Counted from the stretch's first letter, positions 1 to 64,000 are shown. The stretch: 64,000 bases of DNA from an uncultured Bacteroidales bacterium (GCA_963800645.1 CAWDBX010000011.1:64831-128830); one strand, 5' to 3'. A program made the numbers and translations. Notes: generated by a model from the sequence alone, not told the origin.

Positions 1-363
1 AGGACGCTGGGCCAGCAAGCCCATTTTCTTCCTGATATCAATAACATTTACATGGTTGCTGTAAATATCTTCTCCGTCAACAAAGACGCTACCGGTAATT
101 TTTACTTCGGGATTTTCATCGTGCATCCGGTTGAGGGTTTTCAGAAAGGTGGATTTGCCGCAACCCGACGGACCGATGATGCATATGATGCTTTTCTCGG
201 GCAATGTAAGATCGATATCCTGTAATATATGCTGGTCCTGGATATACACATTCAGCTGTTTGACCCTGATTGAAACCGGCAATGGAGCTTTTTGCACGGG
301 ATTATCCTGCAAAGGTCCTGTTATTGGTTTTTCCTGCATGGTTTCCCTGTCCATATCTTTCAT
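1..363 (-). CDS. pstB: phosphate ABC transporter ATP-binding protein PstB, 5' part (gene runs off the window start)
   Basis: Not in the ORF track because there is no stop in the window. The minus-strand ATG at 363-361 gives MKDMDRETMQEKP...IICIIGPSGCGKSTFLKTLNRMHD (Walker A). It directly follows pstA in pstSCAB order. Confidence 0.85.
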   Translation of the reverse strand, partial: MKDMDRETMQEKPITGPLQDNPVQKAPLPVSIRVKQLNVYIQDQHILQDIDLTLPEKSIICIIGPSGCGKSTFLKTLNRMHDENPEVKITGSVFVDGEDIYSNHVNVIDIRKKMGLLAQRP

Positions 364-365
364 GG

Positions 366-1205
366 TTAGATCTTGTTTTTTGAAAATTTCGAGCTGAAAT
401 ACCGTGTTGCAAAGCTCAGTATCAGGATCATCAAGGTGAGGATCACTGCTGAGGCATAAGCCCTGTTCTGCACTTCGGGTACCGGACTTCCCAGTTGAAA
501 GAAGATTGACAGGGGAAGCGTGGCGGCAGGCTGATTCAGTGCATTCGGTATATTATCCGTATAGCCGGCCGTGAAAAGCACGGTGGCTGCATCCCCGATA
601 CCCCTGCCCAGGGCAAGCAACACGGCGGTAACAATACCAGGCATTAACTGGCGCAGGATAACCTTGATCATTTCATATTTGGTGGCGCCCAGTGATAACA
701 GGGCATCAGGAAGTTCTCTTGACAGCAACCGCGTTACTTCGTCCAGTGAACGCATCATGATGGGCATGATCAGCATAGCCACCGTAATGATACCCCCCAG
801 CAACGATGCCCTGATTCCCAGATAAACCATGAGGGCAAAACCGAAGGCACCATATACGATGGAGGGGATGCCAAACAGGATATCAAAAGTGAACCGTGTT
901 ACATTTCCGAATACTGAACTGGCAGGCAGGTAAAAATTGATGAACATCACCACAGGTATGCTCAGGAAAATACTGATGATCAGGGATCCGGCCACTATGT
1001 ACAAAGAACCAACGATAGCATTCAGCACGCCACCTTCTTTGCCCAGGTAAAATCCTCCTCCCGGAAGTTTGGTGACCATGTCCCAGGATAATGCCGGCAA
1101 TCCTTTATAAACAATGGTTCCTATAATGAAGACCAGTATGCCCATGATGATGAGTGCCGAGGCCATCATGAGCATTTTAAAAAATCGTTCTTCAAAGTTT
1201 TTCAT
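366..1205 (-). CDS. pstA: phosphate ABC transporter permease PstA
   Basis: 279-aa polytopic ORF with an ABC permease loop (..LSLGATKYEMI..). It lies between pstC and pstB. Confidence 0.9.
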   Translation of the reverse strand: MKNFEERFFKMLMMASALIIMGILVFIIGTIVYKGLPALSWDMVTKLPGGGFYLGKEGGVLNAIVGSLYIVAGSLIISIFLSIPVVMFINFYLPASSVFGNVTRFTFDILFGIPSIVYGAFGFALMVYLGIRASLLGGIITVAMLIMPIMMRSLDEVTRLLSRELPDALLSLGATKYEMIKVILRQLMPGIVTAVLLALGRGIGDAATVLFTAGYTDNIPNALNQPAATLPLSIFFQLGSPVPEVQNRAYASAVILTLMILILSFATRYFSSKFSKNKI

Positions 1206-1229
1206 CGTTCTCTTGGGAGTTGTGTTTAT

Positions 1230-2126
1230 TTAAAATGAATATCTTTTTTCGATCTGTACCAGGATAACCCGTGAAAGTGCGTTGAATAAAACTATGATGA
1301 TAAAAAGCAGAAATGCTGCCAGCATCAGGGCTGATTCATAGCTGGGCATGGAAAGCATTTCTCCGTAATTGTTGGCAATGAGAGCCGGCAACGGATAGCA
1401 GGCGTCAAAGAGAGAGTGGGGTATTTCGGGAATGTTGCCGCAAACCATGAGCACAGCAATGGTCTCACCAAAGGCACGGGAAACCGAGAGCACAACTGCT
1501 GCCAGTATCCCAGGGAATGACCTGCGCAGGACAACTTTCTTAACGGTCTGCCATTTTGTGGCGCCCAGTTGCAGCGAGGCATCGGTCATTTCCTGCGGTA
1601 TGGAACGGAATACTTCCAGCAAAATGCTGATCAACAGGGGCAGGATCATTACCGCCAATACCATACCGCCTGCCATGACCGAGTAACCCGAAGAGAATTC
1701 CACAAAGTTGGGCGCTATCTTATTGGCAATCAATGGTACTATGGTTAGTGTGCCCCATACGCCATAAACTACTGAGGGAATGCCGGACAACACATCGATG
1801 AAAGGCTGGAAAAACCTGCGGATGGTCTGGGAGGCATAAGTATTCAGATAGATACTGGTCAGCAGGGAAAGTGGCAGGGCTATAACAATCGCCAGTAAGG
1901 ATACATGCAGGGTGCTCAGGATAAATGGAAGAAAACCGAAATCACCTTTAAAAGGCCGCCAGCTTCCTGATGAAAGCAGTACCCGGATACTTTTCTCCTG
2001 TATAATGGGCAAAGCTTTGAAAAACAGACTAACCGCGATGATCAGCAGGAAAAGTACTGCAAAAACGGAAACCCCCACCATGACATGCCGGGCGGTTCTG
2101 TCCTTTATCTTTCGCAAGTTGTGCAT
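1230..2126 (-). CDS. pstC: phosphate ABC transporter permease PstC
   Basis: 298-aa polytopic ORF with a permease loop (..LQLGATKWQTV..). It follows pstS. Confidence 0.9.
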   Translation of the reverse strand: MHNLRKIKDRTARHVMVGVSVFAVLFLLIIAVSLFFKALPIIQEKSIRVLLSSGSWRPFKGDFGFLPFILSTLHVSLLAIVIALPLSLLTSIYLNTYASQTIRRFFQPFIDVLSGIPSVVYGVWGTLTIVPLIANKIAPNFVEFSSGYSVMAGGMVLAVMILPLLISILLEVFRSIPQEMTDASLQLGATKWQTVKKVVLRRSFPGILAAVVLSVSRAFGETIAVLMVCGNIPEIPHSLFDACYPLPALIANNYGEMLSMPSYESALMLAAFLLFIIIVLFNALSRVILVQIEKRYSF

Positions 2127-2132
2127 ACCCTC

Positions 2133-3086
2133 CTATTGTATTTTCTTCAGTTCAGCCGTAATTTTTTCTTTGGGCAATGAAATGTAACCGGCCTCATGAA
2201 CGAACTTCTGTCCGTCGGTGAGCACCCATTGGATAAATGCTGTCAGCAGCTTGTTGCTCTTCGGATTGCCCTTGGCTACGAAATACAATTCCCTGGCCGG
2301 AGGTGAAGGATATTTTCCCGAGGCAATGGCTGCAATGATATCATTCATGGAATTGTAAAAGTTCTCGTCGGCATCGATCTTGCCATTGCTGTTCAGATCG
2401 AGCGGAACCACCCTGAGGCCTTTCACCTGTTTCTTGGTGGTAGCATCGTATGCATAGCCAATGTTGTTAAAACCGATGCCCAGGGGATCTTTTTTAACGG
2501 CCTGGGCCAGTCCGGGATCCCCAAAAACCCCCACACCTAAAAGATCCTCCTGTTTTTTCCCATAAAACTTGGCCCACATTTCCGCTGCCCCGCAGGCATC
2601 GGAACGGGTATACACGTGAATGGGAGCGGATGATTTAACGGCAAAGGCCTGTGACCAGCCCTTTACTTTACCGGTAATCCAGATGTTGTTGCCCACGTCT
2701 TTCTTTAGTCCTTTTGTCAGAATTTCATTTAATACCGGATTCTGTTCGCTCACCACGGGCACTACCGCATCTTTTGTCACTGCAATCGGGAACGCCCCTT
2801 TTTTAATTTCTTCAGGATAAATTTCGCGCGAGACCATACCGATATCTACCATTCCGTTCAACGCATCTGCTATGCCTTTACCCGCTCCACCGGCTGAGAT
2901 ATCGATCCGTACATCGGGATGCAGCTTTCTGAATTCTTCGGCCCATTTTATGGTCATGGGATAAAGGGCAAAGGCTCCTGAAATGCTGAGCTGCCCTTTG
3001 AGTTTTTCCTGGCCAAAGGACCGGGTGGCAGGAACCGCCATACACAGTATACTTAGGCACAGACTTGCAATAATTGTTTTTTTCAT
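2133..3086 (-). CDS. pstS: phosphate ABC transporter substrate-binding protein PstS
   Basis: 317 aa with a signal peptide and PstS-like sequence (..ISAGGAGKGIADALNG..). It heads pstCAB. Confidence 0.85.
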   Translation of the reverse strand: MKKTIIASLCLSILCMAVPATRSFGQEKLKGQLSISGAFALYPMTIKWAEEFRKLHPDVRIDISAGGAGKGIADALNGMVDIGMVSREIYPEEIKKGAFPIAVTKDAVVPVVSEQNPVLNEILTKGLKKDVGNNIWITGKVKGWSQAFAVKSSAPIHVYTRSDACGAAEMWAKFYGKKQEDLLGVGVFGDPGLAQAVKKDPLGIGFNNIGYAYDATTKKQVKGLRVVPLDLNSNGKIDADENFYNSMNDIIAAIASGKYPSPPARELYFVAKGNPKSNKLLTAFIQWVLTDGQKFVHEAGYISLPKEKITAELKKIQ

Positions 3087-3128
3087 TTTTATAGGGTATA
3101 ATTTTTTATTTAGCTTTAATTGAGCCGA

Positions 3129-4271
3129 TTAAAAGCTGATTTGTAACTGTAAAGCTGCAAAGTTGTTGTCAACACTTGTGCCTTCTTCTTGTTTAAAAGT
3201 ATATGCTGCCTGAAGCGCAGCATTAGGATTAATATAGTAGTTCAAGCCAAAAGTTATGTTGTTGGAAATATTATCATCCTGATCAACATCTTTGTCGAAC
3301 GAATCGTAGCGACCAGCCAACTGAATTTTATTGGGTAATAAAAAGGCAGCAAGCTGAGCATAATATCCCGAACGGGAAACTTCGCCATCCTGAAATACAA
3401 TATACTCTGCCGAGACGTTTAAAAATTTATACGTATAGTTGATTTCGCCTCCAAGTCTCCTTCGTTTTCCCAGTTGTTCAGAGGAAACATTTATTCCAAT
3501 TTTACTAAGAGAAAGTGAGTCGGGAGTCCAGCCCGAAACAAACGAACCTCCCAAATCAAGTCCTTTAGCAGGATGAAGTATTAATCTTCCACTAATGTCT
3601 TTCCCGTCGGTGAGATCGGGTCTGTTGATCCCTGAGCCGTTAAATACCCCAATCCGATATTCGACTAGTTTTGAATCGTTAAACGAAATCAGGCTTCCGA
3701 AAACAGTAATTCCTATATCACGCCCATTATTGTCACCCAATATATCGCCCCTGCGGAAAGTTGCAGCTTCCACAACCTGTGCCCTGTCAGCAAGTATTAA
3801 TTTCGTATTTGAAGTAACATTATTTAGTGAAAAAGGTAATAATTGCTGACCGATAGTAAAACTGATTTCATCACGCGGTTTCAGTTCGGTATACACATCA
3901 ATAATTTTAGGCGATGTGGCAAAATCAGTCTGTAAACGGTAGCTCCAATAGGGAGTTATATCGCCTTTGATATCGAGATATGCCCGGCGGATATCAAAAC
4001 CATCTACCTTTACTTTTTGATCTTCCTGAAAGTACTGGTAACGGAATTGTCCATACCCATTAATTTTAAGAGCTTTCCCCGATGTAATCTGGAAAGTTTT
4101 TTTCTTTGCTGCTGATTCTTGTTCTTTTATCGACGCCTCTGCGCGCAAAGAATCAGCCTGTTCCTGAGTTATTGATTTATTGGCTACCAGCAGGTTGAGA
4201 ATGTCGTTGGTGGTTTGTGAATAAACCCGACTGGCAAAAAGCATCAACAGTAAAAGTAAATACTTCTTCAT
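3129..4271 (-). CDS. outer-membrane porin, probably phosphate-selective (porin O/P-like)
   Basis: 380 aa with a signal peptide, alternating beta-strand pattern and a C-terminal ..LQLQISF barrel terminus. It sits immediately upstream of pstS on the same strand. Confidence 0.6.
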   Translation of the reverse strand: MKKYLLLLLMLFASRVYSQTTNDILNLLVANKSITQEQADSLRAEASIKEQESAAKKKTFQITSGKALKINGYGQFRYQYFQEDQKVKVDGFDIRRAYLDIKGDITPYWSYRLQTDFATSPKIIDVYTELKPRDEISFTIGQQLLPFSLNNVTSNTKLILADRAQVVEAATFRRGDILGDNNGRDIGITVFGSLISFNDSKLVEYRIGVFNGSGINRPDLTDGKDISGRLILHPAKGLDLGGSFVSGWTPDSLSLSKIGINVSSEQLGKRRRLGGEINYTYKFLNVSAEYIVFQDGEVSRSGYYAQLAAFLLPNKIQLAGRYDSFDKDVDQDDNISNNITFGLNYYINPNAALQAAYTFKQEEGTSVDNNFAALQLQISF

Positions 4272-4392
4272 GACAGGAGATATTTAAAGGTACATTACAT
4301 TCACAATGTCGACCGACTAAGTGAACAAAAGTAAAGTATCATACCCTAAATGAAACGGGCATAAAGACTAAAAATGCATAGGTAAAAATACG

Positions 4393-4400
4393 TATATTTG
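4393..4400 (+). promoter_or_regulatory. Bacteroidota-type -7 box (TAnnTTTG): TATATTTG
   Basis: Exact match to TAnnTTTG, about 20 nt upstream of the Rrf2 ORF start. Confidence 0.4.
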
Positions 4401-4420
4401 CGGGAATTAAAGCATGAAAA

Positions 4421-4879
4421 TTGATACTTTCGAAAAAAACCAAATATGCGATGGTTGCCCTTATGCGGCTTGCCCGTGATTATGGAAAGGGGCCGATCCA
4501 GATCAGGGATATCGCCGAGAATGAAAAGATTCCGCAGCGCTTTCTGGAGAACATCCTTCTGGAACTTAGAAAGCTGGGTATTCTCGGAAGCAAGCTCGGC
4601 AAGGAAGGGGGTTATTTTCTGCTTAAAAGGCCTGGTGAAGTGAGCCTGTCCGAAATTGTGCGTCATTTTGAAGGCACTATTGCCCTGATGTACTGTGTAT
4701 CTCAAAAAGCCTATCAACCCTGCGAGTTTTGCAAAGATGAAGCTACCTGCCAGATCCGGAGGGTTTTCAAAGAAGTACGCGATACCACTTATGATATATT
4801 AAGCAGAACTTCACTGGAAAACCTGATCCAGGAAAATCCTGGGAATAATACCGGAAACCTTTACCGGAACAAAAAATAA
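4421..4879 (+). CDS. Rrf2 family transcriptional regulator
   Basis: The N-terminus ILSKKTKYAMVALMRLARDYGKGPIQIRDIAENEKIPQRFLENILLELRKLGIL is a typical Rrf2 winged HTH. The ORF-track start is a TTG. Confidence 0.85.
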   Translation: MILSKKTKYAMVALMRLARDYGKGPIQIRDIAENEKIPQRFLENILLELRKLGILGSKLGKEGGYFLLKRPGEVSLSEIVRHFEGTIALMYCVSQKAYQPCEFCKDEATCQIRRVFKEVRDTTYDILSRTSLENLIQENPGNNTGNLYRNKK

Positions 4880-4917
4880 ATGGGTTGACCCACTGTTTGG
4901 AACAGCGATCAACCCAT
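4880..4917. terminator. hairpin between convergent genes (ATGGGTTGA...TCAACCCAT)
   Basis: 9-bp stem with an internally paired loop. On the minus strand it is followed by TTTATTTTTT, so it probably terminates the 4997-5950 gene. Confidence 0.45.
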
Positions 4918-4996
4918 GGCAACGGTAAAAGTTTCTAACTTGTCCAGATTCCTTATTCCTAAATCCTAAATCCTATTTTTAATACCTGATAACTAA

Positions 4997-5950
4997 CTAG
5001 TTATTGACTTCTACCACTGCGTATTTTGAAAGTTTCCAGAAAGTTGCCGGGTCCTTGATCTCAATATAAGCGATTTTATCTGCGTCGTCCTTCACCAAAG
5101 TATAGGAGTTTGCAGGATGTTCCGTCACCAGTTTGGCGGTTTTGGAATTTACCGGTATGGTCCTGGTTTCGGTGATGTCGATCCTGGTAAATAAAGTATC
5201 ATGGATGGAATTCTCCTGTAACGATTCTTTCTTACCCAGGCCGAGCACTCCGCCTTCTTTTGTCAGTAATCCTTTTTCTTTCAGGTCCTTATAGGTGCCC
5301 GACACCACAAATGCCTTGTTCATCTCCTCAGTTTGCTCACTGATCACGGTTGCTTTGCCGGCGATGTCTGTTTCCATAGTCACTACTTTCTCGTTCAACT
5401 GACCGATCTCAAAATTCCGGTCAACAAGCTCCATTTTCAAAGCAGTCATATCCCTGTCTTTTTGTGCGATATGCGCATCCAGCGTATCGATCCGGCTCTG
5501 AAGGCTGGCGATCTTAATGCCGGAATTGCGCAGCTGTGCATTGATGGAAGATATTTTCTTTTTGTTTTGTTCGATCATATCCCTGATCAGCTGAATCTCT
5601 TTCATGATCTCTTCTTTTTTATCCTTTGAGATTTCCGGATCCATCGATTGCAGACTCAGCATATTTTCTCTTGCAGTGATCTTTTTTATGTTGGTTTCAA
5701 TTTCATTAAACGCCAGTACCCATTCATTGATGATGGAATCACGCTGATTAAGCTGGGTAGCCAGCTCAATTTTTTGATTTTCGAAATTTTGGGCCTCAAG
5801 TTTTCTTTTTTTGCTATTCTGGGTAAGGACCACTGCTCCCACAACCAAAACAATTGACAAGGCCAGTAATAGTCCGGCGACAAGTCCCTTTCTCCCTTCA
5901 TTCCGGGGTTCTGTTCCTGCTTTATTGATATTGAATTCTTCATTTTTCAT
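4997..5950 (-). CDS. membrane-anchored coiled-coil protein, function unknown
   Basis: 317 aa with one N-terminal TM helix (..LVAGLLLALSIVLVVGAVVL..), a long heptad-like K/E/Q-rich region and a C-terminal globular part. AGGAGA lies 8 nt before the ATG. Confidence 0.6.
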   Translation of the reverse strand: MKNEEFNINKAGTEPRNEGRKGLVAGLLLALSIVLVVGAVVLTQNSKKRKLEAQNFENQKIELATQLNQRDSIINEWVLAFNEIETNIKKITARENMLSLQSMDPEISKDKKEEIMKEIQLIRDMIEQNKKKISSINAQLRNSGIKIASLQSRIDTLDAHIAQKDRDMTALKMELVDRNFEIGQLNEKVVTMETDIAGKATVISEQTEEMNKAFVVSGTYKDLKEKGLLTKEGGVLGLGKKESLQENSIHDTLFTRIDITETRTIPVNSKTAKLVTEHPANSYTLVKDDADKIAYIEIKDPATFWKLSKYAVVEVNN

Positions 5951-6010
5951 GGCTATTTTCTCCTAAGCTTTAATACTGTTTACAAAATGATATAATCATG
6001 GATCGGACTA

Positions 6011-6026
6011 TTCAAGTATTGTTCCA
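6011..6026 (-). promoter_or_regulatory. candidate sigma-54 (-24/-12) promoter: TGGAAC-N5-TTGAA
   Basis: The minus strand reads TGGAACAATACTTGAA against the consensus TGGCAC-N5-TTGCA. GG and the -12 G are kept at the correct spacing but the -12 C is replaced by A. It lies about 60 nt upstream of the 5950 ATG. Confidence 0.3.
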
Positions 6027-6090
6027 CGATGTACAGGAAATCGTAATGTTCCTGTATTCAGTCAGATAGCATTAAAGCAGAAGATTGTCA

Positions 6091-6125
6091 TTCTCATTTT
6101 GAGAATCACATTTTCATTTTGAGAA
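6091..6125. promoter_or_regulatory. two palindromic sites TTCTCA-TTT-TGAGAA / TTTTCA-TTT-TGAGAA, centres 20 bp apart (candidate enhancer-binding-protein UAS)
   Basis: 6091-6105 is a perfect 15-bp palindrome and 6111-6125 has one mismatch. They lie 70-95 bp upstream of the -24/-12-like element and just downstream of the sigma-54 activator gene. Confidence 0.35.
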
Positions 6126-6134
6126 AGCGGAGGA

Positions 6135-7486
6135 TTAATGTTTGATTTCTTTCAACAACCGATAAATGGTGGAAACCCCGATCCCGAGTTTTTCGGCCAC
6201 CAGCTTAATATCATTGTTGTATTTGTTAAGAAAGGACTTGATGATCTTCAAGTTCATAATCACGCAGGGTAAGCTCTTTTTCAGCTGGATCCTGGATTTG
6301 TTTATCTGTATCAAATACCAGATCGGAAGGCTGGATCTCATCATGGTCCGATAAGGTAAGGGCCAGTTCAGTATTGACTTCAACTCCCGGATATTTCCGG
6401 GATAGGTATGGTTGAGCAATTTGCCCATGGCCTTATCGGAAAGTTTTTTAAGGGGTAAATGGTTTTCCCTGCAGAAGAGATCAATGTAGTATTTGGCCAG
6501 AATGAGCACGTCATTTCCCCGTTCCCGAAGCGGGGGCAATTCAATGGACAGTCCAAGCAGCCGGTAATAAAGATCTTCCCGGAAGTTTCCTTTTTTTACT
6601 TCTTCTTTCAGATTTTTGTTGGTGGCCACAATGATCCGGCAATCTGTTTTTACGGTCTGGTTGCTTCCTACACGCACAATTTCTTTCTCCTGCAGCGCAC
6701 GCAGCAGTTTTACCTGGAAGGAGGGATCCATTTCAGCAATTTCATCGAGGAAAAGGGTACCTCCGTCGGCTTCTTCAAATTTTCCAATGCGCCGGTAAGT
6801 AGCACCGGTAAAAGCGCCCTTTTCATGTCCGAACAATTCGCTCTCAATTAATTCCGACGGCACGGCCGCCACATTAAAAGCCACAAAGGATTTGTCTTTT
6901 CTTTTCGAGTTATAATGAATGGCTTTTGCGACCAGTTCTTTTCCTGTCCCTGTTTCTCCGGAGATCGAAACAGTGATATTGGTATTTCTGGCTTTTTCAA
7001 TCTTTTCATAAACGGCATGCATGGCTTCACTTTCACCCAGAATGCTGCTTTTAAAACTGTACTTTTTTTGAACTTCCTTTTGCAGTCGTTGTAATTTCAC
7101 TGATGAGACCCATTTCTTTGCGGATATTCTGAATGGTGTTCAACAAGCGGTCGCGAATGTCGTTGGATTTGATGATGTAATCCCTTGCTCCCAGTTTTAA
7201 TAATTCTACAACCGTATTAATGTCCTCCTGTTCGGAAATAAGAATGACCTGAATTTCCGGATGTTCCTGTTTTTATTTGTTTTAGAAGTTCGGTTCCGTT
7301 TATGTCGGGCAACCGGTAATCCAGTGTCACAATATCCGGAGGATCATGCAGGCTATTCAGAAAATCCCTTCCATTGAAAAAGCCTTTTACTTCATAATCG
7401 GGATTAAGCGACAAGGTATGTACCAGCAGCCGGTTATACCAGTCATTGTCTTCAACCACATAAATTTTAACCGGATTATCTGTCAT
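6135..7486 (-). pseudogene. sigma-54-dependent (NtrC-type) response regulator, frameshifted
   Basis: The domains are REC (MTDNPVKIYVVEDNDW.. from the ATG at 7486), AAA+ with ..GETGTGKE.. and GAFTGA (..HEKGAFTGAT..), and a Fis-type HTH (..VAEKLGIGVSTIYRLLK..). Frame changes occur near 7272, 7095, 6372 and 6250. Confidence 0.85.
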
Positions 7487-7493
7487 TATTCTA

Positions 7494-9889
7494 TCAATTT
7501 TCACGATATGCCCATTCAGTAGTTTTCTTAATGTCGGCGAATTCCCGGATCGTATCTTCGATACAGTTTTACCAATATAGACATATTTTTGTGATTTTGA
7601 GCCTGTCTTCAATCATCTTCAAGTTGGGAATACAAGCTCATCTGCTCCCATATGCCTGCAGGGTGCAGATATTTTATGTGCAGTTTCCATGGCCGCTTCA
7701 AAATTGCCTGTCATAATGGCATGTTGTATTTCCTGTAATCCCTGTTCCGTGCTTTCAATAAACCTGATCAGCATTTGTTTCACAAAGGCAATATCATGGT
7801 CAGCCAGGTGATACAGATTGTCTCAGGTTTACCTTGCGATTGCACGGGAAGGTGATCCTGGCGGAGCGTAATTTCCGCTAAAGCAGGATTCTTTTCCTCG
7901 GTTCAAGGACTGAAGTGATGATTTCCAGTAGCATTTTTTCAGTAAAGGGTTTGGGAAGAAAAGTATTCATCCCCGAAAACTTGTATTCCTGAAGGTCTCT
8001 GGGTGAATGCGTGGCTGAAATACCGATCACCGGCAGTTCAGTCCGGTCTTTTCCGAGTATCTTCCGGATGTGGCTGGTTGCTTTAAGACCATCCATTACC
8101 GGCATTCTGACATCCATAAAGACCAGGTCATAATGCGGTTGTTTTTATCATCTCAATGGCTTTCTGACCGTCTCCGGCTTCATCGAAATTGACATGCCAC
8201 CTGCTGAGAATTGTTTTGAAGAGCATGCGATTGTATTCCTCATCATCCACAATCAGATATTCAGTTCCTGATTATATTCCGGAACCATCAGGCCGGATGC
8301 TGAAACGATTGAAGTTTTTCCCACTCGCCAATGTATAGGGTAAACTGCAGGTGATGGTGGTACCCTTATTTTTCTGACTTTTTAACGCAGATGGAACCCT
8401 TGTGAAGTTCAACCAGTTTTTTTACAATGGATAAACCCAGTCCGGTTCCTCCATATTTCCGGCTGGTTTCGGCTTCAGCCTGGGTGAAATCATCGAAGAC
8501 TTTTTCCTGCATGTCCTCGCTGATACCAATGCCGGTATCTGTTACCTTCAGAATCAGAGTCAAGGGTGTTACCGGATTTATTTCACAATCCACGGAAAAT
8601 TGAATTTCTCCGTTGGCAGTAAATTTCACCGCATTACCCACCAGGTTAATACAGAATTTGTTTTAACCGGTAAGAATCACCAAAAAGACACGGGGATGGA
8701 TTTGACTGACATAATGAAATGCCGGGTATTATTCTCTGGGCCTTTTTCCCGAACAGAAGTTGCACTTCTTCGCAAACCTGACTGAATCTGGAAATGGATT
8801 TCTCCAGTACAATTCTTGCATTCTGTAACTTCGAAAAATCAAGAATGTCGTTTACCATTTTCACCAGATGATCCGATGATGATTTGATAATTTCCAGAAT
8901 TTTCCGGCTTTTTTCATCGAACGGTTCATACAAGAAGCTGTTCTGTAAAATCCATAAATGGCATTTACAGGTGTCCGGATCTCATGACTCATATTGGCCA
9001 TAAACAATTCCCTGGTTCTGGCAAAGTTTTTCGGTTTCTTCCTTTGATTGAATCAAGGCGATCTGATAATCGCGTGTTTTCCTGACAAACCTGACAACAA
9101 TCACCAGTACCAGAATAACAAGCAATGTCCCCAGCAAGGCAAACATAGCCAGCCAGCGATACGTCTTCATGGCAAGTTTATCGGCTGTAGCTGCATTGTT
9201 GTTGATAGCGTCTATCACTTCCCCTCCATGTCGGAGATAAGGATATAAAGACGTCGCCTGATTTCATTACCGGTGATGGCAAGCCTTGATTCCGCAGCCA
9301 GCATACGTGTGTTTTGGATACTGTCCTGTTCTTCTATTTTGCTCAGATCTCTGATGATGGCCTGCTGATCAGGGCTGGCTTCGGGTTTTTTGCCGAACAC
9401 ACGTCTTAGGATCCTTTTTTCCGTGTTTTTTTTATCCAGCATACCAACAGCCACTTGGGCTGTGAGTTCCCGGATAAAAACATCAAGCGAATCACTGTGA
9501 TAGAGATATAGCATTTTGTTCCAGATCAGGATATTTTCCTCTATTAATTTGCTGATGGTATCAATCTGCATCAGCAACACGGGATCATTACTGCTGGCTT
9601 CCCTAAGCGTATTAAGCTTATCATCGAAAACTTCAATGGTGGTATAATAGGGCTCGATATCCTTCTGCGATCTGGTATGGATATACATCCTGACACTGTT
9701 TTCGGCTTTTTCAAGGTCGTTAGACAGTTCCCGGATGGTGAGCAGACGCATATCAGGCTTTGATTTTACCTGTATGGAAGCGACGATGGAAGAGAGACTG
9801 CGAAAAGAGAGGTATCCTGTGGCAGAGATCAATAAGATGGACAGTGTCATCAGGGTGCCAATTTTTACTGGTAAGGATATCCTTTTCAT
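7494..9889 (-). pseudogene. hybrid sensor histidine kinase (sensor-TM-HisKA-HATPase-REC-Hpt), heavily frameshifted
   Basis: Contiguous minus-strand fragments cover the whole protein. They are the sensor/TM (9889-8982), H-box ..MSHEIRTPVNA.. (about 8990-8950), HATPase (..VTDTGIGI.., ..GGTGLGLSI..; 8641-8366), REC (..DVRMPVMDG..; 8117-7878) and Hpt (..AHKISAPCRHMGADEL..; about 7800-7494). There are at least 8 frame changes. Confidence 0.85.
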
Positions 9890-9980
9890 AAGCTGATCTG
9901 CAATTCTTTGTCAAAGCTATAGTATATACGTTTTAAATACCTGTTTATTTCAGTGAAATTAAAGATGTGTATATTTACCG

Positions 9981-10781
9981 ATGATGAGCATAAGGCAAAA
10001 ATATGGTTCGCTGGCATTGGTAGCCGGTGCTTCTGAAGGGATCGGGGCAGCCTTCTCCGGTTACCTGGCAGCAGCCGGAATGGACCTTGTGCTGGTGGCC
10101 AGGCGCAAAGAACCATTGGATCAGCTGGCAACCCTTTTGATGAATCAATATGGCATTCAGGTGACCTGTATCAGCTGTGATCTTTCAGATCCCGATGCGG
10201 CATTTGCCATTCGGGAAGCACTGAAGGGCAAAGAGATCAATATGCTGGTGTATAATGCAGCCATGTCCTATATCGGACCGTTTGAACAAAACAGCATGGA
10301 ACATCAGACCCGAATTGCCTTTGCCAATATGATCACCCCCATGAATATGCTGCGTATTTTCGGAGAGCCTATGTTGCATGAAGGCAAAGGTGCCGTTATT
10401 CTGATGGCTTCACTGGCAGGTTTTCAGGGTAGCGGGTTTTTAGCGACTTATGCGGCTTCGAAGGCTTTTACCAGGATATTGGCTGAGAGCCTCTGGTACG
10501 AATGGAAAAACCGGGGAGTGGATGTCATAGCCTGTTGTGCAGGGGCCACATCAACCCCGAATTTTATCAATACAAAGCCTCAAAAAACCAGTTTTTTTGC
10601 TCCACGAGTGGAAAGTCCCGAAGAAGTTGTTCAGGCCTGCATGACCCGTTTGGGCAGAAAGCCGTCTTTTATTTCAGGCCGGGGTAACAGGATAGCCAGT
10701 TTCATCATGCAAAAAATACTACCCCGGGAGATGGCCATCAACCTCATGGGAAACAACACCCGAAAAATGTACAACCTTTAA
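9981..10781 (+). CDS. SDR family oxidoreductase
   Basis: Contains ..VAGASEGIGAAF.. (Rossmann glycine motif), ..NAAM.. and the YAASK catalytic motif. Confidence 0.85.
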   Translation: MMSIRQKYGSLALVAGASEGIGAAFSGYLAAAGMDLVLVARRKEPLDQLATLLMNQYGIQVTCISCDLSDPDAAFAIREALKGKEINMLVYNAAMSYIGPFEQNSMEHQTRIAFANMITPMNMLRIFGEPMLHEGKGAVILMASLAGFQGSGFLATYAASKAFTRILAESLWYEWKNRGVDVIACCAGATSTPNFINTKPQKTSFFAPRVESPEEVVQACMTRLGRKPSFISGRGNRIASFIMQKILPREMAINLMGNNTRKMYNL

Positions 10782-10809
10782 GCAGGGCTTTTATCAACAG
10801 CTTACTCCA

Positions 10810-11886
10810 CTAATAAATGAAGGGAATGATTCGGTAGGGTACTTTTTTTTCATACTGTTCCCACAGCGGCCCGTATTTCATGGCACAACGTTTATTGTCG
10901 GCCAGCTGCCGGGTCCCCAGCAGCGCCACATAGTACAAGGGATAGAGCCATGGCCAGATGATCTGAGGATGACCTGTACAGAGAACAATACCGACAGCCA
11001 TCCCAACCTCACCCAAATAATTGATGTGTCTGCTCATGCTCCAAAATCCACCCACCAACAAGGTGTTATTGCCATCGGTTATTGTTTTTGGCACCATGCC
11101 CAGGAAAGCCCGCCTGGGATCCTTTTTGAAATAGTATTTCTGCAAATTAGCTCCACGCGATAAGCCCCAACTGACAAAAAATATCACTCCGTACAGGATC
11201 AGCAGGTAGCCGGGTGTTTGAGCATCCGGGAGGCTGACCGTTGACCATAAAGGAACAGCATAGAAATAGGGATAAAATGCAAGACACCCCCAGCCCAGTT
11301 TGAAACCAACCCGCTCAGCTAAAAAATCATACGTATAAAGGTGCACTTCTTCAAAGGTGAGGTAGTCGATGATAAAAAAGGAAAGCAAGGCCACAGCCAA
11401 ATACAGACCAGGGGACGCCTGACCGTCATATACAACCAGGTGGTGGGCCATAAAACTGAGGATATTCAGTTCCAGCATAATGGCGCCCACCAAATACAAC
11501 CACATTTTTGCATCAATTCGTCCTCCCCACAACCGGGGATTCTCCAATCTCCCGAGATAGAAATCAGCCAGAAAAGATTTCCTCACGGCCGGAAAGGGCA
11601 AAACTACGGCGAAAGAAAAAATCAGGCCGAAGATTATTGCTCCTGCGGCTCCGTACCAACGGTATTCATAGAACCAATCCCACGACATCAGCCCAAAATA
11701 GCAAACCAGAATCCAGGTGAACAGCACGGTGACCAGCACCAGGAGCCCGTTAAGCCGGTACCTGAGTTTGACTCCCTGACGGCCGGTTACGTAGCCTGTA
11801 ACCCATCGTCCGGGCAGTAATGCATTCAATATAAAAATCCAGAGATAAACCAGTACCGGGGCCAAAAAACCAAATAATTTTTCCAT
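10810..11886 (-). CDS. ERG4/ERG24-type sterol reductase family membrane protein
   Basis: 358-aa polytopic ORF. The C-terminus ..SRHINYLGE...RQLADNKRCAMKYGPLWEQYEKKVPYRIIPFIY matches the sterol C14/C24 reductase signature. Confidence 0.75.
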   Translation of the reverse strand: MEKLFGFLAPVLVYLWIFILNALLPGRWVTGYVTGRQGVKLRYRLNGLLVLVTVLFTWILVCYFGLMSWDWFYEYRWYGAAGAIIFGLIFSFAVVLPFPAVRKSFLADFYLGRLENPRLWGGRIDAKMWLYLVGAIMLELNILSFMAHHLVVYDGQASPGLYLAVALLSFFIIDYLTFEEVHLYTYDFLAERVGFKLGWGCLAFYPYFYAVPLWSTVSLPDAQTPGYLLILYGVIFFVSWGLSRGANLQKYYFKKDPRRAFLGMVPKTITDGNNTLLVGGFWSMSRHINYLGEVGMAVGIVLCTGHPQIIWPWLYPLYYVALLGTRQLADNKRCAMKYGPLWEQYEKKVPYRIIPFIY

Positions 11887-11992
11887 GTGAATGGCTTTAG
11901 TGTGGGATGAAATTATTAAAAAAATATGAAAGCAGTTTGGATGTCAAAATAATAAAATTGAATGCTATGCATATCCGTAACGGACAACACTG

Positions 11993-12000
11993 TATATTTG
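11993..12000 (+). promoter_or_regulatory. -7 box TATATTTG upstream of uppP
   Basis: Exact TAnnTTTG match, 40 nt before the ATG at 12040. Confidence 0.4.
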
Positions 12001-12039
12001 CCCCTTTGAATTTTAATAACCAGAGCTTAATAGTGCTGC

Positions 12040-12874
12040 ATGAATACCATTCAATGCATTATAATTGCTATTGTTGAAGGAATAACGGAGTTCCTTCCGA
12101 TATCCAGCACAGGTCACATGATCATTGCCCAGAAATTACTGGGTGTGCAAAGCAGTGAATTTGTTAACTTGTTTACTGTCAATATTCAGTTTGGAGCCAT
12201 TCTTTCGGTTGTTGTTTTGTATTGGAAGAAGTTTATTGAGCCATTAAATCTGAGAAACATTCAGGGTTCCTGGTGGAAAAGGTTTAGTCACCGGTTTGAT
12301 TTTTATCTGAAGTTACTGGTAGCCTTTCTGCCGGCAGCCTTTTTTGGTCTTGCTTTTTAACGAATTACATCAATACTTTGCTCGAAAGTGTTGTTGTGGT
12401 GGCTGTTTCACTGGTGCTTGGCGGAATTGTCCTGCTTTTTGTCGATAATTGGTTTAAAAAGCCTGCAGAAAACCAGGAAATAAATTATCCCAAAGCCCTA
12501 AAAATTGGCTTTTTTCAGGTAATATCCATGATCCCGGGTGTTTCAAGGGCCGCTGCCACCATAATTGGCGGTCTTACCCAAAAGCTAACGCGAAAAATGC
12601 TGCCGAGTTTTCCTTCTTTCTGGCTGTTCCCACTATGCTGGCAGCTTCAGTGCTTGAAATGTATAAAAACTACCAGGCCATCACGGCTGAAAATATCTGC
12701 CTATTGTTGATTGGAAATGCCGTGGCCTTTGTGGTGGCCATGGTGGCCATAAAGGGTTTCATTTCATTCTTAACACGCCATGGATTTAAGGTGTTCGGCT
12801 ATTACAGAATAATAGTCGGATTGGTAATATCTCATTCTGCTATGCTGGGGATCGATTTGAATATGGTTGGATAA
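12040..12874 (+). pseudogene. uppP: undecaprenyl-diphosphate phosphatase UppP/BacA, frameshifted
   Basis: ..[17 protein letters not shown].. motif. Three consecutive overlapping ORF fragments (12040-12360, 12378-12710, 12635-12874) together cover one UppP. Confidence 0.85.
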
Positions 12875-12940
12875 TGTCTATATGCTTGCACAGTCATGTA
12901 CCCTCGTGCCTTGTCCCTTGTCCCTCATCGCTCGTCCCTA

Positions 12941-14225
12941 TTAAATTCCCTCCTTCATCTTGGGTTTAATGATCAGCCTTAGGCTTTGGTCATAGGTGAA
13001 ATAATAATATGCCCAGTTGATGAAAATCAGCAACCTGTTTTTAACACCAACTATGGCCATGAGATGAATAAACATCCAGAAGAACCAGGCCAGCAATCCC
13101 TGAAACCTTAAATAGGCCAGGTCAACCACAGCCCTGTTGCGGCCTACGGTGGCCAGGGTTCCCAGATCATGGTAAGTAAAAGGATTCATTGCCGTGTTTT
13201 TTCCCAACCGCTTCAAATTGTCGCGCCAAGCATTTCGCCTGCTGAATGGCCACCTGGGCAACCTGGGGATGGCCGTTGGGATATTTTTCTTCGGTCATAT
13301 AAGCCAGGTCACCAATGGCAAAAATATTGCGATATCCTTCAACCCTGTTATAGCGGTCCACCGCAAACGGTTTCCACGGGTAATGGTATGTTCGCTCAGT
13401 CCATCGATGCGAATTGCCCTTGATGCCCGCTGCCCATATGAGGGTATGGGATTTCAGGGTGGTGCCGTCACTCAGGAATACCGTGTCGCCGTTAAAATCC
13501 TTCACCAGTTTATTTAACACAACAGTAATACCGAGTTTTTCCAGATATCTTAATGCCTTGGCGGAAGATTTTTCTGACATTCCACCCAACAGCCTGTCTC
13601 CGTTTTCGATCAGGAAAATGACCATCGTTTGAAAGTCCAGTTCGGGATAGTCCTTGGGCAAAACAAAATTCTTCATTTCGGCAAGTGCCCCGGATACCTC
13701 CACGCCTGTGGGCCGCCACCTACGATCACCATATTCATCAGTGCGTCTTGTTCCTCCGGATCGGTTGTATTCAAGGCTTTTTCGAAATTATTGAGAATGG
13801 TGTTTCTCAAACCAAGGGATTCGCCCACACTTTTCATGGGCAGCGAGAACTTGCTGATGGAGGAATTACCAAAGAAATTATTGCCGGCTCCCATGGCCAG
13901 TACCAGATAATCATAGTGCAGATTGCCTATGCTGGTCTCAATTTCGTTTTGTTCGGGATTTACCTTTTTTACCCTGGCCATCCGGACATGAATATTCTTA
14001 TAACCCTGGAAAATTTTCCGCAACGGAAAGGAAATGGCACTTGGTTCAATGCCCGCTGTGGCTACCTGGTAAAACAGGGGCTGAAAGGAATGAAAATTGT
14101 TTTTATCCAGCAGATACAACCTGGAAACCATTGCCTGCAAGGTGCCGGGCGAGCCTTAGCCCGCCAAATCCGGCACCTGCAATAACAACACGTTTCTGAT
14201 GAGTGTCGGGAATATTGGCTAACAT
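12941..14225 (-). pseudogene. ndh: type II NADH dehydrogenase (NDH-2), frameshifted
   Basis: The ATG at 14225 gives MLANIPDTHQKRVVIAGAGFGGL (FAD GxGxxG). Later fragments contain ..VIVGGGP.. and ..IFAIGDLA... There are at least 3 frame changes. Confidence 0.85.
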
Positions 14226-14351
14226 ATATGGTTTTTTATTTGTTATTTGAATAACACTGCAGGTCCTGATTGTTTAAAGCAATACCGGTGATGTATGAAA
14301 ACATGTTGTGCCAAAAGTTGTTAAATTAGCTGTACAACAAATATTATCATT

Positions 14352-15134
14352 ATGGGCAATACAATAAAAATAATTTCATGGAATGTTAACGGCATCACGG
14401 GCACAGGTTGGAAAAGGATTTTTATGAAACGGTCAGGAACTTGAATCCTGATATTTTGTGCATTCAGGAAACCAAAGCACAGCACGGATACCATGCCGGC
14501 TATTCCAAAGGAAATGGATGGGTATGAATTGTGTTTGAATTCAGCTGTTCAGAAAGGATATTCCGGAACAGCCGTATTGTCAAGCGATATAAACCCATCA
14601 GCTGCAGCTGGATATCGGAAAGGAGGAACATGACCAGGAGGGACGGGTAATTACCCTTGAATATCGACGCCTTTTACCTGGTGAATGTCTATGTTCCGAA
14701 TTCCGGACAGGAATTAAAACGACTGAATTACCGGAAAGAATGGGATCAGCATCTGTTGGAATATCTTCGGAAGCTTGATGCAAAAAAGCCGGTTATTTTT
14801 ACCGGTGATCTGAATGTTGCCCATGAACCTATTGATCTGGCCAGGCCGGATGAAAATTATAATAAAACTGCCGGATATACCCAGGTGGAGATCGATGGAT
14901 TTAAAAATTTTCTGAACATGGGATTGGTTGATACTTACAGGAAAATGCACCAGGGATAGGGTACAGTATTCATACTGGAGCATGCGGTTCAGGGCGCGTG
15001 AAAAGAACCTGGGCTGGCGGATCGATTATTTTCTGGTGAGTGAAAGATTGATGCCGAAAGTAAAGGATGCCTTTATCCTCGATCAGTTGATGGGTTCGGA
15101 TCATTGTCCGGTGGGGATTTTGTTGACAGCATAA
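14352..15134 (+). pseudogene. xth: exodeoxyribonuclease III, frameshifted
   Basis: Fragments read MGNTIKIISWNVNGI.., ..LVNVYVPNSG.., ..FTGDLNVAHEPIDL.. and ..RIDYFLVS...GSDHCPV.., in several frames. Confidence 0.85.
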
Positions 15135-15140
15135 AAGAAA

Positions 15141-15163
15141 AGCGTAGTCGCAGACTACGCTTG
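15141..15163. terminator. hairpin AAGCGTAGTC-GCA-GACTACGCTT
   Basis: Perfect 10-bp stem between the xth stop and the 3' end of tRNA-Phe (convergent). Confidence 0.6.
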
Positions 15164-15174
15164 GCCTTATTTGT

Positions 15175-15247
<73 letters not shown>

Positions 15248-15264
15248 TTTTTTTCCGGCGCTGC

Positions 15265-15272
15265 AAATCTAA
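15265..15272 (-). promoter_or_regulatory. -7 box TAGATTTG upstream of tRNA-Phe
   Basis: Exact TAnnTTTG on the minus strand, 17 nt before the tRNA 5' end. Confidence 0.35.
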
Positions 15273-15365
15273 AGAAAAAAACAATTCAGCAAAACTTTTT
15301 TTAAAAATTATAACATCTGCCAAGGGCAGCTGTTTATACCTTTTATTGTTACTTTTGCTACCACT

Positions 15366-16592
15366 ATGTCGAACCGGAATATCAAATTCATACATTATCA
15401 ATGGTATCAGGCTGGTGCACAGGTCTGTAAACAGTCCGGTTGCCCATCTCGGCCTGTTCATCAATACCGGTTCGCGCGATGAACAGGTTGATGAGCATGG
15501 TCTGGCCCACCTGATAGAACATATGTTATTCAAGGGCACCACCCGACGAAAAGCCTATTACATATTAAGCCGTATGGAAGATGTGGGGGGTGAATTGAAT
15601 GCCTATACCACAAAGGAAGAGACTTGTATACACGGAACATTTTTTAACCAGTATTATGCCCGTGCCATGGAATTGATAAGCGATATTGCTTTCGATTCCG
15701 CCTTTCCGGCAAATGAGCTGAAAAAGGAGCGTGAGATTATACTCGATGAGATCAATTCCTACAAAGATTCTCCCTCTGAATTAATTTTTGATGAGTTTGA
15801 GGAGTTGTTGTATGATGGTAATCCATTGGCCCGTAATATTCTTGGCAGTGAGGAGGGGCTCAAAACATTCACCACGGATCACATCCGGCAATTCATACAC
15901 CGCAACTACGCCACCGATCAAATGGTAGTGTCCTCGGTTGGGAAAATTGAATTTAAAAAACTGGTACGATTGTTCGAGATCTATTTTGCCGTTCCAGCCA
16001 TGCAGGCTGTGAACAACAGGGTATCGGTCACCTACGATTACAAACCGGTATACCGGAAACTGGAACGCAATACTTCCAGGCACACTGTATCATCGGGAAT
16101 CTGGCCTACAAGATCGATGATAAAAGACGACTGGCCCTGTACCTGCTGAACAATTATCTGGGCGGACCCGGCATGAATTCAAGATTGAACCTCGCGCTGC
16201 GTGAACGCAGGGGATATGCCTACACCATTGATTCCATGTATACCTCTTATGCCGATACAGGAAATATTACCATTTATTACGGAACCGACAAATCGCTGAT
16301 CGAGAAGTGCAAGAGTATTATCCTGAAAGAGTTTCAGCAACTCCGTGAAAAATCTCTCACCCAGGTAAAGCTTCAGAAGGCCAAACGACAGGTGCTCGGG
16401 CATATTGCCATTTCTTCCGAGAATAATGAAAATTATATGCTTTCGATGGGGAAGAGCCTGATGGTTTTCAACAAGGTTGAATCGCTGGAGGAGATCGGCA
16501 GAAATATTGAAGCCATTACTTCGAGACAGCTGCTTGAGATTGCAAATGACGTGCTCGATTCCGAAAAACTTTCCTATTTGATTTATCATTAA
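15366..16592 (+). pseudogene. M16 family (pitrilysin-like) zinc peptidase, frameshifted
   Basis: HxxEH zinc motif (..LAHLIEHMLFKGT..). The N-terminus is split over three frames (MS / EPEYQIHTLS / NGIRLVHR) and there is another shift near 16075. The ORF-track start at 15220 overlaps the tRNA and is not real. Confidence 0.8.
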
Positions 16593-16598
16593 GTCTAT

Positions 16599-17252
16599 AT
16601 GATAACTGCGGATCACTTCAGTGAAATCATGGAATATGCGCTTCAGCATACCACGGCTGAAGATGAGGTTTTAAGCCTGTTATGCCGCGAAACCAACCGG
16701 AAAACCGTTTATCCGCGCATGCTGTCGGGTCACCTGCAGGGTAAATTGCTGGAAATGTTCAGTTGCATGATTCAACCTTCACGAATTCTGGAGGTGGGCA
16801 CTTTCACCGGATATTCCGCCATCTGTCTGGCCAAAGGACTTCGGGAAGACGGATTGGTGCATACAATTGATATCAACGACGAACTTGCGGAAATGGCGTT
16901 GAAATATTTCACATTGGCGGGGATGAGTCAAAAGATAAGGCTCCATACCGGCGATGCCCGGGTGATCATTCCAACCCTGGAGGAACAGTTTGACCTGGTG
17001 TTTATCGATGGCAACAAGGAACAGTACCTGCAGTATTATGAGGAGGCCATGAAAAAGTTGAAAACAGGCGGGTTTATTCTGGCCGACAATGTTTTGTGGA
17101 ACGGAAAGGTGCTGCCGCGATATAAAGGCAGCGATAAAGAAACTTCGGGCATCCGCAATTTCAACCATTTTGTATCAGGCGATTCCCGGGTTAATAAATT
17201 TCTGCTTCCATTCAGGGATGGATTGTTTATCTTGCGTAAAATATCAGACTGA
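16599..17252 (+). CDS. class I SAM-dependent O-methyltransferase (caffeoyl-CoA OMT-like)
   Basis: ..ILEVGTFTGYSAICLA.. SAM motif, followed by ..VFIDGNKEQY.. and ..ILADNVLWNG... Confidence 0.85.
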   Translation: MITADHFSEIMEYALQHTTAEDEVLSLLCRETNRKTVYPRMLSGHLQGKLLEMFSCMIQPSRILEVGTFTGYSAICLAKGLREDGLVHTIDINDELAEMALKYFTLAGMSQKIRLHTGDARVIIPTLEEQFDLVFIDGNKEQYLQYYEEAMKKLKTGGFILADNVLWNGKVLPRYKGSDKETSGIRNFNHFVSGDSRVNKFLLPFRDGLFILRKISD

Positions 17253-17283
17253 AACCACTGAACATTTTTTGCAGGGGTTTGTT

Positions 17284-17291
17284 TAAATTTG
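17284..17291 (+). promoter_or_regulatory. -7 box TAAATTTG upstream of the MerR/B12 regulator
   Basis: Exact TAnnTTTG, 17 nt before the ATG at 17309. It is flanked by the 7-bp inverted arms TTTGTTT...AAACAAA. Confidence 0.4.
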
Positions 17292-17308
17292 GAAAATAAA
17301 CCAAACAA

Positions 17309-18196
17309 ATGGGTGCGTATACCATACGTGAACTAGAAAATTTATCGGGAATAAAAGCCCATACCATTCGTATATGGGAAAAAAGATACGGTCTTATCGC
17401 CCCCCAGCGTACATCGACGAATATCAGATCCTATTGCGATACGGAGCTGAGAAAGCTATTGAATATATCCATCCTGAACCGAAACGGGATCAAAATTTCC
17501 AAGATTGCACAATTGTCGGCCGATGAAATCATTACCAAAATAAATCAGTATTCACAGGAAATTACCAGTGCGGAAAGCCAGATTGAAGGTCTGACAGTGG
17601 CCATGATTGATCTGGATGAATACCGGTTTGAGCAGGTACTGGCCAGATCCATCATTCACTATGGATTTGAGGATGCTGTGATGCAAGTCCTTTATCCCTT
17701 CTTTGTAAGGATCGGATTAATGTGGCAGACCGGCTCGATCAATCCGGCGCAGGAACATTTCATCACCAACCTGGTCAAGCAGAAATTCTTTGTGGCCATC
17801 GACGGACTGGTGGTTAACAGCAAACCGCAGGCTCGCAGGTTTGTTTTTTTCTTGCCCGAAGGGGAACTGCATGAGATCGGACTTTTATTTTCGTGCTACC
17901 TGGCGAAAAAGAGGGGACATCATACCCTGTATCTGGGACAATCGATGCCCATGAGCGATCTGGCAGAGGTCCTGCGGATTTATCATTTTGATTACCTGGT
18001 GACGGCGCTGACCACTTCTTTTAGCGGAAATGATCCGGTACTTTATACCAAAGCACTGGCTGATAATTTTAAAGGCCAGAGGATATTCATTTCGGGTTCC
18101 AGGATCTCTGATCTGGAAACGGCGCTGCCTGACAATATTACCCTTCTTTCTTCTCCCCATCAGTTCATCGAAGAGCTGGATAAGATAGCTTCTTAA
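17309..18196 (+). CDS. MerR-family, cobalamin-binding transcriptional regulator (CarH/LitR-type)
   Basis: N-terminal MerR HTH (YTIRELENLSGIKAHTIRIWEKRYGLI). W139-x9-E149-H150 (..MWQTGSINPAQEHF.., W codon 17723-17725). E186-x-H188-x-x-G191 (..EGELHEIG.., His codon 17870-17872). Confidence 0.8.
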   Translation: MGAYTIRELENLSGIKAHTIRIWEKRYGLIAPQRTSTNIRSYCDTELRKLLNISILNRNGIKISKIAQLSADEIITKINQYSQEITSAESQIEGLTVAMIDLDEYRFEQVLARSIIHYGFEDAVMQVLYPFFVRIGLMWQTGSINPAQEHFITNLVKQKFFVAIDGLVVNSKPQARRFVFFLPEGELHEIGLLFSCYLAKKRGHHTLYLGQSMPMSDLAEVLRIYHFDYLVTALTTSFSGNDPVLYTKALADNFKGQRIFISGSRISDLETALPDNITLLSSPHQFIEELDKIAS

Positions 18197-18299
18197 CCGG
18201 CACCGTTTCAGCTGTACTTTTACGGATGACTTTTCGAAATTATTCATAATAAGGATATTAAGATCGGCTATTATAATGTTGAGCAGTTAATTCAGATAA

Positions 18300-18358
18300 T
18301 TAAACACTCTTTTAACGTCTCATTAACATTATTTACTATTTAGAAGTTATTTAGAAAG
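18300..18358 (+). repeat. five 11-bp phased direct-repeat units (TAAAC/TTAAC/TTAAC, then TATTTAGAA x2)
   Basis: AAC occurs at 18303, 18314 and 18325. TATTTAGAA occurs at 18337-18345 and 18348-18356. All are in one 11-bp register. Confidence 0.4.
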
Positions 18359-18491
18359 TCCTTGCAGTATCCCTGAATTGGCGTAAAAAATGATATATTT
18401 CATGTTTATCAAAGTAGGATAATTTTAAGAAATTTTAACTATTTTTAATTATTCTAAATAAAAAATATTTGGTCAATGTTTAAAGAATAAT

Positions 18492-18499
18492 TAATTTTG
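18492..18499 (+). promoter_or_regulatory. -7 box TAATTTTG upstream of the ECF sigma gene
   Basis: Exact TAnnTTTG, 29 nt before the ATG at 18528. Confidence 0.4.
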
Positions 18500-18527
18500 A
18501 TGAACAAAAATAAAACAAAATATAGCC

Positions 18528-19034
18528 ATGACTGCCATAGAATTTAATTATCAGCTGACAAGTCTCAGCGACAGTCTTGAAAGGTTCGCTTACAGCCTTA
18601 CCTCGAATAAGGAAGATGCCCGTGATCTGTTGCAGGAGACTTTTGTAAAAGCCATATCATATCGTGATAAATTCGCCGATGATACCAACCTGAAAGCTTG
18701 GACATTTACGATCATGAAGAATACCTTTATTAATAATTACCGCCGGTTGGTGAAGGCGAACACTACCTTTGACCATACCGACGATCTGTATTTTCTTAAT
18801 CTGAGCCGGGAGTCGGGCGTTGAAACTCCCGAGTCTACGGTTTCCGCCAAAGAAATTGAAAAACATATCGAACGGCTCGAAGAGGAGTTCAAAGTCCCCT
18901 TCAACATGCATTTGCAGGGTTACAAGTACAAGGAGATCGCCGACAATCTGGGACTAAAGATTGGCACGGTAAAAAGCCGGATCTTCTTCACCCGCAAGCG
19001 ACTGATGAATTCGCTCGGAGTCGGATACAACTAG
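18528..19034 (+). CDS. RNA polymerase sigma-70 family (ECF-type) sigma factor
   Basis: 168 aa with region 2 (..ARDLLQETFVKA..) and the region 4 HTH (..YKEIADNLGLKIGTVKSRIFFTRKRL..). Confidence 0.85.
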   Translation: MTAIEFNYQLTSLSDSLERFAYSLTSNKEDARDLLQETFVKAISYRDKFADDTNLKAWTFTIMKNTFINNYRRLVKANTTFDHTDDLYFLNLSRESGVETPESTVSAKEIEKHIERLEEEFKVPFNMHLQGYKYKEIADNLGLKIGTVKSRIFFTRKRLMNSLGVGYN

Positions 19035-19075
19035 GTTTTTTGGGTTTGGTTAAATGAGTTAGGTGTTTATAATGA

Positions 19076-19099
19076 CCCCGCCATTGGCGGGGTTTTTTT
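19076..19099 (+). terminator. rho-independent terminator CCCCGCC-ATT-GGCGGGG + T7
   Basis: Perfect GC-rich 7-bp stem followed by TTTTTTT, 40 nt after the sigma gene stop. Confidence 0.8.
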
Positions 19100-19137
19100 G
19101 TCAACAGTTTTATTAAATTTGCACCACTTAATTAACC

Positions 19138-20314
19138 TTGCATAGTATGGACCAAACCTCAAAATACACCCGGCGCGGCGTTTCGTCAAAAAAGGAAGAT
19201 GTTCACCGGGCGATTAAGAACCTGGACCGGGGACTGTATCCGAATGCCTTTTGTAAAATACTTCCCGACATCCTGGGCGGTGATGAGGAATACTGCAATG
19301 TCATGCATGCCGATGGCGCGGGTACAAAATCATCTCTTGCCTATATGTATTGGAAAGAAACGGGAGACTATTCCGTTTGGAAGGGCATTGCGCATGATGC
19401 GCTCATCATGAATATAGATGACCTGCTGTGTGTAGGTGCTACAGACAATATCCTGATGTCATCGACCATTGGCAGGAATAAACTTAAGATATCCAGGCGA
19501 TGTATTGATGCATATTTTGAAAGGTTTTGATGAGACCATTAATGAACTTGCCCGGTGGGGAGTACATGTATATCTTACCGGCGGTGAAACAGCCGATGTG
19601 GGCGATCTTGTGCGTACCATTATCGTGGATTCCACCGTTATTTGCCGCATGAAGCGTTCTGAAGTGATCGAGACCGACATTCAGCCTGGTGATGTGATCA
19701 TCGGACTGGCCTCCTCGGGAAAGACGGTTTATGAGGCCGAATACAACAGCGGAATTGGCAGCAACGGACTTACCTCTGCGCGGCATGATGTTTTTATCAA
19801 CTATTTGGCGGATAAATATCCCGAATCATACGATGACCTGATACCGAAATCGCTCGTGTATACCGGGAAATATCAGCTCACCCAAAAGATTGCTGAACTT
19901 GGCACGGATGCCGGAAAGCTGGTATTGTCCCCGACGCGTACCTATGCTCCGCTGATAAAAAAGGTACTTGATAAATTCAGACCGGAGATCCATGGATTGA
20001 TCCACTGCTCGGGTGGCGGACAAACAAAAGTACTCCGATTCGTCCGTGATATGCACATCATTAAGGACAACCTGTTTGAATTGCCGCCTTTATTCCGTAT
20101 GATTCAGGAATCATCGGAAACCGACTGGGACGAAATGTATGAAGTGTACAACATGGGCCATCGGTTTGAAATTTATACCCGTCCCGAACTGGCCGGAGAA
20201 ATTATCAGGATGGCCGGTGAGCTGGGAATTGACGCCAGGATCGTGGGGCGGGCAGAATCTTATTCGGGACATAAGCTCACTATTCAAAGTTCATTTGGTA
20301 CCTTTACCTATTGA
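19138..20314 (+). pseudogene. purM: AIR synthase (PurM)-like protein, one frameshift near 19490
   Basis: The first fragment reads ..RGVSSKKEDVHRAIKNLD...VMHADGAGTKSSLAYMYWKETGD... The second frame continues ..PGDVLMHILKGFDE...GGETADVGD... Confidence 0.75.
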
Positions 20315-20344
20315 TTTACATTTAATATTTTAATTTACGATTGC

Positions 20345-21433
20345 ATGAGTAAAAATCTGATTCTTGATAAACTGGAAGGTGTTAAAGGACGGTTTGAAGA
20401 AGTGGGCAGGCTGCTTACAGAGCCTGATGTGATGGGTGATATGAAAAGATACATCCAGCTTAATAAAGAATACAAGGAATTAAGTCCGGTTGTTGCCGCC
20501 TATATCGAATATAAAAACACGCTGAACAATATTGATTCAACCAAGGATATGCTTGCGGTAGAGAAGGATGAGGAAATGCGGGAAATGGCCAAGACCGAAT
20601 TGGATGAGTTAACCAACAAGGTAGGGGATATGGAGGATCGATTGAAAATATTGTTGTTGCCCGCTGATCCCCAGGACGGTAAAAATGCCATTCTCGAAAT
20701 CAGGGCCGGCTCAGGAGGTGATGAGGCCAGTATATTTGCCGGTGACCTGTTCCGGTTGTATTCCAAATTCAGTGAGCAGAAGGGCTGGAAAGTTGAGATC
20801 ACCAATTTCACGGAAGGCACAGCCGGCGGTTATAAGGAAATTATTGTCAATGTGAAAGGGGAGGGAGTATATGGCATTTTAAAATATGAATCGGGTGTCC
20901 ATCGCGTCCAACGTGTTCCGCAAACCGAAACACAGGGCAGGATACACACATCTGCCGCCTCTGTGGTGGTTCTTCCCGAAGCGGAAGAATTCGATGTGGA
21001 AGTGAAGCAGGAGGATATCCGCATCGACCGGTTTTGCTCATCCGGACCCGGTGGACAGTCGGTTAACACCACCTACTCCGCTGTTCGGCTAACCCACGTT
21101 CCCACCGGTGTAGTGGTTTCCTGTCAGGACCAAAAATCGCAGCTCAAGAACCTGGAGAAGGCGATGTCGGAACTCCGCACACGGCTGTACAGCATTGAGT
21201 ACCAGAAATACCTCGACGGCATTGCCAGTCAGCGAAAAACCATGGTCTCCACAGGCGACCGCTCGGCAAAGATCCGGACTTACAATTATCCGCAGGGCCG
21301 TGTTACCGATCACCGCATCAATTTAACCATGTATAACCTTCCAGGCATACTCGACGGGAATATTCATGATCTGATCAGCCAGCTCCAGATGGCTGAAAAT
21401 GCTGAACGGCTCAAAGCGAGTGCCATCGTCTGA
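20345..21433 (+). CDS. prfA: peptide chain release factor 1
   Basis: GGQ motif (..[12 protein letters not shown]..) and an RF1-type tripeptide region (..[17 protein letters not shown]..). The reading frame is intact. Confidence 0.95.
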
Positions 21434-21435
21434 AA

Positions 21436-22281
21436 TTGTATAGCATGAATTCAGCACAATTATTTCACCAGATCAGGCAGAAACAGAGTTTTCTGTGTAT
21501 CGGGCTCGACACGGAGATGAATAAGCTGCCCGGCCATTTGAAGGACGTCGAACTGCCCCTGTTCGAATTCAACCGGCAGATTATTGACGCAACCCATGAT
21601 CTGGCCATCGCCTTTAAACCCAATGTGGCATTTTATGAATGTCTGGGACCCTCAGGCTGGCAACAACTGGAGCTTACCATTAACCATATCCGGAACAATT
21701 ACCCCGGGATCCTGATCATTGCAGATGCCAAGCGAGGGGATATCGGAAACACGTCAAAAAAATATGCCGAAACCTTTTTCCATTACCTCCGCTGTGATGC
21801 CATTACGGTTGCTCCCTATATGGGATCGGATTCTGTACTTCCTTTCCTGGAGTATGCCGACAAATGGGTCATTCTGCTGGCCCTGACGTCAAACCAGGGA
21901 GCCGATGATTTTCAGTTTCTGGGCACCGGAAATCATGAAAGACTTTTCGAAACGGTTTTGCGGAAATCTTTGCATTGGGGTAATGCCGGTAATATGATGT
22001 ATGTGGTTGGAGCTACGCGGGCTTCCATGCTGGTAAAAGTCCGTGAAATTGTACCGGATCACTTTCTGCTGATCCCCGGAGTGGGTGCCCAGGGAGGTGA
22101 TCTTGCAGAGGTTGCCGAATACGGACTCAACGGGCAATGCGGGCTTATTGTTAATTCATCACGGGCCATCATTTATGCCGACAGTACAAAGCGGTTTGCT
22201 GAGGCAGCAAGGGAGAAGGCCCGGGAAATACAGGGCCATATGAAGGAAATTTTAAAGAATAAAGGGTTGACAGAGCGTTAG
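21436..22281 (+). CDS. pyrF: orotidine-5'-phosphate decarboxylase (long type)
   Basis: Contains ..FLCIGLDT.. and ..[12 protein letters not shown].. motifs. Confidence 0.9.
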
Positions 22282-22407
22282 AGGTAATGCAGATTTCAAG
22301 GGACCGGCACTTGAGGATCCCGGGATACTGCCATTGTTTTTTTTCAAAAGTCTTTCCGGATTGCCAATTATTTTGTACTTTCCCTTTGTATTGAAAAGTT
22401 AGGCCAA

Positions 22408-23685
22408 ATGACAGAAGACTTTCTCCATTTTATTTGGAAATATGGATTGTTTGACCGGACGGGAATGATCTCTGATACCGGTGAAGAGGTTCAAGTAATT
22501 GCACTGGGTGAGCACAACAACGACGCGGGTCCGGATTTCCTGAATGCCCGGATCAGGATAGGTACTACGACCTGGGCAGGAAACGTGGAAATTCACCTGC
22601 GTTCCTCTGATTGGACCGAACACAAACACCACCTGGATAAGGCTTATGATAATGTCATTCTCCATGTGGTACACAATCATAATTTATCTGTTGCCAGGTC
22701 TACCGGAGAAGTCATTCCTACCATCGAGCTGCAATTTAATCAGGAACTTTATGAAAACTACCGTCTGTTGCTGCGTCAGAAAGGGTGGTTACCCTGCCGC
22801 GAAAAGATCAGACAGATTGACCGGTTTTTGTTTGAACTGTGGCTGAGTTCTCTTGTAGTTGAAAGATTACAGCAAAAGGCGCAATATATTGGCGGACTGC
22901 TTGACCAATACAAAAACAACTGGGAGGAAGTTTTTTATATTATGCTGGCACGCAGTTTTGGTTTTGGACTGAATGCCACCCCTTTTGAAATGACGGCAAA
23001 ATCAATTTCCCTGCTAAATCTTGCGCGGTGCCGCAACAATCTGTTACAGGTTGAGGCCATTCTGATGGGCCAGGCCGGTTTTCTGGATGAAGCAAGGCTT
23101 TTTTCCGATTATTATTCAGGATTGAGAAACGTATATCTCCACCAGCAAAAAAAACTCGGGTTGAAACCCATCGAAAAACACCTGTGGAAATATTTGCGTC
23201 TCCGGCCGGTCAATTTTCCCACCGTCAGGATCGCCCAGTTCGCTGCATTGATAAGCGAAGCAGAAGGATTGTTTTCCAGGGTCATTGCCTGCAGGGAGAT
23301 TACCGAATTGAGCAGGATTTTTGAGGTCCGGGCTTCCTCCTTCTGGGATTCACACTATACCTTCGAAACAAAATCTCCTGTAAAAGCAAAGAAACTCGGT
23401 TCGGAAGCTTTTCAGGTTATTGTTATCAATGCGGTTGTCCCGTTTCTTTTTGTATATGGTCAACGCACCGGGCATCCATTACTTAAGGAAAGAGCACTTG
23501 AATGGCTGAACCAGCTTCCTCCCGAAAAAAACCGGCTGGTTACCCGGTGGGAGGCCGCAGGCATTAAAGCTGTCTCGGCTTTTTACAGTCAGGGGATTCT
23601 GCAGATGTCAACCAAATATTGTGGTCACAAGAGGTGCCTGGCCTGCTCGGTAGGTACGAGTATTATTACAAAGAAATTTAATTAG
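22408..23685 (+). CDS. DUF2851-like conserved Bacteroidota protein, function unknown
   Basis: 425 aa. The N-terminus MTEDFLHFIWKYGLFD.. and ..GPDFLNARI...NVEIHLRSSDWTEHKHH.. are as I recall for DUF2851. The C-terminus has CxxxxC. Confidence 0.65.
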   Translation: MTEDFLHFIWKYGLFDRTGMISDTGEEVQVIALGEHNNDAGPDFLNARIRIGTTTWAGNVEIHLRSSDWTEHKHHLDKAYDNVILHVVHNHNLSVARSTGEVIPTIELQFNQELYENYRLLLRQKGWLPCREKIRQIDRFLFELWLSSLVVERLQQKAQYIGGLLDQYKNNWEEVFYIMLARSFGFGLNATPFEMTAKSISLLNLARCRNNLLQVEAILMGQAGFLDEARLFSDYYSGLRNVYLHQQKKLGLKPIEKHLWKYLRLRPVNFPTVRIAQFAALISEAEGLFSRVIACREITELSRIFEVRASSFWDSHYTFETKSPVKAKKLGSEAFQVIVINAVVPFLFVYGQRTGHPLLKERALEWLNQLPPEKNRLVTRWEAAGIKAVSAFYSQGILQMSTKYCGHKRCLACSVGTSIITKKFN

Positions 23686-23724
23686 AAATCGGACATTTTA
23701 TTTTGAAAGTTGAAAGTTTGTATT

Positions 23725-23732
23725 TATATTTG
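23725..23732 (+). promoter_or_regulatory. -7 box TATATTTG upstream of the SPFH operon
   Basis: Exact TAnnTTTG, 34 nt before the ATG at 23766. Confidence 0.45.
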
Positions 23733-23760
23733 ATATCAAAATAATATCATTAAAATATCA
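23733..23760 (+). repeat. three ATATCA direct repeats at exact 11-bp spacing (candidate operator)
   Basis: ATATCA occurs at 23733-38, 23744-49 and 23755-60, between the -7 box and the start codon. Confidence 0.35.
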
Positions 23761-23765
23761 AATCC

Positions 23766-24620
23766 ATGAAAACAGAAAAAACTTTAGTGCCCTTTAACGG
23801 CTATGTAATGGTTTTCCTCGAGGTACTTTTTTTAGGGGCAGCTGTGCTTGCCGGGATAAACGAAATCATATGGCTGACTGTACTCCTGTTACTAGTCGTT
23901 GGGTTTATACCTCCGGGTTTATTCATTGTGAACCCCAATTCATCCAAAGTGCTCCTGCTTTTTGGGGCATATCGCGGCAGTGTGAAGGAAAACGGATTTT
24001 TCTGGGTAATACCTTTTTATAAAAGGACAGAGGTTTCACTGAGGGCCAGGAATTTTGAAAGCGACAAGATCAAGGTAAATGATAAAATCGGGAATCCGGT
24101 CCTGATCAGCGTGATCCTGGTCTGGAGGGTCAATGATACTTTTAAAGCGTCGTTTGAGGTAGACAACTACGAAAATTTCGTGAAAGTCCAGACCGATTCC
24201 GCAGTCCGTAAGCTTGCCGGAACCTATCCCTACGATCATTTTGAGGATGAGCGCGCCGACATTACCCTTAGTTCAAACTTTGAGCAGGTGAACAATAATC
24301 TTGAGAAGGAAATTTCAGAGCGGCTTGAAATGGCTGGACTTCATGTCATAGAGGCACGTATAGCTTATCTGGCTTATGCCCCTGAAATTGCACAGGCCAT
24401 GTTACGCCGCCAGCAGGCTACTGCCACAGTGGCAGCACGGTTTAAAATTGTCGAAGGCGCGGTAGGCATGGTTGAAAACGCACTGCAGATGCTTTCAAAG
24501 AAAGGTATCATCAGTCTCGATGAGGAGCGCAAGGCCGCCATGGTCAGTAATTTGCTGGTGGTGCTTTGCGGTGACAGTCATGTCGAACCGGTTATCAATA
24601 CAGGAACATTACACCAATAG
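23766..24620 (+). CDS. SPFH/Band 7 domain membrane protein
   Basis: 284 aa with N-terminal TM helices and an SPFH core (..[15 protein letters not shown].., ..[24 protein letters not shown]..). Confidence 0.85.
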
Positions 24621-24623
24621 AAG

Positions 24624-24788
24624 ATGGCAGACAAGAAACCATTTGTTCTGAGGATCGATGCGGAAACCATGAAGAAGATTGAGAAGTGGGCAGCTGATGA
24701 ATTCAGAAGCGTGAACGGACAAATTGAATGGATGCTGAACAAATGCCTGAAAGAAGCAGGCCGGATGAAAACCAAAGAAGGGGAGTAG
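24624..24788 (+). CDS. Arc/ribbon-helix-helix-like small DNA-binding protein (54 aa)
   Basis: Below the ORF-track cutoff. The ATG lies 3 nt after the SPFH stop. The product MADKKPFVLRIDAETMKKIEKWAADEFRSVNGQIEWMLNKCLKEAGRMKTKEGE fits an RHH pattern (beta-strand FVLRI, then two helices). Confidence 0.6.
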   Translation: MADKKPFVLRIDAETMKKIEKWAADEFRSVNGQIEWMLNKCLKEAGRMKTKEGE

Positions 24789-24837
24789 GGCCGGGAAATT
24801 TTTGTATAGAAAGTATTGAATTATGAAAAAAAATAAA

Positions 24838-24845
24838 TACTTTTG
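24838..24845 (+). promoter_or_regulatory. -7 box TACTTTTG upstream of rpsO
   Basis: Exact TAnnTTTG, 39 nt before the ATG at 24884. Confidence 0.45.
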
Positions 24846-24883
24846 CAACTCAAAATTTGAGGAAGTGTAATTAATTAGAAGTT

Positions 24884-25153
24884 ATGTATTTATCAACTGA
24901 AAAGAAAAAGGAGATTTTTAAATCATTCGGTAATTCAGAAACCAATACCGGCGCTGCTGAGAGTCAGGTTGCCCTGTTTACATTCAGGATTAACCATCTT
25001 ACTGAACATCTCAAGATCAGCAAAAAAGATTTTTCAACCCAGCGCGCACTTCTCAGGTTAGTTGGCAAGCGCAGAAGGCTTCTCGATTATCTCCGCACCC
25101 GCGATATCGAAAGATACCGTTCGATTCTGAAAGAACTGAATCTACGTAAATAA
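24884..25153 (+). CDS. rpsO: 30S ribosomal protein S15
   Basis: 89 aa. The sequence ..GNSETNTGAAESQVALFTFRINHLTEHLK...LLRLVGKRRRLLDYL.. is typical S15. Confidence 0.95.
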   Translation: MYLSTEKKKEIFKSFGNSETNTGAAESQVALFTFRINHLTEHLKISKKDFSTQRALLRLVGKRRRLLDYLRTRDIERYRSILKELNLRK

Positions 25154-25163
25154 CAAGAAAAAG

Positions 25164-25190
25164 GGCAATTCTTAAATTGCCTTTTTCTTT
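25164..25190 (+). terminator. rho-independent terminator/attenuator GGCAATT-CTTA-AATTGCC + T-tract
   Basis: 7-bp stem followed by TTTTTCTTTT, between rpsO and pnp. Confidence 0.7.
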
Positions 25191-25237
25191 TACTATATGG
25201 CCGATATGGCCATCCATTTATTTTAATTTATTTTAAT

Positions 25238-27478
25238 ATGTTTAAGACATTTCAAAAAACCATTACCCTTGATGACGGAAGAACCATTACCATTGAAACC
25301 GGTAAGCTGGCAAAACAGGCAGACGGATCTGTGGTAGTCAGGATGGGCAACACGATGTTGCTTGCCTCTGTGGTATCTGCCAAAGAAGGTGCACCCGATA
25401 GTGATTATATGCCCCTTCAAGTCGAGTACAAGGAGAAATTTGCTGCCATTGGTCGATTCCCGGGCGGATTCTTAAAAAGAGAATCCAGGCCAAGCGACTA
25501 TGAAATACTCATTTCACGGCTGATTGACCGTGCACTCCGCCCGCTTTTCCCCGAGGATTATCATGCCGATACTTTCGTAAATGTTATGCTGATATCCGCG
25601 GACAAGGACACCATGCCCGATGCTTTGGCCGGACTGGCTGCTTCGTCGGCATTAATGGTGTCAGACATACCCTTCAAAGGACCGATTTCTGAGGTTCGTG
25701 TAGCACGGATCGATGGCAGGTTTGTCATTAATCCCCCGTTCACCGATCTCGGCAAGTCCGATTTGGACATGATGGTGGCTGCCACTGCTGAAAATATTGT
25801 GATGGTAGAGGGTGAAATGAGCGAGGTATCGGAGGAAATTGTACTTGAGGCTTTAAAGGTTGCGCATGAGGCCATTAAAGTACAGTGCAAAGCCCAGCTT
25901 GAACTGATGGAAGATGCCGGAAAAAGCCAGAAGCGTGTTTATTCCCATGAAGTTCATGATGAAGAGCTCCGGAAAAAAGTCTGGGAAGCAGGCTATGATC
26001 AATATTACCGGATTGCCAAAACCATTCCTGGAAAACATGAACGTCATGATGCCCTGGAAAAAGTAAGAACCGATTTCATGGCTTCTTTCCCCGAAGGTGC
26101 TGAAGTAAATGAAACCCTGGTGAACCGGTATTTCCATGATGTTGAAAAGGAAGCCGTACGCAATCTTATTCTTCAGGAAGGGCTTCGCGTAGACGGACGT
26201 AAGACTACCGAAATCCGGCCCATCTGGTGTGATGTAGATTACCTTCCTGCAGCGCATGGCTCTGCTGTTTTCACCCGCGGCGAAACGCAGTCGCTTACCT
26301 CGGTAACCTTAGGGACCAAGCTTGATGAAAAGGAAATTGACGAAGTATTGATACAGGGTACTGAAAAATTTGTATTGCATTATAATTTTCCTCCTTTCTC
26401 TACCGGAGAAGCCAGACCATCGCGTGGTATCAGCCGTCGCGAGGTTGGACATGGCAATTTGGCACACCGTGCATTGAAACGCATGATTCCTGCTGATAAT
26501 ATCTACGCCATACGGGTAGTATCGGATATTCTCGAATCAAACGGTTCTTCTTCCATGGCCACTGTATGTGCAGGTACCATGGCCCTTATGGATGCAGGTG
26601 TAAAAATTCGCAAACCTGTTTCCGGCATTGCTATGGGTTTGATCACCGATACCAAAACGGGAAAGTTTGCCATTCTTTCGGATATTCTGGGGGATGAGGA
26701 TCATTTGGGTGATATGGACTTTAAAGTGGCAGGTACCCGCGACGGCATCACCGCCACCCAGATGGACATCAAAGTGGAAGGCCTTACTTTCGAGGTGCTG
26801 AAAAAAGCCCTTGCTCAGGCACATGAGGGAAGAATGCACATTCTCGGTAAACTGGTGGAAGCCATACCTGAACCCAGGGCTGACTATAAGCCACAGGTTC
26901 CGCGCATGGTACAAATTACCATCCCCAAAGAACTTATTGGAGCAGTTATAGGTCCTGGCGGCAGGGTTATTCAGGATATTCAGGCAAAAACAGGTGCCGT
27001 GGTCAACATTGAAGAAATCGACGGAAGAGGCGAGATCAACGTATCCTCTGCTGACAAAGCTTCCATTGAGGCAGCCCTGGCCAGGATCAACGCTATTGTT
27101 GAGCAACCTGAAGCCGGTAAAATATATAAAGGTGTCGTGAAGGGAATTCAAACTTTTGGCGCTTTTGTGGAAATTTTGCCTGGTAAGCAGGGATTGCTGC
27201 ATATTTCGGAACTCGACTGGCAGCGGGTGGAAAATGTGGAAGATGTCCTTAAAGAAGGAGATGAGGTTGAAGTGAAATTGCTTGATGTGGATGCCAAGAG
27301 CGGAAAACTGAGCCTTTCCAGAAAGGTATTATTACCCGTTCCCGATGGATTTGTCCCACCTGCTCCCAGACCGAGGGAACCAAGAGGAGACTCCAGGGGA
27401 GACTCGCGGGGAAGAAGGGACTCGCGTGACGGACGCGACAGGCGTGATCATAGAGGTCCCCGGGAACACAGGGACTAG
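25238..27478 (+). CDS. pnp: polyribonucleotide nucleotidyltransferase (PNPase) with Arg-rich C-terminal tail
   Basis: 746 aa with two RNase PH domains, KH (..[16 protein letters not shown]..) and S1 (..[18 protein letters not shown]..). A roughly 47-aa R/D/G/P tail follows. Confidence 0.95.
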
Positions 27479-27575
27479 AAATACTTCTTTTAGAATGCAT
27501 GAACAGCAATATGCCCGGTATTTATCGGTAGGATCGGCTGTTGATGCTTTTTTTATTTATAATCAGAATTAACCG

Positions 27576-27600
27576 TTCATTGTAACAATGAATTGTTTTT
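27576..27600 (+). terminator. hairpin TTCATTGT-A-ACAATGAA + TTGTTTTT
   Basis: AT-rich 8-bp inverted repeat followed by a T-tract, about 100 nt after the pnp stop. Confidence 0.45.
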
Positions 27601-27749
27601 GGCCCGGTTTTTGATAACGAAGGAGGCATTAAACGATCGTTTTATATTTATATTGTTTTTGACTTTAACTGTTTGATTAATTTCATTAAATTTGATTAAA
27701 AATGATAAAGTTTGATGGCAATTAGTTTTTATTAAACCATAACATTTTG

Positions 27750-27757
27750 TAAGTTTG
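27750..27757 (+). promoter_or_regulatory. -7 box TAAGTTTG upstream of the lipoprotein gene
   Basis: Exact TAnnTTTG, 62 nt before the ATG at 27819. Confidence 0.4.
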
Positions 27758-27818
27758 TAAACATCATATTCTTACATAGCTTATATTTCAGAATTGTAAA
27801 ACAAATAACCTTTGAATC

Positions 27819-29545
27819 ATGAAGAAAATTAAACTGAACTACCTAACCATTATTGTTCTTGCCGCTTTTATGATAAGCGGTTGTGCCGGTCTTACCAAAA
27901 TGAGAGATAATTCCAGCACGGTTCAATACCAGGTTAAACCTAATCCACTCGAAACACACGCCGGTGAAGTAAAAGTATCTGGTGATGTGAAATTCCCCGA
28001 GAAGTATTTTAACAAGAAAGCTGTTGTTGTTGCTACTCCTGTTTTAAAATACGAAGGTGGACAGGTTGAATACCCGGCTACTACCCTGCAGGGTGAAAAA
28101 GTGGAAGCCAATAATAAAGTAATCGCTTATACCGGCGGTAGCTATTCCTATTCCGGCACGATTCCCTACAAGCCCGAACTGATGAAGTCGGAGCTTTTTA
28201 TCAATTATTCGGCACGTATAAAAGAAGGTGATCCGGTTGAATTCGGTTCCGTGAAAATTGCTGACGGTGTTGTGGCAACTCCTACTCTTGTGAAGGTAGA
28301 TCCTAAGACCGTTATGATGAATGATAACTTCAAACGTATTATTCCTGAAAGTTACACGGCCGATATACATTATGTGATTAATAAAGCCGACGTCAGGAAG
28401 ACAGAATTGAAAGCCGAAGACGTAGTTGCTTTTGAACAGAAAATTGTCGATGCCAAAGCAACTCCCAATAAACAAATCAAGGGCGCAAAAATTTCTGCCT
28501 ATGCTTCTCCCGACGGTGCTGTTGAACTGAATGAAAAACTCTCGGCAAACCGTGAGACTTCCGCAGAAAAATACTTCAAGAAAGCTTTGAAAGACAAGAA
28601 GATCACAGAAGCTGAAGCGCAGGGCTTTTTAAGCATGATGACCACTCCTGAGGACTGGGAAGGTTTTAAAGCATTGATGGAAAAATCAACCATCCAGGAT
28701 AAAGAATTGATCCTGAGGGTATTGTCAATGTATTCCGATCCTGTTGTCAGGGAAAAAGAAATCAAGAATATTTCGTCAGCTTATAAAGAAATTGCCGATG
28801 AAGTATTACCGCAACTCCGTCGTTCAGTGATGAGCGTTGATGTTGACGTTGTTGGCAAATCCGATGAGGAATTGCTGAAACTCGGCCTCAGCGATCCGAA
28901 ATCCCTGAATCTGGAAGAAGTGCTTTATGCTGCTACCCTTACCAATAATCTGGATGAAAAAGCTGCTATTTATAAAGCTGCTACTGAAAATTTCCCGCAG
29001 TGCATCAGGGCAAAAAATAACCTGGGCCATGTTTATGTGCAACAGGGTAAGCTAGCAGATGCCAAAGACTTCTTTTGAAGCTGCTAAAGCTATTGACAAT
29101 AATGCTGTTGTTAAAGCCAACCTCGGTGCTGTTGCCCTTGCTCAGGGTGATCTGAAAACTGCTGAAGAACTGCTGACCAGCGCCATGAGTGCCGGCGATG
29201 CTCCCAGCTATAACCTGGGTATCATTAAGATTAAACAGGGTGACTATGCTGCCGCTGTCAACTACTTTGGCAACAAACCTTCCTTTAATGCTGCATTGGC
29301 TCAGATGCTGAATGGCAGCAATGATAAAGCCATCGCTACTCTGAATGCCATGGGTGATGTAAAAGACGCATGGGTATATTACCTGAAAGCTGTAGCAAGT
29401 GCCAGAGGCGGTATTAGCTGACGGTGTGGTTACCAACCTGCGTCAGGCCATCAGTCTTGATGCTAATGTTAAGGCTTATGCCGCAAAAGATGCTGAATTC
29501 CTGAAATTTGCTGCTAACGACGCTTTCAAAGCGCTTCTGCAGTAA
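27819..29545 (+). pseudogene. lipoprotein with C-terminal TPR region, function unknown; two frameshifts (about 29060 and 29420)
   Basis: Lipobox ..FMISGCAG... The C-terminal TPR-like text continues across three frames (..GKLADAKDFF / AKTSFEAAKAI...SARGGIS / DGVVTNLRQAISLD...KALLQ*). Confidence 0.6.
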
Positions 29546-29562
29546 CTGAATCATATTCTATA

Positions 29563-29592
29563 AAAAGCCCCGCCATTGGCGGGGCTTTTTTT
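29563..29592. terminator. bidirectional rho-independent terminator AAAAAGCCCCGCC-ATT-GGCGGGGCTTTTTTTT
   Basis: GC-rich stem flanked by an A-tract and a T-tract, between convergent genes. The core is identical to the 19076 hairpin. Confidence 0.8.
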
Positions 29593-29612
29593 TGTCCTTA
29601 CATGAAGCCTTT

Positions 29613-30320
29613 CTACCGGGCATTGCGCTCGATCAGGACAGATTCATACAGGCTGGCAAAAGAACTGCTGACCCAGATGGATGCCGGAAAGATCCCGACA
29701 AAAAGCAAAAGCAATCCGGCTACATAGATAAAGAACGAAACAATGGCCATGGAAAAGATGGTCCAGCCGTGACCCCGGGTCATTTTCCAACTCTCTTCCA
29801 CGGCCATGATCGGATCCAGCTTCTTGTCCATGACCAGATAGCCTACAAAGGCCAGCCGGCATCCGATGATAATTCCGGGTACAACCAGCGCAATAATACC
29901 CAGCATGATTAATGCCACCGTAAGCAGGTTAGCCAAAACAATGCCGAGGTAATTCTCCCTGAATCCGCTGACCAGCATATTAAAATCAGGACGGGTATCT
30001 CTCACTGCCTGCAGGAACATCATCTTCCCGCCATACTTGAAAACAGGAATAATAAGAATAGCATACGCGAGTGCAAATAAACCGAAAATGACAGCTGCCA
30101 TTCCCAGGGCGATCATACCGAGATCGGGGAAATGCCAATTCCAGAGGTCGTGATGGGATTGATCAATGTTCCATTTGAATAGCTGGGGCGGTCCCATAAT
30201 AATGCCAACCACCAGCACCACGAGAAACAGGATCAGAAAATACTTCATCATTACATTCCAACCATGGTTGAAACTATTTCTGAAGGAAGGACTTAGTTTG
30301 GTTTGTTCAATTATTTCCAT
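29613..30320 (-). CDS. polytopic membrane protein, function unknown
   Basis: 235 aa with about 5-6 hydrophobic helices. I recognise no motif. Confidence 0.6.
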   Translation of the reverse strand: MEIIEQTKLSPSFRNSFNHGWNVMMKYFLILFLVVLVVGIIMGPPQLFKWNIDQSHHDLWNWHFPDLGMIALGMAAVIFGLFALAYAILIIPVFKYGGKMMFLQAVRDTRPDFNMLVSGFRENYLGIVLANLLTVALIMLGIIALVVPGIIIGCRLAFVGYLVMDKKLDPIMAVEESWKMTRGHGWTIFSMAIVSFFIYVAGLLLLFVGIFPASIWVSSSFASLYESVLIERNAR

Positions 30321-30386
30321 TGCATTAGATTAAAATACGTTTAAAACACTGGTCAAATGTACTGCGCGGGAATGATTTCCATTGCA

Positions 30387-30443
30387 TACCAAAGTAGTGT
30401 TGTTGTAAAATCCTACTTTGGTATAGTTGTCCCTACTTTGGTA
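30387..30443. repeat. TACCAAAGTAG (inverted) + CCTACTTTGGTA x2 (direct, 20 bp apart): candidate operator
   Basis: The copies are at 30387-30397, 30412-30423 and 30432-30443, in the divergent intergenic region. TTTCCATTGCAT is also repeated at 30314-30325 and 30376-30387. Confidence 0.45.
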
Positions 30444-30493
30444 GTATATCATTTTAACAGATCAATCCTTGGGTAAAATTTATATCTTTAAGT

Positions 30494-31420
30494 ATGATAA
30501 AATATTTGGTTACACTGGTTTTTGTCCTTTCAGTGGCTATAGCGTCAGGGAGTATTTTAATTTCTACTAAAATAAGAAGTCATTATAAGACGGATTTCCT
30601 TTCCACGCTGATGTACCTCCAGGCATTTTATTTTACCTATGGTTTTTATGCCATCTGGGGCCAGATCATCGTAGCTTCTTTTCTTTCCCCTTTCATCACC
30701 AGGGAAGCGCTGACCAGAGCAACCAACATCATGATTTTGCTTGGTTCACCGTTTGTTGTTTTCACCTGGCTCATGTTGCTGAAGTTTACCCTGGAGTTGT
30801 CGGGCCGTCTGATGCGCAATTCTTTTATATTCTTGTATTTGGCAGTAAATCTTTTGTTACCGGCAGGGATTGGCTTGATTCTTACGAAATTCACTTCACT
30901 GGATTCCTTTACGGTCATCAAATATTGTTTTATCACATTGAGTTTTTTGTATACTCTCGCGGGAGCAGCGTATCTTTTGTTCAAGGGGAAAAGGAAAGCC
31001 TTGTTGCGCAAGGCCGATGTGAAGAATATCTCCTTTGGTCTGGTTTTGTTCATGTTGCTTCAAAATGTGGTACTGTTCTATTATGAAGGAAATATTATGA
31101 TTGCCCTTGTTTTTATTCTCGTGTTTTTTATTGGCGGCGCATTCATCCCTGTTTATATCAGATACCTGTCCGATCTTTCAATACTCCTTTCATCATCAGA
31201 AATCAAGACAACATTCGAATTGCTTTGCAGAAACTATGAGATATCTCCCAGGGAAAAAGAAATCATCCGGGAGATCTGCAACGGTCTTTCCAACCAGCAA
31301 ATTGCCGATAAACTGTTTATAAGCTTGCAGACTGTTAAGGATCACACCAGCAGGATCTATTATAAAACCAATTGCAGCAGCCGGGCTCAACTCATGACCC
31401 TGGTGAAGGACAAAACTTAG
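30494..31420 (+). CDS. membrane-embedded LuxR-family (HTH) transcriptional regulator
   Basis: The N-terminal roughly 230 aa hold 6-7 TM helices. The C-terminus ..LSPREKEIIREICNGLSNQQIADKLFISLQTVKDHTSRIYYK.. is a LuxR/GerE-type HTH. Confidence 0.8.
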   Translation: MIKYLVTLVFVLSVAIASGSILISTKIRSHYKTDFLSTLMYLQAFYFTYGFYAIWGQIIVASFLSPFITREALTRATNIMILLGSPFVVFTWLMLLKFTLELSGRLMRNSFIFLYLAVNLLLPAGIGLILTKFTSLDSFTVIKYCFITLSFLYTLAGAAYLLFKGKRKALLRKADVKNISFGLVLFMLLQNVVLFYYEGNIMIALVFILVFFIGGAFIPVYIRYLSDLSILLSSSEIKTTFELLCRNYEISPREKEIIREICNGLSNQQIADKLFISLQTVKDHTSRIYYKTNCSSRAQLMTLVKDKT

Positions 31421-31435
31421 ATGGAGGTAATTCGT

Positions 31436-31967
31436 TTAGCGTTGATAAAACCTGAAAAATTCCCATAAAACGATTCCCGCACTGACGGCAATATTCAGTG
31501 AATGCTTGGTGCCGTGCTGAGGTATTTCAATCGCACCATCGCATAAATCCACTACCTCCTGCGCAACACCTTTTATTTCATGGCCGAAGATCAGGGCATA
31601 TTTTTCACCGGCAGCAATTTCGAATGTATGAAGAGCACTGCTGTGAACGGTTTGTTCCACAGCGTAAACCCGATAGTCCTGATGGCGCAGCATCTGCACG
31701 GCATCCACAGTATTTTCAAAATATTGCCAGTGAACCGATTCGGTTGCTCCAAGCGCTGTTTTACTGATCTCGCGATGAGGTGGCGTGGCCGTTATTCCGC
31801 AAAGGAAGATCCCTTGGAGAAGAAAAGCATCGCAGGTGCGGAATATTGAACCAATATTGTTCAGGCTTCTTACATTGTCCAGCACCACCAGTACCGGGTA
31901 TCTTCCCGGCCTGCCGGAATTCTTCAATGGTTTTACGGTTTAATTCCTCGTTCAACAGTTTTTTCAT
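31436..31967 (-). pseudogene. TrmH/SpoU family RNA 2'-O-methyltransferase, one frameshift near 31900
   Basis: MKKLLNEELNRKTIEEFRQAG / RYPVLVVLDNVRSLNNIGSIFRTCDAF.. followed by ..IEIPQHGTKHSLNIAVSAGIVLWE.. (SpoU motifs). Confidence 0.8.
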
Positions 31968-32065
31968 GGGTATTTAACCGGTTGGGTGAAAAAAGTACAA
32001 TGATAGCAATAGATGAGAAAAATTAAATATTTTCGTAAATTGAAATTAATGATAATTTACGGATT

Positions 32066-33253
32066 ATGAATATTCACGAGTACCAGGGTAAAGCTATTCT
32101 CAGCCGGTATGGAGTTTCCGTTCCAGGGGGAATTGTGGTAGATGATGCGGCAAAAGCCGAAAAGGCTGCTCTTGAGCTCCAGGAAAAGACCGGGGTTACC
32201 AGTTGGGTTGTGAAAGCCCAGATCCATGCCGGAGGCAGAGGCAAGGGCGGAGGGGTTAAACTGGCGCTCAACCCGGAAGAGGTAAAGAAACATGCCGGCA
32301 ATATTCTGGGGATGCAGCTTATAACACCACAAACCGGGCCCGAAGGTAAGAAGGTTCATAAGGTGCTGATTCAGCAGGATATCTATTATCCCGGTAACAG
32401 TCCCGTCCGTGAATTGTACCTGAGCGTGCTGCTTAACCGTTCCACGGGCCGGAATATTATCATGTATTCTACCGAGGGAGGAATGGATATCGAAACTGTC
32501 GCTGAAAAAACCCCGCATCTGATCTTTAAGGAAGAGATTAATCCCGCTGTTGGAATTCAACCTTTCCAGGCCCGGAAGATCGCTTTCAACCTGAAACTGG
32601 AGGGCAAGGCCTTTAAAGAAATGACCAGGTTTGTTACCGCTTTATACGGAGCCTATATCGCAAGCGACGCTTCTTTAATTGAGATCAATCCCCTGGTAAA
32701 AACTTCGGATGACCTGATCTTTGCCGCAGATGCCAAGATAAACCTCGATGACAATGCACTTTTCAGGCATCCTGATTATGAGGAAATGCGCGATCTGAAC
32801 GAAGAGGACCCTTCCGAAACCGAGGCGGCCAAACATAATCTGAATTTCGTCAAGTTAAATGGAAATGTGGGCTGCATGGTTAATGGGGCAGGACTCGCCA
32901 TGGCCACCATGGATATTATCAAACTGTCGGGTGGTGAACCAGCCAATTTCCTTGATGTAGGAGGGACCGCAAATGCGCAAACCGTAGAGGCCGGTTTCAG
33001 AATCATTCTTCAGGATCCCAGCGTGAAAGCAATTCTGATCAATATTTTTGGCGGAATTGTACGTTGTGACAGGGTTGCACAGGGCGTAGTCGACGCTTAT
33101 AAATCAATTGGTTCGGTCCGTGTTCCGGTAATAGTCCGCTTGCAGGGCACCAATGCCCGGGAGGCCAAAACACTCATCGATCATTCGGGATTGAAGGTAT
33201 ATTCGGCCATTTCATTGCAGGATGCTGCCGATCTGGTGAAAGCAAACGTCTAG
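32066..33253 (+). CDS. sucC: succinate--CoA ligase (ADP-forming) beta subunit
   Basis: MNIHEYQGKAILSRYGVSVPGG.. and ..NGAGLAMATMDIIKL.. are typical SucC. Confidence 0.95.
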   Translation: MNIHEYQGKAILSRYGVSVPGGIVVDDAAKAEKAALELQEKTGVTSWVVKAQIHAGGRGKGGGVKLALNPEEVKKHAGNILGMQLITPQTGPEGKKVHKVLIQQDIYYPGNSPVRELYLSVLLNRSTGRNIIMYSTEGGMDIETVAEKTPHLIFKEEINPAVGIQPFQARKIAFNLKLEGKAFKEMTRFVTALYGAYIASDASLIEINPLVKTSDDLIFAADAKINLDDNALFRHPDYEEMRDLNEEDPSETEAAKHNLNFVKLNGNVGCMVNGAGLAMATMDIIKLSGGEPANFLDVGGTANAQTVEAGFRIILQDPSVKAILINIFGGIVRCDRVAQGVVDAYKSIGSVRVPVIVRLQGTNAREAKTLIDHSGLKVYSAISLQDAADLVKANV

Positions 33254-33471
33254 TTCGCAACGCCAATTTTCTTATGGGTTTCGTCGCACCATGGTTTGTT
33301 GGCCGAACCACCGCAACGGCAAATATACAGTTCCTGCTCACCCTTTGATATTTTTCCGGAGGAATCCCTGAAGGTAAATACCCCTTTGATCATAATGGGT
33401 CCGTCTCTCAGTATTTTTACTTCGGCCGGCGGATGCGATGCAATTATTTCCTTTTCCATGTCATTCATCAT
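33250..33471 (-). CDS. CDGSH iron-sulfur domain protein
   Basis: 73 aa with the ..CRCGGSANKPWCDETHKK.. CDGSH-type motif. Confidence 0.85.
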   Translation of the reverse strand: MMNDMEKEIIASHPPAEVKILRDGPIMIKGVFTFRDSSGKISKGEQELYICRCGGSANKPWCDETHKKIGVAN

Positions 33472-33917
33472 TTCCCGATATAGCCAATTTTACGATGGGT
33501 TCCGTCACAATAGGGCAAATCATTGGAGGCCCCGCAACGGCATAAGGACGACATTTTCAGATGGCGCAGTTCTTTACCATCGGTGTCGTATAAGATAAAA
33601 TTGCCCCTGATGACCAGGGGACCATCTTCCATTACCCTTGCCTCGGCAATGCTTTCAGGTGATTCGGGCGACCTGTCGGCATCCATGTCAGCCTCCATAT
33701 CCTTATTATAACGGAATGAAAGGGCTTGTGTAGGACAAAGCTTCACCACGCGTATGATCTCTTCGGTAGGAGCACCATCCATATTCACCCAGGGTCTCTT
33801 TCGTGGATTGAATACCTCAATCAGTTCGCGATAACAGGTGGTGGCGTGAATACACTTGTGGGGTTGCCAGAAGACCGTGATTTCCCCATTCGTGTACTTC
33901 TTGTCGGTCTTGTCCAT
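33468..33917 (-). CDS. fused divergent 4Fe-4S mono-cluster domain + CDGSH domain protein
   Basis: ..ITVFWQPHKCIHATTCYREL...KLCPTQALSF.. followed by ..CRCGASNDLPYCDGTHRK... The ORF is open to 33977 but MDKTDKKY (33917) is the likelier start. ATGA overlap with the downstream CDGSH gene. Confidence 0.75.
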   Translation of the reverse strand: MDKTDKKYTNGEITVFWQPHKCIHATTCYRELIEVFNPRKRPWVNMDGAPTEEIIRVVKLCPTQALSFRYNKDMEADMDADRSPESPESIAEARVMEDGPLVIRGNFILYDTDGKELRHLKMSSLCRCGASNDLPYCDGTHRKIGYIGK

Positions 33918-34041
33918 GCTTTGTTTTTTGTAAAAATAGCAATTTATAGTTTTTGTTGGTACGTGTTTATAAAACAATGACCGGGTTTATCCGTTTAACA
34001 AATTGTTTGCTTTGCCAAATATTTTGTTATTTTAGGCTGTA

Positions 34042-34641
34042 ATGCCGAAGTATTTTATATTATTCTGTATCCTGACGGGTACATGGCTTCCGGTCCGCTC
34101 CCAGGATACTATCCGCATGGAGTTGGGCGGTTATCCGGTATATGCCGTGATCGTGGACGGAGATACTATTTTTGTGACAAATCTTGAAGAGGCAGTTATA
34201 CAGCCGCGCAAAAGATCTGCCGCAACACGTGATTACCGGCAATACCGGAAACTGATCTACAATGTGAAGAAGGTATACCCTTATGCAAAGCTTGCAGGTG
34301 CCAAATTCGAAGAGGTGAACGCCCATATGCAGACACTCAAAACAGGCAGGGAACAACGCGAATACATCAAGCAGGTGGAAGAAGAACTCCTTAAACAATA
34401 TGAAGAGGACCTTAAAAACCTTACCATTACACAGGGCAGGATCCTCATCAAACTGATTGACCGGGAAACCAGTAAAACATCTTACGAAGTGGTGAAGGAC
34501 CTGAGAGGTTCTTTCCAGGCAGCATTCTGGCAAGCGATTGCACGCATTTTCGGATCAAATCTGAAAACTGAATTTGATCCGGACGGTGAGGACAAGGTAC
34601 TGAATGAAATCATGATTATGATTGAAAATGGGCAGCTATAA
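34042..34641 (+). CDS. DUF4294-like secreted protein, function unknown
   Basis: 199 aa with a signal peptide. ..YRKLIYNVKKVYPYAKLAG.. is as I recall for DUF4294. Confidence 0.5.
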   Translation: MPKYFILFCILTGTWLPVRSQDTIRMELGGYPVYAVIVDGDTIFVTNLEEAVIQPRKRSAATRDYRQYRKLIYNVKKVYPYAKLAGAKFEEVNAHMQTLKTGREQREYIKQVEEELLKQYEEDLKNLTITQGRILIKLIDRETSKTSYEVVKDLRGSFQAAFWQAIARIFGSNLKTEFDPDGEDKVLNEIMIMIENGQL

Positions 34642-34689
34642 CCGAATAGTGAATACTGAATAATGCATACCGAACGCTGATTACCTGCT

Positions 34690-35256
34690 ATGATGAAGCG
34701 AACCTTTATTGCTGTTGGCGTAAAACCTACAACCAAATTAAAAGAGGATTATGACCTGGTGCGTTACAGGTTGAGGTTGGAGAGGATCAACTGGATATCA
34801 GTCGATCATTTGCATATAACGCTGAACTTTCTCGGAGATACAGACGATCAGATGATTCCTGAAATTGTCCGGTACCAGGAGAAAGTCGTGTCGGCAACCC
34901 CTGCCTTTCAACTTACGCTTCGTTCACTGGGGGTATTTAAAAGCCTGCAGGAACCCCGTGTGCTTTGGATGGGATGCGATCCCTGTCCCGGATTGGGCAA
35001 AATAAAATCTGAACTTGATCGTGACCTTTCCGGTCTTGGTTTTAAACCTGAGGCCCGGGAGTTCTCGCCGCATTTAACCCTGGGGCGCGTGAAGGAGATC
35101 CGGCAGATTAACCAGTTGGCACAATTGATTACCCTTTACAAGAATGTGGAAGTCCAAACCCAAACGGTGGAAAATATTACTTTTTTCGAGAGCAGGCTTA
35201 CTCCGTCTGGGCCGGAATATTTACCGATTCAGGTTTTTTCGCTCCAGGGGAAGTGA
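34690..35256 (+). CDS. thpR: RNA 2',3'-cyclic phosphodiesterase (2H phosphoesterase)
   Basis: Two HxT motifs: ..HLHITLNFLG.. and ..PHLTLGR... Confidence 0.85.
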   Translation: MMKRTFIAVGVKPTTKLKEDYDLVRYRLRLERINWISVDHLHITLNFLGDTDDQMIPEIVRYQEKVVSATPAFQLTLRSLGVFKSLQEPRVLWMGCDPCPGLGKIKSELDRDLSGLGFKPEAREFSPHLTLGRVKEIRQINQLAQLITLYKNVEVQTQTVENITFFESRLTPSGPEYLPIQVFSLQGK

Positions 35257-35283
35257 TTGGTCGCTCCTTCCGGACTTCTTTTT

Positions 35284-36702
35284 TCAAATTCCCTTTCTCT
35301 TGATAATCGTGAGAATGGTATAAATGATTATTTTGAAGTCAACGTAAAGCGACATATTGTCAAGATAAATAAGGTCGTATTTTAACCGGTGAATCATTTG
35401 TTCAACATTTTCAGCATAACCATACTTCACTTGTCCCCAGGAGGTAATGCCGGGCTTGATTTTAAGCAGGTGGAGGTAATGCGGGGCAATCTGAACGATC
35501 TGATCAATGAAATGTTTGCGTTCGGGTCTGGGTCCTACCAGGGACATATCACCTTTCAATACGTTAATGAAATTTGGGATTTCATCAAACCGGGTCTTGC
35601 GCATGAATTTTCCAAACCGCGTAATCCGGTCATCGGTTTTGGATGAAAGTCCCGGACCATCTTTTTCTGCATCCAGGTACATCGACCGGAATTTGTAAAT
35701 GATAAACGGCTTTCCGTATCGGCCAATCCTTTCGTGGCTGTAAAATACCGGACCTTTCGAGGAGAGTTTGATACCAATGACCAGAAAAATGCAGAGCGGA
35801 AAAGTAATTACAAGGGCCAGGGCAGCGATGAAATAATCAAGGAAGTCCTTAATATTCTCCTGCCAGGCTGGCATCAGAATATGCGACACGGATATCAACG
35901 GGGTGCCCAGGATGGAATTCATCCTGACCCTGCCGGTAAGGATATCGTACATGCTGGGAATGGCCTTGATGACTACATTGGAATCGATCAGTTTATTGAT
36001 GATGCGGTTGATCATGTCATGTTCGGATGTTTCGATGGCAATGATCACTTCCTCTACCTTTTTTTCTGATATTATACTGCGCAGGTTATCAATATTTCCA
36101 AGATGCGGAAGGTAATTACCCAGTAAATTCTTCGAATTGTTGTTTACATTGACAAATCCGATAAACAGATTGCCGCTGCCCCTTTTCTGGCTGATCACTT
36201 CCTGCCAGGCGTCAACAGCTTTTGAATTGCTGCCGATGAGCAGGGTGTTAAATCCGATCTCCCCGCGATGCACCTTATGGGTGGTTATGGTGGTAATAAT
36301 CAGTCGGGGCAAATAAGTAAAAAGAAACTGCAAGGCTAACAGGACAAAATATGGAGAAAAGGCACCCTCCTTGCTGACCAGTTCTTCAGGAGTAATATCG
36401 AAAATGAGGAAAAGTATCACTGAACCGATCAGCGTGTTGCCAAATGTTTGCCATAGTTCCAGGAGTCTTGATTTTCGGAATACATCATTGTAATAGCCGG
36501 TGATGAAGTAAATAAAAAGCCAGTAGAATGGCAGAATAAGTAGTCCCTGAAAATATAACCGGTTTAAAATGACCAGACTGTCAATACTGCTCTGGCTTAA
36601 GTTGAGTGAGTATTTTCGGTACAGGTAAAAGACACTCCATGCGGTGATTACCGATATGAGATCCGAAGCCAAATATTTCAGCAGTTGTAATCTTCTGTTC
36701 AT
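35284..36702 (-). CDS. polyprenyl glycosylphosphotransferase (WbaP-like initiating sugar transferase)
   Basis: 472 aa with N-terminal TM helices. The C-terminal bacterial sugar transferase domain reads ..SLVGPRPERKHF...KPGITSWGQV... Confidence 0.85.
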   Translation of the reverse strand: MNRRLQLLKYLASDLISVITAWSVFYLYRKYSLNLSQSSIDSLVILNRLYFQGLLILPFYWLFIYFITGYYNDVFRKSRLLELWQTFGNTLIGSVILFLIFDITPEELVSKEGAFSPYFVLLALQFLFTYLPRLIITTITTHKVHRGEIGFNTLLIGSNSKAVDAWQEVISQKRGSGNLFIGFVNVNNNSKNLLGNYLPHLGNIDNLRSIISEKKVEEVIIAIETSEHDMINRIINKLIDSNVVIKAIPSMYDILTGRVRMNSILGTPLISVSHILMPAWQENIKDFLDYFIAALALVITFPLCIFLVIGIKLSSKGPVFYSHERIGRYGKPFIIYKFRSMYLDAEKDGPGLSSKTDDRITRFGKFMRKTRFDEIPNFINVLKGDMSLVGPRPERKHFIDQIVQIAPHYLHLLKIKPGITSWGQVKYGYAENVEQMIHRLKYDLIYLDNMSLYVDFKIIIYTILTIIKRKGI

Positions 36703-36742
36703 TCAGTCCGGTTCAGTTCAAAAAATGCCGTGCAATGGGAAT

Positions 36743-37687
36743 TCAGGCACACTGAATAAGTGTTTTCATAACCTTTTCAAGTATACGATCGGTCAGGACA
36801 TAAGATTCAAATCCGTTATCGTTCATGGAAAGAAATGCCGGGTTTGAATGAATCAGGGAAAAGAATTCCGACAAGTCATGATAAAGCGAATCTGTTTGTT
36901 CAACCTGAATATTTTCTATAAAGATAGGACTTTCATTTTGATTTTCGGTACGCTGCAGGTGCCATCCTGTGAGTTCGTTGGTGATGAAGTTGTACTTTAA
37001 TATTTTGTTCTTTGCCACAATGGTAATGAGAAACTCATTTTGTGCAGCCACTAAATTGCAGTTGTAATTAACTGCACACCCATTATCAAATTCAAGCCGT
37101 GCATTGATGATCTCGGGCTGCGAAGAAAGCATACACAGGCCTTTGGCTTTGATGGAAATATTCCTGGCATGGATCAGACGGTTAATTATTTCCATATCGC
37201 CGAGCAGGGCTTCCGATGTGCCATAGGTTTTACCGGTATGGGAAATTTTGCTGTAATGCTGAAGCTCAATCATGCTGATGGCATCGAGTTCGGGTAACGC
37301 ATGCAGTAAACCCGGGATCCCGGTATTGCCGGTTCTGCCGCATTTGAGTATTACATTGGCTTCCCGCGCCAGTTGGGTGAAATGATAGACCTCATTTACC
37401 GACAGAATAACAGAAGGATAAAGAAATACATGACTGGGCATTTCTGAGCGCTGCTATGGCCAGTCGATTACAAAAGGTTCCTGCATCGGTGATGATCAGT
37501 GCATCAGCTTTTTCAAGGATGTATTTCGGGTTCGGAACATATGACTGCCGGTATCGGATTCAAGGGCGAATTCCTGGATGCCACTGATAATCCAGCGTCT
37601 AATGATCCGGATATCCTGAATTTTGCTTAATGCATTTGTATGCCTGTTAACAGCTGAAAGGGAGCCAGTAATTCCAACATTAATCAT
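36743..37687 (-). pseudogene. Gfo/Idh/MocA-like oxidoreductase, frameshifted near 37450-37500
   Basis: The N-terminal Rossmann-like MINVGITGSLSAVNRHTNAL.. fragment (37687-37496) is followed in another frame by ..HVFLYPSVILSVNEVYHFTQLAREANVILKCG... Confidence 0.55.
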
Positions 37688-37786
37688 TCATCCGGCATTT
37701 GCACAAACATAAATTATTTAGAAATAAGGGTTATTTTTTTTAGATCTAACTTATCAACTAATTTTGTTGATAAAACAACTCAGATC

Positions 37787-38439
37787 ATGCACGACATGGA
37801 GGACAATTTTCAGCATAAAGGTTTGCGCAATAAATTGGTAGAGGAAATCAGACGAAAAGGAATTGTTGACGAAAGGGTTTTGGCAGCGATCAATAAAGTA
37901 CCACGGCACTTATTTATGGACAGTGGATTCATCAAATTCGCCTACCGTGATCAGGCTTTCCCGATAAGAGCCGGACAAACTATATCGCAACCCTATACCG
38001 TTGCCTTTCAGACGCAGCTGCTTGAGGTGGATGCCGATGCACAAAGTGCTTGAAGTAGGAACGGGTTCGGGATACCAGGCAGCAGTGCTGGCTAGAAATG
38101 GGGGCAAAAGTTTATACCATCGAAAGGCAAAAGGAGCTTTATCTCTTATCGCAATCGCTGCTGAGCTCTTTGCATTACCGTCTTCATTTCTTTTATGGCG
38201 ACGGATACCAGGGATTACCCACTTACGGACCCTTTGACCGTATCCTGATTACCGCCGCAGCACCTGAAATTCCCGAAAAACTCCTCGAACAGTTAAAACC
38301 CGGAGGCAGGCTTGTGGTGCCGCTTGGCGGGGAGAAATCACAAGTAATGACATTGATAGAAAAGAAGGGAGAAAAGGATTACAAAAAATCGGAACACGGA
38401 TTATTTGTTTTTGTTCCAATGTTAGGCGGAAAAGAATAA
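37787..38439 (+). pseudogene. pcm: protein-L-isoaspartate O-methyltransferase, two frameshifts (about 38030 and 38100)
   Basis: Three frames read ..GQTISQPYTVAFQTQLLEV / ..KVLEVGTGSGYQAAVLA / ..GAKVYTIERQKEL...DRILITAAAPEIP...GGRLVVP... Confidence 0.85.
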
Positions 38440-38473
38440 CTTGCAGGGGTAGTATGACGATAACCTGAACCAA

Positions 38474-39112
38474 ATGATCACTATCAAGAGCTTTGTTTTT
38501 AATGAATTAGAGGTAAACGGCTTTGTGCTGTATGATGAAACGCGGGAATGCATCGTAGTGGATCCGGGTTGCAATACAGCGCAACAGTGCAATGCACTGA
38601 AAGATTTTATCGACGGCCAGTTGCTGAGACCCGTATGCCTTGTCAATACCCACGGACATTTTGACCATATTTTCGGAAATGCCTGGATCAAAAATACCTA
38701 CCAGTGCCCCTTGCTGATCCACCAGGATGATCTGCCCTTGCTGGAACACGCTGACAAGTATGCCGGTATTTTCGGTTTTAAAACGGAGAGATCTCCTATG
38801 CCTGACCGGTTTCTCAGTGAAGGGGAATCCTTGAGCTTCGGCAATACCAGGTTGGAAATTCTTCATGTTCCGGGTCACTCTCCGGGTAGTATCGTATTGT
38901 ATTCGGATTCCGATAAGTTACTGATATGTGGGGATGTCTTGTTCCATGGCAGTATCGGACGAACCGATCTGTTGGGAGGTGATTACGATCTTCTGATCAG
39001 GGGCATTCGGAATAAATTATTAACGTTACCGCGCGATACTGTTGTTTGGCCTGGACACGGCCCAAAAACAACAATCGGGCATGAATATGACACAAATCCT
39101 TTTTTAAGATAA
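38474..39112 (+). CDS. MBL-fold metallo-hydrolase
   Basis: Contains ..LVNTHGHFDHIFGN.. (HxHxDH) and ..HVPGHSPGS... Confidence 0.85.
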   Translation: MITIKSFVFNELEVNGFVLYDETRECIVVDPGCNTAQQCNALKDFIDGQLLRPVCLVNTHGHFDHIFGNAWIKNTYQCPLLIHQDDLPLLEHADKYAGIFGFKTERSPMPDRFLSEGESLSFGNTRLEILHVPGHSPGSIVLYSDSDKLLICGDVLFHGSIGRTDLLGGDYDLLIRGIRNKLLTLPRDTVVWPGHGPKTTIGHEYDTNPFLR

Positions 39113-39181
39113 GCAATGATCTCAATTTTATGGGCAGTTTCAAGAAATAGTGTGAATAATAACATTTAGATAAGTCAACAC

Positions 39182-42052
39182 ATGAATAATGACCATTTCG
39201 CTTACAGACATACCGGACCCCGGTTGGAGGAAATTCCATCCATGCTGGAAAAGGTTGGTGTAAGTTCACTGGATGAATTAATTGATAAAACGATTCCCGC
39301 CGGCATCAGGCTAAAAAATAATCTGCCATTAAAACCGGGAATAAGTGAGCAGGACTATCTGAACAGGATCCGTGAGATTGCTTCCCGGAACAGGCTGTTC
39401 AAAACTTATATTGGCATGGGTTATTACGGTACGATCATGCCTGCGGTTATTCAACGTAATATTCTGGAGAATCCGGGCTGGTATACTTCCTATACACCTT
39501 ATCAGGCTGAAATCTCGCAGGGAAGACTCGAGGCGCTCCTGAATTTCCAGACCGTGGTGCTGGAACTCACAGGCATGGAAATTGCCAACGCATCTTTGCT
39601 TGATGAAAGCACGGCAGCAGCAGAAGCCATGATCATGCTTTATAATGCCCGTCCGAAAGACACAGTAAACAGTGGTGCTAACCGGTTTTTTGTGGATCAG
39701 AATGTTTTTCCCCAAACCCTTGAGGTGGTTATTACCCGTGCCGGTATGCTGGGTATTGAGGTTTTAACCGGAGATTTCAATGACATGGATCTTTTACCGG
39801 TGTATACGGTGCGCTGGTTCAATATCCTGCCGGTGATGGTAAGGTAAGGGATTACCGTACTTTCGTTGACCAGTGCGCATTCCAGGAACATACCGGTTGT
39901 AGTGGCTGCTGATATTCTGAGTCTTGTTTTACTTGTGCCTCCTGGTCAATGGGGTGCCGATGTCGTTATTGGGTCTACACAAAGGTTCGGAATTCCCATG
40001 AACTATGGGGGACCTCATGCTGCATTTTTTGCAACACGGGAATTATACAAACGATATATTCCTGGTCAGGATAATTGGTGTGACCGTTGACAGGGATAAC
40101 AGGACGGCATTGCGTATGGCATTGCAAACCCGGGAGCAGCATATAAAAAGGGAAAGAGCCACATCGAATATTTGCACGGCCCAGGCTTTATTGGCCAGCA
40201 TGGCAGGTATGTATGCCGTGTACCATGGTCCCGAAGGATTTAAAAGCCATTGCCTCACGCATCCGTCAGCGGGCAGGCTCCTTGCGCGATAAGCTTGTTG
40301 AGTTGGGATATCATGAAGCAAACGTCGATTTTTTCGATACTTTGCATATTTACCCGCCAACCGGTATTTCGGTGGAAGAAATCAGGTCCGTTGCTGTTGA
40401 AAGGGAGCTCAATTTCAGATATTATACCGACAACAGTATTGGCATTGCCCTGGATGAAACTACCGGGGTGGATGATCTGAACAGGATCGTGGAAGTATTT
40501 GCCACTGCCGTCAGAAAATATGCCGGACTTATTTCGGAGGAGACTATCGGGGCTGACGGAATCCACAGGAAGTTCCTCCGGACCGACAATTTTATGAACC
40601 TCATTTTGTTCAGAAGATATCGTTGCGAAACCGAAATGATGCGTTATATTAAAACTTCTGGAAAGAAAGGATTTTTCACTCACACATGGTATGATCCCAT
40701 TGGGTTCCTGTACCATGAAGCTTAATGCTGCAGTGGAAATGCTCCCACTGAGCTGGCCCGAGTTTGGAAATATGCATCCTTTCGTTCCCCTGACCAGGCA
40801 GAAGGTTATCACCAGATATTCCACGAATTGGCGGGATTTCTTGAAATCCATCACCGGACTCGAAGAAGTTTCTTTTCAGCCAAACTCCGGAGCAGCGGGT
40901 GAATACGCCGGATTACTGGTGATCAGGAAGTACCTTGAAAGCAGAAATGAAGCTCACAGGGATATTGTTCTCATACCTGCGTCGGCACATGGTACCAATC
41001 CGGCCAGTGCAGCCATGGCAGGGATGAAGGTGGTAGTGGTCAATTGTGATGAAAAGGGAAATATCGAACTGTCCGATTTGAAAGCTAAGGCTGAGCTTCA
41101 TCAGGATAATCTGGCGGCTTTTATGGTCACCTATCCCTCCACCCATGGTGTATTTGAATCGGCCATACAGGAAATGTCTGCCTTGATTCATCAATACGGA
41201 GGTCAGGTATACATGGATGGAGCAAATATGAACGCACAGGTTGGCCTTACCAATCCTGCTCAGATTGGTGCAGATGTTTGCCATCTGAATCTGCATAAAA
41301 CCTTTGCCATACCCCATGGTGGTGGCGGACCCGGTGTGGGTCCCATAGTGGTGGCCAGCCATCTGGTGAAATTCTTGCCGGCCCACCCGGTGGTTCCCAC
41401 TGGCGGTGTACAGGGCATTACGGCCGTTGCCTCAGCACCCTGGGGAAGTGCCGGCATACTGACGATCTCACATGCCTATTGCTGTTTGCTTGGGGAAGAG
41501 GGATTATCCTATGCCACCAGGATAGCCATCTTAAATGCCAATTACCTGGCATCCTGCCTGAAAGATTATTACAAAGTATTGTATACCGGGGAAAATGGCT
41601 ATGTGGGACATGAAATGATCCTTGATTGCAGGGGTTTTAAAGCTGTTTCCGATATAACTGAAACCGATATTGCCAAAAGGCTTATGGATTATGGATTTCA
41701 TGCACCAACCCTTTCATTCCCGGTTCATGGCACATTGATGGTGGAACCCACGGAAAGTGAATCGCTTTATGAACTCAATCGGTTTGCGGAGGCATTGATT
41801 GCTATTCATAAAGAGATTGAAGCCATTAAGGACAGCGGAAATAAAACGGATAATCCATTGAAAAATGCCCCTCATACCCAGCTGGTGATTTCTGCAGAGA
41901 ACTGGGATCACCCATATACCAGGAAACAAGCAGCTTTTCCCAGTGAATCAAGTGAACGAAACAAGTTCTGGCCCTCAGTCAGCAGGGTTGATGATGCATT
42001 TGGCGACCGGAACCTGGTGTGTACGTGTATTCCAATTGACGCTTACCGGTAG
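39182..42052 (+). pseudogene. gcvP: glycine dehydrogenase (decarboxylating) GcvP, about 4 frameshifts between 39850 and 40720
   Basis: Five consecutive overlapping ORF fragments cover one protein of about 950 aa (..YTPYQAEISQGRLEALLNFQT.., ..[22 protein letters not shown].., ..[17 protein letters not shown]..). Confidence 0.9.
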
Positions 42053-42106
42053 TTTTTTGAATTAGTATACAGCCGAAATTTATTTTTAAGCTTTTTTTTC
42101 GTATAC

Positions 42107-42769
42107 TTGTTCAATACCCGACAATTTTTTGAATTGAAGGGTTACTTTTTCTCATTTCACAGTATTAAGCATCTGATGAGGTCAATGAAGTATTCAGACG
42201 CGGAACTTCTTAACGGATTGATAACCCGGGATGAAAAAGTTCTCCGGGAGTATTATGCGCTTTATTATCCGGGTATTCGGCGTTTTATAATTTCGAACAA
42301 TGGCAGCGAGGAAGATGCAAGGGACCTGTTTCAGGATGCATTGTTGGTTATATTTCAGAAAGTTCGTGGAGGACAATTTGAACTTACCTGTTCTTTAGGA
42401 ACGTACATCTATTCCATATCGCGGTTTTTATGGCTGAAAGAGTTGAACAAACGAAAATGGGTAACCCGTAAATCCTTTGATCTTGAGGATTACATCGATA
42501 CCGGTTCGGATATAGGCCAAATCAGCGAACATAATGAACGAATGAAACTGTACAGGGCATATTTTGACAAGCTCTCCTCCGATTGCCGGAAAGTTTTGAG
42601 CCTGTTCATGGAAGGTCATTCCATTGCTGAGATTACCGTTATAATGGGATACAGCAGTGAACAGCATACCCGAAATCGTCGATACCGCTGCAAAACCTCA
42701 TTGATTGACAGTATCAGAACTGAATATGGTCATGAATTAGTTGCTTATGGAAACGACAAGGATAATTGA
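42107..42769 (+). CDS. sigma-70 family (ECF-like) RNA polymerase sigma factor
   Basis: Region 2 (..ARDLFQDALLVIFQKV..) and the region 4 HTH (..CRKVLSLFMEGHSIAEITVIMGYSSEQHTRNRRYRCK..). The real start is probably an internal Met (MKYSDAELL..). Confidence 0.8.
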   Translation: MFNTRQFFELKGYFFSFHSIKHLMRSMKYSDAELLNGLITRDEKVLREYYALYYPGIRRFIISNNGSEEDARDLFQDALLVIFQKVRGGQFELTCSLGTYIYSISRFLWLKELNKRKWVTRKSFDLEDYIDTGSDIGQISEHNERMKLYRAYFDKLSSDCRKVLSLFMEGHSIAEITVIMGYSSEQHTRNRRYRCKTSLIDSIRTEYGHELVAYGNDKDN

Positions 42770-43508
42770 ACAATATTTTGACGGCACGCTGAGTGAGGAA
42801 GAAAAGCATGCCGTTGAAAGCCGGATTCACCTGGATAAAGAATTCCGGGAGCTGATCAGGCTGCACAAAGATGTCAATGAAAGTATCAGGGACAATGATC
42901 TTCACTTGCTTCGTGATCGCATCGGGGATATTGGCAGGGACTACCTCGACAATCCAGATTCAGCTTCGCAGAAAAGATGGAAAAAACAAAACAGGATATC
43001 TTATGCGAATGTTTTCCGTATCGCCGCTGTATTTATCTTGGTTGTAGCTGCAGGGGTCGTTCTCAAACTGACCGTTTTTAGCCACACCTCTGCTGAGGGT
43101 CTTTACACTAAGTTTTATAATGCTTATGACGCTGACATGGTGTTGCGGTCTCCTCAGGATGAAGAAAAAGCCCTCGATAAAGCAATCAGGCAGTATGATC
43201 TGGGCAATTATTCGGAGGCTCTGGCATTGCTTGATGAAAGCATGCTTAATCACCCCGGGGATTATCTGGCTTTGTTCTACAGGGGTCTTGTATGCCTGGA
43301 GACCGGGGACACACCACGGGCCATCCAATCCTTTATTGCAATTCCGGGCGACTGGAACAGCCCGTTTAATGAACATCTTCACTGGTATTTAGCCCTGGCG
43401 CATCTTAAAAACAACAGCAAACCAGCAGCTGAAGAAATACTTGGCCAGATCAGTTCTGGCGGGGGATTCTATGCGGAACGGGCAAAATTGATTTTGAAGA
43501 AGCTTTAG
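42747..43508 (+). CDS. single-pass membrane protein with extracytoplasmic TPR domain (anti-sigma-like)
   Basis: It overlaps the sigma gene 3' end by 23 nt (29 nt if the TTG at 42741 is used). The N-terminus is METTRIIEQYFDGTLSEEEKHAVE.., the TM helix is ..VFRIAAVFILVVAAGVVL.., and TPR-like helices follow. Confidence 0.5.
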   Translation: METTRIIEQYFDGTLSEEEKHAVESRIHLDKEFRELIRLHKDVNESIRDNDLHLLRDRIGDIGRDYLDNPDSASQKRWKKQNRISYANVFRIAAVFILVVAAGVVLKLTVFSHTSAEGLYTKFYNAYDADMVLRSPQDEEKALDKAIRQYDLGNYSEALALLDESMLNHPGDYLALFYRGLVCLETGDTPRAIQSFIAIPGDWNSPFNEHLHWYLALAHLKNNSKPAAEEILGQISSGGGFYAERAKLILKKL

Positions 43509-46500
43509 CCCTGAATCTCCTGTACAAAAAAAATACCAATATAATGATGAACGCGGGAATGGTAAGGATCAGCCATGCATAAATCCTTATCATGGGCACC
43601 GGTGCCGTTTTTCCGACAATAACATAACCTGCCCAGTAAAAGGGATGTGCTTTTACAGGTTCTGCTTTTTCAAGAAAACTTAGTTTTGCCTCCTGCAGGG
43701 CATTATCGAGGGTTTGCCGGTGCCGGAGTCCCTGATAAAAAAATTTGACCAGACTTGAACCTGCCTGATCAGCAACCGGCCAAATTGTATAGGCCACTGT
43801 CCGTACACCGGTATAAAAAAAACTCCGGGCAATACTGACCAGGCCTTCACTGTTGCGCAACAATCCATAGCCGGTGTTGCATCCGCTTAATACTACCAGT
43901 TGTGCATCCAGGTCCATCTGCATAAGCTCATAGGAATAGAGATTGCCATCTTCGTTTGAATCGGCAGGGGCAGTCATTACCAGGCACGATAAACCGGGAT
44001 TTTTCTCATCCACAATCGTATGCGAGGCAATATGCAATACCCGGTAACGGTTTGCACGGGCTTTAAAAGTTGATTTATCGGCCTTGATTCCCCGGTAAAG
44101 TCTGCCTCCTGTCAGGTTTTTTATTGTCCGGGCTTCAGAAGCTGCCCCTTCAAGAGCCAACAGACCGTTACTTCCTGCACTGTTGTTTCCCGGTTTGTAT
44201 TCGGGCAGAAAAATAGCCGTTCCGGTACCATACTTTCTTTCGCGGTCCCGGTCAATTAACAGGTTGGCGGAGAAGGCATAGGCAACAGGGAATTCCCGGA
44301 TCAGGTACTGGAGTGATCTGTAATCGGGTGGACCATCGTTCACCGGACGCTTTTTGATCAAAACCTCAAAGGGCAACAAAGTAAGCTGGTTATGCGGGAT
44401 AATGATGAGCCGTTTGTTTTTGATCTTGTCGTAAACGGGTTCAATTAATTTCGTGTAGAGGTAATGGGAAGATTCGGTAAATTCCCGATAATTTATTTCC
44501 GGATCGGTTTGCAGGGGATTTGAGACAAGAGCATCGCGTAGTTTGGCAATACTCCGGGCTACCTGTTTATCAATAAATTGGAAGTGAATATGAAAATCGC
44601 TCTTCGTGATCACAAAGGTGATGATTTCTGTACTTAATAACTGATATTCCAAAACAACCTGATCATTATCAAGAGCTTGCTGAATCTGGTCCACTCCGGC
44701 CACGGTAAAATTGTATTTCAGCCGCTTGTACACCGGGTAGTTTTCGTCCAGGTAAGCTGTCAGAGCATCCCGCTTACCATATAACCGGGCCAGTTTATTC
44801 AATGCCCCGTCCTTTGATCCGTTGTTTCTTCCATACTTTTCATCAAGGGCCAGCTGGTTCTCGATTTCCAGGATCTCATTATTCAGGATTTCATTCTTTC
44901 TGACCAGCGAATCGGGCAGGCCGGAGTATAGCAGGTTATTTTTCTTCATGGTATTAATGGATAATACCTGCATCTTACTCTTCTCGGCATATTCCCATGC
45001 TTTTTCGGCATACTGTTTTTCACCCGTTCTCAGATAGAGCAATACGGCATAACTTACCGTGTTGTTCATGGGTATCCGGATAAGGTCGGCTATGATCATG
45101 CCGGACTTTTCCTCATCTATATCAATTACCCTTTTCTCAATTAGTTTCACGGCCAGTTCCTGACATTTTAAGGAGTTCACCAGGTGGCTCAAAGGATTTT
45201 CCTCCTTTTCATATATCGAGTAAAAAATATACGCTTTAATGGTCAGGCATTTTATCAGGTTTTGGGTCAGTACGATATCCTCCAGGACCGGATTGGCATA
45301 GACTGATGTATCACTAAAGGAATGACAGCCTGCAATGATGGACTGCTGAAGACAGGATAAAGCTTTCAGGTGATTACCGGTGGTATTGTAAGAATTACCC
45401 AATTCCCTGTAAATATTGCTGATCACATTTCCTTTCAGGGAATTTTTTCTGGCAAGCTCAAGTCCCCTGTAGAAATAATTTCGGGCTGTAATATGTTTAT
45501 TTTCAAGAAGAAATATACGGCCCAATTCATGATAGGCAAGTGAGCCATGGTAGTTATTTCGGTACGACTCATTTTCTGAGGCAAGGGCAATAACTTGATT
45601 GAGATTTTTTATGGCAGATGCCTTGTCATTTAACATACTGTAAGATAGCCCTTTAATATAATACATGTACGTCGGGGAGACGCTCGTTTGTTGCATTTTG
45701 GTGATGGCCTGGTTACAAAAAGCGATGGTCTTTTCATAGTCCCGTTCAAGCCAGAAGTAACCATCGGCCACAGTATAATAATTCAACCTTATGTAATTAT
45801 TTAAGAAAGAATACTTTGAAATAATCTCAAGGGCATGTTTGCTGTATTGAAGCGCATTTTCAAAATCACACCTGGAATATTCCATTTGAGCTTCACGTGT
45901 GTAGAAAATGCCGGCATAAAAGTGATCGGAAGGGAAAAACTTATCCAGGATGAAGGTTATATTCCGTGAAAAATCCTTGGTAATGGAGAATTGATCATAG
46001 AAGTCAAACCGGTTTTCGTGAAGTCTGAGATATACCTCCAGTAACGCTGGATGTAAAGGATCTGCAAGGGTATCGAGATATTCCAGACAGTCCCTGAACA
46101 GCCTTCTGGATCGGGTTTTTTCATTATTTGACCAACAGGCATCGGCCATTTTAGCTTTAAGACCGATCGGTCCGTGAAGGTTGGGCATTTTTCGACCAGA
46201 CTGGATTTCAAAAGCCAGCCGGTAGGATTCTATTGCGGCAGGGTATTCTCCCTGCTGATAAAGAACGCATCCCAGGGCATCCTTTAACCTGGCACCCTCC
46301 ATGGGATTGAGGTTTTCAATAAGCCCGACATATGATCCGGCACGGCGAAGCCATTGCAATGATTCCGTATTTTTACCATCAAAATGCAAATACCTTCCTT
46401 TCTGAAGAGCGTGCAGAAATTGTAAGGGTGGTCCCGGAAGCCGGAGATGTACCATTATTTTTTCAGCCTCGTCAAGCATCTCTTTTGCAGCGCCGGTGTT

Positions 46501-46764
46501 GCCCTGCCTAAGATATACTTCGCTGGTTTTCAATAGCCATGCTGCCTCATCTCCATCATCGGACAAAGAATGCTGGCCATTATGCCTGGCAAGTTGTAAT
46601 GCTTTCTCAAACTGGCAGTTCTGCAAACAGCTGTAAAAAATTGAATCCGCACTACCTTCGGCCTCCTTAAAACCTGAGGAATGACCAGTTAAATCCAACA
46701 TACCACAGTAACAGAAAAGGAGGAGGATTACCAGGCGGGATATTATGGGAAGGAAAGAGGACAT
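43450..46764 (-). CDS. TPR-repeat CHAT-domain (caspase-like) protease, membrane-anchored
   Basis: 1104 aa, intact. It has an N-terminal hydrophobic segment and about 800 aa of TPR-like repeats. The CHAT dyad is His915 (..VLHIASHT.., 44020-44022) and Cys962 (..VVLSGCNTG.., 43879-43881). A C-terminal TM helix follows. Confidence 0.85.
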   Translation of the reverse strand: MSSFLPIISRLVILLLFCYCGMLDLTGHSSGFKEAEGSADSIFYSCLQNCQFEKALQLARHNGQHSLSDDGDEAAWLLKTSEVYLRQGNTGAAKEMLDEAEKIMVHLRLPGPPLQFLHALQKGRYLHFDGKNTESLQWLRRAGSYVGLIENLNPMEGARLKDALGCVLYQQGEYPAAIESYRLAFEIQSGRKMPNLHGPIGLKAKMADACWSNNEKTRSRRLFRDCLEYLDTLADPLHPALLEVYLRLHENRFDFYDQFSITKDFSRNITFILDKFFPSDHFYAGIFYTREAQMEYSRCDFENALQYSKHALEIISKYSFLNNYIRLNYYTVADGYFWLERDYEKTIAFCNQAITKMQQTSVSPTYMYYIKGLSYSMLNDKASAIKNLNQVIALASENESYRNNYHGSLAYHELGRIFLLENKHITARNYFYRGLELARKNSLKGNVISNIYRELGNSYNTTGNHLKALSCLQQSIIAGCHSFSDTSVYANPVLEDIVLTQNLIKCLTIKAYIFYSIYEKEENPLSHLVNSLKCQELAVKLIEKRVIDIDEEKSGMIIADLIRIPMNNTVSYAVLLYLRTGEKQYAEKAWEYAEKSKMQVLSINTMKKNNLLYSGLPDSLVRKNEILNNEILEIENQLALDEKYGRNNGSKDGALNKLARLYGKRDALTAYLDENYPVYKRLKYNFTVAGVDQIQQALDNDQVVLEYQLLSTEIITFVITKSDFHIHFQFIDKQVARSIAKLRDALVSNPLQTDPEINYREFTESSHYLYTKLIEPVYDKIKNKRLIIIPHNQLTLLPFEVLIKKRPVNDGPPDYRSLQYLIREFPVAYAFSANLLIDRDRERKYGTGTAIFLPEYKPGNNSAGSNGLLALEGAASEARTIKNLTGGRLYRGIKADKSTFKARANRYRVLHIASHTIVDEKNPGLSCLVMTAPADSNEDGNLYSYELMQMDLDAQLVVLSGCNTGYGLLRNSEGLVSIARSFFYTGVRTVAYTIWPVADQAGSSLVKFFYQGLRHRQTLDNALQEAKLSFLEKAEPVKAHPFYWAGYVIVGKTAPVPMIRIYAWLILTIPAFIIILVFFLYRRFRAKASSKSILPVPHRIPRQN

Positions 46765-46864
46765 GCGGGATGATTGTTTCTGATATTAAAAATAAGCATA
46801 AACGCTATTGACTTTAACTTTGAAATGCATTATTTTTAAAGTTATTCATTAATACCTTTTAGTT

Positions 46865-46978
46865 ATGGAGGAGTTAGAACAATCAAAATTATTGGCAAAG
46901 AGCAGCAGCAAGGTACCGGAACCGCAACCTCCGGATCCTGAGCCTGAACCAGGTGAACCTGGTGACCCGGATGATTAG
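46865..46978 (+). CDS. possible 37-aa acidic Pro-rich small ORF (speculative)
   Basis: MEELEQSKLLAKSSSKVPEPQPPDPEPEPGEPGDPDD. It is a GC-rich island in an AT-rich intergenic region and diverges from the CHAT gene. I have no homology evidence. Confidence 0.2.
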   Translation: MEELEQSKLLAKSSSKVPEPQPPDPEPEPGEPGDPDD

Positions 46979-48024
46979 GATGAAACCTGACCGGTTGATT
47001 CATTGCGGTCAGCTACGTAATTTCGCCATTTTTCAATAAGAAGTTGCATATCAGCTGGCAAGGGTGAGTCAAAAAACATTTCCTTTCCGGATTCGGGATG
47101 TCTGAAACCTAGTGATTTAGCGTGGAGGGCGTGACGTGGTATAAGTGAGAAGCAGTTTTCAACAAACTGCCGGTATTTTGAAAAAACCGTACCCCGCAGG
47201 ATTTGGTTCCCGCCATAACGCTCGTCATTAAAAACAGGGTGCCTGATATGCTCCATATGAACCCTGATCTGGTGGGTACGGCCTGTCTCCAGCCGGCACT
47301 CAATGAGACTTACATATCCCAGTGGTTCCAGCATTCTGTAATGGGTAATAGCAGGTTTCCCGGATTCCCCATCGGGAAAAACCTGCATTTTAAGGCGGTC
47401 CCTTATGCAGCGACCTATATTTCCGGTAATGGTACCTTCCGGCGGATCGAAGGTTCCCCATACCACCGCATGATAGTTTCTCTTTGTAGTCCGATCGAAG
47501 AACTGTTTGGCCAGCCGGTTCAATGCCAGTTCCGTTTTGGCCACGACCAGTATACCCGAAGTATCTTTGTCAATTCGGTGAACCAAACCGGGCCTGATCT
47601 CACCTGATTGGAAAAGAGGTACATCTTTCAGATGCCAGCAAAGTGCGTTAACCAGGGTGCCGGTATAATTACCATGGCCGGGATGGACCACCATTCCCGC
47701 CTCCTTATTCACCACGATCAGATGCTCATCTTCAAACAGAATATTAATGGGGATATTCTCAGGAAGGATCTCATATTCACGGTGAGGATAGGGGAGCACA
47801 ACGGTGATCACATCGGCTGGTTTGACCCTGTAATTAGATTTTACGGAGCCGTTGTTTACGAGAACATTACCAGCTTTAACAGCCATTTGTATTTTATTCC
47901 GGGAAACATTTTCGAGCCGGTTGAATAGAAATTTGTCGACCCGCAGCAATCCCTGGCCTTTATCGGCAACTATGCGGTGATGTTCATATAGTTCCGACTG
48001 ATCAAATAATTCTTCCTGCATCAT
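46975..48024 (-). CDS. rluD: RluA-family 23S rRNA pseudouridine synthase (RluD-like)
   Basis: N-terminal S4 domain and the ..HRIDKDTSGILVVAK.. catalytic motif. Confidence 0.9.
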   Translation of the reverse strand: MMQEELFDQSELYEHHRIVADKGQGLLRVDKFLFNRLENVSRNKIQMAVKAGNVLVNNGSVKSNYRVKPADVITVVLPYPHREYEILPENIPINILFEDEHLIVVNKEAGMVVHPGHGNYTGTLVNALCWHLKDVPLFQSGEIRPGLVHRIDKDTSGILVVAKTELALNRLAKQFFDRTTKRNYHAVVWGTFDPPEGTITGNIGRCIRDRLKMQVFPDGESGKPAITHYRMLEPLGYVSLIECRLETGRTHQIRVHMEHIRHPVFNDERYGGNQILRGTVFSKYRQFVENCFSLIPRHALHAKSLGFRHPESGKEMFFDSPLPADMQLLIEKWRNYVADRNESTGQVSS

Positions 48025-48032
48025 CCTTTGCT

Positions 48033-49909
48033 TTAATGACCAACAACTATTTTGCGGCTGATGATGCGTTCATGATCCGTGTATAGGATCACCTGATAAA
48101 TGCCTGGGGGGAAACCTGAAACATCGAGAAAATCAAACTGGTCCTGCAACTGTGAAACCAATCTGCCATAAACGTCATATACATATACCCGGCTTATGGC
48201 AATGCCGTTTGACTGGATGAAAAGCCTTCCGGACACAGGATTAGGAAATAAAATAATGTCGGCCGGTGTGTCAGGGATCTCTCCTGTGCCGGTCACCACG
48301 TCCTTGCTCCCAAACACTGCTCTGATCATGACAGATCCCGGAATAATGCTGTTGCCCGGATTGTACCATTCTCCGGAGGTATTTACAAATGTCCTGTCGA
48401 CATTATTGCGGTTCACATCGTAACCCAGGTTAAGAAATTCATCCGTAACCTGCTTCCATCCGACATAAACTACCGTATCGGTTATCAAAAGGCCAGGATC
48501 TGAACTTAAGGCATAACGCTTAAATTGTGGTATTCCCGATCCAAGATCAGGTCTGAACTCTTCGGGTGAAAGATACAGAAGCTCGCCTGGTTTTCCTCCG
48601 TCATCCTTCCATACACAAATTTGAAATCCAAGTTCAGCATTGTAATTGTCCCGGGCTTTATTGAAAAACATATCCAGAGCTCTTAAGGTATCGGATTTGT
48701 ACACTCTGAAACGGTATGCCAGCAAAGCTCCTGCCATGGACGGACCTGAAATGCCAAAGCCATATTCCGGCGTGCCGTCATCATAGGCATAGTAATCTTT
48801 GAAATTCAGAACAGTTTTGGCCGTATCATTTGGTTTATACTGACCTTCAGGGGTGATGAGGAAGCCTCCGACCTCAAAGCTTCCCTCGTCGGAATCATCA
48901 TTGCGGGTGAAGGGGGCAATAAAGGGATCGTTTCTGCGGATAATTTCCTCGGGGTCAAAATCATCAAAAAATTCCTCCGAATATTCGATAAATCCGGTAT
49001 GGAGATTTTTGGCATAATAACTTCTGCCAAGATTCAAAATTCTATCCTTCTGCAGGTTGCGAAAAACAAATTGCAGATAGTTGCGGGTAATGCTCTGGGC
49101 GTCATTGAGGTGTTGCCAGGGGATGATCTCGTAAAAATCCATCAGATTTCTGGGGGGCTCTATAAGTGCAATATCGTTGATGAACCGGTGATCAATAGAA
49201 GGCAGGGTATTCATCATGATATAATCAATATTCCAGCAATCGACATTACTCAATGCACCCTCGCCACCGGCAACTTCCTCGGGTGAAAGGCTGGTATAAT
49301 TCCTGAACCTGAAGCGAAAACCACTTTGGTAATATGTTTCAGGCACCGGCAGGATCACTTGCTGAAACAGGGTGGCTGTATCCAGAATGGCAAACCATTC
49401 TTTGTTCCATCGGTTCTCAGCAGGTGAATAAAACTCCAGCAAAAGGGAGTCCTTTATCTCCGGGACCTCTCCCTTACCGCCTGATTGATAAAAAAAACTA
49501 AGGATGACCGTATCCTCCGGTAATGAGTAGGATGACAGATCAAAGCCCTGGCTAGTAAGTACATCCGACGAGGCGGGCCAACTGGTCTGGGCATAAACGT
49601 TACCGTTTTCATCAATGGCATCGAGGGTCGCCACACCTATTGACATGGGATCCTTGCCGAAGGAATTGTTAATAAAAACATACTGGTCGGTCCACTTGCA
49701 GGATCAGGAAAAACACCTTCGGAAGAGAAATCTTCAAAAAAGGGAAGGGTCAGTAATGGGGCGGCTTTAGCTGACTTTAACGTATAGGGATGGTCCAGCC
49801 GGTATTTTTTTATCACCTGGTTTTCCGTAAGTCCCTGCAGACTTTGAGCGGTAAGCCTTGAACCGGCGAGTAAAAGCAGAAGACAGCATATGTATCGGAA
49901 GCGGTTCAT
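48033..49909 (-). pseudogene. T9SS-sorted secreted protein, function unknown; one frameshift near 49640
   Basis: Signal peptide MNRFRYICCLLLLLAGSRLTAQ. The C-terminal roughly 75 aa (..ILFPNPVSGRLFIQ...PGIYQVILYTD..) form a type A Por/T9SS sorting domain. Confidence 0.75.
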
Positions 49910-50759
49910 CGGTTAAGAGACAGGGTATCACTCTGGCATTAAAAGAGGTAACTTTTGCAGAATCCAGTGTAATCCATACATCAATTGTTGAACCCATCGG
50001 AAGTGTCATGTTGGATCCCGGTTCAGGCTTCTGCTTAAATATAATGGCCTTTAATTCATCTTCCGCAGTGACAATGGTTTGATCCCGGACAGCAGCACCT
50101 ACGCTTAAGAACCTGTCGGAAGCCAATATCTTGGCTTCTTCCAGCAACAGTCCGACAAGGTTTGGAACGGCAGCCTGTTCATCACTCAATCCTTTTCCCA
50201 ACACCAGGTCCACATGTGCCCCCTTAACCACTGAATCGCCGGGCGACACTTCACGACCGCTCATTCTTTGGGCCAACACTATGTTGATGCCCATGTTTGG
50301 TTCATAAGTAATGCGGCCTACCTTTAGTCCGAATGACTCCAGTTTGGCACCGGCCTGACGGAAGGTAAGATCTACCAGATCAGGCATAGCTACCTTTTCC
50401 GGATTAACGGCATTCATGGTGAGAAAGATCTTACGGTTCTTTTTTACCTTAAAACCAGCCCGAGGGTGCTGTTCCACCACAGTGCCTTTTTCAGAATCGG
50501 CCAGAAAAACAGAATCAAATACCTCAATCCTGAGATCCCTTTTGTTGGCAACCACTTCAGCTTCTGTCAGCGACAGTCCTGCGAAATCAGGAACCGAGAG
50601 ATCCTGGTTATGGCGTGTATATATCTTCAGGATCTGCATAATAATGGCAGTGCCAAAAAGGAGGATCAGAAAAGCAAGCACTAAATTTCTCAGTACAATT
50701 CTTTCTTCAATATACCGTATCAGACTCCTGATGCGGGCAAAGATCTGGTCTTTGTTCAT
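49767..50759 (-). CDS. PASTA domain-containing membrane protein (3' end uncertain)
   Basis: N-terminal TM helix and repeated PASTA-like units (..VPDFAGLSLTEAE.., ..MPDLVDLTFRQA.., ..VPNLVGLLLEEAK..). The last roughly 48 codons overlap the next gene and may reflect a lost stop or a frameshift near 49940. Confidence 0.7.
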   Translation of the reverse strand: MNKDQIFARIRSLIRYIEERIVLRNLVLAFLILLFGTAIIMQILKIYTRHNQDLSVPDFAGLSLTEAEVVANKRDLRIEVFDSVFLADSEKGTVVEQHPRAGFKVKKNRKIFLTMNAVNPEKVAMPDLVDLTFRQAGAKLESFGLKVGRITYEPNMGINIVLAQRMSGREVSPGDSVVKGAHVDLVLGKGLSDEQAAVPNLVGLLLEEAKILASDRFLSVGAAVRDQTIVTAEDELKAIIFKQKPEPGSNMTLPMGSTIDVWITLDSAKVTSFNARVIPCLLTDEPLPIHMLSSAFTRRFKAYRSKSAGTYGKPGDKKIPAGPSLYVKVS

Positions 50760-50833
50760 GATGACGATGAATATGAATTAACGGACAGACAAAGATAAAA
50801 TTATCCGCAATATTTGACTTTGGTAAAATGTTT

Positions 50834-52126
50834 TTATAGGAGATGCTTGATCAGGAAAAACACAGCCAGCATATACATCACTATGGATATTTCTTTCCAT
50901 TTGCCCGTGAATACCTTGATCAGAACATAACTCAGCATGCCAAACGCAATGCCTTCGGATATGCTATAAGCCAGCGGCATAATGATAATGGTCAGAAAGA
51001 CCGGCAAGGATTCGGAATAATCTTCCAGATTGATTTTCTGTATGGGACTTATCATGAAAAGTCCAACAAGTACAAGGGCCGGAGCAGTAGCCGCACTGGG
51101 GACCATGAGAAACAAAGGGGAAAAGAAAAGGGCCACAAGAAAAAGGACCCCAACCACCAGGGAAGTAAGACCGGTTTTTCCCCCTTCGGAAACACCCGCC
51201 GCACTTTCGATATAGGAAGTCACGGTGCTGGTCCCCAGCATGGCACCGGCTGTAGTGCCAACGGCATCTGCAAACAAGGCCTGCCTTACACGGGGAATAT
51301 TGCCCTGACTGTCGAGGAGGTTTGCCTTGGAACAAACACCTACGAGAGTGCCCACTGTATCAAATATGTCCACAAACAAAAAGGTAAATACAACGGCAAG
51401 CATATCGGCTGTGAATATTTTGCTGAAATCGAATTTAAAAAAAACGGGCGTGAGTGACGGGGGAAGACTGATGAGGCCATCTGAGGGCAACTGGGTAATC
51501 CCTAATGGAATACCTACAAGAGCCGTGATCACAATGCCCGTCACCAGGGCGCCTTTTAAACGGAATACCAGCAGGATCCCGGTAATGATTATCCCCATGA
51601 GTGCCAGCAGCGCTGCGGGATCAGATAAATCACCCAAAGATACCAGTGTGGCCTCATTTCTGACGACTATCCCGGCATTGCTGAAGCCGATGAGTGCAAT
51701 ATAGAGCCCTATCCCAACCGAAATGGCATGTTTCAGGTTCATGGGTATGCTGTTGATAATGGCCTCCCTTACCTTAAAAAAGGTCAGCAGGATAAAGATT
51801 ATGCCTTCGATGAAAACGGCCGTAAGAGCAATTTCCCAGCTATATCCCATCTGCATTACCACGGTATAGGCGAAAAAGGCATTTAATCCCATTCCGGGAG
51901 CGAGTGCGATTGGCAGGTTGGCATATAGGGCCATAACAGCAATGGCAATAAAAGAAGAAATAGCCGTGGCAGTAAATACTGCATCCCGGTCCATTCCGGC
52001 ATTGCTTAAAATGAGGGGATTCACGGCCAGAATGTAGGCCATGGTCATAAATGTGGTAATGCCGGCAATTACTTCGGTTCTGGTATCCGTTCCGTTCTGT
52101 TTTAACCGAAAGATTTTTTCAAGCAT
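50834..52126 (-). CDS. NCS2 family purine (adenine/guanine/hypoxanthine-type) permease
   Basis: 430-aa polytopic ORF. The N-terminus ..FRLKQNGTDTRTEVIAGITTFMTMAYILAVNP.. is typical of the AzgA/PbuG group. Confidence 0.85.
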   Translation of the reverse strand: MLEKIFRLKQNGTDTRTEVIAGITTFMTMAYILAVNPLILSNAGMDRDAVFTATAISSFIAIAVMALYANLPIALAPGMGLNAFFAYTVVMQMGYSWEIALTAVFIEGIIFILLTFFKVREAIINSIPMNLKHAISVGIGLYIALIGFSNAGIVVRNEATLVSLGDLSDPAALLALMGIIITGILLVFRLKGALVTGIVITALVGIPLGITQLPSDGLISLPPSLTPVFFKFDFSKIFTADMLAVVFTFLFVDIFDTVGTLVGVCSKANLLDSQGNIPRVRQALFADAVGTTAGAMLGTSTVTSYIESAAGVSEGGKTGLTSLVVGVLFLVALFFSPLFLMVPSAATAPALVLVGLFMISPIQKINLEDYSESLPVFLTIIIMPLAYSISEGIAFGMLSYVLIKVFTGKWKEISIVMYMLAVFFLIKHLL

Positions 52127-52154
52127 ATTGTCTGGATTTTAGCGTATGGAATCA

Positions 52155-53279
52155 TCATGACTGCTGAATCAATGCCATCAGCTGATCAAAACTTCTGTTG
52201 AGGTTGTACTTTTCCCTGACCAACTGATTTCCGGCTTCTCCAAATTTCTTCCGCAAACTTGCATCGCTTATCAACCGTGCTACTTTTTCGGCAAGATCCC
52301 TGCTGTCCCCGTTTTTTACCAGAAATCCATTTACCTGATCCTTCACCATTTCCGGTATGGAAGAATTATTGAAAGCTACCACAGGCAATCCCTGCGCCAT
52401 GGCTTCGAGGATGACATTGGAACATCCTTCCCAGGAGGAGGTCAATACGAAAAGATCAAGGGAAGCGTAAAATTCCTCCATGTTTTCTACAAAGCCTATG
52501 AAACGAATATGTTCAGCAAGATCCAGTGCCCGGCTTTTTCTGATCAGGGATTCCCTTAAGGGTCCTTCCCCGGCAATATGCAGGGAAAAATCAAGTCCCT
52601 TATCTTTTAACAGCCCGGCCATATTGATGAGCCATTCCTGTCCTTTTTCCTGTGATAACCGGCCTGCAGTGCCAATGATCACACGCTTCCGCTCAGTATT
52701 CTTTTCCTGCCAGGAGTGGGCCTTCTGCGGGAATGTCCCGTTAATGCCGTTGTAGATGATGGTAATCTTCTGATCATTTACCAGCGTCGGATTATTCCGG
52801 AGAATGTTCCTTTTTATCAGATCGGAATTGGCGATGACGTGTGTAAGTATGTAACGGAAAAGTAACTTGTTCATCAGGCTATTACGCACAGGTACAGGTG
52901 ATCCCCGGCGATAAATGATTTTTTTTACGCCGGCCAGCCTGGCAGCTATTCCTGCAAATTTCACATCTGAAGGAAGGTTAAGAATGATGATCTGAACCTT
53001 CAATTTCCTGAAGCTCATGGCGAGTCTGATAACCTTTAACGGGTTAAGGAAACTCATGTTGGATACTCTCATCCCATAAGCGGGAATGCCGGCTTTCTGT
53101 GTGCGACGGATCAGCTCACTGCCGGACTGTGCGAACAGCGTTACATCGAAATGATGTTCTTTCAGCATGAGCGCCGCGCCGATATGCCATTTCTCACCAC
53201 CTCCCCATTCCCTGTTGCTGTTAAAAAAGCAAATGGAGTTGAATTGTGTCATGCTATCCGAAGGTTTAACGCTCATCAA
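52155..53279 (-). CDS. glycosyltransferase family 4 (GT-B)
   Basis: The C-terminal ..LTSSWEGCSNVILEAMAQGLPVVAF.. is an EX7E-type motif. Confidence 0.8.
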   Translation of the reverse strand: MMSVKPSDSMTQFNSICFFNSNREWGGGEKWHIGAALMLKEHHFDVTLFAQSGSELIRRTQKAGIPAYGMRVSNMSFLNPLKVIRLAMSFRKLKVQIIILNLPSDVKFAGIAARLAGVKKIIYRRGSPVPVRNSLMNKLLFRYILTHVIANSDLIKRNILRNNPTLVNDQKITIIYNGINGTFPQKAHSWQEKNTERKRVIIGTAGRLSQEKGQEWLINMAGLLKDKGLDFSLHIAGEGPLRESLIRKSRALDLAEHIRFIGFVENMEEFYASLDLFVLTSSWEGCSNVILEAMAQGLPVVAFNNSSIPEMVKDQVNGFLVKNGDSRDLAEKVARLISDASLRKKFGEAGNQLVREKYNLNRSFDQLMALIQQS

Positions 53280-53316
53280 CAGGCTTATTATTTATTGCGG
53301 ATGATATTTTCATGGT

Positions 53317-54141
53317 TCAGGATTTCACTATGCCAAATGGCGTGTAGGGGGTACCCCGTTGCTTGTTATCATTGAAAATGCTGTAGTTTGCATCGCTGAA
53401 TTTGAGCCGGGGATGAAAATAATGGTATTGTATGGCCAGATGCTTCAGATGCCTGAACCGGCAACCTTTTAGCCTGAGCCTGTATTCCAGATCGGTATCT
53501 TCCCCGACATAGGGTGACAGGTAACGCTCATCAAAACCATTTATGGCCAGCAGATCTTCTTTGTGCAGCGAAAAATTGGAACCCAGCAATCCCCTTGTTT
53601 TTTTGTTGATTCTTTTTCTTATCCACTTCCATTTGAAATATACAGCATTCTCAATAAATTGTCCGTTCCCCATAAGTCGATCAAAAATCATCCAGGGAAG
53701 TAATCTTTTTTCCAGAATGCCTTGTTTGACTTTTTCAGTTGTGAGGTATTCGCTTATTCTCCGGCTAAGCAGCACCCTGCGGCCTGTAAGTACAAAATTT
53801 CTTTCTTTTGCCAGAACATGTTCCCGGATGAAGTGCCGGTGAGGAATACAATCACCATCAATAAAAATGATGTAATCTGAACCGGCATCAACAATAGCCT
53901 TATTTAAAATGATGTTTTTTTGCCAACCCTGGTCACTGTGCCAAACATGCCTGATGCGCAAGGGAGAACCGGAGATAATTTTCTGCAATTCATTTACCAC
54001 AGATGTTTCAGAACCATCATCCGCAATAAGTATTTCAAAATTTCTAAAGGACTGACGCTCAAAACCTGCCAATACCAGTTTCAGTATTTGAATTTTATTG
54101 TAAAATGAAATAATAACGGTAGCTTCGGTTTTCATAAGCAA
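53317..54141 (-). CDS. glycosyltransferase family 2
   Basis: ..VIISFYNKIQILKLVLAGFERQSFRNFEILIADDGS.. and ..FIDGDCIP.. (DxD). Confidence 0.85.
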   Translation of the reverse strand: MLMKTEATVIISFYNKIQILKLVLAGFERQSFRNFEILIADDGSETSVVNELQKIISGSPLRIRHVWHSDQGWQKNIILNKAIVDAGSDYIIFIDGDCIPHRHFIREHVLAKERNFVLTGRRVLLSRRISEYLTTEKVKQGILEKRLLPWMIFDRLMGNGQFIENAVYFKWKWIRKRINKKTRGLLGSNFSLHKEDLLAINGFDERYLSPYVGEDTDLEYRLRLKGCRFRHLKHLAIQYHYFHPRLKFSDANYSIFNDNKQRGTPYTPFGIVKS

Positions 54142-54147
54142 GTAAAC

Positions 54148-55263
54148 TTATATTTCACTATTTGCCAGGCTATTGAGTAATACTTCAACCCTTTTCTGCG
54201 TACTTCCGATCTCAAAAAAGTTTTCAACTCTTTTCCTTCCGGCATTTCCAAATTCTTTACAAAGTGTGAGCTCTTTACCCAGGTATTCCACTTTTTGTGT
54301 GAAGGCAGAAATGTCAAGGGGATCCACAAGAAAACCGGTTTCGTTATCGGCGATGATTTCGGGATTGCTGCTGATGTTGAAAGCCACAACAGGCTTTTTG
54401 CAGGCCATTGCCTCCACCAGTACATAACCAAAGCCTTCCCAGATGGAGGGGAGTACAAAAATATCAATGCTGGCCATAAAAGCTTTTACATTATTCACGA
54501 AACCAAGGAATACTATGCGATCATCAACGCCAGCGCTGGCAGCCATTTGTTTTAGTGACGTTTCAAGGGGTCCGTCTCCTGCAATCAGCAATTTAAAATC
54601 AATGCCCTTAATTTTCAACTGATAGGCCATGTCGATCAGGTATTTCTGACCTTTTTGGAACACGAGCCTGCCGGCATTCCCGATAATGATTTCATTCTTC
54701 TCGCGCTGGTAAAGTGGCTGACCGGGCATTGCATCAAGCAGTCCGAGATCGATGCCGTTATAGATGACGGTTATTTTCTTCGGAGGAAACAAATTGCTGT
54801 TGTATTGCAGGATGGTACGCCTGGTTTCTTCTGAATTGGCAATGATATGGGTGATAATATTTTTATACAGCAATCGGTTAATCAACGTATTGCGGATGGG
54901 TATTGCGCTTCCCCTTCTGTAGACAATATTTCTGATCCCGGCCAGTTTTGCAGCAATCCCGGCAGTTTTGATATCAGATGAAAAATTAAGGATCACCACA
55001 TCGGGGTTTTCTTTCCGGAAGAACCTCGCCAGCGTGATCAGACGAAAAGGATTGATAAAGCTGATATTCGAGATGGAAACACGGACAGTCCTGATTCCCG
55101 AGGCCAGGGATCTTTTATAGAGATCTTTATTATGTTTGGCCAGAACAGCCACTTCATGTCCTGAGTCCCTTAAGGCACAGGCCGTTTCCAGATGCCATTT
55201 TTCGCCTCCGCCCCAGGTTTTTGTGCTGTTTACTAAAAATACTTTCATCGTGCAGTTTATCAC
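54148..55263 (-). CDS. glycosyltransferase family 4 (GT-B)
   Basis: ..LPSIWEGFGYVLVEAMACKKPVVAF.. motif. It is a paralog-like partner of the 52155-53279 gene. Confidence 0.8.
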   Translation of the reverse strand: MINCTMKVFLVNSTKTWGGGEKWHLETACALRDSGHEVAVLAKHNKDLYKRSLASGIRTVRVSISNISFINPFRLITLARFFRKENPDVVILNFSSDIKTAGIAAKLAGIRNIVYRRGSAIPIRNTLINRLLYKNIITHIIANSEETRRTILQYNSNLFPPKKITVIYNGIDLGLLDAMPGQPLYQREKNEIIIGNAGRLVFQKGQKYLIDMAYQLKIKGIDFKLLIAGDGPLETSLKQMAASAGVDDRIVFLGFVNNVKAFMASIDIFVLPSIWEGFGYVLVEAMACKKPVVAFNISSNPEIIADNETGFLVDPLDISAFTQKVEYLGKELTLCKEFGNAGRKRVENFFEIGSTQKRVEVLLNSLANSEI

Positions 55264-55286
55264 AGGATCAGCATGAAGGATTGTAT

Positions 55287-57784
55287 CTATTCATGAATAT
55301 ATACCCGCTTAACACGTTCCGAGATCCCTGTAAGAACTTCATAGGGTATTGTCCCCAGAGTAGCTGGCCAGGGTGGCAATCGACGGATTTTCTCCGAAAA
55401 TCACAACTTCATCTCCTTCGCTGGCTCCGATTTCCGGTAACATCAATCATGGTCATGTCCATGCATATATTTCCCACAATGGGAGCAAATTTGCCCCTGA
55501 CCAGAAATAGGCCTGTGCCATTACTCATCCGGCGATTCAGTCCATCGGCATACCCAACGGGAACAATGGCAATTAAAGAAGGTTTCTCAGGTCTGCCCCT
55601 TCGTCCATATCCAACCGTTCCCCCGGCACACACGGTCTTAATTTGAAGAATAGTACTTTTAAGTGTACTCACATTGCGAAGTTTGCGCTGAATCAACACT
55701 ACTGATACCATAAAGTCCAATGCCCAGCCTTACCATGTTGAATTGTGCTTCAGGAAACCGTTCAATGCCTGAGGTGTTCAGAATATGCCTGATAACAGGA
55801 TAATCCCAGAGTGCCGGTGATAGTCATCCGAAATCTGTTTGAACAAAGTCAATCTGAGTACGCGTAAAATCATCGAAATTCTTCTTCATCACTTCCTGCC
55901 AAGATGTGAAAATACCGAGCAGACGCTAATATTTTTCAACCGGGTGAGTTCCTGGCATAATGTTTCCGTCTCGCTGGCTAGAAAACCCAGACGATTCATT
56001 CCGGTATCGAGTTTAATATGCACAGGATAATCGATTTCCTGGTTTCGGTTCACTGCTTTTTGAAACAAATCCAGCATACCTGAAACTGTAAATTTCCGGT
56101 TCCAGCCTGTGATGGATTATACTATCAAAGGAATCCGTCTCGGGATTCATAACCATGATGGGTAATGTAATGCCAGCCTGCCGAAGGCTAACACCTTCAT
56201 CGGCAATGGCTACGCCAAGGTAATCAACTCGCTGAAATTGCAAATGCCTGCTATCTCATGCCGACCGCTTCCATATGAAAGCGCTTTGACCATGACCATC
56301 GTTTTTGTATCCGGCATGTAGTAATGATCTGAAATAATTTAGAGTTATGAACCAGGGCATTTACATTAATCTCGATTCTTGTGGTATGCTTCTTTCTGTT
56401 CAAGCAAGGCGGCTATCTTTTCAAATTCAAACTGTCGCGATCCTTTGAGCAATATGGCCTCATTCCTGAATGCATGCGGGATTAAAATGGTCGATAAATG
56501 CCTGGGTGGTTTCGTAAAAATCTCCAGGTATGGTAAAAAATCCGGCATTTTTACTGATGATTTTCACCAATGCCAATAATGCGGGTTAATTCCTTTTCCA
56601 TTTCACCAGCGTGGCCACCATACGGTATAATTCGTGTTGCTTTTTGCCGCTTTGCAGAATATCTGAAAGGATAAGTGTTTTCCGGTCATGCTGCAACTGC
56701 CGGTTGAGAACGTCCAGTGCAATGGACAGGGAATTGATATCAGAATTATAACTGTCATTGATCAAGGGTACAGTCATGAATGGCACTTTTCTGTTCCAGT
56801 CGCATGGCTACCGGGGACAGCCCGCTCATCTTGGCAACAATTGTTCGGCTATCGGTTTCAAGCAGCAACATCATAAGCCAGACAATGCATGGCATTTTCC
56901 ACCGAGGCATCATCGGTGAAAGGGATGGAGATATCGAGTGTGCAAATTTTTATAGTTAGGCTTTAAAAGTTGTTTTGCCTTCCTGTATCCGTGATTCCGG
57001 CAATCTGAACATCACGCTTTTGCCGTGGAAGACCAGCTGAACAACTTTACACCTGCCAGTTCAGGTGTTTTTTCAATGGCATCTCTGATAATGGCTGAGT
57101 GGTCATAGCAATACATCAATGTATGGCAGTTGTAGAATAAGCCGGAGTTTTTCCGTGATTTTTTGACCGATGTCTTTCAAAGTTTTCCTGATGAGCTTCT
57201 CCGATATTGGTGAAAATTCCGATGTAAGGATTGGATCATTTGTTGCAGTTTCATCATTTCGCCCGGCAGAGAAATTCCGGCTTCAAATATACCCATGGTC
57301 GGTATTTTCATCCATCAGCCAGAGCGATAAAGGAACACCAACCTGGGAATTATAGCTTTTCGGACTGCGGGTGATGGTGAAATTTTCAGACAGACAATGA
57401 TAAAGCCATTCTTTAACAATGGTTTTCCCATTACTTCCGGAAATGGCGACCACCGGACAGGAAAATTTACTCGCGATGATAAATGGCCAATTCCTGCAAG
57501 GCTGAAGGGTATCAGTACACCACAATAAATCCCGCGCCGGTCATAGAGTCGTTGAACTGTTCAGGCATTTCAGCGACCACAAATGCCCTGACACCTCTCT
57601 GGTAAATTCTGTAATATACCGGTGACCTTCATGCTGCCTGCCTTAAATGGCAAAAAACAGCGATATGATGTTACTGTAGCTGACCGGCTGTCAATCAATA
57701 ACTGGCTTATAGTAATGATCGGTTATTCCCTTCCTGTCTTCCTCCGGTGATTTCGGCAATTTTACTGAGTGAATAAATTGCCAT
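55287..57784 (-). pseudogene. bifunctional MurF (UDP-MurNAc-tripeptide:D-Ala-D-Ala ligase) / alanine racemase, very heavily frameshifted
   Basis: MurF pieces: MAIYSLSKIAEITGG.., ..VVAISGSNGKTIVKEW.., ..LINDSYNSDINSL.., ..LKGSRQFEFEKI... Alr pieces: ..DYLGVAIADEGVSLRQAGITLPIMV.., ..GGTVGYGR...VPVGYADG...GNICMDMTMIDVT... No fragment exceeds about 100 codons. Confidence 0.8.
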
Positions 57785-57875
57785 TTAGCGAAATGATTTG
57801 CGGCAGTGTTATACATTTGCAAACTAGCAAAGCACTTCAATCCAATACAAATATAAAAGCAATTAATTAGAAAAC

Positions 57876-58575
57876 TTGAAAACATACAAACACCTTTTCT
57901 TTGATCTCGACAATACCTTATGGGATTTTAAGGCAAATGCCCGGGAGGCATTTTATGATATATTATGAACGCTGGGATTATTTGAAAGAATACCTGATCT
58001 TGACAGATTCCTTTCGAAGTATATGAAAAGCATAACGAACATTTGTGGACGGAATACCGCAAAGGGAAAGTGAAAAAGGATCATATGCGGAGTGAGCGCA
58101 ATGATCGTAAACATTCAGCGGAGATGGGTATTGATGATCCGGATATTGACCAGATCTGGTGGGAGATCTTTATGTTCAGGAGAGCTCCGCAAAAGACAAA
58201 TCTTTTTCCGTTTGTTCATGAAACCCTGCAATATTTGAATGGCAATTATAAATTGTATATTCTAACCAACGGCTTTGCGGAGATACAGGTGCAAAAGATC
58301 AACAATTGTGGCTTGCAGGCTGTATTTCTCAAAATTGTTTATGGCTGAAATGGTGGGCTATCAGAAACCCGACAGGAGATTTTTTGAATATGCAATAAAA
58401 TCAGTACATGCTCATAAGAACGAATGCCTGATGATAGGAGACGATCCTGATGCAGATATCAGGGGAGGATAATGCCGGAATAGATCAGGTTTTTTATAAT
58501 ACGGGTAATAAAGCCTGCACTATTAAACCTACCTGGGAGATAGATTCAATAGCATCGCTCAGGAAAATATTGTAA
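57876..58575 (+). pseudogene. HAD-family hydrolase (YjjG-like nucleotidase), frameshifted; TTG start
   Basis: (M)KTYKHLFFDLDNTLWDF (DxDxT), ..LYILTNGFAEIQ.., ..MIGDDPDADIRGG.. and ..NAGIDQVFYN.. lie in different frames. Confidence 0.7.
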
Positions 58576-59562
58576 TTATTTTTTTTGCTGACTTTCAGAT
58601 TTGGCAATGGCATCGCGCATCTGGGTGTCGGCATCAATATTCTTAAGCTTGTAATAATCCATTATTCCCAGATTCCCTGAGCGGAAAGCTTCAGCCATGG
58701 CCAAGGGGTATCTGAACTTCAGCCTCAATTACCTTGGCGCGGGCTTCCTGTGCCTTTGGCTTTCATCTCCTGCTCAACAGCCACCGCCATGGCTCTTTTT
58801 TCTTCGGCTTTGGCCTGGGCAATATTCTTGTCGGCATTGGCCTGATCCATTTGCAGTACGGCACCTATGTTTTTACCAATATCAATATCAGCAATATCAA
58901 TGGAAAGAATTTCAAAAGCAGTACCGGCATCAAGGCCTTTGTCCAATACCACTTTGGAAATATTATCGGGATTTTCCATTACACTCTTTGTGCGAAGCTG
59001 CAGAACCAATTGAAGAAACAATTCCTTCGCCAACGCGGGCCAGAACAGTTTCCTCACCGGCACCGCCAACAAGCTGACGAATATTGGCCCTAACTGTAAC
59101 ACGGGCTTTGCAGATCAGCTGAATACCGTCTTTGGCAACTGCTGTTACCGGCGGAGTATTAATAACCTTCGGATTAACCGACATCTGAACAGCCTCAAAC
59201 ACATTTCTTCCAGCAAGATCAATGGCTGTGGCAGCTTTGAAATCGAGAGGAATGTTGGCTTTGTCGGCAGAGATGAGTGCATTCACTACCTGTTTTACAT
59301 TTCCCCCGGCCAGATAATGGGCCTCCAGTTCATCGGCGTTCAGTTTCAAGCCGGCTTTGGTGGCGCTCACAAGGTTGTTGAGGATAATGGACGGAGGAAC
59401 TTTCCGGATACGCATACCGATGAGTTGCCAGATGGGCACATAAACCCTGGCAAAAACGGCACTGAACCACAATCCAAGCGGTACAAAATAAAAAAACAAC
59501 CAGATAAAAATAATGATTGCTACTGCAACAACCAAATAAATTCCAATTCCAGTTTCGACCAT
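58576..59562 (-). pseudogene. floA: flotillin-like protein FloA, frameshifted
   Basis: ..[34 protein letters not shown].. and ..[19 protein letters not shown]... The later fragments are ..[19 protein letters not shown].. and ..[13 protein letters not shown]... Confidence 0.8.
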
Positions 59563-59568
59563 GATAAA

Positions 59569-60038
59569 TTAATTTTTAGGTTTAACAATAATTTGTGTAC
59601 TCAATACTTTAATTACTTCAATATCCGTATTTTCATTGATAAATCCGCCAGTTGATTTGGCTTCACAGATGATATCGTTAACCATGGCTTTGCCAATAGG
59701 TGCAAGCCGTGTTATGGTTTTGCCAACATCACCCGGATGGATGTTTTCGGTATCAAAAGGTTCGTTCCGGCTTGCAATGTTGGTCTGTAACCCCATTTTC
59801 TTCCAGGTTTTTCTGCTTAAAGACAAAATAAATGGTGGCGAGCGAAATGCACTACGGTGCCAATAAGCGTGAAATTGCCAGTTTGAATGCCATGAAAATA
59901 ATAGGAAGATCCAATGCCCAATAAGATAAAAAGAAATCCACCAATACCAAAAACGGTAAAGCCGGGGATGATAAGAAATTCAACCAGAAGCAAAAAAATT
60001 CCCAGAAGAATGATGATGATGATGGCCAATAATGACAT
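59569..60038 (-). pseudogene. NfeD family membrane protein, frameshifted near 59820
   Basis: N-terminal TM helices (MSLLAIIIIILLGIFLLLVEFLIIPG..). The C-terminal OB-like ..GDVGKTITRLAPIGKAMVNDIICEAKS.. is in another frame. The gene sits directly upstream of floA. Confidence 0.75.
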
Positions 60039-60062
60039 GGATGTATGTAATTAGGTTTTGAG

Positions 60063-60350
60063 ATTAGTCAATGGTGGCGTTTAAGCCGCGTTCAATCAAA
60101 CCTTCCCTGAAAGGCTTTAAAATGCACGAAGGTACCTTTTTTAACATCACATTTCCTTTATAATGAACCAAGAAAGTGCACTGTTCAGCCTGCGTGGCAT
60201 CCATATCACAAACTTCAATCAAGTGTCGATAACATAATCAAAGCTATGCACATCATCGTTATGCAGGATAAGAAAACGTCCCTCTGATTTGCCCTGGTCC
60301 ACAAGTTCCTCAAAATCCGGTTTATTGTTTGTATACTCCTTTGGTTTCAT
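60063..60350 (-). pseudogene. clpS: ATP-dependent Clp protease adaptor ClpS, frameshifted
   Basis: MKPKEYTNNKPDFEELVDQGKSEGRFLILHNDDVHSFDYVIDT / LIEVCDMDATQAEQCTFLVHYKGNVMLKKGTF.. / ..REGLIERGLNATID*. Confidence 0.75.
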
Positions 60351-60514
60351 AGTCTGTTGTTCCGTAAAAATCCCGGTTTTATCCCCTGATACCTGCATCC
60401 AAAATTACGAAAATATAATTCCAATTCTTATGTCTTCCTGCTAAAATTAGCGTTAAATGCTGTTAACCATAAGACCTTCTGCACCCATAAAACCCTCTGA
60501 ACCTATTACAACGC

Positions 60515-62453
60515 TTAAAGCTTATAACCCGCAAACTCAATCTCCCTGGCTTTTTCCGTTGAAATCGGCTTCCCATCCAGAAATGCTACCACAAAAGCAT
60601 CCGGAAAACCAAGCAACCGTACTTTTTCGAGCGCACGGGTTACGGCGTTCATACTGTAGAATAGTCCGGCATAATATTTAAGCATACTGCCGCCATTCAC
60701 TTGTTCGTAAACGATGGGAGTAATTCCTCCAAATGCATCATTGGGTTTGATTTTACTGAATACGCCCATTTGAATACGGTATACCAGTCCCGAATGAATA
60801 CCCAAACCCTGGGGGATGGGATTGGATTCACCATAGGGCGACTGTTCGAGGAGAGCAAATTCATCTTTCAGGATCTTTGCCTCTTCCGGTTTGTCTTCCG
60901 GAAGATCAGGCTGGACTCGTGCTGTTGGTTTTGTATTGATATACGCTGATTCCATTTATTTCTGCCGCCAATAGTAACCACCGAATCCGGCTGACTGGCA
61001 TCAACATAATTATCCGTTTTCAATTTCCTTGCCTCTGCAAATTTCTTTTCTGCTTCCCGTTGGCACATTTTGGCCTCTTTGTCCGAAAGTATGATTTCAG
61101 ATACCAATTGCTTTTTCAATTCATTATCAGGAGTCTCTTTCGCCAGAAGTCGCTTGTCCCTCGTAATCCTGGAAAGTGAATCTGCTTTTAACTGCAATAT
61201 CAATGCCTCAGCAAGAATTATGTTGTATTCGCTTTCTGACGGTGCAGGATTTTCAACAGGGAGGACCGCAGATGTGTAAGAAACCTGTAAATCCGGTTTG
61301 GGTGTTACCAAATCTTCAGTTTCGGCACCGGAAGTATGTACATCAGGTTCCATAAGGAGTTGGGAAGCCTTCCGGATATCATCCACATTTATAAACCTGA
61401 TGCCTGTGGTATCCTGATCCAGTTTGATACGATACACGGTTGACCTGTCCGGGTCCGGTATTCCTTGTGGAAACAAACGAAGCTGAATGGTTGAATTCAT
61501 CGGTAATGTATAAAAAATCATCGTATGGGTGAGTTAATGGGGAATCCCAAATTAACTGGTGTCGACCAGATTTTGGTATTCCAATCGTATACCGATTTGA
61601 AGATGTCATAGTCCGCCCATGCTTGAATGTCCTTTTGAACTGAAATATAAAACCGAAGCTTTTGGATCGAAATAGGGATATTCCTCATCATAAGGGGTAT
61701 TAATACTGATGTTCAGGGGTTCAGGCGATCCCCCAGGTTTCATGGTTCATGTTTTTAATACGAAACAGTTGCTTCTGGTTTTTCCCGGCTTTTTCATAAC
61801 CTGAAAAATACGCATATTCATTGATCTCGGTATAAGCGGGTAAAAACATCCAGGGCCGGTAGCCTGTTTTCAAATCAGGTTTACTGGAGAATTCCAGCGG
61901 TTTCTTCATCAGTTTTCCCGAACCATTAATGTCGGCAGCCAATGACAATTGATCAACCAGAATGGTTCGTGTGTTTAATACAATAACCGAATGACCGGTT
62001 TGTGTCAAATCCAGTCCGTTTTTTGCCATTTCAATCTGTCGCTCAATGTCCAGCGACTTTATATCTGCACTTTTCCCATTCACCAGAAATTTCGAATAAG
62101 CTTTAATGGCTTCATCAAATGAAAAGTTTCGGTGAGAGCACATATCCGAAATAATACCACGCCATGGGATCGTAATTTGCGCCGGATGCCTCGCGCAGGT
62201 AATTGATAGCTTCCTCCTGGTCCTGATTGAGTTTAGCAAGACACACACCTGCTCCATACAAATAATCCGGTTGCCGGGGATAAGATTTCAGCAATTCGCG
62301 ATATAAGGGCAAAGCTGCTGCATAATTTTTCTCAACAAAGTGCTTTTGGGCTTCGTTCCTGATTCGGATCTTAAGACTATCCTGTGCTGTCGCATCAACA
62401 CAAATGAAAAGAATAATGAACAATACCAGTGTCCGGCCAATTTGTTTTTTCAT
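60515..62453 (-). pseudogene. TPR / SPOR domain-containing secreted protein, frameshifted (at least 4 shifts)
   Basis: Signal peptide and TPR (MKKQIGRTLVLFIILFICVDATAQ...YRELLKSYPRQPDYLY..). The C-terminal SPOR domain reads ..VYRIQMGVFSKIKPNDAF...AGLFYSMNAVTRALEKVRLLGFPDAFVVAF... Five overlapping fragments tile the interval. Confidence 0.65.
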
Positions 62454-62585
62454 GTATGGATTATTAAAATCAAATGCCGAAAATTACAAATTGCCCGGCT
62501 ATTCAGATAAAAGATTTTTAACAATTTACTCACAGTTTTGCATAAATACTCTATATTCGCTGCTTAATTTTTAAACTTCTATACA

Positions 62586-63310
62586 ATGAAAAAAATCGAG
62601 AAATCTGGTAATTCTTTCTGTAATAAGCCTGTTTATTATTTCTTCATGCAGTTCGGAGAAAAAATATGCAGCTGTCAAAATCAAGACCAAGGAAGACTCT
62701 GTAAGTTATTATTCTAGGGATGACTTATGGAACCGGATTAAAACAGGCAGAAATTGACAGCCTGTTTAATTATGAGGCATTTGTTAAAGGAATTACCGAG
62801 GCTTTATCCAAAGACACCCTTCCGGTTTCCCAGATGATGATACAGAGCTACCTCAATTCGTTTTTTATGGAATTCCAGCAAAACAAGGTAAAGGAACAAT
62901 ACAAGGATTATATTGCGGAAAACAAAACATTTCTTGTGGCCAATTCAACGAAAGACAGCGTGGTTTCGCTCCCCAGCGGCATTCAGTATATTATCCTGAA
63001 AGAAGGTACAGGAAGCAAACCTGCGATCACTGACAGAATAAAAGTACATTATACCGGTACGCTCATCGACGGTACGGTTTTCGACAGTTCTTTCCAACGG
63101 AATGAACCTGCTGAATTCAATGTTGGTGAAGTAATTCCAGGTTGGACCGAGGTAATGCAGCTGATGACAGTTGGTTCGAAATGGAAAGTATTTATTCCTG
63201 AAAACCTTGCTTATGGCAGCCAGTCTCCTCAGGGTTCGGTTATTAAACCATTTTCAACCCTGATTTTTGAAATCGAATTACTTGAGATCCTGCCTCCTTC
63301 CAACAATTAG
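62586..63310 (+). pseudogene. FKBP-type peptidyl-prolyl isomerase (FkpA/Mip-like), two frameshifts (about 62597 and 62715)
   Basis: MKKI / RNLVILSVISLFIISSCSSEKK.. (lipobox) / ..GMTYGTGL...VHYTGTLIDGTVFDSS...VIPGWTE...IPENLAYG...LIFEIELL... Confidence 0.8.
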
Positions 63311-63402
63311 AGCATCCGATCAGTATTCACCAAAGCACCCTTCAGGTTATAACCCTGCCTTACGAATTTTTCGACGGGCAAGGAATTCCTGAAGGGTGTT
63401 TT

Positions 63403-63816
63403 TTATGCGGTAACCTGGTTGTTTTTTGATGAAAATAAAATATCAAGCGATAACAGAACACCCATACAGGCAATGGCAATGGTAGCAATCAACAAACCAC
63501 TGGTATTGAACTGAAAGGAAAAATTCAAATTTTCCAGAAGATCCATTACCGGTTTCACGGCTTCAGCATATACCGGTTTTTCAGGATTATCGCCCGAAAC
63601 TGCCCACCCGCAAACAATCAAAAGCATCGTCATAAACGCGATAATGAGTATCCACGCCGTTCTGTTCAGGAGAGGTTTATAAGCATAAACGGCTTTCTTT
63701 TCGCTTTCTTCCACCATCTGCATGACCCGAAGGGTAAAACCGGGAGAGGTGGCCAGCAGACCCTCTTTTCTGATCAGTGCTTTCAGTTCATTGTCATTTT
63801 CAAATATTTCTGCCAT
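63403..63816 (-). CDS. small membrane protein downstream of a sigma factor (anti-sigma candidate)
   Basis: 137 aa with two TM helices. The start lies 17 nt after the sigma gene stop. I recognise no motif. Confidence 0.45.
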   Translation of the reverse strand: MAEIFENDNELKALIRKEGLLATSPGFTLRVMQMVEESEKKAVYAYKPLLNRTAWILIIAFMTMLLIVCGWAVSGDNPEKPVYAEAVKPVMDLLENLNFSFQFNTSGLLIATIAIACMGVLLSLDILFSSKNNQVTA

Positions 63817-63833
63817 AACCCTTGAATAACTTG

Positions 63834-64000
63834 TTAAGAATAAACTTTTTCCGTTGCGAGCCCGATTAGTTCCTGAAGCTTTTTCCTGGCTCTGAAAAGC
63901 TTTACTTTGATATTCGATTTTGTCAATCCGGTAATGTGATGAATTTCTTCCACACTGGATTCATGAATATAGAATAAAGTAATCAGAACTCTGTCGTCTT
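63834..64000 (-). CDS. sigma-70 family (ECF-type) sigma factor, 3' part (gene starts beyond window end)
   Basis: The minus-strand translation ..DDRVLITLFYIHESSVEEIHHITGLTKSNIKVKLFRARKKLQELIGLATEKVYS* is a region 4.2 HTH. Confidence 0.7.
   Translation of the reverse strand, partial: DDRVLITLFYIHESSVEEIHHITGLTKSNIKVKLFRARKKLQELIGLATEKVYS

Follow-up and report, generated by a model that had tools for sequence, protein, structure and literature searches.

Do a gene for a predicted caspase-like protease and two adjoining genes, one for an ECF-type sigma factor and one for a membrane protein with tetratricopeptide repeats (TPR), belong to one signalling pathway, and what would be the part of the protease in it? 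We met the three genes in a stretch of 64,000 nt from an uncultured Bacteroidales bacterium (the window). ECF sigma factors are the main envelope-sensing route of the Bacteroidota, and very few of the proteases that activate them are known. Caspase-like CHAT proteins abound in bacteria, and almost none has been characterised. Just two examples with a link to sigma factors have been studied, craspase and DdvA; both are recent, and proteolysis by DdvA is hypothetical. The triad described here points to an unstudied envelope-to-gene signalling pathway in the Bacteroidota.

Architecture of the locus

The TPR-CHAT gene (43450..46764, minus strand) lies tail-to-tail with a plus-strand operon consisting of the sigma gene and the gene of a 253-aa TPR protein. 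An independent assembly (Logan, ERR10755939; L080) matches positions 41668-46178 at 99.85% and without gaps. A first-pass annotation of this DNA had described an intact 1104-aa minus-strand ORF with His915 and Cys962, a 59-nt 3' overlap of this ORF with the sigma/anti-sigma-like operon, and the lack of any CRISPR context; all three observations hold. The overlap (43450..43508, assigned to neither strand) is real and stems from a C-terminal tail particular to the lineage of the window. At most homologous loci, the genes overlap by 4-16 nt or leave a gap of a few bases instead. For comparison we used 79 genomic loci with CHAT homologues, down to about 25% identity, 46 of which show the tail-to-tail abutment (-67 to about +130 nt). 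A scan of 41900-47100 for sigma-70 promoters and intrinsic terminators gave counts at chance level and no terminator between the convergent genes.

Neither a CRISPR array nor tandem repeats nor an Rfam CRISPR family was detected within the 64-kb window. A Cas7-11-sized ORF is absent, no further ORF reaches 750 aa, and Cas7-11 or CRISPR-type genes are not recurrent among the 79 homologous loci. The intactness of the long gene in a region rich in frameshifts had also been considered notable. This impression did not withstand a simple calculation: with about 5 frameshifts per about 15 kb of adjoining coding DNA, the probability of finding none in 4.66 kb is about 0.2, which is not significant.

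A predicted membrane-anchored TPR-CHAT protease

The minus-strand gene encodes a protein with a predicted N-terminal signal sequence (residues 1-27 approximately, 46684..46764), which consists of a hydrophobic helix (residues 5-23) and is followed by a stretch of low pLDDT (24-34) in the AF2 model. A comparable hydrophobic N-terminus was seen in 52 of the 63 N-terminally complete homologues. Residues about 31-700 (44665..46674) make up a TPR-like alpha-solenoid according to Pfam (TPR_12, TPR_1, TPR_8, TPR_MalT) and to the AF2 model, which is all-helical here. The CHAT caspase-fold domain follows at residues 764-1052 (43609..44475) and matches PF12770 over profile positions 2-289 of 289 (E=3.8e-55; 187.8 bits, cutoff 24). 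Its catalytic dyad, His915 (44020-44022) and Cys962 (43879-43881), is invariant among 12 orthologues and accounts for two of the four columns that are invariant in total in a 64-sequence alignment. By profile and dyad, the protein is a member of the CHAT proteases (clan CD, caspase fold) and thus a predicted protease.

A C-terminal transmembrane (TM) anchor (residues 1061-1083, 43516..43584, minus strand) precedes a basic cytoplasmic tail; in the AF2 model the helix spans residues 1061-1090. Such a TM segment was scored in 68 of the 78 C-terminally complete homologues (Kyte-Doolittle 19-mer, threshold 1.8), and most of those under the threshold have a visible TM segment plus an R/K tail. A sortase-type sorting signal was considered for this combination and rejected; since no conserved motif precedes the helix, we read helix and tail as a plain anchor. 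The bulk of the protein is predicted to be extracytoplasmic, as the first-pass annotation had it, and this topology is supported across the CHAT family.

PDB searches with the CHAT domain alone gave nothing relevant (spurious LRR matches), and those with the full-length CHAT profile gave TPR proteins and no others. Because these sequence and profile searches missed all of the relatives named below, fold comparison was needed to recognise them. Using the AF2 model (pLDDT 88.4, pTM 0.83), the top Foldseek matches, all with probability 1.0, were Csx29 (8eey_B, E=6e-15), separase (2e-14) and DdvA (8rot_A, 6.7e-13); the low TM-scores (0.2-0.5) are what flexible solenoids lead one to expect. The modelled protein fits the architecture common to these three, a helical-repeat solenoid followed by CHAT.

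The sigma factor and its presumed anti-sigma factor

The sigma ORF as listed spans 42107..42769 (plus strand). Its true start is probably ATG 42176 or 42185, corresponding to a protein of 194-197 aa (42176..42769). The protein passes the NCBIfam model TIGR02937 sigma70-ECF (50.7 bits, cutoff 42.9), matches Pfam Sigma70_r2 (E=1.6e-6) and, weakly, Sigma70_r4_2 (E=0.019), and reaches no NCBIfam equivalog or subfamily cutoff; its family profile matches the structures of SigW, RpoE and SigH. Having sigma-2 and sigma-4 regions alone and scoring above the cutoff of the ECF model, it is classified as an ECF (group IV) sigma factor by sequence. Cys134 and Cys169 are invariant across the sigma family.

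The start codon of the downstream gene (ATG 42747; gene 42747..43508, plus strand) sits inside the sigma gene, resulting in a 23-nt overlap. The encoded 253-aa single-pass membrane protein is probably an anti-sigma factor, as suggested by its position, its topology and sub-threshold matches to zf-HC2. Residues 1-68 (42747..42950) form a predicted cytoplasmic three-helix module (AF2 helices 2-12, 17-29 and 31-68) that resembles an anti-sigma domain and carries the conserved pattern IEKYLDGxLxxEE..FE..L..D.EL. In the family alignment, this conserved module shows no His/Cys zinc ligands. The zf-HC2 match (PF13490) is sub-threshold in the protein itself (E=0.03) and was obtained for 5 of 21 family members, with a best value of 0.0014 and all under the cutoff. 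Among the domains that the first-pass annotation had expected HMM searches to confirm, CHAT, TPR and Sigma70_r2 were indeed significant, whereas zf-HC2 stayed below threshold and Sigma70_r4_2 was weak. Some family members carry the N-terminal module in three to four tandem copies, which is unusual for an anti-sigma domain.

A basic stretch (KRWKKQNR) precedes the TM helix (residues 84-110, 42996..43076), which has a hydrophobic core in the AF2 model and is conserved in the alignment. Beyond it, segment 124-141 is non-helical, with a mean pLDDT of 53 in block 131-140, and contains a conserved Arg134-Ser135 pair (43146..43151; Arg134 in 104 and Ser135 in 86 of 114 family members). Arg134 is located 24 residues past the TM helix, in what appears to be a flexible periplasmic juxtamembrane linker, and would be a candidate cleavage site. 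The periplasmic TPR domain (residues 142-252, 43170..43502) is built of helix pairs with a pLDDT around 90 and is recognised by Pfam TPR families, TPR_16 matching the protein at E=6e-11. Co-transcription with the sigma gene combined with a single-pass N-in topology, a trait of class I anti-sigma factors, is predicted for this protein, whose family comprises at least 512 clusters (50% identity) at E<=1e-30.

Conserved linkage of the three genes

In the first-pass annotation the connection between protease and sigma factor had rested on adjacency only, and conserved synteny of CHAT homologues with the sigma/TM-TPR pair was to decide about it. The connection no longer depends on a single locus: the sigma family of the window occurs in 63 and the TPR (anti-sigma-like) family in 62 of the 79 CHAT loci, that is, in about 80%, in five gene orders. 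Reversing the search gave the same picture: of 45 informative sigma/TPR pairs taken from metagenomes, 39 had a CHAT gene and 6 lacked one nearby. Any other neighbour family is present in at most 27 of the 79 loci. The three genes occur in five different arrangements, among them convergent (46 loci), divergent (7), sigma|CHAT|anti (5) and co-directional (2). Co-inheritance of the triad extends over Bacteroidota and Chlorobiota and is maintained under several gene orders; one culturable carrier is Maribacter antarcticus DSM 21422 (L076). Pairwise distances co-vary as well, with r=0.85 for CHAT versus the anti-sigma-like protein and r=0.74 for CHAT versus sigma (Mantel p=0.001). Also in favour of the linkage, more remote relatives of the sigma factor (29-35% identity) are paired with another partner and lack CHAT. 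A clade of Saprospiraceae departs from the pattern: its CHAT protein has the same architecture, and no sigma/TPR pair lies within 8 kb.

An accidental adjacency might come to mind, as ECF sigma factors and TPR-CHAT genes are both numerous in the Bacteroidota and the genes of the window are convergent and not co-transcribed. With about 22.5 ECF sigma factors per genome in Bacteroidetes (PMC7826278), we estimate the chance of a sigma gene adjoining CHAT within 2 kb at about 2%, assuming genomes of 4-5 Mb. The co-occurrences in both directions, in five gene orders and at least two phyla and at CHAT identities down to about 25%, have already refuted coincidence, and its residual probability is negligible. 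The conserved synteny strongly favours a functional link among the CHAT, sigma and TPR genes.

A promoter-like motif upstream of the sigma gene

Directly 5' of the sigma start we found a promoter-like dyad, GGTTAC-N18-ATTAA (42140..42168, plus strand), which is the sole match with at most one mismatch in the 64-kb window. In 36 of the 64 homologous loci compared, GTTAC/GTTAAC-N17/18-ATTAA precedes the sigma start by 27-44 nt (76-82 nt in two loci). A strict regular expression matched 46 times in 1.09 Mb, compared with about 17 times in shuffled sequence, and 26 of these matches were upstream of sigma. The dyad is probably an autoregulated ECF-type promoter giving rise to a leaderless or near-leaderless mRNA.

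This motif bears on the proposal that the CHAT protease does not regulate the sigma factor but is one of its outputs: an effector acting on the envelope (quality control, remodelling or defence) that the sigma/anti-sigma pair, sensing the signal alone, would switch on. Genes neighbouring ECF sigma factors are often under their control (PMC7826278), and a sigma-type dyad does occur on the CHAT strand, 500-900 nt ahead of the gene, in one Bacteroidales clade (L046, L055 and L057) and in Maribacter (L065-L067 and L077), so in these lineages CHAT can be an output too. The overall distribution argues against the proposal: a PWM scan located the dyad upstream of sigma in 45 of 77 cases and upstream of CHAT in 4 of 77, and since it precedes the sigma gene so much more often, CHAT fits an input better than an output. 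We searched for the dyad before the CHAT gene of the window and did not find it, nor did it match elsewhere in the 64 kb besides the sigma promoter. Moreover, co-divergence with the anti-sigma factor as tight as that of sigma would be surprising for a pure output. We therefore regard a mere output role as rather improbable.

A proposed model of trans-acting proteolysis

The reading we prefer, and which in our estimation has about an even chance of being correct, is that the triad forms one envelope-to-transcription signalling module in which the CHAT protease cuts the anti-sigma factor and so frees the sigma factor. At rest, the three-helix cytoplasmic module of the 253-aa protein would keep the sigma factor membrane-bound. 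With only about 8 residues between the CHAT domain and the anchor, the active site would be placed on the periplasmic side of the inner membrane, while the long TPR solenoid would extend into the periplasm as a sensor. Activation would come from the periplasm, through a ligand of the TPR arrays that is probably a protein or a peptide. The active protease would then cleave the anti-sigma factor within the flexible linker next to the membrane, perhaps on the C-terminal side of the conserved Arg134. CHAT would thus be the site-1 protease that strips off the periplasmic TPR domain; an RseP-type intramembrane protease and cytoplasmic proteases would complete the degradation, and the released sigma factor would transcribe its own operon and a further regulon. 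Because anti-sigma domain and TPR-CHAT reside on two polypeptides, the proposed DdvA mechanism being split, cleavage would be in trans by design. More tentatively, and with somewhat less than even confidence, we propose in full that this is a widespread pathway of Bacteroidota and Chlorobiota, in which a TPR-CHAT protein at the periplasmic face serves as trans-acting site-1 protease and, on ligand binding, cuts the neighbouring anti-sigma factor after the conserved linker arginine. Several points speak against the model: cleavage by DdvA is itself a proposal, the match to an anti-sigma domain is sub-threshold and the tandem modules of some family members are unusual for such a domain, CHAT can also be an output in some lineages, and the Saprospiraceae clade as well as 6 of the 45 pairs lack the full triad.

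The synteny and the topology would also be accounted for if CHAT worked together with the anti-sigma factor without cleaving it, as a co-receptor or shield that binds through TPR-TPR contacts, comparable to RseB on RseA. The protease would then target itself, an incoming signal protein or envelope substrates, and the sigma factor would be freed by loss of the contact and by another site-1 protease. Both periplasmic parts are TPR arrays, typical modules for protein-protein binding, and dyad mutants of DdvA repress as normal (PMC11506125). On the other hand, the invariance of the dyad over the whole CHAT family implies that catalysis matters, and a membrane-proximal CHAT domain together with a conserved Arg-Ser in the exposed linker of the partner is well explained by direct cleavage and would be superfluous for a shield. 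This makes such a role unlikely, if still worth serious consideration.

Comparison with known systems

The first-pass annotation had likened the locus to Csx29-Csx30-RpoE of type III-E CRISPR systems. The fold is shared (8eey_B being the best Foldseek match), but the nearer precedent is DdvA/DdvS of Myxococcus. In DdvA, one polypeptide holds the ZAS anti-sigma domain, the TM helix and a TPR-CHAT part located in the periplasm; stripped of TPR-CHAT, it becomes exposed to RseP. Cleavage by its CHAT domain is a proposal, and dyad mutants had no phenotype under the conditions tested (PMC11506125). In both systems, an ECF sigma gene adjoins that of a periplasmic, membrane-tethered TPR-CHAT protein whose dyad is His-Cys, a small helical domain in the cytoplasm leads via one TM helix into a flexible periplasmic linker, and CHAT is the proposed site-1 protease that acts before RseP. 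The layout differs. DdvA runs from the ZAS domain through TM helix, linker and scaffold to TPR-CHAT and is anchored N-terminally, whereas in the window the anti-sigma-like protein and a TPR-CHAT protein with signal peptide and C-terminal anchor are encoded by separate, convergent genes, the CHAT protein having a signal sequence instead of an anti-sigma domain. The 253-aa protein has a small TPR domain of its own and lacks zinc ligands, unlike the zinc-binding CHCC/ZAS domain of DdvA. The sigma factor is not close to DdvS (top PDB matches SigW and RpoE), and no CBASS or CRISPR regulon is nearby. DdvA-like proteins have been reported in Myxococcota and one Comamonas and in no others (PMC11506125); the triad occurs in Bacteroidota and Chlorobiota.

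Type III-E craspase (Cas7-11, Csx29, Csx30/Csx31, RpoE) shares the TPR-CHAT fold and a protease substrate functionally tied to a co-encoded ECF sigma factor. It is, however, cytoplasmic, RNA-guided and CRISPR-associated, whereas the window has neither Cas7-11 nor an array, its protein carries a predicted signal sequence and membrane anchor, and a TPR protein of the membrane takes the place of Csx30 as partner. Since defence is the context of both bacterial TPR-CHAT systems that have been characterised alongside ECF sigma factors, the module might be an anti-phage sensor whose sigma factor activates distant defence genes. Conflict systems combining caspase, ECF sigma and TPR have been predicted (PMC8195603), some genomes contain several copies of the module, and tandem duplicates occur. 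Yet none of the three proteins matched PADLOC-DB 2.0 (E<=0.01), and CRISPR or cas genes are lacking in the window. The neighbours are housekeeping genes (gcvP, MBL hydrolase, PCMT and rluD) whose conservation reaches 27 loci at most, pointing to a stable place in the core genome rather than to a defence island. A defence function is in our view very improbable.

The signalling module we favour resembles RseA/DegS/RseP and RsiW/PrsW/RasP, the canonical cases of regulated intramembrane proteolysis of anti-sigma factors, in having a single-pass anti-sigma factor co-transcribed with an autoregulated ECF sigma factor, and in the supposed order of events, in which cleavage at site 2 depends on a first, periplasmic cut at site 1. 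In the canonical cases that first cut is made by a PDZ serine protease or a metalloprotease whose gene lies elsewhere, whereas the candidate site-1 protease here is a clan CD caspase-fold cysteine protease with a TPR sensor, whose gene adjoins that of the presumed substrate. Separase, the eukaryotic TPR/ARM-CHAT protein, likewise joins a helical solenoid to CHAT (Foldseek E about 2e-14) and cleaves after Arg in acidic-x-x-Arg; the conserved D-x-x-x-R-S of the partner protein resembles this motif, a resemblance only. Separase differs in being eukaryotic, nuclear/cytoplasmic, securin-regulated and devoid of membrane anchoring. EACC2 and DUF1822 domains were not found in the window proteins; the EACC2/DUF1822/ECF54 systems have different domain sets and are not described as periplasmic, and ECF54 is actinobacterial and lacks an anti-sigma factor. 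Among the papers searched, none describes a CHAT/ECF triad of Bacteroidota.

If cleavage is true, the CHAT protein would be the first caspase-like signal-sensing protease of an ECF pathway with enzyme and substrate separate, and the triad a tractable model for the still unproven mechanism of DdvA. Because enzyme and presumed substrate are separate proteins, the cleavage hypothesis is directly testable. The module also provides a testable functional annotation for at least 512 clusters labelled merely 'tetratricopeptide repeat protein' and for the neighbouring 'CHAT domain-containing proteins'. The triad is present in cultured Maribacter strains.

Gene organization of the triad

All three ORFs claimed in the first-pass annotation are present as described there. 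They comprise a TPR-CHAT gene of 1104 aa on the minus strand (43450-46764) and, on the plus strand, an ECF sigma gene followed by the gene of a 253-aa single-pass TPR protein. Homologue comparison and an independent gene call place the sigma start at ATG 42185 (MKYSD...) or 42176, and the sigma-type identity of the product holds, with the NCBIfam ECF model TIGR02937 passed at 50.7 bits (cutoff 42.9) and Pfam Sigma70_r2 passed as well. The anti-sigma-like gene starts 23 nt within the sigma gene (ATG 42747), and its stop (43506-43508) sits 59 nt into the 3' end of the CHAT gene, in agreement with the 3' overlap noticed before. An assembly artefact can be dismissed as the source of the three reading frames, since window positions 41668-46178 match an independent short-read assembly (Logan contig ERR10755939) with 99.85% identity and no indels. 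No terminator-like structure separates the convergent genes, which overlap or abut both at 43450-43508 and in homologous loci. Transcription of the sigma operon, once induced, would thus continue antisense into the CHAT gene, and feedback by transcriptional interference is possible.

Conservation of the linkage

The link between the CHAT gene and the sigma/TPR pair had been considered to rest on adjacency alone. A GTDB scan (one genome per species, orthologue alignment as query) yielded 225 relatives, from which 79 loci were taken forward, and all six-frame ORFs of these loci were searched by phmmer with the window's sigma and anti-sigma-like proteins. A sigma homologue was found in 63/79 CHAT loci (E from 1e-107 to 1e-8) and a homologue of the TPR protein in 62/79, the two genes almost always adjoining each other and the CHAT gene. 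The gene order varies: 46 loci are convergent tail-to-tail like the window, seven are divergent, two (Chlorobiota) are co-directional, and in five, for example locus L025, the sigma gene lies against the CHAT 3' end while the TPR gene diverges from the CHAT start. Five further loci show another or partial configuration with a single partner detected near CHAT. Neither partner was found in 14 loci; in several of these the contig ends within a few hundred bases of CHAT, and most of the others belong to a Saprospiraceae clade.

Bacteroidetes genomes carry on average 22.5 ECF genes (PMC7826278), i.e. about one per 200 kb, so that by our estimate any ECF gene would be expected within 2 kb of a given gene by chance in about 2% of cases. 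In the reverse direction, a metagenome scan starting from the sigma factor, in which loci with a family-type TPR partner and sufficient flanks were counted (n=45), revealed a CHAT gene in 39 of these 45 informative loci; sigma relatives at 29-35% identity have another, longer downstream partner and no CHAT gene. Chance adjacency is excluded by the counts in both directions, and with several gene orders represented, the association goes beyond mere adjacency. All-against-all ORF clustering of the 79 loci returned only three near-universal families, namely CHAT (79), sigma (65) and the TPR protein (65). The family ranking fourth, gcvP (27 loci), reflects shared ancestry of the closest Bacteroidales. 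Carriers of the triad comprise Bacteroidales, Rikenellaceae, Lentimicrobiaceae, Maribacter, Winogradskyella, other Flavobacteriaceae and Chlorobiota. Two of them, Maribacter antarcticus DSM 21422 (locus L076) and Maribacter sp. Asnod2-G09 (L067), are culturable. Among 60 triads, pairwise distances correlate between CHAT and TPR (r=0.85), CHAT and sigma (r=0.74) and sigma and TPR (r=0.85; Mantel p=0.001), which fits inheritance of the triad as a unit, yet is confounded by species phylogeny.

Several loci deviate in copy number. Two tandem CHAT genes are found in L016 (3195-9956) and L041 (2238-9992), two consecutive sigma/anti-sigma-like pairs beside a single CHAT gene in L029 (6078-9496) and L033 (7726-10149), and several MAGs contain two separate loci (e.g. 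L030 and L052, L035 and L047). In the sub-clade with the order anti-sigma-like/CHAT/sigma, a protein of about 300 aa with a histidine-kinase-like phosphoacceptor motif (HEIRTPMNSILGF) is encoded directly 3' of the anti-sigma-like gene, in L025 (4730-5629) and eight other loci. Six Saprospiraceae loci (L042, L044, L063, L064, L069 and L079) encode a TPR-CHAT protein without the sigma/anti-sigma-like pair within 8 kb; the signal sequence and C-terminal anchor are retained in all except L079. Any partner of these proteins would have to be encoded elsewhere.

The TPR-CHAT protein

The 1104-aa protein belongs to the CHAT family and, by its architecture, to the TPR-CHAT class. The Pfam CHAT match covers residues 764-1052 (E=3.8e-55) and spans all 289 profile positions, and several Pfam TPR families have matches within residues 40-480. 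Twelve orthologues with 40-64% identity, all from uncultured Bacteroidales, are alignable end to end, the best name among them being 'CHAT domain-containing protein'. The residues proposed as catalytic, His915 and Cys962, are invariant in 12/12 orthologues and, in an alignment of 64 sequences down to 17% identity, are the sole invariant columns together with Gly986 and Trp1044. The confident AlphaFold2 model (pLDDT 88.4, pTM 0.83) consists of a hydrophobic helix (residues 5-23), a disordered stretch (24-34), an all-helical solenoid up to about residue 700, the alpha/beta CHAT domain and, about eight residues beyond the latter, a C-terminal helix (1061-1090). Foldseek searches of the PDB with this model retrieved the type III-E craspase component Csx29 (8eey_B, E=6e-15), human separase (9hma, E=2e-14) and the Myxococcus anti-sigma factor DdvA (8rot_A, E=7e-13), each with probability 1.0; sequence-only searches of the PDB recovered none of the three.

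The predicted topology, with the bulk of the protein extracytoplasmic and a C-terminal anchor, is supported family-wide. Among the homologues of the 79 loci, 68 of the 78 that are complete at the C-terminus have a hydrophobic 19-mer that exceeds the Kyte-Doolittle threshold and, behind it, a tail rich in Arg/Lys, and the same feature is visible in most of the remainder; by the positive-inside rule, this basic tail would be cytoplasmic and the bulk of the protein outside. A signal-like N-terminus is present in 52/63 N-terminally complete homologues; 12 of these 52 have a strict small-x-small-Gln motif, as substrates of signal peptidase I in Bacteroidota typically do.

The sigma factor and its putative anti-sigma factor

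In the sigma protein (42185-42766), Cys134 (LSxxCRxxL) and Cys169 (RRYRCK, region 4) are invariant among 17 diverse family members, and a third cysteine (TCSL) is common in the family; a structural or redox role is possible.

The 253-aa protein matches TPR_16 (E=6e-11). According to the alignment and the AlphaFold2 model (pLDDT 81), its N-terminus holds three helices (residues 2-12, 17-29 and 31-68) with the pattern IEKYLDGxLxxEE..FE..L..D.EL. They are followed by a basic, disordered stretch and the TM helix (84-110), after which come another short helix (116-123), a segment of low confidence without helical structure (124-141) and about four TPR pairs. We read the N-terminal pattern as similar to that of class I anti-sigma domains, with other residues in place of the zinc ligands. 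We grade the assignment as anti-sigma factor as probable only, because zf-HC2 matches stay below threshold, in this protein (residues 5-24) as in the family, where they occur in 5/21 members. The family is large and sharply bounded: a profile search of 1.84 billion representatives gave 512 clusters at E<=1e-30, nearly all of 236-265 aa and matching end to end. About 20 representatives (e.g. P0146, P0152, P0189 and P0261) reach 395-514 aa through repetition of the cytoplasmic N-terminal helical module (IEKYLxGEL...DIMELR), which stands in three to four tandem copies ahead of the TM helix and TPR domain; such repetition is unusual for an anti-sigma domain.

Outside the TPRs, the most conserved feature of the family is a juxtamembrane motif, [LIV][YF]xx[YF]YxPYxxD(x3)RS. 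Its Arg134 (43146-43148), located in the flexible segment 24 residues beyond the membrane, is kept in 104/114 family members and the following Ser in 86/114.

A promoter-like dyad upstream of the sigma gene

A dyad of the form GGGTTAC(T4)-N-(G)TATTAA precedes the sigma start in 36/64 loci, at a distance of 27-44 nt in all but two; its Flavobacteriaceae form is GTTAAC-N17-CATTAA. The strict pattern matches 46 times in 1.09 Mb (26 before sigma) versus about 17 times in shuffled sequence. In the window, the dyad at 42140-42168 is the sole match with at most one mismatch in 64 kb and ends 8 nt ahead of ATG 42176, which suggests that the sigma operon is autoregulated and its mRNA leaderless or near-leaderless.

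A reading in which the CHAT gene is an output of the sigma factor would be favoured by the copy found 500-900 nt upstream on the CHAT strand in a Bacteroidales clade (L046, L055 and L057) and in Maribacter (L065-L067 and L077). However, of 77 matches to a two-block PWM at >=14 bits, 45 lie before sigma, 28 elsewhere and only four before CHAT, and a search upstream of the window's CHAT gene revealed none, making this reading distinctly improbable. Taken together, the CHAT gene is more likely an input to the sigma factor than one of its regular outputs, and in some lineages positive feedback would be added.

A good copy of the sigma-type dyad in L057 (4306-4336) also lies ahead of a gene for a 123-aa Cys-rich, zinc-ribbon-like protein (3916-4287) located just 3' of the anti-sigma-like gene, as in L046, L055 and L037. 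In this clade, the protein is a candidate for membership in the regulon.

Proposed mechanism and relation to known systems

The analysis shows the linkage, the fold, the His/Cys dyad and the topology features; beyond these, we infer a mechanism for the triad. An anchor some eight residues away would hold the CHAT domain against the inner membrane on its periplasmic side. The candidate substrate, the anti-sigma-like protein, would sit in the same membrane and present its conserved Arg-Ser, within a flexible linker, at a similar height. Several enzymes of clan CD are Arg-specific, among them separase, metacaspases and gingipain R. In the simplest model, which in our judgement has an even prospect of being right, the TPR solenoid would sense a periplasmic ligand, the CHAT domain would then cleave the anti-sigma linker (site-1 cut, predicted to fall after Arg134), and an RseP-type protease would finally free the sigma factor. 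The main rival, somewhat unlikely in our view, keeps the three-protein complex and has the protease cleave something else.

The system would work most like DdvA and its ECF sigma factor DdvS. For DdvA, in which the parts are fused, the same mechanism has been proposed, though not demonstrated, and DdvA lacking its TPR-CHAT part becomes exposed to RseP (PMC11506125). The present system is not a DdvA-type anti-sigma factor: the parts are not fused, a zinc site is lacking and its sigma factor has no close similarity to DdvS. DdvA-like proteins were reported from Myxococcota and one Comamonas only (PMC11506125). Nor is the TPR-CHAT protein a craspase: consistent with the lack of CRISPR context remarked upon earlier, Cas7-11 and an array are absent, and the protein has a predicted extracytoplasmic location. 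A defence role of the triad is possible but not favoured, given that PADLOC gave no matches, CRISPR and cas genes are absent and the neighbours are housekeeping genes. Genome-only precedents for caspase-type proteins beside ECF sigma factors are ECF54, with an adjoining caspase-family peptidase (PMC8999054), and the EACC2-caspase systems with a DUF1822 TPR protein (PMC8195603), both with domain sets unlike that of the triad. We found no description of the Bacteroidota CHAT/sigma/TPR triad in the literature; an entry in an ECF-group catalogue may exist.

Frame changes in the window

The intact CHAT gene amid frameshifts had appeared noteworthy. With the proteins of the closest genome as reference, at least five frame changes can be counted in about 15 kb of coding sequence next to the triad: three in gcvP (within 39182-42052; near 40069, 40240 and 40650-40850), one in the gene of the protein-L-isoaspartate methyltransferase PCMT (38035-38092) and one in that of a large secreted protein (split ORFs 48033-49909; about 49650-49700, within 49640-49910). 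At this rate, the 4.66-kb triad would escape frameshifts with a probability of about 0.2, so its intactness is uninformative. Only five ORFs in the 64-kb window reach 450 aa. At the one junction inspected (about 40066), a single base seems to have been inserted, and not within a homopolymer; the frame changes are either real mutations or decay, or errors in the sequence. The sole Rfam match in the window is a tRNA gene on the minus strand (15174-15246).
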